A stretch of 64,000 bases of DNA, taken from the NCBI GenBank assembly GCA_000165425.1, contig CT868263.1, positions 434,001-498,000 on the forward strand, written 5' to 3'. The notes under the pieces were generated by a model that was not told the origin of the DNA, searched no databases, and saw only the letters and a program-made list of their open reading frames with translations. Below, one piece after another: positions 1 to 64,000 of this stretch; the stretch's first letter is position 1, and every line of letters starts with the position of its first letter. The stretch comes from Paramecium tetraurelia (taxonomy: Eukaryota). The translations under genes and the position numbers were made by a program.

Positions 1-214
1 AATAACTACTCGCATTTACAATAATTATTTACTTAATGGTTGTAGACCAAATAAGAAGAAATCACTTCCCATACTTCACATTTCACCAAAACCTTTACCA
101 TTATTTTTATTACCAAACAGCAAATCCTCTTCGTAAAAGGCTTGTACCACAAGAACTTGTTCTTAAGCTGATATAAAGAAATTTTAATTCAAAACGCTAT
201 TTAATGATATATGA
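1..214 (+). CDS. 3' end of a hypothetical protein (partial, runs off the window start)
   Basis: Frame 2 is TGA-free under code 6 (...LPILHISPKPLPLFLLPNSKSSSQK...FNDI*). It stops at 212-214, 23 bp before the next ATG. No motif recognised. Confidence 0.35.
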
Positions 215-237
215 TAAATAATTTTATTAATAAAATA

Positions 238-1118
238 ATGTCTTCATCAAAGATTTTATACTCTCCATCAAGATCAAAAGTTACCGTTGGAGGTGCTGAC
301 AGAGCACTTTCACCTAGTAGAGCCAAGATTTCATAACTATCAGAAAAATTATCAAATCTTTAGCACTAAGTTGATGAGGATTAGGCTGTAAAATAAAATT
401 ATAATTCAGTTTAAAAAAGAGACTTTTGAAAATAGAGTAAAGATTTTGGAAGACAAGGCTACTAAATAAAGTTAAGCTGATGATTCAAAATTTCAATTAT
501 TAAGAGAATAACTCTCGAAAATTGATGAAGGAGCTTAAAATGAAAAAATAATTAGAGAGGTAATCTTTTGAAAGAGATGATAGGCTGGCGATGAGAAGTT
601 AAGATCCAAAGATTTGAAGTTATTAGAAGGGTTCTTAGGAAAGGAATTGCAAAATGAAAAAATAAATAGAAAGGATTTCGAAGTTAAGATTATTAAAAAT
701 ACTGACGATAAAGTCTACAGCTTAAGATTGGATTTAGCAAGATAGAAGAAATATAGAGAAGAAACTGAGGAGAAAAATTCTTAAGAAATTGGAGATAGAG
801 TATTGTAATTATAAGAAGAGGTTGAAGAAGAAAGAAGATAAAGGTATATCTTATATTTATAATATTAGGGAGGAGTAAAATCAAAATACTATAAAAAGAC
901 TAGGAGATTCTATTCTTAAATTATAGGAAATTTTAACGAATGAAAAGAAATAAAGAGAATAAGCTCAAGGTTAAATGTTTAGGATGTTGGATGAGATGAA
1001 TAATTATTTAAATCATGAACTGTAAGATGAGAAAAATGAGAGAGATGCCACTGAAGAAAGTATAATTAATTTAATTGACCAAACTTGCAATAGAGTTGAA
1101 AACTCACTTAGAAAATGA
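238..1118 (+). CDS. SF-assemblin/beta-giardin family striated (kinetodesmal) fibre protein
   Basis: MSSSKILYSPSRS..ALSPSRAKISQLSEKL head, then a segmented coiled coil with recurring E(K/R)xxR(E/D) motifs, ending ERDATEESIINLIDQTCNRVENSLRK*. Introns at 388-409, 560-583 and about 843-867. Confidence 0.8.
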
Positions 1119-1181
1119 ATATGATTATATTTAAAACCCTAATTTTGCAATTATTAATGTTGCTAATTTTTTCATATAATT

Positions 1182-2541
1182 ATGAAAAATTTATTTATTT
1201 TTGGGGTACTAATTGGAGTATTCTATTTCATTGATAAACAATTGAACATCAAATTTATCGAATCAGAAATACTTAAACGAAACTGTCAATATAGCTAATA
1301 AGGGGACAATGAAAATATAGAATATTGTGTTTTCATTTGGAATTCTAATGAAACATTGGCAACATTTTATTTTTTATATTCATTACCAGTCGACATAACA
1401 TAAAACATCAAGATTTACTATTAGCAATTTCAAACTTCAAAATAATTAACTTTTTCGAATGTATTTTTAGAAGATCAAAAAAACTCAACATTCCCATTTA
1501 TTGATTCTGAAAGCATTAAATAAGAAATCTAGAGTTCGCATAATTTAAATATGCTCGATTTTACATTGAAATTAGGCAATATCAACAATAATGAATATTA
1601 TATTATGACTACTTAACTATCTGCTGTTTGCACTTATGCAATCTTCACAAAAAGTTTAAATTTAGAAATTACAGCATATTTTAAAAATAATCTGAAGTAT
1701 TTAGAAGATGGTTTTGTTGCATTTCTTTGCCTTGTTATTATGTTTCTAGCGAATTAGTTGAACAAACTAGAGAGTGCTACTATGATCCCTTTAGGAAACT
1801 ATATCAAACAAAACAAACCCCATATGCTTTTAATCATAATTTTAATTGCTTAACCTTTAAGACCCTTATGTTATTTCCCTGAATTTGAAGCAATAGAATG
1901 GCTAATTGGGTAGACATGCTATGCAATAGGAGAGTTTTTGTTTTTAAGGTATTTCTTATAGATTCTATCCTACTTATAAGGATAAAATAATAAAACTAAC
2001 AAACTTAGGAATACTCTTGTTTCTATATTTGTAATCATACCAATCAGTATTGATAGATGGTTGATTTCATTTGAAAATCAAAGCTTTGTAATTAAAGATT
2101 TGGAGAATCAAGTCGATAATATTAATAACCTTTTGAAAATATGCTGGATATGCTATCTATTGTATGCTAGTATTTTTGCTTATGAGATTATGATTAGTTT
2201 GCAATCACATTTGATAAGTATATATATCTCTATATTCAGGGTTGGATTTATTCATAATAGATATTTTATTTTTTATGGTCTATTCTTTTTAGAAAAGTTC
2301 TTTTTATTTATATTATGAAAACTATGATCATCATCTTTTTAATCCTATCAATATGCTTATGATGACCTCCTATATTGCTCTACTACTACATACAAATTTT
2401 AATAAGGAAATAGAATAAACCTAGGAATTAACTAATGTTAGACATCAGATTGATTAGGAAGATGAAAATGGGGAGAATATAGAATCCACTATAGCTGAAT
2501 ATTATATGGAAAAATCTTCTGATGATCAAACATTAATTTGA
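1182..2541 (+). CDS. Hypothetical multi-pass membrane protein
   Basis: Hydrophobic N-terminus (MKNLFIFGVLIGVFYF), a luminal region, several hydrophobic segments from about 1710 and an acidic tail. One 22-nt intron (2218-2239) restores the frame to TGA 2539-2541. Confidence 0.65.
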
Positions 2542-2888
2542 AGAGTTATGTGAAACCTTTTTAGTATAAATAAATGATATAAAATTATTTGTTAATTAAT
2601 TTATTCATGTTTACAACCTTATTATATGAAGAATTAATATGAGCGTATAAGATGAATATTTATCAATTAATTTGGAAATGATATTGATGTTCACAAATAG
2701 ATAAAGATTATTTGGATCGAATACACAATTAAAAAATGGCGCAAGACCTTTTTTGTGTATGAAATTGCAAAAATCTATAGGTTTTTAAAATAAAGTAAAG
2801 TAAAATATATGTATATTAGTCTTTACTAGATATTAAAATTTCGTAATACTAAGTTTAATTTATTTGAATAATAGACAAAACTTAACTA

Positions 2889-3323
2889 TCAAAGTTCATC
2901 AACAATAATATCAGAGGCTATTTCGATTAAATCTTCTTATTTAATGTTTGGATAGGAATTCAATATCATTTCAATAAGAGTAGCAAAATCATATTCTTTT
3001 TTTATGTTCATTTTTTTTGCAAACGATTAAATGAACTAATGTAGATTGATCTTATAAAATTCTTTCCCGAATTTGTTAATTTCCTTTTCAACAACATTCC
3101 AATCTATAATTTTTATATCCGTGTCATATTTTTTTTATTGCTAATTCTTAGGAAATGATAATGGCTTTTTGTAAAGTAGTTCTTTATATTTTTGGTAATT
3201 GCTAGTAGGTATTCTCCGAAAAAAGAAAGATGGCTTGTTTTATCCTTGCCTATCTGTGTAGCATCCTTAACGAGGAGTATGCATTTTTGTTTAGATTGGA
3301 GATGCTGCAGATTTATCATCCAT
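2889..3323 (-). CDS. Hypothetical protein (~144 aa)
   Basis: MDDKSAASPIQTKMHTPR...QEDLIEIASDIIVDEL*; 435 nt open under code 6. Confidence 0.55.
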
Positions 3324-3341
3324 TATATTAAGGGAGAGTCG

Positions 3342-4059
3342 ATGATTCCAAACCATATTACAAATAATTTGTCTTCCTCCCAAATTTCGTTAATCCGGAA
3401 TAAACATAATATAAAATTATTAATCCTCAACAACAATCAGATAAATTCAAAATTTGAAACTAACTACGAAATTCAATCTGATTTCTATCCAAAACTTCAC
3501 CCAAATCACCCTCAATGCAGAAGAATTAAAACAAATTAGAAAGTTAGCTAAATAACAATTATTGAAAGACTCATAAAATCTTCACACATCATACGAATTT
3601 AAATGGTCATTGTGTAATAATAAAAGAATTTTGAACTAAATATAGGAACTGAGGTTATCAAAATAAAATGTATATTGCGCATTATCTGCCAATAATGTAA
3701 TAAACTTTCGAAGATTTATGAATAATCCTGATTTATAGATTATTTATAATTAGACAATTGCTTTTACAATATCTAAGAGAAAATACTCTACTCTTGTATA
3801 AGAAAAGAAATAAGATTTTCAAAGAAATTAAGGGATATTATAAAATTTAATTGATAAATTGAAAATTTATTCTTTAAATTTATTTAATAAATATGCAAGG
3901 GAATACTATTAAGTATTATAAATCATTAACAGCTAATTATTTAATTAGATGATAATTAATTTTACAATATACTTCATTTTTGTTTGATATTTTGATTCAA
4001 TATTTAAGTAAAAAACATTGCAAAATAAATGGTTAATCTCTATCTAAAAGAAGGCTATG
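3342..4059 (+). CDS. Possible hypothetical protein; boundaries uncertain
   Basis: Long TGA-free frame with a protein-like stretch (NAEELKQIRKLAKQQLLKDSQNLHTSYEFKWSL). The start and splice structure were not resolved. Confidence 0.25.
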
Positions 4060-4590
4060 AGTATAATTTTAATAACATCTAGAAATAGTGTGCCGCGATC
4101 TTGTTCTAGACTTTTAAGGAAGTTAAACAAAAGTATTTTAACACATATTCAAATTAAGAACAAATCAAAAATAGGCTATAATAATTTACATGTTCAATCA
4201 CAAAGGTCTATATGTAAAATGAATAAATCTTAACATTAAACAGATAGTATATTTAAGTGTGGCTAATAGATGTAATATTGTAATGAGGAAGTATTTATCT
4301 AAGAAAATGATGTTTTTCTTGTATCTTATATTGATATTATATTTTAATTTCATTATTAAGAATAGCTAATATCAAGTCTACTAATTATTCGGTTGATTCT
4401 TTATTCTCTAATGATTCTTAATTCTCTATGATTAATTTCTTCATTTTCTTTCAGAAAAATGTGTATAATTTTAGGTATTCAATATCTTAATTATAAAAGT
4501 GTTCAAAAATGAAAAGATTCATTGTTTCTGGTTTACAACTAAATATTATTGTAATTAGTAACCAAATTATTATCCTAAAAAATTTCAAAG

Positions 4591-6307
4591 ATGATTCTTT
4601 TAACTATTTTAATTGGGTTTGGTAGTGCTTTGATGATTAAATAAACTCATACCACTAGAGGTATAAATGTAATAGAAATTGATTTGAACAATTATGACGA
4701 ATTTACTATTGGTCAATCAACTCTAGTAATTAGTTTGACATATAACTCTATTATTTCGTACCCTATACTTTCATATTGCTCTATAACGAATTTAAACATT
4801 ATAAAAAGTATAATAAGCTCGATATCTCAAGTTAAAACTTAAATAGAATCAAATAAGTATATTGTTTACAATACTTAGGAAATAGTGTATTTTTGATAAC
4901 AATGCTATATTAAATTAATAGAGCTAGCAATAAATCATATTATATGATTATAATGAAGAGCAGTCTGAGTGGATTTACAACAAATTTAGTATTTTTGGTA
5001 TTAAGGAAAGAAAATTCTCAATTTACATTTTTTCAAGTGAAGACGCAGAATATTAAATAACAATTGCCGATTAAGCGCCGTTAACGTGCTTTTCTAAGTA
5101 TAAGGTTAATTATTGATAGAAGTTGTAACAATGTTGGGATATGCTCATAAAGTCAACCTTCGTTTTGTGTATGCAATGGGAATTTATTTGGAACTAATTG
5201 TTAAATTTCATCACTTCCCTACAAGGCAAATGAATAATAAATCGTAATATATGTGATAATAATTAGGTAACTCTCGAAAGCCAAAAAGAGGTTTTAATTT
5301 CAATACCACTGAACTTGAATAATACGAATTCATTAGACATAAACATAAATGCTAATTAAAAAATCGATTGTTTTTTGGCATGCCAATTTGAGAAAGATTA
5401 CCTTCCATTTCATGATAGTTAATTTTATGATTTGAATAAGATAGATAATGGAAAGATCCCATACTCAAGTGAGAAAGTTTAGGAATGTTTAAGTCTATTT
5501 GATGAAATTAATTAAGAACTAGGCTAATAAATGGCTCCACTACTTTTATTATTGTTTTATAATAAATAAGCAACGAATGTTTTAATAACACTGAGTGTTG
5601 ACACAAAAAAAAATGATCACTCAGATGATAGAGTTATATATTACATTCTTGCTGGTGCATTTGCATCCTTGATATTGGCTTTTGTATTGATAGGTTGCGC
5701 ACTTATTTACAAAAGGAGGAACAATAAATAATTTGAGCAATATTCATCAGATCGAAGAAATAGCACAGAAAAATCACAAAAAGAGGGGAAATTTCATGAA
5801 AGATAATTCTCTGGAGATTTTATCCCTGTTGAATTATATGAATAAGTGATACAAGAGTATCCAGGATTGAATATGATCACAGAATGTTAGATCTGTTTAG
5901 TTGAATTTGATAATCAGGATTTAGTGAAACTGACTTATTGTTTGCATCTATTTCATTAATCTTGTTTAGACGAATGGAGAAAGAAATTGTAGGTACAATG
6001 TTCTGTAATTTAGATATGTCCTGTTTGTAGAGGAGACTTGACCAAATAAAAGTATAAGGAGAGATAAAAGGATTAGGAAATATTTTAATTTGGAGTAATT
6101 GCTGGAGATGACATCTAAATTGATAATAAAAAGATAGAAGAAATCATCAAAAGGGAATAGAGAATTAAACAATTGTAAATAACTATATTTAAAATTAGAC
6201 AACTTGCTCAATCATCCTCTGTAATAAATACTCTGAAAGAAAGTTCTCCATCACCATCATCAGGAGAACCTTTGAAATTAAAATTTTAATAAAAATAATA
6301 AAAGTGA
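4591..6307 (+). CDS. Type I membrane RING-H2 E3 ubiquitin ligase with a luminal EGF-like module
   Basis: Signal peptide MILLTILIGFGSA; EGF-like C-FSKS-CNNVGIC-x6-CVC-x7-C near 5090-5200; TM VIYYILAGAFASLILAFVLIGCALIY followed by KRR; RING-H2 CQICLVEF...TYCLHLFHQSCLDEW...CPVCR. Confidence 0.85.
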
Positions 6308-6475
6308 ATAATCTTATTTAAATAATCAATATAGAATCATATATGAGTGTGATCAAGTATTCTTGTAAATAAATAAAATTATAAAAATTGATTTACTGGC
6401 TCATAGTATGATTCAATCAGAATAATTTATTAAAGCTAATTTGGTTGACACTTTTATTATTATTAATAATTTTAT

Positions 6476-7988
6476 ATGAAAATGAAGAAAATTTTTCCTT
6501 CAAATACTTAAAACTATAACTCAGTTCCTCAATTCGAATAAGATAATGCTACTGTGCTAAGGATGTATCAATCAACGATTTCTAAACCTCCCCTTTCCGT
6601 TGTTCCTAGCGAGGCCAGTCAAACTTATTACTAAATCATCGAAAAAAATAAATTGTAATACCTTGAATACTACAATCAATTCAACGAAATGAGATTCATG
6701 GAAAACATGGCAGGTTTTTTGAATTAATAACTTAAGGCTTAAAATCAAGATAGCAAAAATAAGTTCTTTTAGAAAATTTTCTCAATATGTTTGATGATAT
6801 GATCTCTTGCCTCGTCGTTATCTAAAATACTCTGCTTCTCATTAACTTTGATCAACCCGATTTTCAATAAATTTATAATATTACTCCAAGCACAATGGCT
6901 GACATATTATTTAAAGACATTAAGGTAAGAGAATCCTTATTCATTATTATTAGACTTTAGAAGGGCTTCATTTGGAAATACAATTCTCTTCGTCTCTTCG
7001 ATTTTTAGAAACAGTGTTGGAGGCTCTTGAATTCAACCCAGAGCACTCCAACAAAATACATTAATTGGATGTAAAATAATGGTCTCAAAAGTGTTATAAT
7101 CATCTCAATAATTTCATGATTGCTCAATAACAAATTAAAAATTCTTAACGATCCTGTTGTTGCTTTAAATGAAATAAGATTATTTATATATATTTAAAAT
7201 AAGTAATTATGTAATTCCCCAAGAATCCCAATCAAAAGTAATTGCAGCCTCACTTTCGAAGTCAGTCTTTGAATAAATCTTAATCCTAAAGAAATCCTCC
7301 TCAATTTATACCCCAACTACTCCAATAACAATAAACTCTCTAAAAATCAATAAACTATGATGAAAAAGAATTACAAATAACAAATAAAAGATTACACATT
7401 TTTGGTGATTTAGTCCTTCCTTCAACTAAATTTACAAAATAACAAAATCAATCCATTGCTGACGAACTCTGCGATAAGGTATCATCCCTAAGAAAATACG
7501 CTAATGTAAATATGACCAGATAAAAAGGTCGAGGAAGACTAAAAACTTAGATTAATGATTTTGAAAATTCGATTGTAAGTTGTTAACGATTAATTACAGA
7601 TCCTGGCATTATTTCATAGAAAACACCTAATTAATAACTATTGATTGACAAAGAACAAGTGATTTAAAATGGTGTTAAATATCCATATCAAATATACTTA
7701 ATCAACGACTAAAGGAAGAAATTTATTTCCGATCTTTTAAAGAGCACCAATCTAATTGATATTTAAGATGGGTTCAATTTAACCCAGATAAAGCAAGATT
7801 TAGGCTAAAGACTAAGAACTTAAGTTCGGTCTAATTAAATAGAAAAAACTAAAAAAGAATTAACATCAAAGAAATGCATGAACAACGCATTGTATTCCTT
7901 ATTAGCATTAAATAAACAATCTCAAGAGACAGTCAAAATGAAATATAGATAGAATCTTCCAAAGGATTCTAGATTCTATATTATATGA
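6476..7988 (+). CDS. Hypothetical protein
   Basis: Open under code 6 with micro-introns (about 6925-6953, 7156-7178); ends LPKDSRFYII*. Confidence 0.6.
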
Positions 7989-8882
7989 ATTATGTTTGTA
8001 TCTAACTTATTTTTACATTTGTTAAACTATTTCGTTGTATAAAATCTATACTAATTATTATCAAAAAATATTTGAATTTATTTAATATTTGAAATAGGCT
8101 AATATAATAATTATTATTTACTTACAATTTCATGTATTTTGACATTTATTATAGAATGAGATTTTGAGGAGTAATAAAAAGAGTTATTTCTAAATATTAA
8201 CATAGATCAGCAATATTAATATTTTAAGATTCCTAAATCATAAAGAATTATAATATTAAGTTTAAAGAACTCATAATTTTAATTTAATAAATTGAATTAT
8301 CTTTTAATTTTGATATTATTAAATAAATATTAATCTTTTTCAATCTATTATTGATTCTATCAACAAATGTGATAAATTTATTAGGGTGGAGGGATTAATT
8401 TTGAGCACATAATAAAAAACAAACTTTTATATTCTTTCTAATTTTTAATGAACTTGATTAAATTTTTCAGCTGAACACTCGTATATTCATCAAACCATTA
8501 CTATTATTAGATCTATCAGTGTGTATGATGGTATTATAATAAACAAAACTAACTTATCGTAATTCGATATTTTATTTTACTTATTTTCATTATTTTAATA
8601 CTTTCAAACTTGAATTTTAATCCTATAGCTCATCCAGTTTGGTTTATATTCTCCTTTACTTCAAACTTCTAGTATTTAAATAAATTCTATTTTTGTATAA
8701 TCAATACAATTATATGAAGTCATACAAATTAAAAGAACTAACAAAGCTGTGAAATATTTATTATTTTTCTTCAAATTAAATCAATTTTCACTGAAATAGT
8801 TTAAAGTATCTATAGTAGTGAATATAACGTATATTAGTTTATGAATAATAATTAATCATAACAATCATTAATTAAAATTCAA

Positions 8883-10211
8883 ATGAGAAAAGAAGATCAA
8901 ATACATCTCTCGTCCTTACAGATTTGGAATGGTATGGACACTCCTGTTCATTAGAGCTCTAACATTTTTAGTGAAAAGTTTAAATAGAGTTCAGAATTTC
9001 ATTATAATTGCAATCAACCATTTTGTTTACAGCATCCTGAAAAAAAAGTAAGAAATCTTTAATTAAATAAAGGCTAAATACGTCTTACTGAATGCTGAAG
9101 GACCAAATGAAAAGCTTTGTACTAAATGCGCTGTTGTTTTTGCATAATAAGGACATAAAATTTAATTAATTGAGGAGGGTACATTAATGGTTCTAAATAT
9201 CTTGTAGATAATGCTAAGAAGAAATAAACTGACTCATTTATAGATTAACTACTCCAGACCAAAAGCGAAATCGACAACATCCATTCAAATTTCCTGTGCA
9301 CTGAGGCAAATTTAAAAAAATTTTATAATGACCAATATACTTAGGTAGTTAAAACATTCGGAAACATTGAAAAGTAACTACATCTTGTAATCGATTTTAT
9401 TTATTTTTAGTGTAAATCTGAGTTACTTTTTGCTTTGTCACAATAACTCTGGTCAGGAATATAGTAAACAAATTAACTAAAAGTATAAGCTAAATAAATA
9501 GATCATCAAATAGCAACATATATTAATGATATTAAGAATCATTACGAAAAAATAGTGTAGATGAGTCCTCTCCCCTTCAATTAAATCATGGGGGGATACA
9601 GCAGCAAACTCTTTAAACTTTAATAGTGCCTTAAAGAAATCTAAGAAAACAAGATGACTTATCTTCATTATGAAGGTAAATTGGTTGGCTTTGATCAATT
9701 CCTAAAAGACTTAAGCTTTTTGAACGAAAAGGATTAGCCATACAATATGAGAAATCACGAAAGTACCAGATCTAGTTCAGAACAGAAAACCTGCAAAAGT
9801 GTAGAGAAGGAGAAGAGACACTTAAGTCAACCTACTAGTAAGGAAGTGAAATGCTTTGAGAATTCTGATAAGAAAATGACATAAAATTTTAAAATAACTG
9901 AATAATCAATTGAGGAATGGATGGAAAATTCAAATTCAAAGTAGAGGAAAACAGAGCCTACTGAGAAATTAGCAAGTCCTAATATTTTGGCTATTAAATT
10001 TGTCAAAAAGCAAATGCCTCCCAATAGAGCATCTATGAAGTAAGAAACAAATCAAGCTATGCTTAATAAACTAATTTCTGAATTTTCATAGATCAAGAAG
10101 GATAGAGTTAAGAAAATGTAATCGAAAACACCTGAATTAGGAAAAACTGTTTAATAGACAATTCCTAATAAATTTTCCCCAAAGTTTCTTTATAAAAATT
10201 ATTATAAATGA
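8883..10211 (+). CDS. B-box-like zinc finger / coiled-coil protein
   Basis: N-terminal CLQHPEKKAKY...LCTKCAVVFAQQGH (C-x2-H ... C-x2-C ... H), then a helical region and an S/K-rich tail; three micro-introns. Confidence 0.65.
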
Positions 10212-10243
10212 TTAATTAATAACTCATTAGCAAATTTTGTGAG

Positions 10244-13239
10244 TCAATTTTTAATAAATTATGATTTATCATTATGAAAGAGATTCTCTAAATTATATTC
10301 TTTATTAAACTTATGAATGTCCTTGTATTATTCCACTAGCAATTTTATCTTTTAGTAATTATGATTTCATACTTCGTAACTTTAGAATGTATCAAAGCGA
10401 AGAGGCTCTTTAAAATTTTCGAAATTAAATATAACTTAGCTAGGATAAGATATAACCCAATTAAATTTACTGTAATCCAATTCTCTGAATTTTATTTTCT
10501 TCTATGGGTTTAAAAAGTAAATCTTTTTAGCTGAAAATCCCAAATACATCGTAGCATGTACCTCCATTCCTGTTTATTTGAAATATGTTTAAGTTTATTC
10601 ATAGGTTTACACCTAAAAAATGGCCATACTACCCTAAGTAAAAGTTTATGAAGCATTGATGATGATCAAAGCAGCCAAACATCTTTTGTCAGTAAATTTA
10701 AATTATGAATTATCCTTTTTTTACAGTCTCTCAACTCTATTTAATTACTAGAATGATAAAACACATAATTTTTACACTAATTTTATCTAATTATTCATTC
10801 AATGAAACTATGCATTCCTTTGTGAATTCCTTCCATTCAGAATCAGATTTCCCTGAATATACATCCTGAGGTATAACTTTGGTGATTTTGTCTAGTTACA
10901 GATTGTTGAGAGAAACTTCAATTTTGTCTTGATACTGAAACATATGAGAATTGAGATTACCTTTATATGATAATACAGTGCAGCAAATAGACAATAGTCT
11001 TTGAATCCTAAGTAATACTTACCATCATAAACATCTTCCAAGATAGAGAATCCAAGATATATTAATCGAGTAGGGTCTTCTCTGTAATCAAACTCTTCTA
11101 GTTCTTGTGGCATATACAAATATTTCCTCATCTTAATGACAACACTCCTCTATAAATAAATTAGTACTCTGTGTTAGATGCAGTTATTAATTATTCTAAT
11201 TTATTGAGCCATCTATGGTTATTTTAGTATTCGTCATCGTAAGCCTTACTAATTATTTCATCATCATCAAGAATTCTTTACTTTTTCAACTAATCAACCA
11301 AATACAACCGAAAATCTTTATAGTATATTAATTGATTGTATCCAGCGACAAATGGAAGTACCTCACTTACTCTGGCCTTATCATCTACTCCTATCTCAGT
11401 AATAGTTCCATCAGGCATAGTAATAATGACTCGCTTCATATTTGGTTCTGTTGAATATTTTTATTGCCAAATTACAACTCTGTTTGGTTATACTTGAGCA
11501 ATGCTTTTCTTTCTGCTTTCCTTTTCTATACAGACTGCCTTTAAGATCTCTCCAGCACTCATCTTCAATCTATCTACCAATACTCCTTAGATTTTCAATT
11601 CATCTAATCCATCCAAAGTAGTGTTATATTTACTAAAAATTGATTTCTATTGTTCAATTACTATTTAAGGTAACTCGAAAAAATTAAATGGCAACTCTAA
11701 AATCGATGTTAAACATACTTAAATCATTGAGTATCTATGTATCCCCTTAGGCTTCTTTAGATTAGAGTAATGTTTATAAAAATCCTTCGATTACAAATTT
11801 ACGTTCTTCAATTGATTTTGTCTTTTAATAAGTAAGCCAACTTTAATTAGGGAATTTTGGAAATTCAATCATTGGATACTTTTTTGAATATTTCTAATAC
11901 ATTGCTTCAACTTCACTATATCTAACGAATATCTTGGATTAAATAACAAATTTACATTTTAATAAACTTTGTTTATGGAGATCTCGGTTATGTATTAAGT
12001 ATGTTTTTAGAAAGACTGGAAATTTCTTTCCTCAGTTCCCACAATTACAACTTAAACTGGATATCTCATAAATGTCAATTTTCCTGACTTCAATTCCCTT
12101 TAGCATTCTTATTCTCTATTAAATTAAATGAGCTTTTCAAATTGTTCAATTGCTTTTTTCTTAATTGATAAGGACTCTGCAAAACACTATAACACTTCTC
12201 CAACACCTACAATTTAAAACAAATTGTTAAAATATTTAGTGTCTGGCTGATCTTTGACAAAAGACAGTGAATCCAATTTGACTTAATTAAATAATTTATT
12301 CTCATGAATCACAATTAAAAGATCGGTTAAAGCATGTACTTAAACAATTAACTCTTTATTTGCTTAAATAATGTTTAATTTCTCTTCAAATTTATAGATT
12401 CTCAATGGATCTGAGAGTAAATCCATTTTATTTAATTTAAATTGATCACACAATTCACTAATTTACAGTCTTCCAATATAGATATCAATAGATTTATTGT
12501 TCTCTTCATTGATGTCCCTAAAGTATTTATGTAAAAATTTAATATTCTTCATGTCTGGATGATCGTCTTCTGTGTGTTTTTCCAAGTCTTTGAATAATAA
12601 AATGTATTTAGGCAATCTTTAGACTGGTTTGACTAAGAAACTAGACAAATCCATCCCTCTTAATTCTGGACTTATGAGAGTTAAAAACTATTTGAACTTT
12701 TAATCACTTTGCTTTAACTTATCAACAAGTTAATTAGATTTGCTGAATTAACTACAATAATCGAAATAGCATCTGAATCCTTTAGAACTCACATTCATCA
12801 ACTGTTTTGTGTTTCCTTCGAAAACAACCTTAGAATTAATACAACTAATTACCCAATATGGTTTATAAATGTCCTTTGCATTTCCAATATATCCTTGATA
12901 ACTAAATTCTAAGGCTCTTAGGAATTCCTAATTCCATTACGATATTTGGTTGCAATTCATAAATATAGTTTTGATATTCTCTTAATTGATGTATTACTAG
13001 GCCAACACCAACACTTTCTCACTCAATATTTTGATATCATTGCAATATTGTTTTTCCGTGTTATAAATTTCAGCAATCACATTCTTTCTATATCTGTGAT
13101 TCTTTTTGAGTTTTTGATATGCCTTGACATCTTGTTTACCTTTAAACCATCTTTATAATTTGGCTGCTGCTCTCTTGACTTTCACTGGAATGTTCTATGA
13201 ACCAAGAGCCTGATTAGGTTAGTTATTAGATTATATCAT
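10244..13239 (-). CDS. RhoGEF (DH-PH) with N-terminal IQ-like motif and C-terminal PX and FERM-like domains
   Basis: AAAKLQRWFKG (IQ-like); RKNVIAEIYNTEKQY and LSSFLVKPVQRLPKYILLFKDLEKHT (DH signatures); a PH-like segment; VRYSEVEAMYQKYSKKYPMIEFPKFP...SIEERKFVIEGF (PX); VIITMPDGT...LRKYLY...EDVYDGKY (FERM-like F1/F2). Confidence 0.8.
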
Positions 13240-13485
13240 TAATATTAAAAAAATAGAAGCATAATTATCTGTTTTGTTTGAAAATTCACTTATTAGGAAT
13301 CATATCGATATTTTTATTAGAAGATGTTGATTATTTGAATTTAAATTGCTTGAATTAATTATTTCTGCTTAAATTGGTGTTTGTGTATATTCTAAGAATT
13401 ATGTATTGATTATAAAAAGGTGAAAGGATGGGTTTTGTATTGGAATCCAGGATTGAAAAAATATTATATAATAATTATATTATTT

Positions 13486-16400
13486 ATGGAAGAACAGTTG
13501 TTATAACCTGTTACTTATGGATCCGTGATCTATTTATCGACAGAGAGCAATCTGAATAGTTTCATGTTCAGCGATGGATTCATGGATAAGAGTGTGAAAC
13601 TTAAGAGCTTTGAATCCATTTGCTAAGTGGTAACTTATGATTACTTAAGTAGGATTATTATGATTTTTCTTTCAGCTTATTCATGGTACTTCCTTTTTCA
13701 AGCATTCAATCATTCGAGCATCAGGCCAATGTGATTCAGGAATGGAGAAAGAAATTGATTGATAATAATGAGAATAGTAATTATAGTTAAATATTTTAGA
13801 GCTGGAAAAAAGAAGAGAAGCAATCTAAGAGATGTGGAATAAATTAGAATCAGAATATTAATTCAATTTGGGTGTTATTCAGAAAAGTTATAATGCTTCT
13901 ATATGCTTTGCGAGTAGTAACTTCATGTTGTTGCACATAAACTCCCTCAAATTCCTCACTTTGTATCAGGATGACAACAACAATCTATTGTAACATATGA
14001 AGTAATCCTAATAGTCTTCAATTAACCGAGAATCCTGATGAGTGTTGTTTCTTCAACTTTGATCCCTCCTTGAAATTGCAAAGAGGTAGGTCTGACAATT
14101 TCGTATACGAGGATGAGATTGTATATATAGCATGTGCAAAAAAATACAGCGGCAAGTCCCCCTACTTGAGCATAATTTAAAATGACACTATTATTGGTTT
14201 GATAGATTCAAAAGAGAATTGGAAAGTCAATATCTACGAACAACCATTCAAAGAGTCCACCTACATGAGGGTTGGCTCCTGCGTTTGGATCTTAAGTTCC
14301 GAAATGCCTTTATTCTTCACCTGCTAAAGACCTGATGATCCCTATTATCAAATGTATATGACCTCCAAGAACCCCAATTTCGCCAAGGAGAAAAAAGGCA
14401 TCTTGTATGAGTGGCAGCAAAATGACAAAAAGGATTTGAAGGAACAATTCCTTAATTAGCCTCGAGAATTGTTATTGGATGGATTGCAAATTCTATTGAC
14501 CCTAATCAAAACACCTAAAATTGGGTAGTCGGATGAATTAAGTCCTTTTGGCTTATGGAAAATAGAATCCAATAATGTTAAGCTTGGAGGAGAGTTGAAA
14601 TGGGATCAGACTTACAGATTAAAGAACATCATTACAGGATGTTATTTGTCCGTCTAAGGGAGTCCCACCAATGCCAGATTAATGCCATATAATAGAGCGA
14701 ATACTAGTTCGAAAAATGCTGATTTTTCATGCACTGAATTTCGATTCGTGCCCATTGACAATCTAATTCAATATAAGGGAAAAACCAAGTCGATTTAGAA
14801 GATATCGAAGGATGCCTTTTTCATGATTCAACATGCAAAAACTGGATTGTGGGTGTCACTCAATTAAAATGAAGGCATTCAACAGCCCAATCTATTAGAT
14901 TATGTTAAGGATATCAATACCTATAGATTTAGAGAAGCCTCCCTACAGTAAGTTTGGGAGACCTATTGTATTACTGCAAGTTAGAAGCTATTAATAAAAT
15001 TCGCAGAATATCCTAAATCTGATATAGAGAGACAATAATTTGATTTTCTGTTTGAAAGAGTTAAGGAGATGATTCAATTTCTGAGTGAATTCTTAACAAA
15101 CAGTCAGGTTGCCAATATGAGTTTAGATCAAGAGCCATTATAAGTGTGTAGAGGAAGATAGGATAGATTCAAAGAATAGTACTCCTTGGGTTTGCTTTGT
15201 TGGTTGCTGATTGAGATATTCCCGACATTGGATGAATTTGAACTTTATCAGATCAATCCAGATGATGGATCCAAATGGACTCTTAAAAGAAGGAAAGGCC
15301 ATTCTAAGATATGTATAATCATATAATATTTCAATAGAAAACACATCCATCAAACAGGAAACAGAAATCATCAAGAAAAGATATGAAATATGTTAGTTAG
15401 GATATCAATTGTTAAGTATTGCTGCAACCAGGAATTAGGATAACTAGCAATTCATTCTTAAATTCCTAACCAATTTGAGTAACCATATAGGATTTGGTTC
15501 ATTTGTGACTTAATCATTAAAACAATGTTTCAGGGACAACAAAGAAATCCTGGAAGATTTGCATCGTCAAAAGATCAATGAAGTTGCACAGAGCTAATAT
15601 CAAGACATCTTTCAAGCCATGGCTCATCGACTGAAACAATTTGAACCTTATTACAAGGTGGAAATCTTGGAATTGCTGTCGGCATTCACATCTCAAGAAC
15701 ATTAATCAATATACATAAACTAGGAGAAGATCTTTTAGGCTATTGTTGAAAATAAGAATTTCCTCTTTGGCCATCTAATGAGAATTGATTACTTAGACAA
15801 CAATCTTCTGGTTGAGTACAGAGTTTTTGTTGAACGGGAATATGAGAGCAAATAACTGTAAATTCAGGAGTTCTTCTTAAAACCTCAAGAATAATAACAA
15901 AGACAGATTTTCGATAACAAATTTATCGATTTTAGAATTTAACAATATTTTCTAGAACAACTAAGATTATATGGAAAGCTATGTCAAAATAGAAATTATG
16001 CATGTGTTAAGAATCTTTAGGAGTTATTGCCAAGAAAGGCCTTGTTGTATTATTTGGGAACTTCAATAGATGATGAAATTAAGGCCATTTTATGTTAGTT
16101 AATATTAAATCTGTACATTGATCAAGAGCCAAGGAGTATCATAAACAAGCCAAGTTTCGTGAGAGTGTTGAATACCTCTAATTACAGTGGGAAGGATGAC
16201 ATTACCGATAGATTTATAGAAATCAATCTTACAAATGACATTCAAGGAACCTATTAGATCAGAAAATGGTTATTAGAGTATTTGAGGGCCAAAATTGAAT
16301 ATTTGGATGATCCTAATGTCAATGAAGATAAAACAACAAGCATTTACAATGAATTAACATATGAAGTAATTAGATGTTTAAGTTTGATGGTCAAATTTGG

Positions 16401-19400
16401 ATTGTTTTCTAAACATGCAAATTAGTTGCTGTAAACTACATTGAAATTGAATAATCAAAATATAGATTTGAATAATTTGTTTAACGATTTGAAGAATTTA
16501 GTTTGTTATTTAGCAAAACTATTGGAGTACGATCACAATTACTTTTAGGAATTGAAGGTAAATCAAATTAAAAGATCATATATGGAAGAGAAGGAAGATT
16601 TGAAATACATGATAAATTTAAATATTTTTCAGAAGGCTAAAGTCGAGGAAGAGGAAGAAGAACAAGGAACTTTGCACAAAGAATAAGACCTTTCGTAGTC
16701 CTTCCCATTTTTGAAGAGATACACAAGTTTATTCAAATTAATCAAATACTTTACTACAAAAACATGTAAATTTTAGAAGCAAAGCAAATTCTTTATCTTG
16801 ATTAAAAAAGAAATATGTGGCATTTTCCAAACTCTTTTAGAATGGCGAGAAGATATTCAAATTGGAAAAGCAATCAATTGGTTTCAGAAGAAGTAAAGTG
16901 ATTACTCAAACATAGAGGATGAAGAAATAGCGAATGAAATTATGCCCAGTTTTAGTATTGAACCTGGCAAATACAATAAGGATGATGAAGAGGATAACAT
17001 CCATCAAGAAGAAGAAATACAAGACTTTGATCACATTCTTGAAAGACCCTTTGTTGAAGTCCTGATTTTGGCATTCTATTTTGCCTAGGATCCCGATTTA
17101 CAGAATTCAGTTGTCAATTTGCTTTACAAAAGATTTACATAAAGGAAGAAGCTGTTGTTAAATTTAAAAAAGGTGTCGCTTGTTTAGCCTGATAACAATT
17201 CCTATAAGCTCTTATCTACATTAGTGAATGATATTAAGAATCAGATCAGTTACAGTCAGTCTTGGTTATAAATAATAGAATCTAATGTGTATGATGAGAA
17301 GGCAGAAGAAGCCTTGAATTAGACTGTTGAAAAGTTTAATTCAATATTGAAGGAATTTGAACAAAAGTGCGATGCTGAATAATTTAATATCAAATAGAAA
17401 ATATTTAAACACTTGGGAGGACATAAGTTAATATTGAAGTTTTTAGAATCAGGGATCAGAGTCATCTACTCCAAAATCAAGTACTTCCACATATCCGCAG
17501 AAGAGGAGAAGGAGTTGGCTAACTTTGCCATTACTCCCGGGTTGAATAGGATTAAAAATTTACCTCCCTTAAGTTTGGAATAGAAGAAGCCTGAACCTGC
17601 AGCTATTGAGAATTCAGATCAATATTCATACAGAAAATAATTCATTCAGTATGTTATTAAGGTTTTTACAACTTCTCATTAAATTTTAAGTAAATTTGCA
17701 GAGGGGAATAAAAGTAATCAAAATTCAATTTACAAGATCTACGTAACATTGCTAGATAAGCCTGTTAGAATTAATATTGGGTAGGTAGCTTTCCTCAAAT
17801 CCCTTTATACTAATAATGTAGATTTGTGTTTAAAACCCTAAGATTAATGCTTTGATTATGTTTAGCATTTAATAAATGATCATGGTCATCAATATGAATT
17901 CTTGGAAGTGATGCTTGTGTTTTTAAAGGCATCGAAGGAGACAGATTCATAAAAAATATAAGTAGCCATAATGTCCAAGATTCTATCAAATTACAATTAT
18001 TTTGATCCAACTAAATAAATCATCCCAAAAAGGGATTTGCCACTGTTTTATGAAGACAAACGCCAAGAAGAAAGACAACTGATGTTTAGGAAGAAATTTA
18101 TCTAATTGGTTAGCGGATGCATTGAAAGTGAAATAAGTGTTAACTTTATTGTTTAACTCCAAGAGAATCTTTCAGTTAGATAATTGTTATAAATGCTATT
18201 GTATGACACGAAATCTCCAACTGGGTCTTTGGAAATGAAGGAACAAATATTTTCGATATTGAAGATCTATTTTGAAAAAATAGACAAGGCCTTACATGAA
18301 TTCTAAAGTTGCTGTGCTGAGTTTACTAAATTGTTACAAACTGTATCATAAAAGATGCAATAGCCCAGGATTTCAAAGGAAGATCAGTCCTTCATCGCAT
18401 TACAGATAGTTAAATTGGTTAATGTGTATTTTATGAACTTTCTTAAAGATATTGGAATGATTTCATTAAAAATGTTAGCCTAAGACTAAAGTATTCAAAA
18501 GGAGAAATTCATATTTTAATTTGCTTAGTAATTGGTTACTGCTTTGCCTAAATTTGATAAATTACCTGCATACAAGGCAGGATTCATGGAATTATCCAAT
18601 AATTTTAGTCTGCATCTATCTGATGATTATTTCTCATAATTTGAGAATAATCATTAGGAAATTTAAATTAATAATAATCAACCAACATAGTTAATTTAAT
18701 AATAAGATTCCGAATAATTTGATAAGTCATCTTCTTATGAATCTTGGAATGCGTTTGTCAAAAAAATATTAAAAAGTTCATCAATCAAGAAAGCAGTATT
18801 GAGTGAAAGAATGAAATTCAAAGAGGTCATCTTAAATGTTTAAGACATATTTGAAAAGCCTAAGGAGACTATGGATATTAGACTTAAGGATCTCATCATA
18901 TCAAGGGATGACATAATTGTTAAGCTGTTAAATTACATAGAACATTGGAAAGTCAGGAATGCCAGCAGACACACTGTAATTTTCATAATAAAATCGATAA
19001 GAGCATTGTTGTAGATAAAGAATGAGAAATAACTAATAAAGATGTAAATTCATTTGGATTCACTTAAAGCAACGCAAATAGCTTTAAGACTCTATTGGAG
19101 TGATAAGGTAACTGAGGATCTATATATTTATCAATTAATCAAGTGGATTATTTCTTTGTTAGAAGGTGGGAACAAAGTAATTTAGATGAGCATTTTAAAT
19201 TTGATGAAAATGAACTCAGATAGCGAAGCCTTTTTCTTAAAGATATACACAATCCTAACAGAATATATGACTTCAATGAGAAAAATGAGAAAGAAGGACG
19301 ATCAGAAGAAAATTAGAAAGAGGAAATTCATCGCAAAGACATTGTAGGTGATACAATTGTTATGTGAGGGTCATAATAATGATCTTTAAAACTATCTTAG

Positions 19401-21826
19401 ACAACAAGCTAATTCAAAAGTGTCATATGATATAGTGTCATTAATGGTTAAATTGGTTATTTCAAATAGAATATCTGATGCAACATATGAATCTCTAGTG
19501 TAGTGTTTAGACACTTTAACTGAAGTAGTTTAAGGTCCTTGCAAAGAAAATTAAGTTGTTATTGTAACTAGTAAATTTGTTTCTTGGAGTGTGGATTTGT
19601 TAAAGGAAGATCCCAAATTATTTGAATATAATAAGATAGATATTCAATAGGTTAAATTAAAAAGATTGAAATTTAAGTGTACTAACACTTTGCTTAGTTT
19701 AATGGAGCTTTAGGAGGAAAATGATGAAATTATGAATCTTTTAATTCGAAGCATCCCGATCACTATTTTAGTTAATGAATTAGCTAAGTTTTATTTGTTA
19801 TACACTTCATTCTATAAGAAAGAATATGTGGTTGAGTGTTTTAAAACATACCTGGATGAGGGGGATGATTACGAATTGAAGAAAAAGAATGAATGTATTA
19901 TCGAGTACGGATTCAACTTGTTCATCATAATCAATATTTTAATGTTGAAGAATAAAAAGTCTTAAGAGGCGGATCTGGAAGAAATTCGTAAATTAATTGA
20001 CGAGTATTAATTTGTCAACAAAAAATCTAATTAGGGGTTAGAAGGACTATTAGATCTTAAAATAAATATAGATCTGAATATCAAAATCAATCTGCCTTCT
20101 TTTGGTTAAGTGGAGGATGAGGAATCAAATGAATTGAAGAAGGCATAGGAGATGAAAAAGGCTTAAAAAGACGCATACAAGTTCTTCTCAGAAAATACAG
20201 TCTTTATAGAGATAGCAAGGGATGATTAACTCCATAGGATTTACTTCCCTTTATTGCCGTAATGTAAAATGTTATCCAAGGAATCCAGAAAGGATTTCTG
20301 TGAATAGGTTGATCATTCATCAATTCGAGACAAATTAGTGTATTTGATGACTTCTGCCGATCAGATGAGAAAAGTAATGGAACATGAGGAATTATTAAGA
20401 AATTTATTCAAGAGATTGAAAGTTGTAGAGCTGATTGCTACTCATAAATTATTATGGGAATAATTAGCATTTGTTACAAATGTTATTATTAATTTAGTGA
20501 TTTTATGCTCTTATGGTAATTATGCATATACAGATGAGCTTCCAACACCCTTCCCAGTGAGTTTTAATGGTATTAAATTTTCACTAGAATGGGTTCTGTA
20601 AAATCAGCTATACTATGATTCCACTCAACCTGATTCTGACTTGTTGTGGGATGCAAGATTAAATTAACCTCGTCTATTTTATGTATCTGACTTTACTTGG
20701 ACTAACACTCTCATAGTAATTTTAGGATATCTCAATTTGGGATTCTCTTTGTTAGTCATTACGTTTTTTGCAATAAAGAAGGCTCCACTTTTGATTACTG
20801 ACATGTGGGTTGAATTTCTTGGCAAACCTATGGGGTGCATAGAGAGAACTATCATGAGTTTTGTTATGATAGTTAGATCATTTATTAATTGTTTAGTTGA
20901 CTTTGATTTTGCTTACTTTTGTGGATATATGGCATGCATTGTTGTTGGATTAGTTATCCATCCCTTTGCATTTGTATTGTTATTGGCTGACTTTCTGAGA
21001 ATATCAACATTGAAAATTGTGATAAAAGCAATTTGGATCAGTAAAATTTAGATGGGGTTATCGTTTTTGGTGTTCTTGTTGGTTGAGTATTATTTTGCAG
21101 TTATTGGCTATTTATTCTTTTGGGATCAATATCAAAATCAATCCTGTTAAATTATGTGGAGGTGTTTCTTGTAGACATTTGATTAAACATTCAAAAATGG
21201 AGGAGCCATCGGAGATTATTTAGCTGATACACAACTGTAAGATCCAACGGGATCTTAATTGCCTATTAATTATTCATTAACTCCATATCAATAGGATAGA
21301 TTTATCTATAGATTTGTTTTTGATGTTCTCTTCAAATTTATCTTAGTGTTCTTGATCATCAATATGGTTGCTGGTATTATCATTGATACTTTTGGTGCCT
21401 TGAAGGATGAGATGCTTGAAAAACAATCAAATCTAGAAGACTATTGCTTTATCTGTGGAATTCAGAGTGAGAAATTGGATAAGAGTACTCAATATGGGCA
21501 TTATTCACACATCAAGAAGAATCATCATATGTGGAATTACGTTTACTATAAAGTTTACCTATTTTTCAAACCTAAAAATGATTTATCAGGAAATGAAACC
21601 TATGTCAAAAGACTTATGATTAATAATGAAATTGATTGGTTCCCAGTAAAAAAGGCAATTGGGTTTACAGACGAGGACGAGGAAGACGAAGAGTAAAATG
21701 AGGACAATCTGTAGATAATTGAAGAAACCTACCAAGAGGTATTTATTTCAGTAATTATTTTACTAGGTCTAAGAACTTGAATAATTGGCTCTATCCACAA
21801 ATCAGAAATTAAAAATATTCATTTGA
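13486..21826 (+). CDS. IP3 receptor/ryanodine receptor-type Ca2+ release channel (~2,740 aa)
   Basis: N-terminus VTYGSVIYL...FSDGF; RIH-associated LQVIQLLCEGHNNDLQNYLRQQ and TLTEVVQGPCKENQ; TM region with pore GGAIGD; IIIDTFGALKD, CFICGI and HIKKNHHMWNY. The final intron is 21739-21766. Confidence 0.93.
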
Positions 21827-21941
21827 AATAATCAGATTATAAGTATTTGATTTTTCTATTTCCAATCTAAATATATATTCTATATAATAAAAATTCACTT
21901 GGAAAAGGTATTCGGTTCATTTATTTTATATTGTTTTTTTA

Positions 21942-23223
21942 ATGACTGATATTGAAGATTTTTCTGACAATAGAGTTTCATCTTATCAGCGATTGTAACC
22001 AGAGAGATAGAAAAACACACTGCCTAGGTGGAGAATGTGGCTACATCAAATGGATATATTTTCAGTTATCCCTACTCCTAAAACATATCCTGTGAGTACT
22101 AGAAGAAGTATAATTGGAACTTGCCTATTTATCTTTGTATTTGCTACTTACGTGATATCTAGCTTTGTGTGTAAATATTTAATCAATTTAGTTTTCGTAA
22201 TTGACAATGTGCCAAGATTGAATGAATTTTCGTAATTGGATGATTCTGTCTCCTTAACTGTCGGCCCTGAAATCGCCATGCAATTTCTGTACGGCAAGGA
22301 TGTCTTGAATGAGTCCATCACTAATACTAGCATATTTAGCATCACAATGCAGCAGGTTATTAAATATTTGGATCCAGCAAAATAAGATAATTCTTCAACC
22401 TAAATACCTCTAAAGATTTGTTACAGCAACGATATTGATTGGATGCCTTAGAATGCTTCCAAATAAGCCTTTCTGTGTCCTCAAGTTCAACTTAATTTAT
22501 CGGGTCAATTATATAGATCAGAAGAATTCATCTATCCAAGAATACAGATAGATTACTGTCCATATAAGCATCCGGAGAAGAAGTTGCAATGCGAAACTGA
22601 ATAATAGATTAGAAAAGTAGAACTAACAGTTAATTAACATAGGTTGTTGCGGGAGGAAGATTGTTCCTCTATATCAAGAATCAAGCACCAGAAGTCAATT
22701 TTGTAGGGAAGAAGACTGAAGGCTTAAAATATCAGGTTTTTCAATACTTTTTAGTGCCTGGACTCTACAATAGAGCTGAGATTGTTTTATAGAAACAACT
22801 AGTATCAAGGACTGGCGATTACTTGACTTAATTTTCAACTAAGCATGATGATTATCTCTTAGTTAATAGATAATATTTGTATGTTACTAATGTAACCTAA
22901 AATGATGATGGTCGGGCAGACACTGACAGCTTATCGATTTATAAAGGGTATTAGATATTTTTACGATTGGATCAAGAAGTGAGAATTATATAGGTTGTCA
23001 AAGATACTATTATTGATGTAATTGCCTAATGGGGAGCATTTTATGGAGTTTTAGTTGGTGCTTTTGCACTTTACTTCCTAAAATATAATTAAAACCAATT
23101 TTATAAAAAGAATAAATAATGGTAATTAATTTATCTAGTCCTAGGGCTAATTTTGACTAAAATGAAGCCTTGTTTGAAAGTAAGCAATTAAATGAAACAG
23201 AAGGAAAATCCCCCATAGATTGA
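21942..23223 (+). CDS. Two-TM protein with a large luminal/extracellular loop (ciliate-expanded family)
   Basis: LHQMDIFS...STRRSIIGTCLFIFVFATYV (TM1), a Cys-containing loop, DTIIDVIAQWGAFYGVLVGAFALYFL (TM2); three micro-introns. Confidence 0.7.
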
Positions 23224-23317
23224 CAAAATTGCAAATCTGATTTTTTTATTTATTAAAATGAACACATTAAGGTTCAGAGAATTAATTAATTTATACATTA
23301 TCTGTAATAATAAGTAT

Positions 23318-24049
23318 TCATATTCTTTTGAGCCACTTCTTCTAATCGTTTTCTTTTTTCTGTTAGGTTTAAGTTACTTTATTTTTTTTATCAGCTTCAT
23401 CAATAACGATCTGAAAATTCTAGATAGATAATATACTTGATTATTTCCTTTTAAAATGTTTGCCTCCTACTTCAATGCATATATATTTGTTAGTAATTTG
23501 GCTCTTTTGAAATATTCGTCATAGTTTTCCATAAATAGTTTTCCGGCTTCTTCATTTAAGGAACTTTCTGGAAAGGGAACAATTAACAAACACTTAATAA
23601 CTTCAAAGATGTTTTTTAATGACCATTAAAGAGGATTCCAATCTTTCTTCAAAGTATTGACACATATCTCTCCCTTTTCTGACACATTGGGATGGAAGAT
23701 TTTGGTGTTAAATAAGCCTAACTTAAATAGATGGTCTACCTTTGGGTGCCATTTAGGGGAATTGGGGTGGCAAAATCAATTTGCATCTAAAAACACCTCC
23801 TTGGAATGGAGTGTCAACTAAAATTAAGATGATGTATTTACCTGGACCATCAATATCTGCTTAAATATCAAAAACATCTTATTCATTGAAAATTACATGG
23901 ACTCCTGAGGGGGGAATAAGAAATAAATTTACCATCAATTGGTTATTTGATGATCATTTGCAATTGCTTAGCAATGACTGGAGCTAATTGAGGATTAATT
24001 TATGGCTCTTGATTCTACATTGTTTATAGGGATGAAATAGGCTTACCAT
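23318..24049 (-). CDS. UBE2S: Ubiquitin-conjugating enzyme E2 S
   Basis: [56 protein letters not shown] and the basic C-terminus KKWLKRI*. The first coding exon appears to be just ATG. Confidence 0.9.
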
Positions 24050-24234
24050 TTTCACTAGTGGCTTGGTTGACTTTATGAAAAATTTATTTAAATTATTTAT
24101 GCTTAATCGTTAACAAAAGAGTTTTTAAGTATATATGAAATTCGTATTAATATCGTTTTTCATTATTTTTAAGATATTCCCAATAATCTTGTTAGATAGT
24201 TAATATTGGTATTGAATTTAAATGATTTATATAC

Positions 24235-25681
24235 TCATAGTTGTTACAGATTGAAGATCGATTTTCGAATGGCTTTTCCTTTGTGTTAGAGAGGTGTAAC
24301 AGGAGTGATAGGAGAATTTGGAGTATTATCATCAGTACGAGTCAAACTATGGGGACTGAGGTTGTTGAATGAATTTTTGGGACTTAAGAAATTAGAAGTG
24401 GGAATAGGAGAACCATCAAGATGTGGTAATCTCTTTACATTGCTCTGTCTTCGAATTTTAAATTGGCATGTCTTGGCTAGCTTTTCCTATACAAACCATT
24501 GATGATTGAGTGCATCTGAAGCACTCAACCTTTTGACAGGATTCTTGTTCATGAGTCCGAGCAAGAGACTCATGCCATGCTCACTTAATTTGCAATCTTC
24601 GAATTTAACTTTTGCATAGTAATTCCTCATTACTACATCATCATAGTCTTTGCCTTCGAAGGGCGACTTGCCAGCGATAAGAATGAACATCAAAATTCCT
24701 ATGCTGTATACGTCTACTTTGTAATCATAGATTTTATCCTACAATAATTCTGGAGCGACATAACCTGGAGTGCCGCATCTTGTAAATAAGTATTTGCCAC
24801 TTGGATTGTAATGATCAGCCAATCCAAAATCGCAGATGCAGATGTCTTCTATGTCGTCTTTTTTTCTTAACATGATATTTTCAGGCTTAATATCTCGGTG
24901 TAATATTCCTTATTCGTGAATAAATTGGCAAGTTTTTAATAATTTGTAAATTAATTTCGAACATTTTTCTTCGGAAAAGGGTGGAGACTTCTTCATGTAC
25001 TTGTGCAGCTCTCCGCCCTTCAAATACTCAAGAACTAAGTACAAGTATTCTTCTCCTTCGAAGACTTCGTACATTTTTATTACTGACTCATTTTAAAGTT
25101 TTCTCATGATAGAAGTTTCTTTAATAATCGATAATTTATCGACCTCTTCCTTTAGATCGGATTTCCTGAAGCATTTGATAGCGTACTCGTGTCCATCAGT
25201 CTTACACACAGCCTTGAAAACCTGAGAATGAAATAATGAAGTACTTCAGCGAAATTCCCCTGACCAATTTTTTTAAGTAATGAGTATCTTTGAGAGAAGC
25301 CTCTCTAAATGCAATACTTTTTGAGGTAGTTGTACCAGGGTTCAACATCACCGTACATTTCAAAGCTTTGCTTGTTCTTTAGAAATCTAATCCCTTGGCC
25401 AGCTACTGGGCTTTTGATTAGCTCCATGGTAACGTTGATCAAATTCATCCACTTGCGTACTTCCTAAAATGGTGTTACTCTTTCGATAATACTTATTCCT
25501 TAAAAAGTAGCAGATAATGGGACATAATCCCAACTTTACGTTTCACGAGTTCTCGTTCCTCGTGAATCAACATGTTGTCTTGCAATTCGGTTTGGATGAC
25601 TTTGGCAGGGAACTGAGTTTAGGTCCAGAAGGACTTTTCCTCAGAGTCATCAAAGAAGGAATCTTTAATAGTGTAGTCCAT
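24235..25681 (-). CDS. Ser/Thr protein kinase, CAMK-like, with a PH-like N-terminal region
   Basis: [45 protein letters not shown]-rich tail. Confidence 0.92.
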
Positions 25682-25729
25682 AAATGTATAAATAATCGAT
25701 ATAACAATCTAATTAAAATTATATCAGAC

Positions 25730-27514
25730 ATGAAATTCGCTTAAGTTACTGCAAATTCTTTTTAGTCGAGTAAAATAGTGAAGTTCGAACATTATAGTTA
25801 CAGTGTCAATGATCAGATCGGATCAGGCTTCAGTAGTCAAGTGTTCAAAGGCAGAAATGAGAATACAAATGAGACCGTTGCGATTAAAGTATAAATATTA
25901 TTTGAACTATCAGATTATTGATAGAAGTAAAATAACAAATGAGGTCGAGGAGTTCCTCTTGAATCAAGAAATCAAAGCCTTGTCATTGATGAATTCAGAA
26001 AATGTAATTAAAATGTACGATTACTATCACAAACCACAATGCACTTATATCATAACTGAGTATTGCAATTAAGGTACGCAATGAATCCATGATGGTAGGC
26101 AATGTGGGAGAACTAATTAAACGAAAGCAGAGAATCGACGAAATAGAGGCAATTAAAATAATGAAGCACATCGTCAATGGATTTAAGGAGTAGGTTGCTA
26201 AAGGAGTAATTCACAGAGATCTAAAACCAATAAATATTTTAATACGAAACGGAATTCCCAAAATAGCAGATTACGGATTTTCGAAGATGATGAATGCACC
26301 TCCAGAAACAATCTACTACAATGTAGGTACAGCATTATACATGTCTCCACAAACTATGATTAAAAATATTTATTCTGAAAAAACTGACATCTGGAGTTTG
26401 GGAGTCATATTCTATGAGATGTTGTATGGATAAGTGCCATTTTCAGCTTAGAGTGAAAAAGACCTAGCTTAAGTGATATTAAAAACATAGCCTTAATTTC
26501 CTCCAAATATTCCAGTATCAAAAGAAACGATAGAATTCATTTTAAAGTGCCTCTCAATTGATGAATCTAAAAGGTTCTCAAGCAGTGATTTGGAACACCA
26601 TCCCATCTTCTACCGCAGACACACTATGACTGCCCCTCGACCCATAGCTGATAGAAATCCTTCTGTTAAAAACCGAGAACATTATTCTCCTCAAAGAACC
26701 ACAGAATACAATCACAATCGCATTAATTTTATAGCCTAAACTGCCATGCCTCAATCTGCATTAAAAAGCAGAGAGAGTGTGAGACACTTGACTTAGAATG
26801 ATGAAGTCATACAAGCATAATTCTAATTCATTGAATTGATGTTTAGAATATTAAGAATACTTGATAAATAAGTAGTACTCAATTAGGAGTTGTAGATCAA
26901 ATTAAAGTTCTTGATTATCAAAAACATGTTCTTTAAAACCATTTTATTGAGAGAAGTTGTTGAAAAAAAGAAGAATGTTCTGCAGTTATATGAATTCGAT
27001 ATTTACATTGAGACAGTTGGAAAATACTAGACCCAAGTTCATGAACTCTATCAAATTGCCAAAGAGTATCACGATAAATAAGTAACACTCCTTATTATCT
27101 TAGTATTAAATGATCGAAAGTAATCACACACTCAAGCAATCTGTGTTGAGGGATCGGAGTTTTCAAAAAATATACGAAAACTACAAGTCAGTAACTGAGA
27201 GCTATGAATTTTATTTACTTTTCAGTACTTTACTCTAGAGATGCATAAGGGATTTATACAACAAATGCAATTCTAGATTGGCTGGAGCGAATGATTCACA
27301 ATAATTGCAATTGCAAGATGAGACCATGGTTTATGTATTGGAATAGTTGACATTCTACTACAGTCTGTTAAGGTTGATAATAGAGAATAATAACAACATT
27401 TAAATATTTACTAAAAAGGCCTAGATCAGTAGAATTCTGTAGGCCTCTCCAGAACAAATTACTAAAAGCAACTTGATGAGCATTAGACAATCGATACAGG
27501 AAATGAAAATATGA
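25730..27514 (+). CDS. Ser/Thr protein kinase (ULK/CAMK-like ciliate-expanded type) with a helical C-terminal region
   Basis: IGSGFSSQVFKG, VAIK, HRDLKPINIL, DYGFSK, VGTALYMSPQ, DIWSLG. Confidence 0.9.
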
Positions 27515-27556
27515 AAAGAATAACTATTTATAAATAAATTATATAAAAGATTTAAA

Positions 27557-28446
27557 ATGATTAGTGGAGCATTGAGAAGGTCATTTATTGGCAAGGCTCA
27601 CTTTGGTCTAGTCTCAGAATACAATAGCAGAGTCAACTAAAAGTTATACAAAGGAGTTTAAGTCTCTGAAGCACCACAATTTTTCACAACTTCAGCTAGA
27701 CCAGGCAATTTCGGCGATCATATTGATTTCAAAGTACAAATGGACAATTGGTTTGATGAAAACAGGTAATGAGTGCTTAACGAATTGATCATAGAGTGCA
27801 TAACGAACATGAGACCGAGATTAAAAGAACATAAATATATGCATTAAATGCCGTCTATTATGGTGGATTGCTCTCCTTTGCAAGACTATTTGCAGTGGGG
27901 ATAATAGGAAGATTGGATGGATGGAAGAGATATGACAGAGACACTTATCTCGAAATGGAGTAATAATTGAGCATCTAATTTGTTTAGTATTGGAGATTTA
28001 CCCCCTGGAGAAGTCATGCAGATTGTATGGAATGGTACACCAGTATTCATTAGAAGATTGACATAATAAGAAATTAAAGATGAAGACAATTTGCCAAAAG
28101 AGACTATTTTGGATCCTAGGTAATTTAGATTTCTAGCTTCATAGCTCTGAGGTTGTCCTTACCAATTGTGGTAATACTAAGGTATTGGTTGTCAGTGCCT
28201 TGTGTACTCATTTAGGATGCATACCAATCCCATATTTAGGTGCCTATAATGTATTCAGCAAATGATTATGATAGGGTTGGGTTTGTATTTGCCATGGTTC
28301 AGTGTATGATAAATATGCAAGAGTGAGACAAGGACCAGCCTTGTAAGAATTTGCCATTCATCAATAACTCCATCTATGATGATGTGATCGTCTGTATAGA
28401 GGAAATGAAGTTCCCAAGAGAACCAAGTTAGAGATATTGGACTTGA
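27557..28446 (+). CDS. UQCRFS1: Mitochondrial cytochrome bc1 Rieske iron-sulfur protein (apparent +1 frameshift near the 3' end)
   Basis: Presequence-like MISGALRRSF; WNGTPVFIRRLT; boxes CTHLGCIP and CICHGSVYD; RVRQGPAL. The NLP... C-terminus is in the +1 frame after 28347. Confidence 0.9.
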
Positions 28447-28521
28447 ATAGCAGTAATGTTTTTATCTATTATATAACATAAGTTATTTATAACAATATGC
28501 TTTTATTTATGTATATAATAA

Positions 28522-29878
<1,357 letters not shown>

Positions 29879-30046
29879 TACAAAATATTTAAATTAATCC
29901 TTATCTGAAATATATATTTAATATTTTCCACCCAAATATATCATCATCATTATAATTTACTAAAATAATCTCATCGTAGTTGAAATCTACTCGATGATTA
30001 TATTCTATTCCCTATTATGCCTTACTTTTATTATTATTAATACGAA

Positions 30047-32352
30047 ATGAATTTATTAAATGAGATCAACAGTCTTATTAAGACATCACAATACCTCAAA
30101 GCCTTGAAATTACTCATAAGATATGAATACTAAGATTCTGCAGAAATCTGCATTAAAATTGTCAGAAGATATTCATATGTTTGTAATAAGTTACTTTTCA
30201 AGTATTTACTGAAATATGATAAAAAATCACATAAAGTTAAGCCTATCCTTTACAGAGCTTTTGACGCACTCTATCTTTGGAGTCAGTATTTGCAAAAAGA
30301 AGAAACTATACACAAAGTTTTTACACCTAAACGTTTGAGTTGCATGTCACCTCAAGCATCTCAAAAGATCATCAATCAAAGGACTAAAGTTAATAGGAAA
30401 TGGCTCTTTCAATAAAAACGATTATTTCTGTAATCCCTATAAGACACTTTAAAATATCACTATTATTACCTCAAGTTGAGGAAGGAAAATACTTTTGCTT
30501 TGCTAATCTTAAAAAAGTTTATCGTTGTTAGTTATTTCAGCGATTGCAATTTTTAACTCCATCAAAAGTCCATCAATAATAGACAAGAAATGCTCATGAT
30601 CATTGGGTCAGCATACTTTGAAATTAATTCAATGTAACAAACCATAGATCATCTATACTTATCGATTATTTTAGGATTAGAAAAAACAGTTATTCCTCTT
30701 TTCTACTTAAAAGAACAATTGAGAATATCACAATCAGATAAGCAATTTTAAAAATAGATTATGAAGTCTACTTCCATTATTGTTGCCTCAATATCTCTAT
30801 TAGCAAAAGCACATGAATTGAAAGGCGAAATTTAAGAAATGCAGACTTGTATTTCATTTTCCAAGTTTGTTTGCACCATTCTGATTTTCTTTGAAAAATG
30901 TTTTGAATTACAAAAGGTTATTGAATCAATTGATAACAATAAATTAGATACTTATTCCCTTTATCTATAAGAAAATGGAGAACTCATAAGATTTGCTAAA
31001 TTTCTAACTGATTATTAAATCCAAAAAAGCAGCACTAGCTTCACTCCAAGAACATTGTAGGAAGAGTTACTTGAAAAAAGACTAAAAATAGCTGAATAAC
31101 CATAAGTCATAGTTAGCAATCATCATTAAATTGAAATTGAAGAAACCAATCATTTTCATAAGAAAACCAACAGTGAATTAACTGATACAACCTTAGCGTC
31201 TGGAAGACCAAGCAAATGTGGAACTGAAATTTAGTTTTTTAATGATTCTTTAGGATTGACGAGTATTTCAATTTAACAACCCTCAGAATTCTAAAAATAC
31301 AGGAAATTTACAAAGGTTCATAAATATAAAAAAAGTGGAAACAACTTTTTAGCAAAACTTCTATAATTAAGTGAACACAACAAACATGAGGAATATCAGT
31401 TATAAGCCAAGTAAATCAAAAAGGAAAGTTCCTTTAGAACTTTGGAATAAGAAATTAATAACATAATCGATAGAAGGCTACCAAGAAATCATGTGCCCTT
31501 TGAATAATCTTAACTCTTATGCACCAAATTAATTAAGTAAGAATCTGAGTAGAGAAAAGAATTTCCATTTGCTTATGATATGTTAAAATTCAAATAAGAA
31601 TTTGGAAGTGGGCTATGCATTTTAGAGGAAAATATTTAAGAAGTAAATATTCTCAATTTCATATTTAGTTTAATAAACATTTTGAATTTAATGTGTTAAT
31701 GTACTTTGATTACTTGACTTAAAGTAAGGAGAGTGCGATGAGTAATTTGAAATACAATTAAAACTTTTCTAAACTAAGATTGGCTGAATAAAAATTGATA
31801 TAATCAAGGAATCTGGTTTTAAAAAAGCAAGTTGAGTCCATTCAATAAGAAAAGGAAGAGGAAAAAAAGAAAGATACAGAGAATGAAACTTAAGCAAACT
31901 TATTATTTGAAACCGTACAAAAGAGAAAGACTATGCTTTTTAACATTCTAGGGGCGAATGATACTCCGATAAAAACCCCATAAACAAATGAAAGCAAAGT
32001 GTAAAAATATGAAAAAAATGTGTTTAAATTCCCTTCTACAAATACAACACCAAAACACAATTCTCTAACTGAATAAATAAGACAATTTAGTGCCCAAAGA
32101 GAAAAACAAATATCATAACAATTTTTTAATAAAGCCTAAACAACAATCAAGGCTCAACTATTAGAGAGTGAATTTTTAATTGAATAAAAGTAGAATCTTA
32201 AAAACTATTCTGAACCTCCTGAATTATTATTAACCAAATTAGGGAATAATGATGAGTTGGCTAATTCGGTAAAACATTTGAAAGCATCAGGATTTTAAAA
32301 GATCTTATTAAAAAAAAGGAAGACAACAAAACTGGCTTCTACAAAGTTGTGA
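30047..32352 (+). CDS. Hypothetical protein (~759 aa), helical
   Basis: Continuous code-6 frame with one 26-nt intron (31643-31668); the spliced length is divisible by 3. Confidence 0.7.
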
Positions 32353-32442
32353 CTTTGGAATTAAAAGTTGATTACAATATATTTCATATTTTATGTTATT
32401 TCTACAGATTACACTTAGGATATACTTTAGTATTGATTTAAT

Positions 32443-35411
32443 TCAGAAAACCTTGAATACTTTCTTTTATATTTAGACTTTATAAGATATTATTCAAGAT
32501 TTGGTTTAGCTAATATGCTTTATTGATTAGGATCTTGCAAATGATTTTCTCAATCTCTTTCGTTTTAGTTTTAATGGTAACTTTTTATTTACTTTTTTCA
32601 ATTTCCCAACTACAATATCCAAATTAAATCGAGTGTCATAAAATTCCATTTACTTTTGTGTATCAACATCACATTCTTTAGATGCCATAATTTTAGCAAT
32701 ATCCATTTCAATCAATTGTACTTGATCCACATCAAATGTTCTTACAAGTTAAGCTGAATGATAGGCTTATGGTGTTTATTATCCTTATTATTAGGTCTAT
32801 AATGTAAGAGCAATTGTCTATTAAAATTATGTTTGTAAAGGATCCTCATCTGCCCTTTCACTTTATTCAAGTTTCATCTAATTTAAGATTAAGGTGGCTC
32901 TTTTAGCACTGGATTTATATTTTCTTTCTTATTGGCCCTACTCTCTCTCAATTTATCCGGAGTTTCTATTTTATTAACCCACTTTTTAAATAGAAATTCT
33001 TGTTTGCTTTTTTTTTGATTTCATAGATTAATTATCTTTATTATTATTATCGGAGACTTTTCTTCTCGAATCTCTTCTAATTTGTAATTGATTTTAAGAT
33101 TTAATTGGTTTATACTCCGATTCATTATCCGAATTAGTCAAACTAGGTTCCATATCTTCATAAGCTGAATCCTATTAGAAATTGAATTTGTTTGATGTAA
33201 TAAATTCAGAATTGGGACCAATTTCATTTAATAATCCTTAATATGCACAATAGTTAAATGCTGTAGATTATAGGTTTCTTAATTATCCTAATGAGTTCTA
33301 TTAAATAGTAATTAATTTACATTACATTATGAAGTCTCTCCTCTCTAGATCGCATTTAATACATTCTATGTTACTTTTCATCATGATCATTTTTTTTAAA
33401 TAATCTTAAACTATTTGGTGTATAGAATACGAAAGGACACTTAATGAAATCATGATTCTGATGACACAATTCGCATCCACCCATTTTGACTCTTCCACCA
33501 AATTCTATTTGATGTTTAACCTAGTAGAAGTGTTCTCTATCTTCTTGATTATATTTGAGTAGATCTTGTAGATCATCATATGTGATGTAGGCTAATTTTG
33601 AAAATTTAATAGCTCTTGTCGAAAACAAAGCTGGGTGTTGAGAAACGAATGACTTTTCATCAATAGCTTAATTCCTTGAATAGATTTTAATGGTTTTATT
33701 GTTACTTATATAGGCTTCTACTTCTCCTTTGAGTATGAAGTAAATCTTGTCAACTTTTTATCTAATCATTAATTTTTAATTACCCTTCAACAGAGATAAT
33801 TTCTTCTGGTACGAATGATTATTCTTTAACTAGAATGCACAACTTTTCAATGAATTGAGCAGAAAAGTTCTGCCTGATTAGTTTAGAAGCACATAACAAA
33901 TTTTTGTAAAAATCAATCTTTACTTCCTTATTTAGGCTTCCAGATAGATGATACATTAATTTTTCACATTCTGATTCTTAATCTCTTTCTTATTTCAAAA
34001 AATATTCAAAGAATTTCTTTACTTTCACCTACAAATCCTTATTCAATCCTCTTTTCTTAAGGAAAGAATCAATCACTGTCATTCTATCTCTTAAATAGTT
34101 TTTATTCTCGCTCATTTAAGCAAAAATAGACCCTATGCTTGAAATTGTATATCCAAATATTATTGAACTTAAAAGAGTTACAAAAATTACAAATATCTTC
34201 TCGTATTGAGTAACCTATCGATAATTATGATAATTTATACTGGTATAATATCTCCATAACCGATAGTTAACGTTGTAATACAAGCCCAATAAAAACTTGT
34301 AATGTATCTGGCCTTCCAATTATCCTCATCCAAATTGGCTCTTTGAATCCATGTGTTCTCTTCAAATGCAGCTTCTTAGATTGCTATAAAATGCCAAATG
34401 CAGGCTATGATGTGTGATGCAAATAAGAAAGTTGACATTAAAGAGATTATATCAACCGCTGATGCAAAATTTACTCTGAGATTCATAGTTTCAACAATAT
34501 TTTCGAAAATATACATAACCTTAGAGGATAATACAAATAAATACTCTGGATACTCTGAATAGCAACACAAATTCTATGTATGGAACATTAGATCGGCCTA
34601 TCATAAAGGGTATGAGAACTATAAAATCAAGAGCAAATTTGCCTTTCAAATAGTGTTTGAAAATTTATCCTCTATTCAAAACTAACACTCCTCTTGAGTA
34701 GTAAGCCACATTAAAATTGAGCAGTATTTCAAAAACAAAGACATACTAAGGCAAAGTGTCTAACAATAAATTCGCTCCATCAACCACACTTATTTCAAAT
34801 GAAATCTTTAGAGGTATATATATGATATTTATTAGAAGTATGAAAAAAACTAAAACATCCCAATAAAGCTTATATGAGTTATCAGGTTTTATGGGTTTAA
34901 TAATTGACGAAAAAACTTGAAAAAAACCTAGGTACTATTTAATTTTTGTCTCTATTAATTCCTTAGAATAATTAGATAAATTACTAATGAACCTTTCTTA
35001 GACTTGCCTCTAATTAATTTTTGTGTTACATAAAAGTTAAAATCAGAAGCTTAATCTCCAATAACTTTGAATTGTCTGTGGTCTAAATAACGTAATTTAA
35101 ATTTATCCGAATTAGTCAATAGATAAGTAACAAATCGAGCGACAAGAACTATAATATTCAATGCTCTATCCTTCCAAACTTTATTTTTAAATCCTTATTT
35201 GGCTTCAAAATCATCCGAATCTTAAGAAAGAATGCTCAATTCACTAACATCTCTGGAAAGCTTTATTTTATCGAGCATTGTGAGTTAAGATTGTTTCATC
35301 TTAAAGTTATTTAAGAATTCATCATCTTGAATGATACTGTCAAATTTTACTCATGTACACAATAGAGCTTGCCATGTTAGGGCTAGAAAGCGGTTCTTCG
35401 TACGCAGACAT
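32443..35411 (-). CDS. Voltage-gated K+ channel with a cyclic-nucleotide-binding domain (EAG/HCN-like)
   Basis: IGDQASDF, IKPDNSYKLYWD, HIIACIWHFI, pore RYITSFYWACITTLTIGYGD, C-linker and cNBD-like region. A 22-nt intron (35337-35358) joins the ATG at 35411. Confidence 0.92.
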
Positions 35412-35550
35412 AAAAATTTAATAATTAAAATTGAATATTCATAACTTAATGGCAATGCCACTTTCATTATTAATAGCAGTACAAACACTATTAAAATATA
35501 TAAATAGTAAATAAGTTGATTGGATTAATATAAATTTTATTTCTTAACAA

Positions 35551-36575
35551 ATGATCAATACGACAACCAAAAGAGAGGAAAGCTTTCTGACCACAAAAGT
35601 ATCTGATCGTGTGATTACAGTTGAAAATGAATAAAGATCGACTTACAACTTTGTTAGAAGAAATTATTTGACAACTACATTTGCCACACTTGCAGGCAGA
35701 CAATCAAATGGAGTCTATAATGTTGCTTTCAATACCCCATGTTGCCAACCTTGTCCATAGCCTTGTCCACAACCTTAAGCAATGCCCATGCCAATTTATA
35801 TTCCAATGCCATATCCATAATAATGTGAAAAGGAGTGCCATTGTGAAGAAGAAGAATAATATAAGGAGGAAGTTCTTATATTGAGACAAAGAGTGGCTGA
35901 ATTATTAAACAGATAGCCATAAGTAAAAGTAGAAAAAGAGACAGTCAAAGTTGAAAATACAACTAGAGTATTCTAGCAATTTAAATTTTTAGATAGCAGA
36001 TTTGTCTATGGAAATAGAGAGATTAAAAATCAATCTTAGAAATGAATAGGATAGATTGAGATAAAAAGAGGGAGAATATTTGGAATTGAGAAGTGACAAT
36101 TCATCATAATCTTTGAAAGATAGGTTGGCAATCTTAGAAGTATTTTCATTTTAATAAAATAGAGTTAATTATACAATTCAAAATTGGATTTAGAAAAACT
36201 ATAAGGCCTTCTTCAAGCAAAGCTTTAAGAATTAGATGAATGGGAATAAAGATATCACCATATGGAAAGCACTGTCACTGTAGAAAGTACTGAAACTGTG
36301 ACTTTAACTAATGTAATCTCTTATTCACTATGAAGGAAGTTGAAGTTTGGAAGTCAAGATTTAAGAAATTAAACAATGACTTTTTTGAAACATAAGAAAA
36401 ATTGATTATGGCATAAGCTGAATTAGAAGCACTTAAAAAGGGCGGTGTCACTGAAGTTAAATCTGTGACTGTCCAATAGAATGTGACTAGTTCCTCTGTA
36501 AACAGAGTAATTGAACAATCCTCAAGAGGATCTAGAATCGTTGATCCAAATCTGGTCGGAAAACTATATCCCTGA
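35551..36575 (+). CDS. Coiled-coil protein with a Pro/Cys-rich N-terminal segment (probable cortical cytoskeleton protein)
   Basis: PCCQPCPQPCPQPQAMPMPIYIPMPYP followed by heptad-rich helices (EEVLILRQRVAELL, EVEVWKSRFKKLN); three micro-introns. Confidence 0.7.
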
Positions 36576-36633
36576 AAGCTTTTGAATCATAAGTGAAAAG
36601 ACAATATAAAAAATATTAATATAAATAATTATA

Positions 36634-36644
36634 AAAATAAAAAA
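36634..36644 (-). terminator. Pol III oligo-T terminator of the tRNA
   Basis: T-runs on the minus strand (plus-strand aaaaataaaaaa) immediately 3' of the tRNA acceptor stem. Confidence 0.7.
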
Positions 36645-36715
36645 GGACCTACTTGGATTCGAACCAAGGTCTTGAGGGTTAAAGCCTCAGGTACTAACCA
36701 CTATACGATAGATCC
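36644..36715 (-). tRNA. trnQ-UUA: tRNA-Gln with anticodon UUA (reads UAA/UAG as Gln)
   Basis: GGATCTA-TC-GTAT-AGTGGTTA-GTAC-C-TGAGG-CTTTAAC-CCTCA-AGAC-CTTGG-TTCGAAT-CCAAG-TAGGTCC-T. All four stems pair, the anticodon TTA is at 36682-36680, and A/B boxes are present. Confidence 0.95.
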
Positions 36716-37270
36716 TGTAGTTATTCTTTTACTTATCCAAAACTATTTCAATATATCTATTTACAAAGAATACATAATTTATTATAAGAGAAGTAATAAT
36801 TAATTTAGGTTACTAGTGACTCAATTTAATTTTAATTTGATCACAGTATTAACATACACAATAAAGACACTCGAAGAAATCATAATCGCATTACTTAATA
36901 ATGATTAGTAAATATCATAAAATTTAACAAAAATCATTTTTTCGATAATTTCATAAATTGTATATATTACAGAAGTATAAAAATTTTGTTCTACTTTTAA
37001 TAATAAAGACTTGAATTAGCTTTAGTATTGATAATTGTAGCCTAAATCACAATATATCTTTTAATAAAAACTTGATGAATTACTAAAATTAATCGTTTAG
37101 AATTATATACAAATATTTCTCCTTTAATCATCAACAATGTAATTATCTTAATCTGTATTAATCTTTGATAAATTTGATATATATAAAAATAATTGAGAAT
37201 AAAATGATAAAATGTTTATAAATCTTGTAATACATCAAAAAAAAGAATTGTTAAATTATTCAATCAATCC

Positions 37271-38763
37271 TCAAATATTTGGACTTAAGCATTTCTTTAA
37301 AACACTATAACGTGGTTTTATAGAACTTGCTTTTTCATCTGATAATAATCTTGATGAAATGAAATTTTCAGTTTATGGACTTTAAGAATGATTTTATGAG
37401 ATCTTAGAATCTGAAGAATCAGAGATTGTTGGTAGTTTGAGAATATATTGGAAATTAGAGATTATTTATTATTCCTTTATAGAACATTTAGGAGCAAATC
37501 TAGACGTACGCTTAAAATCATGGTTGAACTATTGAGGTATTCCCTAAATTTTAGATGCACGTCGAGCTGTTGCAAGCTTGAAGACGTCGAAATTTAATAT
37601 TTCTGAGCACTTTAATGAATCCATTTAAGTCTTGCCTTTTAAGGTAAAGAAAATTTCAAAAAATTACAACAAAAGTGGATTTAAGTCCAAAAACTCTAGA
37701 TCTGACATACTTTCATAGTTTTTCATTAATAATTCGTCTAAAATTTAGGTTTCTTGATAAAGTTTCTTTGAAAAGATACTGTAGATTATGATGCCTAAGG
37801 ATAGTATATCCTTTTTTCTAATAAATTAAATGAGTGAAGTTTAATCATAAAAATTGAGATTTTTTGAGCTTACCATATTTTGTTATATAATTTCAGATTT
37901 TCCAAAGTTGATTATGCAGGCTGATGTTAAATCTTGCTAATCTCTAAGGAGAATATTGTCGAATCTAATATCTTAATGAAATATGTTTCTTTCGTGCATA
38001 TAATTGAGTGATTTGAATAAGGTTTACATCAAGATTACTGTCTCTTATTCAGAATATCTGAATCTGAATATTGAATTTTTCAAATGTCCTCCTTCTAACA
38101 AATCTGAAACTATAAATATTTTGTCATCACTCTCAAATGTCTCATGTAATTTAAGTAAGTTATTGTGATTAATTTAACGAAGAATAGTAAGCTCGTTAAT
38201 TAACTAATGCCTTTCACTAGCGTTATTTCTTTAAACTAAACTCTTATCAATTATTTTTACGGCTACCTTTTATCCATTTATGATTTTAAAAGCCTTAAAT
38301 ACCTAAGATAATTTTAAGAATTACTGAAGAGCTAAATCTCTCACTTAATTTTTAACCTAATTTGTACTTTAATGAGAAGTCAGTTTGGATTACAAATTTC
38401 TTTATTTATTTCCACATTTCTATTATCTCTCCAAAAAACTCAACAAATTATCCATTTTTGCTTATTCGTAACCCTAATTATTGTGTTTTTGGATGCAATG
38501 CCTTCTTAACGCAAACATTCTCAAGGTTAATATGTCTTTCTCCTTTCTTCCATGAACTAAATATATACTTCTTCAATTATTCTCATTATGAATTCGTGCA
38601 AAAATATCGTCACAGTATATTGTCGATTATTAGATTTCATGAGAAAAGTTCCAAATAATGTAAACTCCGTTTAGAATTGTGGAGTATTGCAAAACAATTC
38701 CTTCCCATCATTAAAGAAAGATGATTTAGAATAATCAGATTGCAGAGTAATCGTTTTTTTCAT
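37271..38763 (-). CDS. Pseudokinase of the same PH-like/CAMK family as 24235-25681
   Basis: VAVK is kept. The Gly loop is replaced (LSERFSSSV), HRD becomes HQDIRFDN, DFG becomes NFG, there is no APE, and DxWS becomes DILSLG. Confidence 0.8.
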
Positions 38764-39301
38764 TAAAGAATGAAATATTTTCTTTCAATAATTATATTAT
38801 CAATTCATACACTCATTACAAATTGAAATGATATATATAATGATAGATTTTAAAAGTTCATTTGATTTTGGTTTATTTTAGTAAATATTTGATAAATTTA
38901 TTTTGAATCTGACCAAGTCATCATTATTTTCTGAAAATTCAAAATTTTGGTTAAATCAATTGTCGAAATTATATAAGATTCAAATGGATAGGTATATATC
39001 TATTTCCCTAATATTTTATATAAACTAATAAGAAATATTTATTAATTGGAGAATTTTCTTATCTCATAATTATAAAATACAAATTTACTTATAACATAGA
39101 ATTCCATCAAATAAGATTTTATATAAATTCGTTTCAAGTTGGGTAATTTTATCGTTTAGGATAGAGCAGTACTTTGTAGAAATTTATGACATTATTCATT
39201 TTGGTTTTATATTCGAAATAAAATACAATTAGATTTTTTATCAATAATACTGAATAATTATAATTGGATAATAATTTTCTGAAGGAACAAAAGTAGAAAC
39301 A

Positions 39302-39784
39302 TCATTTTTATTTTCTCTTTAATAATTCTCCCAGTTACCTTTGTTAAGTGATACTGAATGGGATCGAAGAATCCACATTCTTAAATTTCACAGTTTTCGT
39401 TTGTTTAGAAGTGTTTTTCACATTTTTCTTAAGTATACTTCTACTAACATTTATTGAATTTTCATAGGATGAGTTCATATTATTAGAATCAAAATCAAGT
39501 AAGGAACCAAATATATTATTGGAATTAGTTTAAGCTTTCTCGTTTTTTTACAATGAGCCCTATACAAATTCTTGATCAGTGTGATTAGTTGAAGAGGCAG
39601 CTTGTTATCCTTTTGGTTATTCCTCTGTTATTCCTTTGTTTATCTCAAAATGAGAAATGAATTTTGTGTTTATTAAATAATAAGTGGCATATTGAGGACC
39701 AAAATAATCAGTATTATTTTGTTCAGAATAACTTTCAGAGAGTCTATCAGTTTACTATTTACAACAATTTGCACTCTATCCCAT
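39302..39784 (-). CDS. Small, putatively dually acylated protein (160 aa) with PP1-docking-like motifs
   Basis: Intronless 483-nt frame; starts MGQSANCCK; contains RSILKK and KTVKF. Confidence 0.7.
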
Positions 39785-39990
39785 TTAATTATAATTAATT
39801 AGATATTTCTAAGGAATTAAAATTGGGTAAATTTGCTGGAGATATTTTATATAAAAAACAGATAATAAGAAAATCCTATCATTTATTGATTACAGAGAGG
39901 TATTAATAATAAATTTTTGCCTGTATTTGAAGAGGAAATATATTTTATTCATAAATAAAATTAAAATAAATCTTTTTCAAGATCAAAACC

Positions 39991-42900
39991 ATGGCTTCTT
40001 TCAGACCGTTACCTGTAATCAATAAATTTTAATATTAAAGATTCACCCACCAAGAATTTAGTTGTAACCTGGAGCACCTTAATTTGCAACAGTAATCATT
40101 GAAACCCCTCCAAGAAAATAACCTGAACCTATCCAAATAGAGTTTGATGAAGGATTGATTACTAGAATGTAGGAAGAAATCGATGTGTGGAGAAATAAAT
40201 TCTTTTAATTGGAATTATAGTTTTAAATTAATGCTGGAGAATTAAAGAAGGTAAGAATTTGATATAGTATTTAGATTGACTATTTAGAAGGGCGAATAAA
40301 AGTGCTTTAAGACGCAGTAAAGCAGTTAAATATAGAAAATAGATCATAAATAAACTAAAATGAAATTTTAAGAGTGAAATGTGACGAACTTGAATTAGAA
40401 AATTAGGATCTCAAAATGGCAAGATTAGAAAACAAACGCCTGAGAGAATTATTAGATGGGGCACATGATGAGCTCTCATAGGTATTATAGTTTTATTATC
40501 TTTTAGGCTAAATAAACCATTGCTAATTATGAAGATTAATTAGCTGATTTAGCAATTAAGGATTAAGTCATCAAAGAACAAAAAGATAAAATTAATCAAT
40601 TGTTAGTGGAAATTGAGTTTTGGAAAAAGAGATACTAACAATTGGATACTGATAGAATCAAAGGGATTGAAGAATTTAAGAAGAGCAGTGAGACATTAAG
40701 AAATTCACAATTTAACGAATTGAGAAGAAGTGGATCTATGCAAGCTTAAGGATACTAAAATGAATTAAAAAACCTAAGAGTTCAATTAGAAAGATTATAA
40801 TAAGAAAACAACGAGTTAAAGGACAATATTCATTAATTAGAAAGCTCTAAAAATGGATAAAATTCTCAATTCAAAGAAGTAAATACAAAACTTGAAAGTT
40901 CTACAAAAGAAATCAAAAGATTAAATGATATCCTACTTTAAAGAGGTTAATAAAATAAACAATTGGAATTGAGAATTAAAGAGCTTGAAAGATAAGTTAG
41001 TGAAAAAAATATCTTAAAAGAAGAAATTGATAAACTGAAATAACAATTAAATGATAAAAATAAATAATTGTAAGAGTAACACAATCAAATAACCTAATTG
41101 AATAATAGAATAGCAGAGTTAGAGCGACTCCTCTAAGAATCTAAATAATATAAAGAAAAAATACAATAATTATAAACAGAAATTGCATAATTGAAAGCAA
41201 TTATCTAAGGCAAGGATGAGGAAATTGCAATCTTGAAATAGAAGATCGAAAATCTGACTGATCAACTCAAAGAAATTGATAAAATCATTTAGGAAAAATA
41301 TGCTTTGGAAAATAAGGTGGCTATGCTTGCAACTGAAATTGAAAGAAAGGCAGCATAATTGAAAAACAAGGAGAAGACTATTGATGAATTAAGAGAAAAT
41401 TTGGATTAAAATAATCATACACTTGCAGAAGTTGAATAACTTCAATAAGATATAGATGGATTACATCTTGAACTTAAAGGAAAAGATGATTTAATTAAAG
41501 AACTTGATCAAAAATATCATGAGGCACTTAAATATTAAGAATAAGTTTCTTAATTAGAGACTTAAGTCTTCGATTTATAAGGTAAAGTTGCTATGTTGTC
41601 ATCTGAAATTGAAAGATAAAGAATAAAATTGGACAAATACAAAAAGGACTATGATGGCTAGTAAGTTAAAATAAATGATTTGAATGACATGAAGTTTGAC
41701 TTCGATTCTATGTAAGACGCATTGTAGAGGTATAAAGCATAAGAAGACTAATAATAACAGGAATACGATAGTTGGAGAGATATCTTAAAAAAGGCTGATC
41801 TCGAATCTTCAGAACTATAAAAGACTTAAGAGACCTTGTCTAGTGAAAAACAGATTGCCTAAGATTAATATGAAAAACTTACCGAATAAATTAAGGAATT
41901 GAATAAATTGCTTTAAGAAGAAAGGGCTAAAATTGAAGGTTTACATAAAGAAATTGAGAAATATTAAGATTTAGAGAATAAAGTTTATGAAATGTAAAAT
42001 AAAACAGCTATGCTTTCAGCTGAAATTGAAAGAAGAAGTGTGAAAGAGAAGACAAAATAATAATAATTTGATGAACTTTCACAACTTTCAAAGCAATAAC
42101 AAGAGGATTTAGAAAAAATGGCTTAAATCGAATAAGAAAATGAAACCTTAAATGAATCAATAAAAAAAACACAGGATGAGATTGCATAAATGCAAAAATT
42201 ATAAGATGAAACATAAGAAAAATTAGAAAAAGTCTTATCCGAGAGAGGAAATTTAGAAAATAAAGTGGCTATGTTGTCAACTGAAATTGAGAGATAATCT
42301 TATAGATTAAAAAATAAAACAGAGGAATGCTCATAATTGAACGAAAAGAATTAAGAATTACAAGGTGAAATATTGAAACTTTAGGATTTACCTGCTGAGG
42401 TTGAGGAATTGAGTTAATAGGTAGAAGAACTAAGACATTCATTAAATGAGGCTGATTTGAAATAAGTTAAATTAACCTAAGATTTAGATGCTGTTGCTCA
42501 TGAAAAAGCATAAATTGAGGCTGAAATTTAGAAACACTAAGATGAAATTAAATTATAATAACAATTGACTGAGGAAGCCAAAAAACAATTAGCTAATTTC
42601 ACAGAGAAATTCAAGAGTGTAGAAGAAGAAAATAGTTCACTAAGAGCATTGGAATCAAAATTGTCAGAATATCAAATGAAAACAGCTTTATTGGCATCTT
42701 AAATTGAAGCCTAAAATAAGAAGTATTAAGGCAAGCTTGATGAGATGTCTGCTTTACAATAAAATTTTGATGATCTCAAAGCTCATTAATTAGATGTAGA
42801 AGATATCTAAGGAGAATTAGAAAGAACTTTAACTATCTTAAATGAAAAGGATAAAGAGCATGGTTTATATGATAAGAAAATATAAGAATTGGAAGCTTAA

Positions 42901-43186
42901 ATTAAATAATTAGAAGATGTGAAAGTATTTTGTAAATTAATAATGTTAGTATTAACTTGAAAGCAAAATGGCTATGGTCAGCAGTGAAGTTGAAAGAGTT
43001 AAATATAAATACGAAAAATTATAGAAGGAATATGAAGAAAATCACTAAAGATTATTAGAAGCTGAAGAAGAGTTAATATAAAATAGTAAAGAGGTTCAAG
43101 CTTTAGAGGATGTAAATATTATTTATTATTTCAAGGAATTACATCATACCTAATAAGAGTTAGCTCAATCTAGAAAATAAGGGTGA
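39991..43186 (+). CDS. Long coiled-coil repeat protein (~1,020 aa; probable cortical cytoskeleton)
   Basis: Pro-rich head, then continuous E/K/Q/L heptads with six copies of K(V/T/M)A(M/L)(L/V)xx(E/Q)(I/V)E; five micro-introns. Confidence 0.85.
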
Positions 43187-43230
43187 ATAAGAGAATGAAA
43201 ATTATCAATAATACAAATATAATAATAACA

Positions 43231-44796
43231 TCAATTAAAGATTGTATTAATTTGATAAAAGATTGGAATACTCTTATCTTAATCTTCTATTTATTTCTTC
43301 AAGTGATGCATATGAGATAAAATAGTAAAATCTTCATCTGATAACATTTCAACTTACTTTAATGGCTCAATGGTTTCTGGTTGATTTTTGTTATTTTAAG
43401 GAACAGTAATTTCATTCTTCTCATCTTTACTTTTTTCAGATGATTTCAAAAATACTTTTGGGGCATTAATTGATCCTTCATTGAAATCAATTTAATACGA
43501 TTGATTTAAGATATTATTATTCCCTAGCCGTATACCTACAAAATGACTCTGTCTAAAAGCTTATTTTGATTGAATAGATTATAAAATAAATTAAATCCTT
43601 GAGACTTCATATATTTAATTAAGTAGAGTTAATTTTTCTTTTGTAAAATCCTTTAATTGTTCATAAAACCTTATAAAAGAAGCTGTATCTAGTATTTACT
43701 TACCATTCTTGGAAGCACTAGTTATTTAACCAAAAAGGTTACTTTGAAATTAAATTTACTACAGTTCTGGGTAATAATAAGTAATTATTGTCTTTAATAG
43801 TGTATCTTCTAAAATTTTTGAGTTTACTTAGATGACTATCAATTTTAGCATCATAAGAGTGGACATGATAGAACCTACATCTGCAAGAATCTCACCTAAT
43901 TTAGGATAGATAATTTATTGGGTTTCAGACAAACTATCTATTCCAATCAAGAACACTCCAAGATATTTATTTCCAAAACTTTATTGAAAGTTACTCTAAG
44001 GTAATTATTATGATGTGGTTTGAAAATCACTAATAAGTTTTTAATTCTTGATTGATTCTAAAAAGAAACCTGTATCAGTAATTGATGTTGTTATTTTGAA
44101 TAATAATTAAGTGTACAAAGCAGTTTCTCTATCCAAAATAAAGTAGATTTATTTAGAAATCATTTCAAAATCTTTCAATTTTGTGTTGTATTACTGCATC
44201 TATATGGTTAAGAAAAATGTGTTTAAAGGCTGTTTGAAAAATTCTTCTTGTTTTTCCTAATTTGCACAATTATCATATTGAGAACTGTCACATTATTCAA
44301 ATAAGATCATCAACTGCCTTTAACTTTTAGGAGTGTCTTGGCTCAAACCTTATTGATTAAGAACCAAAGTTATATCTTGAGGAGTAATGGAAGTTGAAAT
44401 TCCACTTCTTGTAGGAGGTACTCCAGAATCTAACATTAATTACTTTTTAGAAATCACAATGTCATCAACATAGGAAAAATAAGGTGTAATGATATTTTCA
44501 GTTTTGGAAAAAGGATCAATAAATTTATCTCCACTCATTCCTACAACTTAAAAAATAATCGGATTATATTCAAAAGATACGTCAGCATAATTTTGTGTTG
44601 TCTTTTGAATTGAAACTCTTGGTAAAATATCTCCATTTAACCAAAGAAACAATTTATAAAATAAATACACCATACTCAAGGTATACAATAAAAGAGATGT
44701 TATTCCGCCAAATACACTTTTAAATTGTTTTTCATTCTTAAATATCTCTTATTAATAAGACACTCCAAATTAATCAAACCTCTTCAAAAAGTTCAT
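43231..44796 (-). CDS. Two-TM protein with a large loop (ciliate-expanded family)
   Basis: MNFLKRFDQFG...KSVFGGITSLLLYTLSMVYF (TM1) and YPKLGEILADVGSIM (TM2); intronless, 1566 nt. Confidence 0.8.
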
Positions 44797-45086
44797 TTCC
44801 CTAGATTATTAAAATAATTTTTATTATAGTTATAGATTTTATATTTTAGTATAAATCATTTAATTGTATCTACTAAAAATAAAGAATCCCACTTATCACA
44901 CATTTAGCTCATAAAACTTACTCAAATTTCATGTATCAAAAATGAAGTATCCACTCAAGATCACCAAAGTCATTAATATTTTGGTTATTCGAGAATATAA
45001 AGTCAACGTTAATATTTATAAATAAAAAGAAGAGTTTTTCTAGAATATTAGAGAATATTAGCTTTGTTAATTAAAATATCATAAAA

Positions 45087-47590
45087 ATGGATGAAAAGGA
45101 ATTTTAGAATAGAACATGCTAATAGCATTCACATCAAATAATTGCAGTGGATTTAAAATTGGCAAATACATAAAATGAAAAATATTTATGTGGCAAATGT
45201 TTGATTCTGAGGATAGAAGGGCAACAAATTCTATTACTTACCGAGTTAATTGAAATGATCAAATAGATGAAGAATGATTAGAAGAAGCAGTTCATGGAAA
45301 ATAATTAGACCTAATTGAGTTATATGAAATAACTATAATAATCATTGAAAGAATGCAATCAACATGTTAAAGAAAAAATAGAATAAACACAAAATAATAT
45401 TGAAATTCAGATTTAAGATAGTAATAAGGACATAAAAACAAAGGAGGAAGATTAAGAAGAAGTTGATCTGGATAAAGATATTGAATCCGTATCATACTAT
45501 TACAATTCTAATAAAGAATATGAATTACCTTAAAGAGAATAAAACATTAATGCTATTTCATAATTAATAGAAAATGTATAAAATCAAATTGGTTCTATTT
45601 CAAACGCTTTTCAATACTAAAAGATTTTAGAATCATTATAAAATATCAAAACTCAATTCCAAATTGAAATGCCATCTGATAAGGACATCAAGGTAAAATT
45701 GAATGAATATTTAGATTTGTGAACAACATGGCTTAGAAATTATTATGGTCAATTTAGAATAAGGCCAATAAGAACACAAAAGGATAGCATGTTCAAAATG
45801 TATATAAGAGTTTTCTCAGAAATATACTACCCTTGATGATGCAGATGAAAATTGGACAAATTTTAAAATAAACTCCAAATAAATGATATCAAAGTATAGC
45901 AAGAATAGGGAGTCTAAATTTAATTAAGCTGTTACATTTATTACAAATTTAAGAGACAAATATTAAGGAACATTGACTGCAATCATTAATGATTTGGAAA
46001 CTAACAGAGTAATCACAGAAAAACAATTGTCGCCTTTTCCATTATATTAGAAGAATATTTATTAATTAGACTAAAATCAATTACAAGAAATATTGGAAGC
46101 TCTGAGTTAAAAAGATCTATACAGACCATTAAAATTAAAGTTAGCACAATAAGATTAATTAGATTCAATCTTTTATCATAAGCTTAAAGAAACATTAGAA
46201 AATCTTGTAAAATACGATCTCCTAACTAAGGAGTAAATAATAATGATAGAAAAGAATTATGAAGGTATACTAAATTAAATATTTAGACTTTTTAATACTA
46301 AATGAAGATGAAAAATAGAACGTCTCTAATTGCAATGAAATTAAATAATTTTTGGAAAATACATCTTTGCTTTAATCCTATATGGCTATTGTTGAAGAAT
46401 CAATTTAACTATATAACAATTTGTAAAATTAGGTTGATAGCTTAAAGGAAAAAGGAGAATTGACCAAATTATTGAATTAGAAATAACCCAGAAAGTCAAT
46501 TAGGAAGGGTGAACAAACGGATCAAATTAAATAGTCGGATTTAGAATCACTATTTTAAAGATAATATTCATAATTTAATTAAATTTCAAAGAAGTACAAG
46601 GAATTGTTGATTTTATACAAAGATGAAAATTTAATCTCATAATTATAAGGAAGTTTGAAAAAAGAAATAAATGTTTAAAACTAATTAAAAGAGAAAATAT
46701 AATAATTAGAAAATCAAATTTAAAATCTTAAGTAGGATTTTGAAAAACAGAAGTAATAATTAGAACAGTCTTTAGCTCAAAATAATGAATCAGAAAAACA
46801 ATTATAAGCAAAGCTTGAATAAGAAACCTAAAAGCTAGAGCATCAAAAAAAGAAATCTGAAGAATAAGACTAAAAATTCATTTAATAAATTGAATTATTA
46901 AATAAAACAATAACTGATGTTAATGCATAGATTAAAAATAGTTTGCAATCCAAAGATCAATAAATAAGTTCAATTTAATCACAACTTTAAAATTCTCAAA
47001 ATTCATTAAATAAGTTATAATAAACTTATAATGAAGTTATTAAAGAAACGAAAGCTAAGCCTAGTGTACTATAAGATGCTCATTATTAGAAGATATTATA
47101 AACTATAGAAGAAAAATCAAAATAAGTTATTAAATGCTCAATTCCTGTCTATTGTGGGTCTAAGGATGGATTAAACCATACCTCATTTTGGAATAAAGTA
47201 TATGGCAGAAAGAATTTATTAATGGTTTTTAAATCAAACACAAATTATGTTTGTGGGGCGTTTTCCCCATGTTAATGGTTGTAGCACATAGGTAATTATG
47301 TTTTAGATGACACATTACAGTCGTTCTTATTTTCCTAAAATCATAATTAGATTTATCCTTTAAAAGCAGCTAATAAAGCGTATGCAATCTATTGTAATTC
47401 ATCATACGGGCCTACTTTTGGTTCTGCGCACGATTTATATATACCTTCAAATTTTAATAGTGCTACCTCAAATTTAGGTTCAGCATATTAGTGTGATTAA
47501 TATGGGAGCATTACAACCTCAACCCATTTGTTTGGTCAATCAAGTGTTTAAATAACTGAATGCGAAATATTCGAAATAGTATTTAAATGA
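45087..47590 (+). CDS. TLDc-domain protein with two N-terminal Cys/His zinc modules and a coiled coil
   Basis: CQQH...LCGKC and CEQH...ACSKC modules. C-terminal TLDc: YCGSKDG...FW...LMVFKS...GAFSPCQW...SFLFS...YGPTFG..HDLYI...CEIFEI. Confidence 0.85.
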
Positions 47591-47987
47591 ATTTATCTTG
47601 TTAAAATTATGTAATATATTCAACATTATGTCTAGAAATCTTCATTATTTAACATTAAATTAAGAAAAAAAATAAATTTTATTTAATATATTTAACAAAA
47701 GAACAATTTAATTTTGATTATATTTTTATTTTATATTGAGAATATTATTCTTACTTAATGGCAATATTCATTCAATTATTGCAGTATTCTAAGGTTCTAG
47801 CAAGTTAATGTGCAATAAAATTAGTTATACTATATCTACTATTCTCATAAAATACTGAGCAATCATTATTAAATGTTAGATATCAATCTTGTTCATATTT
47901 CAATCAATTAATCTTTGCAATAAATTTTTTAGAATTTTGATTTGAGAAAGATTTTTGATTACATGATTTTTGAATAAAATTTATAGT

Positions 47988-49572
47988 ATGTAATCATAAC
48001 ATGCTTAGAGTATTTCTACTGGATATCTCCTCCAAAAAAACTATATAAATAAACTTTATACGCTTTCAGATAGTGTCTGTTAATAAAGAAAGATTGTTAT
48101 TCCAAAACAAATTAGTTTAGATAAGGAATAATTATATGAGGAGTTAATTCGAGAAAAATAACATCACAAGGCTTTGTAAAATGAAATAAACAAACTAAAA
48201 GCTAGACTATAATGTTATGAAAAAGATTTAGTTATTTAAGGCGAGGTGGATTATAAAAGGGAATTAAAATAAGCATTAATAAGACTGAAAAATAAAGAAG
48301 AAGAAGTTATTGAATTGACGTAGAGCACTAATTATAAAAAATTTATAGAGTTGGAGAGAACTATATAATCATTAAAATATGAATTAGAAAAATATTATGT
48401 ATATGAAAAGTTTTAAGGAAGCACTGAGTCAATAATTAATGATAATATTGAATTATTCTAAAAATTATAATAATCCGCTTAACAAATCAAGGAATTAGAA
48501 AAAATTAAAATAGAGTATTTCTCAATAGCTAGAAAGCATTAATAGTTGTAACTTGTATTATAAGCAAAAGATTAATAATTATAAAAATTTAGAGAGAGAG
48601 ATCATTTAAGTGAAATGAATGTAAAGCATTCTAATAAAAACGAATTTTAATTAAGGGAAGAGTTAATAACAAAGGATGAAGAAATATCTCATCTCAAAAC
48701 CTAATTGGCAATTGCTAGAAAAACTAATGCGGAAGATAAAGCTCTTATAGATTAGACTCAATAAGAACTTCAATAAAAAATAAATTAGCATGAGTACGAA
48801 AGACAGAATTATAAAGAGAGGATCGAACATTTGTAAAAAGAAATTTAATAATTATCTGAAAAAGCAAGAAATTTTGATAGATATTTGACTGTCAATTAAA
48901 AGAGGAAAACTACCTATGTTGATGATCAACAGTCAAATTCTTAATACACATAAATTTAAGATAGTGATTAAATGGTGAAAAGCATATAAAAGAGCCAAGT
49001 AGAAGACATCGCAACTGAACTCAAATTGACGTTAAGAAAAAACAATATTTCTTTATAAGATGCAGAAAAAGTACTTTCTTAATTTATTGTAGCTATTATT
49101 TAAAGGAAATGAAATATCAATCTAAGAGTTGGAGTAACTATTAGGAAGAGAGCCATTTAAAGTATTAAGTTCAAATATGTTAGCTAGGTATATGATAGAG
49201 GATATTTAAGATAAGTATATCTTTATTACAATTATTAGAGAATTCGAGTATAATCCTGAATTAAAATCTCCTGTCCCTCACGTTAGAAGTGTATTTCGAA
49301 CATTACTGTAACACTATTCAGTGAACTTTGATGATTAAACACTTTAAACAGTATCTAAGGCTTGTTTGTAAATATTCGAGTTTTGCACGAGAAAAAACAT
49401 TTCAAAACTATACTAATAAGAATTGCTGGATTGCATTTCATAATTAGACTTACAATGGAATTCAAAATGCTTTGATTGTTTTCAGCAATTATATTTTAAT
49501 AAATTTAAAGGATTCCTGCAATTTGATATCCAAAATATAAAAAAATTGTTTGAAGAATTTGAGATTTAGTGA
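47988..49572 (+). CDS. Coiled-coil protein with a degenerate EF-hand-like C-terminal region
   Basis: LDKEQLYEELI... heptads; C-terminus IATELKLTLRK...ISIQELEQLLGREPF...LARYMIED; two micro-introns. Confidence 0.7.
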
Positions 49573-50233
49573 TTTTCGTTATTAATATTATATAATAATT
49601 TTATAATTTAATTTATATTCATTATTAAAATTGGTTTTAAAATTCTTTAATTGCTTATAAAATTGTATTATTTATAAAATAGCACATTTATAAAAATGGA
49701 TACATTATATTCCTCATTCTTGTAAAATGTGAAATATATGATGTATTAATAATTGAATCTAAAAATACTATCTATACAAAACAGTACACTCTTACTCTTT
49801 GTTATTGGTTACTCTTTTAAATTAAATATAAAATAGCAATTAATTTATTATAAGTTTAACTTTATTTTATAAGAAAATAAAGCATTAAAGTTAAAATTTC
49901 GCTTATCAGTTAATAAATTCTCTTTTATTTAGTAATGATTTTAAAATTAGATAATAAATAAGGCTTTGTGAGAAAAAGAAATGCATAAAAATATAAAAAT
50001 TAATATATTTATTTTCTCATTCGAATTGATTTCGTAATAAAAATTATTAAATAATTTTACTCATCTAAAAGTAAATCAAAATCGAACATAATTCTTTATA
50101 TATATTTATTCAATATATTTATGATGCTTAGTATGTCTAAGAGTGCTGCAAAAATGGATTTTATAATTTTACCAAGCCAAAAATATTTTGTTTAAATTGA
50201 TGAAAATATATACAACTATGAATTCAAAATTGT

Positions 50234-50763
50234 TCACTCATTCACTTCATTTGATGAAGTTGTATTCTTTTATAAAACTTCCTCATTAGAACACTTGCAT
50301 CTACATTATTTAAAGATTATACTTTTTATATTACACTTCTTTAATGTCCAACATTGAAAGAAACACTTTCTTCTTCTATGGTTTATTTTGGTCATTCACT
50401 TGCTCCAATTATTTTTTAGGAGCTCTAATAATTTTTTTTTTCACAGGAATGCTGGCTTTTGCTTAAATCAAGGGAGTATCCTCATTTTTTGAAAGTTAAG
50501 AGTATAGAAATTCGGCTTAATTTGGTAATTAGTTATTGGCTGATTAGTAAAGTGAATTTTGAAAGGCTTAAGCACTATAATATTATAATCTTATAGTACT
50601 TTAACATTTGATTATACATGAGCATCTACTGTTGGATGTATTACTGCTAAAAATAAAGGTTTTGATGGAAATAGTTAAAGCAATGCATAATTAAATTATA
50701 AGGGTATTATTAAAAGAAAAAGATCTGGTTAACAGAGTTTTATATACAAAAATCATGCGTCAT
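50234..50763 (-). CDS. Possible hypothetical protein
   Basis: TGA-free code-6 frame with a K-rich stretch (IPVKKKIIRAPKKQLEQ...KKKVFLSMLDIKEV) and one candidate intron; the start is uncertain. Confidence 0.35.
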
Positions 50764-50942
50764 ATTGTTACTTACATATGATCTTGCATAATAATAATAA
50801 TTATTTTATCTTTATAATAATTATAATATTTATTTTACTATTAATATTGGAATTAATATTATAAAGAGAAAATTATGAAAATGACAATTAATGCTTGTGT
50901 GGTTTTTATGATTTTTTAAATTAAATTATTTTCTTATTATAA

Positions 50943-52115
50943 TCATATCTTTGCTTTCGTAAATGAGATCTGAATATTTCTTCCATCAACTTCTTCATTG
51001 TGCATTAAAGCCATAATTTCTAATGCCTATTTCAAGCTTTCCATCTTGACTAAACACATAAATTTAAACTATGAATTCAACACTTTGACAGCCTAAATAG
51101 ATCAAAGCAATACTTCCACTACGCCGTATTCAGAGAAGATGTCCCACATTGTTTCTGCATTGGAGGACACCTTTTTAAGATTTGAGATATGAAGAACTTA
51201 ACTTGGAGGTAATAATATCATTTTATTATTTGCATTAAATCTGGATATAAATTTCTGAATACCTATCTGTATCTTCAGAGCCTATGTAATAATCTTGCTC
51301 TCTATAAAGAGTGTCTAGACCGACTAGTTTCTCAATAGAATCATCAGCTGCGAATGTGATTTATAAGTTGCTTTCGAAAAACTGGATATTTTGGCAGTGT
51401 TAATAAACGAAATAAGCCTAATCTTCTTTTAAATATTTCACCAAAGCGAAATTCTTCAGACTACAGTGATGATTAATAACAATATGTTACTTAATTAAAA
51501 TAATTTTATCAATGTTACCAAAATTGCTAAAGATATTGTAAATTTTTAGTGCATCTAAGTCTTTGCCTTGGATGCCATTCAAACAGACTGTTTTTGTTGA
51601 TTAAATGTTTTTTGAAGAGGGAATAAGTTTTTAGCTAATTGGCAGTACAGTTGCGCTTTAAGGTTTTGAATCAGCATCATTTATGACTACAATTCATATA
51701 ACTTTAAAAATTACTTTCATTCAATGAAGTGGAATGCCTATTTTTGAACGTGCTGGATGTCGTATCCTCAATAGTCTCAAAGGATCCAACAGTAAACGAA
51801 CCATGTAATTTGTCTTCTTAATAGTAGGAGCACTTTATAAAATTGGATGATAGCTGATCTAAAGCCTTTTTTGCATTTTTAGCTGCATCTGTATTAGCCA
51901 TCTCAACTAAAACTTTACATTCCATTAATGACCGATTCAAAATTTTAACTTGTAGGACTGGTCCATACCTTGCTTATCAAAAATTAATTTTACTGATTCA
52001 TCAAAGAGCTAAAGTATTCAGGGTTCAGATTTGATGGCGGAGCAGTTAGAGTTAGTAATAAAAAATGTGAATTATGGAGAGATTCTGGCAAATTTGGTGA
52101 AGAGTAGCTAAACAT
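50943..52115 (-). CDS. hnRNP L/PTB-like multi-RRM RNA-binding protein
   Basis: RRM-like YGPVLQVKIL...KVLVEM; IYNIFSNFGNIDKI..FALVKY; PPSQVLHISNL...CLVKMESLKQALEIMALMHN...IQISFTK, matching the PTB/hnRNP L C-terminal RRM pattern. Confidence 0.85.
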
Positions 52116-52469
52116 ATATACTTATTTATTTAATAATTTTCATTTCCAGTTTTTATTTCAAATATTAATATCTTCCAAAGTCGGATCCTTATTTATAGAT
52201 TTATTATTAATAAATTTCTATAGATCAGAGGGAGAGATCAATCATTTTCATAAAAAGTATTAATTAATATCAATGTCCAATATTTAACTGCGATTTTTAA
52301 TTAAAACAATAAAATAGTATGTAGAAATTATTCAATTTTATAAGCAGATATTTAATTGTAGAACAGATTTACCCTTTAAATTTTATATATTGTTATTTTT
52401 TCTAAATTCTCTTGCATCAGAGAACTACTAAAACTAAAAATTAATTTATAAAAATGTTGAATATCTCAT

Positions 52470-54782
52470 TCACAATTATGATTGACTTTTCGACTTGATC
52501 TAACTTTTAATAACTTATTCTTCTTTATTATATTTGTTCACTGGATTTTAGAGGGAATATGTTGTTGAAAAATTCACTTTCGCCTCATTATATGATGTAG
52601 TTTCATCCTACTCTTCTTATTTAAAACAACTTTCAACAAAATATTACATTGGTAAAACAGAACTTAAAAATGAAATGAGAATTGAGGCAATAGCCCAATA
52701 ACTCGTACTTCCAGTTATTTAATAGTTAAAAATTAAGTATCCTGCTGCATAAATAATTGGTAGATATTCCATCATTTCTGTCATCAAAATTGATAATTGA
52801 ACCGAAGGAGTATGCTTAACAGTCATTCTATTACAAATAACATACTAAAATTATTAATTAATAAAGTACTTTTTCTGCTCCATAATATAATGCCAAACCC
52901 ACAAAACTAGTGATATACCCAGCAGGAGTCAATGGAGTATAGAAAAATGTAATAAATAGAGTTTTCATTATATCAGCATATTTCAACTCTATCATATGCT
53001 CACTATGTTCATATAAACTATTTAATTCTTTTTGAGTTACGGCTTTGTTGAACTTCTTAATCCACCATAATTTCAATGATTTTACTATTCTGTTTGGATC
53101 AACAAGAGTAACTATAGGTGGGATTATTGCATTTGTCATGAAAAAATATGTTTCTGTGTAAATGAGACCACCTGGCCCAAATAAATTACGAGTGTATATT
53201 GTGCTTGCTAAAAATGCAATAATAGCTGAATTAACAAACAACATCAATGATAATTTGGAAGCTAATGATACCGTATAAAGTGAATAGGTTTCATAACTTT
53301 CGAAACCCACTAGAAAATTAGAAAGGCGTCCAACAACAAAAGAATTTATAAAAGTAGTTAATAAGGCTGCTATCATTGAGCTCATATTCTTAGATTTTTA
53401 TTGTGAAGGTAAAGAAACCTACACAACACCCTAATCAGTTTCTACATCAACTAAGGTGGCTGGAACATTTGAGGCATCCTTTGCTTAAATTTTAGCCAAT
53501 TCTAGCAATGTAATTAAGAACAAAGCTATTACAATTTAAGAAAAAGTGAAACCAAGCAATCTAACCCAAAACCTTCTATTATCATTGTGAACAATATTGT
53601 CCCAAATAACATCTCCAGGTTCAGGAGCTTGATCAACTTTTATAAAGGTATCATTAAGCTCTAGGCTCTTTGCTTCTTAAATGATACATCCAAAAAATAT
53701 ATTAGAGATGACTTATTTCGTTCTATAATTTGAAGATTTTAAAATTATTTATTTGTGATCCTCATATTTCAAAGATAAAAAAGCTGTTCCAGAAAATAAA
53801 TCGAAGTCAGATTAGATTCTTAATGCTTCAGCGGTGATCTAATTTTGCTTTTGCTTTTTCTATTCATTTAAATTTAATAATTGATCATTATCATTCTTTT
53901 CTAGAGCAATTTTCTGTAATTTGACTATTTCTTCCAATTCTAATTCCATATCCTTTAGAGTATTAGCATAGAAGATATAATCTATTTCCATAACTTCTAC
54001 CTCAAATTTCTTTTCAAAAAATTCTTTTAATTATTATTGTTTGCAGTCCTTTGGAATGTCTTTAACAATCAAAGTGTAATCAGAAGGTGTATTTTCTTTA
54101 ATATCACAGTCATTGTCTATAATTAATTAAGATTTTCTAAAGAAGAATATTATGACTAAAATGAAGATGACACTGGAAAAATTAAAATAATGTGGCAACT
54201 AAGTTAAAATTGTTTAAAATCTTTTATTCGCTAATGATGATCGTGCAATCCAATCATTTAAACAATAATTATGTACTTATTCTTTCCATGAATCTTGTTT
54301 TTGCACTTCTTTATATTGATGTTGCACTTAAACAACTAAATCTTCACAATCGTTGCTAGTTAAGTTTGAAACAAGTTAGTATTGTCCAGATGTTAAGAAC
54401 AGTACTCCCACTATCATAAGACAACATTTTATGAAATTAAAATAGAGTGGATAGCCTGAACCTAGGAAAGAAAAGGCCATCTCATCCCTCTGTAAGTCAA
54501 TTTGTGTTTTGTGCTAAATTAATAGTGGTATAATATTACGATTTGTTGTTTGCAACAAGGGCAAATATTTACTGTTTCACCCTCCTTATAGGGGTTAGGA
54601 ATACCTACTTTACAGGCGAGCTAGAAATTTATTGTGAAATTACTTAATGTTGCTAAGCGATTGTGTAGTTTGGAGGAATCATATGTTCATCATATTAATC
54701 AGATGTATAAAACTCTAACTATCCATTTTTCAAAGTTGCTGTCATTAAGAGTTGTTGTGTCTGCTGGTCGCATCACTTGCAT
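52470..54782 (-). CDS. OSCA/TMEM63 (CSC1-like) Ca2+-permeable channel; 5' end uncertain (alternative ATG at 54726)
   Basis: FSFLGSGYPLYFNFIK, TPSDYTLIVKDIP, FSGTAFLS, DQAPEPGDVIWDNI and multiple TM segments (including the 175-aa ORF-track fragment). Confidence 0.85.
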
Positions 54783-55147
54783 TAAGAATATTTGAAATTT
54801 TAGAAATTATTGATTGATATATATTTAAATTGATTTTTCAATTTATTTCATAGTTTATATATACTTTATCGAATAAAAATGATTTGCTTTCAAATAAAAA
54901 AAAAGTGTTTTGTTATGAATTCATTTAAATAGTTTTTGAATTCAAAACACACTAATAAAATAAATGAATTTTATATCTCAAATTAATTCTGATTGCTTCT
55001 TATTAAACCGAAAGTGATTTGATTTTGATCTTTTTTTTTGTCTAATTCTTTTGATTATTTTAAGTTTGGAAATATTTTAGTATTCGTTGAAATAAAAGAA
55101 TAGCAATATCTACTTATTTATAATTTAATATTCATTATATATTCATA

Positions 55148-56599
55148 ATGAACTTTTATTAGAAGAAGCTTTTGTGGTCATTTAGCAAATAATGACCTTT
55201 TTTGGATTAAACCTCCTTAAAATAAATTAGACATATAGCTCGAAGGGTTTTTCATTATTTTAAGATAGAATAATCTGAAAATGAAGAAATTAAAAATTGC
55301 TGATCATGTGATATTTTATTCTAAATCAGTAAACATATTTCTAATACAAGAAATCCATAAATTGCTCGAATTGCTAACTAGAAAGAGTTAAAAATTCTTT
55401 AGTTATTTAATCAGGTTTAAAAATTAGCAAATAGGGAAAATACCTTGAAATATTTGGAGAAATAGATTAATTATATGATCATTTAAAGAAATATTGTGTG
55501 TAAATCAATTTTTTACAGATTTACAAATTGTGTTCTGTCAATGTTGAAAAAGAAAAAAAGAAGGTTTAATATATTAAAATTTTAGATTTATAAGATCCGC
55601 CAACGAGTAACCAATGACGAAAAAATAGCAAAGGTTTACGAACTAGATGGAGGAGATATTTAATAGATAAATAAAGAAATATAGATTTTACGATTATTGA
55701 AGCATAAAAATATTGTACAAATGGAAGAAGTATACTAAGAAGATAATCGGCTTATTTTAGTTTTTGATAATCTTGAAGGAGGTGACTTAGCTAAAATAAT
55801 GCTCCTTAAACAATTTTGTGAGGACACTATTAGAATAATAATTAAACAAATTTTACAAGGCATAGTCTACTTACATGATTTGGGCATATTTCACAGAGAT
55901 CTAAAACCAGAAAACATTTTGTTTAAAAATTAAGAGCAAATCGAATAATTATAAATAATTGATTTTGCTCTTGCTGACTTTTATTGTGGTGAAAACAAGT
56001 ATATTTTTACCCGATGTGGAACTCCAGGGTATGTAGCCCCAGAAATTCTTTAAGATAAAAGATACACTTTGAATGTAGATGTTTTTAGCGTTGGAGTTAT
56101 CTTATTTATGCTGCTAACTCAGAAGAATCCATTTATTAAGGAATAATTTAACTATGAATAAATAATTACTGCCAATTATGATTGTTAAATTGATTATTCT
56201 GAGGTCAAATGTTCGACGGAGTGCCTTGATCTATTAAAGAAATGTCTTAAAGTAGATTAACATAAAAGAATTTCTGCAAGGGATGCATTAAGTCACCCTT
56301 TTATCTTAGGAACTTTCTCAACAGAGTAGATATAGTTTAGGATTAAAACTTAAAGTTAACTCTAAAAACAAAAATCGAATGGATCTCTTCGAAAAATTAT
56401 TCATATTGGAAGTCTAGATAGTCCAAGGTTTTCTTAAAAATAGAGTATTAAATCACTTCACACTGAAAGCCCTATCGACACTACATCAGATAGTCCAGGA
56501 ACGCCAAAATCGGCAAGAACTGAAAATAGATTTTCTAATTTTAAATTCTCAAAATAACAATAATGGAATTCATTTCGTGTGTCAAAATTTAAAAAATGA
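55148..56599 (+). CDS. Atypical CAMK-like kinase (no Gly loop, DFA); start uncertain (55148 with an indel, or 55281)
   Basis: [38 protein letters not shown]; paralogous to 24235-25681. Confidence 0.85.
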
Positions 56600-57161
56600 T
56601 ACAAATAATCAAATTACATTGTATTTAAATTTATAATAAAATCAATTTATATCTTAATTGACTTCTCCTTGATTCGTTCAACTTTATATCTTTCAATAAA
56701 AAGGCTTATAAATAAACTTCCTGAATTTTCCTCCCATCAGAAATTGAAATATTGTATGAGTTAGGTTCAGAAATGAATTTAAACTAATAGTTATTTTTTG
56801 AATATCATTTGAAAGTCCGAATATCCATAGCTAAAGAGAGTAATTTAGGATATTAAATGTATTAAAATTTGCAACTAACTATTTTGTCAATACAATTTTA
56901 ATTTGCAAATTTCGTACTAATTTTTACTATCTGAATGCAGTATTGTATTCACAAATGCTAAGAGCACGTCTCTAGATGCTATCATTTGTAAATATTAATT
57001 ACATTAATAGTAATTACATTTTCTGAATAAGGAGAGGATCAACAAACAAGAATAAAAAAGTTGTCCTAAAGGGATCTTGAAAACAATTACTTGAAATCAA
57101 TTTTAATTTTAAATCAGCAAATACATATTACTAATAATGCATAATGTTTAAATTAAATTAA

Positions 57162-58583
57162 TCAATTTTATTTTATTAATAATTCTAAAGGTTCTATGTG
57201 AACCACTTTATTTTACGTCTATTCAAATGAATCAAAAGGATAGACCATCATTTAATTAGATTCTTTCATATTTATAGTTTCAAACAGATTCTCAGAAATC
57301 AACCCTCCAAAAGTATGACAAAATTAAAATGCTTAATTCCCTAATTGCTATTGAAAAACAAATTATAATCTAGATATCTCATATAATATATTGTTTAACC
57401 TACATTTTTATTTAGCCCCTTTTTATAACATTTTATAAGCTGAACTTACACTTTATTTTGGAGATTTAGTTTTTTCTTTATGATTGAACTTTATTTGATT
57501 AAATCGATCTAATTGTAATTCTTTAAATTCTGGATAATACATCGTTATGATATCATGAGTTTATTAATTTTCAAATAATTATTTATTATAGTACACAGCA
57601 AAATATTATAAGATAAAAATCAATTAAACTATCGATCCTATTTAAGCTAATATTTAACCTAATTTAGGCATAATTACATTTTCAACTATAGAAATATTGT
57701 CAATTCTAAATAAATAAGAATTTATTGCACTTACTTTATACTATCCTTTAGACATAAAATAAATTTAGGATGTCATAAAATCAATATCTACTGATTAATT
57801 TGTAATTTCATAATTATTCAAGAAAAAATAATGTCTGAGCTTATCGAAAAGAATTCCATCATCAATTATAGTTTCCTATTATTTTAACATAACCTAAGAA
57901 TAAATTGTTCTTCTTGGATCAAAAGCAGAATAGAATTATTTTTCAAACGATTCTAGTTCTCTTGTAACATAATTTAATTGATGTAGCTTAATTGTGATAA
58001 ACAGAAATCCATGATCATTTTATATGTATTGTTATATTTCATTAGCATCTGCACAAGTTATCCCTTTTATATTTAATTCATCTGAACACATCACAAAAGT
58101 TAGCAAATATTGTTTCATTTCTTTATGTATTTCATCCTTTCCATATACATTATTCAAAATTAGTGATCCTTCCTCAACTTAAAACTATCTGGGGTGGTCT
58201 TCTGTGCTATACAATAACATAGGTTAATCTTCGATCCTGCTATCAAGAATGGTAAATAATAAGGGAGTAATAAAGTTCTTTTCTTTTCTAAAAGGATCAA
58301 TATCTGAGGAAAAGTCATATAAACTAAATGTGATTAATGGTTCAGACCATGCAAATTCTGAATATCCAGTTGTTTGTTACTTTGCACTTACATTTGGAGG
58401 GACCTAATTATTTATCCATAAGATCATGATATAGAAAAAATAAGCCAAACTTGTGCTTCCTACTATTAGTGAAATAAATCCTCCTAATTTGCTTTTGAAC
58501 TTTGGTTCATTTTCGTTTGTTAATAAAGCTACAGGTACACCGAAGATATCTAATTTTTCTATTGAATCAATAATTTTATTCAT
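57162..58583 (-). CDS. Two-TM protein with a large loop (same family as 43231-44796)
   Basis: LDIFGVPV...FKSKLGGFISLIVGSTSLAYFFY (TM1) and MPKLGQILAQIGSIV (TM2); intronless, 1422 nt. Confidence 0.8.
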
Positions 58584-58720
58584 TTTATAATTTTAATTGA
58601 TATTAAACCTTTAAATTTGTTTAATTAATCAATCTTAAAATCAGGAAAAACGAAAAGATATTAGAAGCTCAAAAATAAATAAAATAATAAACATTCAATT
58701 AAAATCAAGTTTGTTACTTT

Positions 58721-59933
58721 TCAGATAATAGGAAGTACTTTTCTTAAGCTTTTGGGCAACTTACTCAACGATTTAATCTTCAAACTCTAAAAACTTCATA
58801 ATTTTTATTGCTTAGTAAATTGGGGTTAGATTATAAAATATTGTAATGCCTGAGAAATCATCGAAATCATTAAAATCATTGATTTCATTTTATATCAATA
58901 AATCTTGTTCCTATTTGGAAAATGTTTGAGGGATTTTTTGTAAACAATTTATTCTATCAAATATATTCATCTAGGTTTCAATAATGATTTATTCATTGCA
59001 TTAAATATCTAGCATATAATCCTGATAGATCTTTCTAGAAACCAGCCCAAAAGTATTTATATCAAATAAACATAATTATTCAAGTTCCTCTTCGTTTTAA
59101 GAAGATATTTTACAACAAATGTATAAATCATTTACAAATAAGATTTGTTCAATACTTATAATATAATTAAAATAATTGATTTCAAAAATTCTTATTGATT
59201 CATTTTACTCATTAATAAACTCTATGAAGGAATTTAAATCAGTTTTAGGAGTAAAAGCCAATAATATTTATTTATTTGATTAAGCACATCCATTTAAAGA
59301 ATTCCTATCATTTAGAAATTTCGATTATAAGTTTTATTGAACTCCTTATGAATTTATTTCACAGAGTGTTTATTCCAAATCATTTTCTAAATATAATGCG
59401 ATAAAATAGTTATGCTAATTTAATTAATAAATGGATTTCAAGAGTTAATTTTGTTTTTTATCTATGAGATTAAATTAAGACTAAATTTCCAAATTGCTAT
59501 TTAAAAAGTAACAAATAATAGAACCGAATTCATATTGAATTAATAACATAGTTAATTTGGTTATTCTAAAATAAAAGGTTGTATAGCTTTGATAAGTTTG
59601 AGGAAGCTTGAATTTTGTTTATACTTTATTCATTTTGAGGAAGTCAAATGACTCAATCATAAAAGCATCACTTTGATCATAATGAGCCAAGGCTAAGCTG
59701 GATTCTCCACATAAAAAAGCAAAAAAAGGAATGTAGTCAATCTTTCTAATCTATAATAGTAAATATTACATCAATTTTCGGGTATCTTTTAGTTCAAGTT
59801 CTATTACATCATAATAATAGTCTTTATTAAAATTTATAAGCATTACAACCAGACCACAATTTAAATAATACGTTTAATGAAGTTCGCTCTGCTTTCTTAA
59901 TTGAACATTCTCTAATTAATTAAATTCAAACAT
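58721..59933 (-). CDS. Hypothetical protein
   Basis: Long code-6 reading frame from the ATG at 59933 to ...LPKSLRKVLPII*. The length implies one micro-intron, whose position was not fixed. Confidence 0.55.
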
Positions 59934-59960
59934 TATTATTAATAATATAAAAGAAAATAA

Positions 59961-60880
59961 ATGTCAGACGATCCCAGATTCAAAATTGTTGAAGGAATAG
60001 ATGGAGATTATGTGATCATAGGGTTTCCTCATCATATAGGAGCCAAAAGAGACAATGTTCGAATTGGATAGGACCATGGACCTGATTCTTTAAGAAGATT
60101 CTTGCCTAGAATTGGTCCATTAAGGAATGCTGAATATATGAAAGATATTAGTAATTTTATAGTTTCGGATTATGGAAATATACATGTTGACGATGATTAA
60201 AATTTAGAAAAACTTTTGGAAAAATTGAATCAGAAAGTGAAAATTGTACACAATAAGAATCACATTCCAATTGTAATAGGAGGATCCAAGGATTGTGTTT
60301 TTGGTGTTCTTAGTGATGATTTGCATGTGATTTCAATTAATCATATTCCTGATATTCAAGTACCATATGATGGCAATAAACCAAGTATTAACTCAGGATT
60401 AAGAGCATCGACAAGTAAAATATCAATTACCTATTTTGGGTATGATAATAGCAAATTAAATTAAGAATAAGAAAATTATATAAATGAAAAATGTAATGGA
60501 ATTAGCTTATAGAAGATTAGGTAAGCATAGAAGGCATTTCATCAAGATCTGGAATAATAAGTTACACAGGCTGGAATTTTATTTAAATAAATACTTACAA
60601 ATCTTTAAGGGAAAAGAATTCATATTTCTATTTCTTTAGAAGCCATAGATGTATATCTTAATAATTATTATAGTCGGCTTTTTGTCCTGGAGTAAGCAGG
60701 CCTTGTGTGTAAGGCTTATAAGTAGAAGAAATATTTGAAATAGTTTATTTGGCAGGTAAATTTTGTGTTGGTTTGGATATTACTGATTATAATCCAACAA
60801 TTGAGGATTATCGTACAGGGTTTTTATTAGGAAATCTAATTTATTATTTTATTTTATCAAAAGGAAAGGATATTAAGTGA
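59961..60880 (+). CDS. Arginase/formiminoglutamase-fold (ureohydrolase) protein with degenerate metal ligands
   Basis: MSDDPR, VIIGFP, G..HGPDSLRR, SDYGNI, PIVIGG, HISISLEAIDSAFCPGVS, LDITDYNP; one intron at about 60651-60673. Confidence 0.85.
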
Positions 60881-60949
60881 TATTAATTTTTTGGTATAAA
60901 TTTCCCATAAATTATTCCAAATTAATTTATATATTAAAGAATTAAAATA

Positions 60950-62694
60950 ATGATTTAAAAGCATCCTCAAGTAATAACAGTTCTTTTAATTTCTGAAAAC
61001 GAAGAAAAAGTCTAGAATTTCATGAAACGAATAAATTCAAATAAGCTAGAAAATCAAGAGAGAACTATTAATCTTTATTATTAACCAATTGATTTAAATA
61101 ATGATCATAAATGCTTACAATAATTATCAATGTTTGAATATGCAATTCTCTTTTTGAAGGATTTAGAATTTCATTAATTCACTATGGACAACTATAATTT
61201 TAGAATGCTCAAATTACTGCAGTTTTATAAGTACATAATAAAAATTTAACTTTAGATATAAATAAATCTTTATTATTTATGATGAAAATGATAGTAATTC
61301 AAGTATTGCATAATTATAGAATCTATACTCTTGGATTGATCAAGAAGTTAATTCGATCTTCTATGACGAAAGATTTAACGATTAGCAAGAAGAAAACTAG
61401 CTAGGGTTTTCAATCCCTAAAATTAAAATCTTAAGTGAACCAACTCAGAATGATTTCATGGAATTTTTCAACGATGAAGCAGATATTAAAGATTCTGATT
61501 TAATCTTAGCAATCATTAATGAAACAGAGGTGAACAAAGGCATAGCATAAGTGATAGATGGATTCATTTTGAATGGATAAACTGTGCTTTATCAAGAATA
61601 AGTTGCATTATAAAAAGTATAAATTAAAAACTTTGTTGATTACTTTTCAAAATAAGAAAAGAATTTTGCATAAAAAGGAGATATTATTGAATTTTAATTT
61701 GATTTAAAAAAGAAAATAAATGGGCTTCTAATAGGATTAAGGTAAGATAAATATCTACTCCAACCTAAAGAAATCAAAGGTGATTTTATATGTCCATAGA
61801 TAGTGGGATAGGGTGGAATATAGAAAATCTAGAAATCAGATTCAAAGGCATTTTTTTATGGAATTGAATGTATATATTTTAATTACAATTAAAGGTTAGA
61901 TTGAGAAGAAAAAAATATTTGGATAATTAGAGAATGGTACTTATAAAGATTTCAAGAATATAACATCAAAACCATTTGGAATGTCATTTAGGATTAGTAA
62001 ACAACTTTACTTGACTCCAAACATACTTTAAAAGAATATAATTTTATCTATTCCCAAAAACAAGAATTTAACATAACAATAAATTTTTTGTGGAAAAATA
62101 AAGACTTAAGATATATTTTAAGTCACAAAAGTGCAGGTTCAAAAGAAAAAAGTAGTTTTAATTCCTGAATTGACAAGTATTCCATCAGAAAATATGATCA
62201 ACAATGGGGTGGACTATAGATAAAGATGTAGAGTGTGCAGAACTGAAAGGGCTAGATATGTTCCTACTAATTGTGGGCATCTAAGATATTGCAACGATTG
62301 TAAAGATATATGTATGGAAGCAAAACAGTGCTTATATTGCGATAAACCTAGCAATAACACTCAAAGTTTCAATATTCATCTTACAAAATAACAACTTTAA
62401 AATCTCAAATCAATGACTGAATAACAAATTATTGAATATTTTGCAAACCATCCTGATAAAGAAATGCTGCCTTTTATGAAAGTTTATAATGAAATTAACG
62501 ATGAATAGAACATTTATTTCGAAGTAAACTGCGACAACTGCGATTCAAGAATTACTCAATACTCTATTTGTATTAATAATCATTAAACACTACTTTGTGA
62601 TGAATGTTAAATAAAGGAATGTTAGGCATGCAAGGATCAATTACAAAATAAATAAAAAATTATCTTTACATTTCCAGATGATCCAACTGCATGA
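60950..62694 (+). CDS. Degenerate EF1A/eRF3/Hbs1-like fold fused to two C-terminal RING-like zinc fingers
   Basis: RING CRVC...NCGHLRYCNDC...CLYC and a second CDNC...C..NH...CDEC...CQAC. Upstream lie the beta-barrel-like motifs GIAQVIDGFILNGQTV and FAQKGDIIEF. Two micro-introns. Confidence 0.7.
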
Positions 62695-62884
62695 ATTTAT
62701 AATCAAAAGTTTTATTAAACAATATTCTGAAAAATAAAAAAGAATTAATCCTCTTAATTATTATTATATTATTATATATATTTGATACATTCAGATATTA
62801 TAGGATAGAAAAAGAATTTATTTTTTTTTACATGATCATAAATATTCTTTTATGATCTTGAAGTATTTAATAATAATAATTTAA

Positions 62885-64000
62885 ATGAATATAGTTCTTA
62901 TAGCATTTTCAGAAGAATAACAAATATAAACAGCAGATAAATACCAATTTGCTTCCACATGCTATATAACATCTGATATTTACCAGCAATAAAAAGAATT
63001 ATGGAAATTTGATAAAGCTGTTGTTGTTCTTGATTAATTTCCTATAAATTTATCTAAATTAAATAAAGATGAACACCTAACAAACAGTTTAGATCCTAAT
63101 TTTTCACTATTTAAAACTCTCAAATTATTAGGGTAAAATTATTCTCTTATATTTTTAGTTATCAATAAGTTTTAGTTTCTTTGGAATAAATAAAATTATA
63201 AAAATACAAGCAGGCAATTTCATAATTAGAATAAACTATTATATCTATATTCAACGATTAAGAAAGAATAATTGAAGAAGAAAGAAATGTCTTTTCGCTT
63301 AAAAATCCAACCGTGAAAGTTGTGTAAAATTGTGAATAGAATGAAATTTAAAAATTCTTTCTTAATGAAATAAATTTAACTACAAATTAAATTGATTAAA
63401 CAGAATGTATTGTAGTGAGACATGAAGAAGCATTTCATATTGTTAAGGTTCTTTAAGGAGCATTATATGTAGGATAGTTTTTAAAATCGACCACATGTTA
63501 AGCCTGGATATAATAAGTAAAGATTAGTCCAGGAGGTGAAGGTAAAAAATAAAATAAACATAGTGTTTGTTAAATTTGAAGAGAATAAAATATTATAAGG
63601 AATATTATGTAGCTATCAACATTGTCCTGAATAAATTAATGCATTCGATGTTGAAATATAATTAAGTGAATTACCAATATTGCTTCCAAAAGATGTGTTT
63701 AGAAAAATGGGTTAACTTAAGATGATATTTTACAATCAGGAATATTTGATATAGAACAGCCATAATAGTCCAATTTAATTTTAGGGCATTAAAGATAAAA
63801 TAAATGGAAAAATAACTGAAAATCCAACAAAAGTTAATTTTGGTATATGCAAGTTAACACTAAAAATTATCCCAGAAGGGGAGAAAATACTGTTGAATAT
63901 TAATTCAAAGCCCATTGTTTAGTATTTTTTAAATATTAAATTAGTTTTCTTAATAATTATAATACAGTTGTTTTTTATGGACAAATTACAAATATATTAG
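62885..64000 (+). CDS. Probable paralogue of the preceding gene's N-terminal part (degenerate translation-factor-like fold); runs off the window end
   Basis: MNIVLIAF, FDKAVVVLD, LKLLGYQQVLVSL, VKVLQGALYVGQ, ...NTVVFYGQITNI; three micro-introns; no stop before 64000. Confidence 0.6.

What the first reader, a model, noticed from the sequence alone, without database searches (positions are those of the whole stretch)
60950..62694. Candidate new system: a P-loop-less EF1A/eRF3/Hbs1-like scaffold fused to two RING fingers
In order, the protein shows echoes of a translational GTPase. ITVLLIS resembles strand 1 but has no GxxxxGK. FEYAILFL resembles ADxAVLIV, and LLQFYKYKQIFII resembles LAxTLGVKQLIV. 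Domain II-like: GIAQVIDGFILNGQTV...VQIKNF...FAQKGDIIEF...INGLLIG (cf. GRVETGxLKPG...VKSVE...AxPGDNVGF...RGNV). Domain III-like end: NIILSI...IFCGKI. A C3HC4 RING and a second RING-like finger follow. Inference: a GTPase-dead translation-factor mimic that delivers ubiquitin-ligase activity to ribosomes, tRNA or release factors, which is intriguing in a lineage with reassigned stop codons. The similarity is remote and judged by eye.
Basis: inference. Interest (0 to 1): 0.75.

Follow-up and report, generated by a model that had tools for sequence, protein, structure and literature searches.

The report
Dead elongation-factor fold fused to RING
Paramecium has a small gene family whose proteins join the full three-domain body of a translation factor such as EF1A, stripped of its GTP switch, to ubiquitin-ligase-type zinc fingers; this pairing appears undescribed and may be a way to tag parts of the translation machinery with ubiquitin.

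Summary
Confirmed. Window 60950-62694 is a spliced, transcribed Paramecium tetraurelia gene (GSPATT00012872001, 564 aa), annotated only as RING-type. Two template-free AlphaFold2 models put residues 1-373 in the EF-Tu/EF1A/SelB three-domain fold (Foldseek E 1.5e-15; VIA-align Z 17-22 over 299-343 residues at 8-14% identity). A language-model search of a distant paralogue agrees. The P-loop, switch I, DxxG and NKxD motifs are missing in all 11 aligned members. A C3HC4 RING with invariant ligands follows, then a less certain RING-like finger. The fusion is real: one spliced contig spans it and one paralogue is a single intron-free frame. P. tetraurelia has five members, one in tandem; they share introns, and one pair shows dN/dS near 0.1. 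Every named relative is from Paramecium. Not shown: ligase activity, any partner, the donor subfamily, or a link to stop-codon reassignment. The body evolves fast and keeps no recognisable partner-binding motif. Best reading: a nucleotide-free translation-factor mimic serving as the targeting module of a RING E3 (about 0.5).

The parts
60950..62694 (+). Whole gene GSPATT00012872001, 564 aa, three exons, genetic code 6
60968..61469 (+). Degenerate G domain, residues 7-165: six strands and five helices of the GTPase fold; 3-residue loop in place of the P-loop; about 40 residues including switch I deleted; DxxG and NKxD absent
   Evidence: secondary structure; fold matches; motif scan; spacing against Paramecium EF1A
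61231..61255 (+). Intron 1 (25 nt, phase 2, before strand 5 of the G domain); same position and phase in 4 of the 5 P. tetraurelia members
61500..61760 (+). Domain II beta-barrel, residues 176-262 (EF-Tu domain-2 type; Gly196 invariant in 11 of 11)
61770..62100 (+). Domain III beta-barrel, residues 266-367, interrupted by intron 2; net charge +9
   Evidence: (eRF3 domains II-III, 3e20, Z 11.3 over model 175-373)
61870..61894 (+). Intron 2 (25 nt, phase 1, AAG acceptor); same position in the C75 and C78 paralogues
62227..62340 (+). C3HC4 RING finger, residues 410-447 (Pfam zf-C3HC4_3; closest solved sequences RNF123 and XIAP RINGs); all eight ligands invariant in 11 of 11
62530..62631 (+). Second eight-ligand zinc finger, residues 511-544, RING-like (weak XIAP-RING and Sina-RING matches); degenerate in one subfamily
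62885..64000 (+). Tandem paralogue GSPATT00012873001 (541 aa, same architecture, 28% identical); introns 63133-63158, 63542-63563, 63922-63944 are modelled; the gene ends about 580 bases beyond the window
   Evidence: low RNA depth

Best explanation
[quoted passage not shown] Shown or strongly supported: the three-domain fold, loss of all GTP motifs, fusion to an intact C3HC4 RING, expression, and a family under purifying selection. Inferred step 1: with no P-loop or switch I the body cannot cycle and stays in one shape, probably the compact 'GTP-like' one. Inferred step 2: like the known dead mimic Tsr1, it docks without GTP on a client of translational GTPases, that is the ribosome's factor-binding region, an A-site factor (eRF1, Pelota, tRNA-bound complexes) or a nascent or damaged chain. 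Inferred step 3: the RING, at the end of a ~40-residue low-confidence linker, recruits an E2 and ubiquitinates the client or neighbouring ribosomal proteins. It would do in one polypeptide what GCN1 with RNF14/RNF25 do in mammals. The paralogues keep the RING and vary the body, so they probably differ in client.
For: Fold: VIA ranks 1-14 are all three-domain EF1/SelB/eIF2-gamma-type factors, Z 16.6-21.8; all 10 rows shown for paralogue P0016 residues 1-352 carry EF-Tu-type Pfam families, scores 0.89-0.91. Dead G site. Compact arrangement: TM to target 0.55-0.63 against GTP, analogue or antibiotic-locked forms, 0.33-0.40 against GDP and EF-Ts forms. RING: over the Pfam cut-off in 6 of 7 proteins, ligands invariant, the most conserved part between paralogues (38-45% against 13-24% for the body). 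Selection: dN/dS 0.095 for the body and 0.12 for the fingers in the C75/C78 pair, dS near 2 and so approximate. Low transcript share, about 0.7-1.3e-5 of bases read, fits a catalytic or regulatory role. Prior: the trGTPase survey names only CysN and Snu114 as lacking ribosome or translation roles (PMC4342817, passage); Tsr1 is a dead mimic that binds pre-40S particles (PMC4895721, abstract and opening text).
Against: No partner or activity was observed. The body diverges fast: 62-72% between aurelia orthologues against 97-99% for EF1A, and 8-14% identity to solved factors. No invariant surface motif beyond a few residues survives across 11 members, which is hard to square with docking on a conserved ribosomal or eRF1 surface. 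Switch I, which contacts tRNA and ribosome in real factors (recalled), is deleted. The residue after the last RING cysteine is D, E, N, T or S, never the usual Arg/Lys 'linchpin' (criterion recalled). Model confidence is moderate (pLDDT 67, pTM 0.57), so the domain orientation may reflect a bias of the predictor. The family was found only in Paramecium.
Confidence: 0.5

Rival explanations
1. It is a RING E3 whose translation-factor body has been cut loose from translation and serves as a general protein-binding scaffold, for example for misfolded proteins, cytoskeleton or ciliate-specific substrates, building on side activities of EF1A.
For: Fast and even divergence of all three domains; at least four subfamilies with 13-24% identical bodies; eEF1A binds ubiquitinated new polypeptides and proteasomes (PMC4705825, passages).
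Against: All three domains and their order are kept in every full-length member examined, and the model is in the compact ligand-binding arrangement; a general scaffold would not obviously need this.
Confidence: 0.28
2. It is a decoy: an EF1A look-alike that catches symbiont, parasite or viral proteins aimed at EF1A-type factors and ubiquitinates them.
For: Lineage-restricted multigene family with a variable body and a conserved RING; tandem duplication; bacterial effectors that target eEF1A exist and Paramecium hosts intracellular bacteria (both recalled).
Against: No sign of positive selection in the one pair tested (dN/dS about 0.1); no alignable sequence likeness to the host's own EF1A makes a poor decoy; the subfamilies are stably orthologous across aurelia species.
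Confidence: 0.08
3. The RINGs are not catalytic (dimerisation or nucleic-acid binding), and the protein is a Tsr1-like steric blocker or assembly or hibernation factor that occupies the GTPase-binding site.
For: No cationic linchpin and no Pro before the last Cys pair; basic RING1 and domain III; the Tsr1 precedent.
Against: RING1 is the best-conserved part and is closest to the E3 RINGs of RNF123, which also lacks that Pro, and XIAP; the low transcript share argues against a stoichiometric ribosome cover.
Confidence: 0.1
4. The translation-factor fold is a prediction artefact, or the two halves are separate genes.
Against: The match grows stronger as the alignment deepens (Z 14 to 22); no templates were used; the language-model search points the same way for a 20%-identical paralogue; one spliced contig and an intron-free paralogue carry both halves.
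Confidence: 0.04

Closest known systems
EF1A / eRF3 / Hbs1 / GTPBP1 / SelB / EF-Tu / eIF2-gamma three-domain translational GTPases
   Same: G domain, domain II and domain III in the same order and packing; in-register sequence echoes in strand 4-helix-strand 5 and in domain II.
   Different: No G1-G4 motifs, switch I deleted, 8-14% identity, C-terminal RING and second zinc finger; the donor subfamily is unresolved.
[quoted passage not shown]
   Same: EF-Tu/SelB-like architecture without the residues for GTP binding and hydrolysis; the nearest precedent for a nucleotide-free mimic.
   Different: Tsr1 is a conserved 40S-biogenesis factor with no RING in the text seen. The pre-40S chains that I recall as Tsr1 and Bms1 score lower (Z 10.8-14.6) than the EF1/SelB group.
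Ski7 C-terminal domain (PMC4509514, abstract read)
   Same: A derived trGTPase body in the active-like conformation, without normal hydrolysis; Z 18.2.
   Different: Ski7 still binds GTP and has an N-terminal region that binds the exosome and Ski complex (PMC4933942, search listing); this protein starts at strand 1, has no P-loop and ends in zinc fingers.
RNF14/RNF25-GCN1 pathway (bioRxiv 2022.03.21.485216 and 2023.01.31.526456, abstracts read)
   Same: E3 ligases that ubiquitinate eEF1A, eRF1 and ribosomal proteins on stalled ribosomes: the functional analogue of the best reading.
   Different: They reach the ribosome through GCN1, not through a translation-factor fold of their own; no homology with them was tested.
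IAP / RNF123 / MUL1-type C3HC4_3 RING E3 ligases (Pfam PF13920)
   Same: RING1 ligand pattern and best PDB sequence hits (RNF123 E 9e-5, XIAP E 0.003).
   Different: No BIR or other known partner domain in Pfam scans; the RING is internal, lacks the cationic linchpin (recalled criterion) and is followed by a second finger.

Membership tests
Translational GTPases, EF-Tu/EF1/SelB branch | G domain followed by domain II and domain III beta-barrels | tested here: met
   Predicted models; Foldseek E 2.3e-11 and 1.5e-15, VIA Z up to 14.3 and 21.8 over model residues 1-374
Translational GTPases, EF-Tu/EF1/SelB branch | G1 P-loop GxxxxGK(S/T) | tested here: not met
   0 of 11 aligned members in the G domain (one chance match lies just before the RING of P0030), none in the C269 member; 3-residue loop in the model
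Translational GTPases, EF-Tu/EF1/SelB branch | Switch I / G2 region | tested here: not met
   20 residues from helix 1 to strand 3, against 63 in Paramecium EF1A
Translational GTPases, EF-Tu/EF1/SelB branch | G3 DxxG with catalytic His, and G4 NKxD after strand 5 | tested here: not met
   No DxxG or NKxD at the aligned positions in 11 members; stray matches elsewhere in 4 of 11; the focal protein reads DEND at G4
Translational GTPases, EF-Tu/EF1/SelB branch | GTP binding, ribosome-stimulated hydrolysis | not testable with these tools
   Needs biochemistry
EF1A/eRF3/Hbs1 clade specifically | Closer to this clade than to EF-Tu, eIF2-gamma, GTPBP or SelB | tested here: inconclusive
   hhalign 22.7 (shuffle maximum 15.8) for the EF1A clade, 19.3 (17.1) aIF2-gamma, 16.1 (16.4) EF-Tu, 15.4 (18.2) GTPBP, 14 shuffles each; no SelB profile could be built; top Z scores tied; no shared intron with the canonical factors inspected
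C3HC4 RING (PF13920) | Eight zinc ligands in RING-HC spacing, score over the Pfam cut-off | tested here: met
   27.2 bits against a cut-off of 27 for the focal protein; 6 of 7 over the cut-off; ligands invariant in 11 of 11
Active RING E3 ligases | Cationic linchpin after the last cysteine (criterion recalled; not universal) | tested here: not met
   D, E, N, T or S in 11 of 11
Active RING E3 ligases | E2-dependent ubiquitin transfer | not testable with these tools
   Needs an in vitro assay
RING (second finger) | Cross-brace RING fold with eight ligands | tested here: inconclusive
   Eight ligands invariant in 8 of 8 aligned pieces (subfamily d was not included and lacks two of them); best PDB hit XIAP RING E 0.04; Sina_RING E 6e-5 in 1 of 8 and weak B-box hits in 4 of 8; not folded alone
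Tsr1/Bms1 | Tsr1-type architecture and family signature | tested here: inconclusive
   Pre-40S and processome chains score Z 10.8-14.6, below the EF1/SelB group (chain identities recalled); no Pfam hit, but Pfam also misses the EF-Tu domains here
Ski7 | Retained GTP-binding site and N-terminal exosome/Ski-binding region | tested here: not met
   No P-loop; strand 1 begins at residue 7

The most novel reading that the evidence does not exclude
A class of E3 ligase that enters the ribosome's GTPase-binding site in the guise of a permanently 'on' elongation or release factor and ubiquitinates what it finds there, with the five paralogues specialised for different A-site clients (eRF1 paralogues, Pelota, tRNA-bound factors), possibly policing termination in a lineage where only UGA is stop.
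Probability: 0.2. Interest if true: 0.9.

Novelty: new variant of a known kind. Interest (0 to 1): 0.74.

Why it matters
Dead translational-GTPase mimics (Tsr1) and ribosome-acting E3 ligases (RNF14/RNF25) are each known. I found no description of the two joined in one protein: ten full-text searches (judged from listings and abstract openings) and the trGTPase survey PMC4342817, whose main text holds no 'RING', 'zinc' or 'ubiquitin' (supplements not seen). Databases call these proteins only 'RING-type domain-containing', and Pfam cannot see the 370-residue body. If the ligase acts on translation, Paramecium offers a one-protein, RNAi-tractable route to how factors at the GTPase centre are marked for removal. 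Even if the client lies elsewhere, it shows one of the most conserved folds in biology recycled as an E3 targeting module, and it suggests that more such proteins lie below sequence detection.

Tried and rejected
Sequence searches for the body found nothing named outside Paramecium. Pfam and PDB by sequence gave only RING hits. Word-index homologue searches gave 3, 3 and 4 Paramecium proteins. The ESM Atlas with the focal residues 1-395 gave only unnamed clusters at 0.75-0.76; the informative one search used a paralogue and the named-only filter, and its scores (0.89-0.91) are near the level that shuffled proteins reach 4-10 times in 100. hhalign of 7 against 6 sequences was not significant (E 0.24; local 17.9 against a shuffle maximum of 17.1, global nothing). 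An EF1A-clade HMM found no member significantly. A by-eye likeness of a domain-III hairpin of subfamily b to EF1A failed its test (within shuffles) and is rejected as evidence for the donor. Intron positions did not identify the donor. A SelB set could not be gathered (0 of 61 genomes). The metagenome scan gave one false RING-motif match (1 of 58 stretches). The viral structure library gave giant-virus trGTPases and separate RING proteins, with no evident fusion among the 50 rows shown. A complex prediction of the body with the M and C domains of a viral-contig eRF1 as stand-in gave no answer (score 0.00, alignments not used, controls not folded); it is evidence neither way, and the organism's own eRF1, Pelota and eEF1B were not tested. 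My first C78 gene model had wrong introns and was replaced. The C269 member was dropped by my filter and the tree, which therefore hold 11, 13 and 14 sequences. Own-genome RING hits C36 and C93 proved to be unrelated RING proteins; C690, C691, C678 and a second C269 hit matched mainly over the RING and were not modelled. No run holding the gene is on record as RNA; expression rests. Earlier scan notes held nothing on this gene.

Full report
The gene. The window is Paramecium tetraurelia macronuclear DNA read with code 6. The finding is one gene, 60950-62694 on the + strand, with 25-nt introns at 61231-61255 and 61870-61894. Both are left out in a single 1754-nt contig covering 60941-62744 without mismatches (run X3), and splicing them gives an open frame of 564 codons matching the database protein GSPATT00012872001. 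Three stranded oligo-dT runs show reads in one direction only, consistent with a + strand transcript, at depth 2-22 over 61351-62619 but only 0-2.7 over 60928-61350. That stretch is 20-23% GC and the reads are 58 nt, so bias is likely, but the raw reads do not prove the 5' exon.

The observation. Pfam and PDB sequence searches see only a C3HC4 RING at 408-451. Profile-profile comparison with shallow alignments was not significant. With 11 family bodies against 26 EF1A-clade sequences it gave 190 aligned columns, score 25.6, E 0.024, above all 30 block shuffles (maximum 17.5) and the reversed profile (10.8). This signal is fragile: it shrank to 59 columns with another alignment, and domain III was not detected.

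The fold. AlphaFold2 without templates gave mean pLDDT 58.8 with 7 sequences and 67.1 with 11. Both show a six-stranded alpha/beta domain at 7-165 and two beta-rich domains at 176-262 and 266-367. Foldseek against the PDB returned only translational GTPases in the rows shown, best E 2.3e-11 (Hbs1; 319 matches at E up to 0.001) and 1.5e-15 (archaeal EF1A with GTP; at least 500). The ESM Atlas gave nothing for the focal body (0.76, unnamed), but for residues 1-352 of the 20%-identical paralogue P0016 all 10 rows shown carried EF-Tu-type families at 0.89-0.91 (named clusters only). The better model fits compact GTP-type structures (TM to target 0.55-0.63) better than open GDP or EF-Ts forms (0.33-0.40); with pTM 0.57 this is suggestive only.

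The dead switch. Strand 1 is followed by three residues and then helix 1, with no Gly-Lys. Helix 1 to strand 3 spans 20 residues against 63 in Paramecium EF1A, so switch I is deleted. G3 and G4 read YYQPI and DEND, and strand 6 to helix 5 spans 16 residues against 34. No G1, G3 or G4 motif stands at the aligned place in any of 11 members or in the C269 member. This goes further than Ski7, which still binds GTP (PMC4509514, abstract), and resembles Tsr1, which lacks the residues for GTP binding (PMC4895721, abstract and opening text).

The fingers. RING1 passes the Pfam cut-off in 6 of 7 proteins, its eight ligands are invariant in 11 of 11, and its closest solved sequences are the RINGs of RNF123 and XIAP. 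It lacks the Pro before the last cysteine pair, as RNF123 does, and has D, E, N, T or S where many active RINGs have a basic linchpin (criterion recalled). The second finger has eight ligands invariant in 8 of 8 pieces aligned, with weak matches to the XIAP RING (E 0.04), Sina RING (1 of 8) and B-box (4 of 8). Subfamily d lacks two of the ligands. It was not folded alone.

The family. Twelve named full-length proteins from six Paramecium species, P. bursaria included, share the architecture. P. tetraurelia has five genes (this one, the tandem neighbour from 62885, and C269, C75, C78) and a domain-II-like relic at C424 whose flanks are 79-93% identical to those of C269. The C269 gene is one intron-free frame holding body and RING, which settles the fusion. 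Four of the five share a phase-2 intron before strand 5 and three share a phase-1 intron in domain III; the canonical factors inspected read through the first site in one frame. A tree of 14 rows (C269 left out) shows three well-supported aurelia subfamilies, plus the single subfamily-d row and two P. bursaria rows on long, unresolved branches. The C75/C78 pair gives dN/dS 0.095 for the body and 0.12 for the fingers, with dS near 2. Orthologues are 62-72% identical against 97-99% for EF1A, and paralogue bodies 13-24% against 38-45% for RING1. A profile search of 1.84 billion representatives gave 23 hits: 5 named Paramecium members, 6 unnamed fragments that look like members, and 12 matches confined to the RING region, of which the 4 I read are unrelated RING proteins. 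No named relative outside Paramecium appeared. At this divergence that does not show absence from other ciliates, but nothing ties the family to the variant code, which other ciliates share (recalled).

How it most likely works. Shown: fold, dead site, fusion, expression, selection. Inferred: a fixed, probably compact body that docks without GTP on a client of translational GTPases, and a RING on a flexible linker that brings an E2 to it (0.5). The prior comes from the survey of trGTPases, which names only CysN and Snu114 as lacking a ribosome or translation role (PMC4342817, passages), and from Tsr1. The functional analogue is RNF14/RNF25 with GCN1, which ubiquitinate eEF1A, eRF1 and ribosomal proteins on stalled ribosomes (two bioRxiv abstracts). 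Against it stand the fast divergence, the lack of conserved surface motifs, the deleted switch I and the missing linchpin. Rivals: a scaffold detached from translation, drawing on EF1A's binding of damaged chains (PMC4705825, passages; 0.28); a non-catalytic Tsr1-like blocker (0.10); a decoy for microbial effectors (0.08); artefact (0.04). The donor subfamily is open: profiles lean to the EF1A clade, and structure does not separate it from SelB or GTPBP1.

Novelty. It is not a member of any active trGTPase family, since G1-G4 fail, but it is built like one, and RING1 is a C3HC4 RING by ligands and Pfam score. Ten paper searches (listings and abstract openings only) showed no trGTPase-RING fusion and no mention of the gene id. 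The library lacks most subscription papers, and I saw no supplements; proteomic tables could list the gene. Earlier scan notes report other dead trGTPase copies, none with a RING in the text shown (unchecked). Verdict: a real and apparently undescribed architecture made of two known kinds of part, with function untested. Interest 0.74.

Noticed in passing
L017:1444-2781 (- strand; G000:C16; GSPATT00029500001): An intact single-frame 446-aa EF1A-like paralogue, 30% identical to EF1A, with altered G motifs (G1 GAHGQGKS, G3 NIPGQ without Asp or catalytic His, G4 INDMD without Lys) and no RING: a second, less decayed candidate pseudo-GTPase, annotated only as 'Tr-type G domain'.
   Followed up: partly
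L027 (G000:C424, about 427277-427504, - strand): Domain-II-like relic of the C269 family member, ending in a stop, with flanks 79-93% identical to the C269 locus: probably a decayed duplicate from the recent genome duplication.
   Followed up: partly
window 59961-60880: Upstream arginase-family gene (Pfam PF00491) with a 23-nt intron at 60651; all RNA reads of three runs show G for A at 60365 while the contig of another run does not, so a strain difference or editing is undecided.
   Followed up: no
L165-L171 (own genome): Three eRF1-type loci, one of them clearly divergent (C391), and one Pelota-type locus: possible distinct clients for the paralogues.
   Followed up: no
L173-L180 (own genome): Several GTPBP1/2-like loci, some divergent (C69, C402, C25, C86).
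   Followed up: no
L085-L098, L100, L133 (GTDB contigs): Short contigs in bacterial genome records that carry eukaryote-like EF1A genes at 67-79% identity to Paramecium EF1A; probably assembly contamination.
   Followed up: no
window 43231-44859 and 57162-58583 (- strand): Two similar-looking membrane proteins of a ciliate family; no Pfam hit for the one scanned.
   Followed up: no
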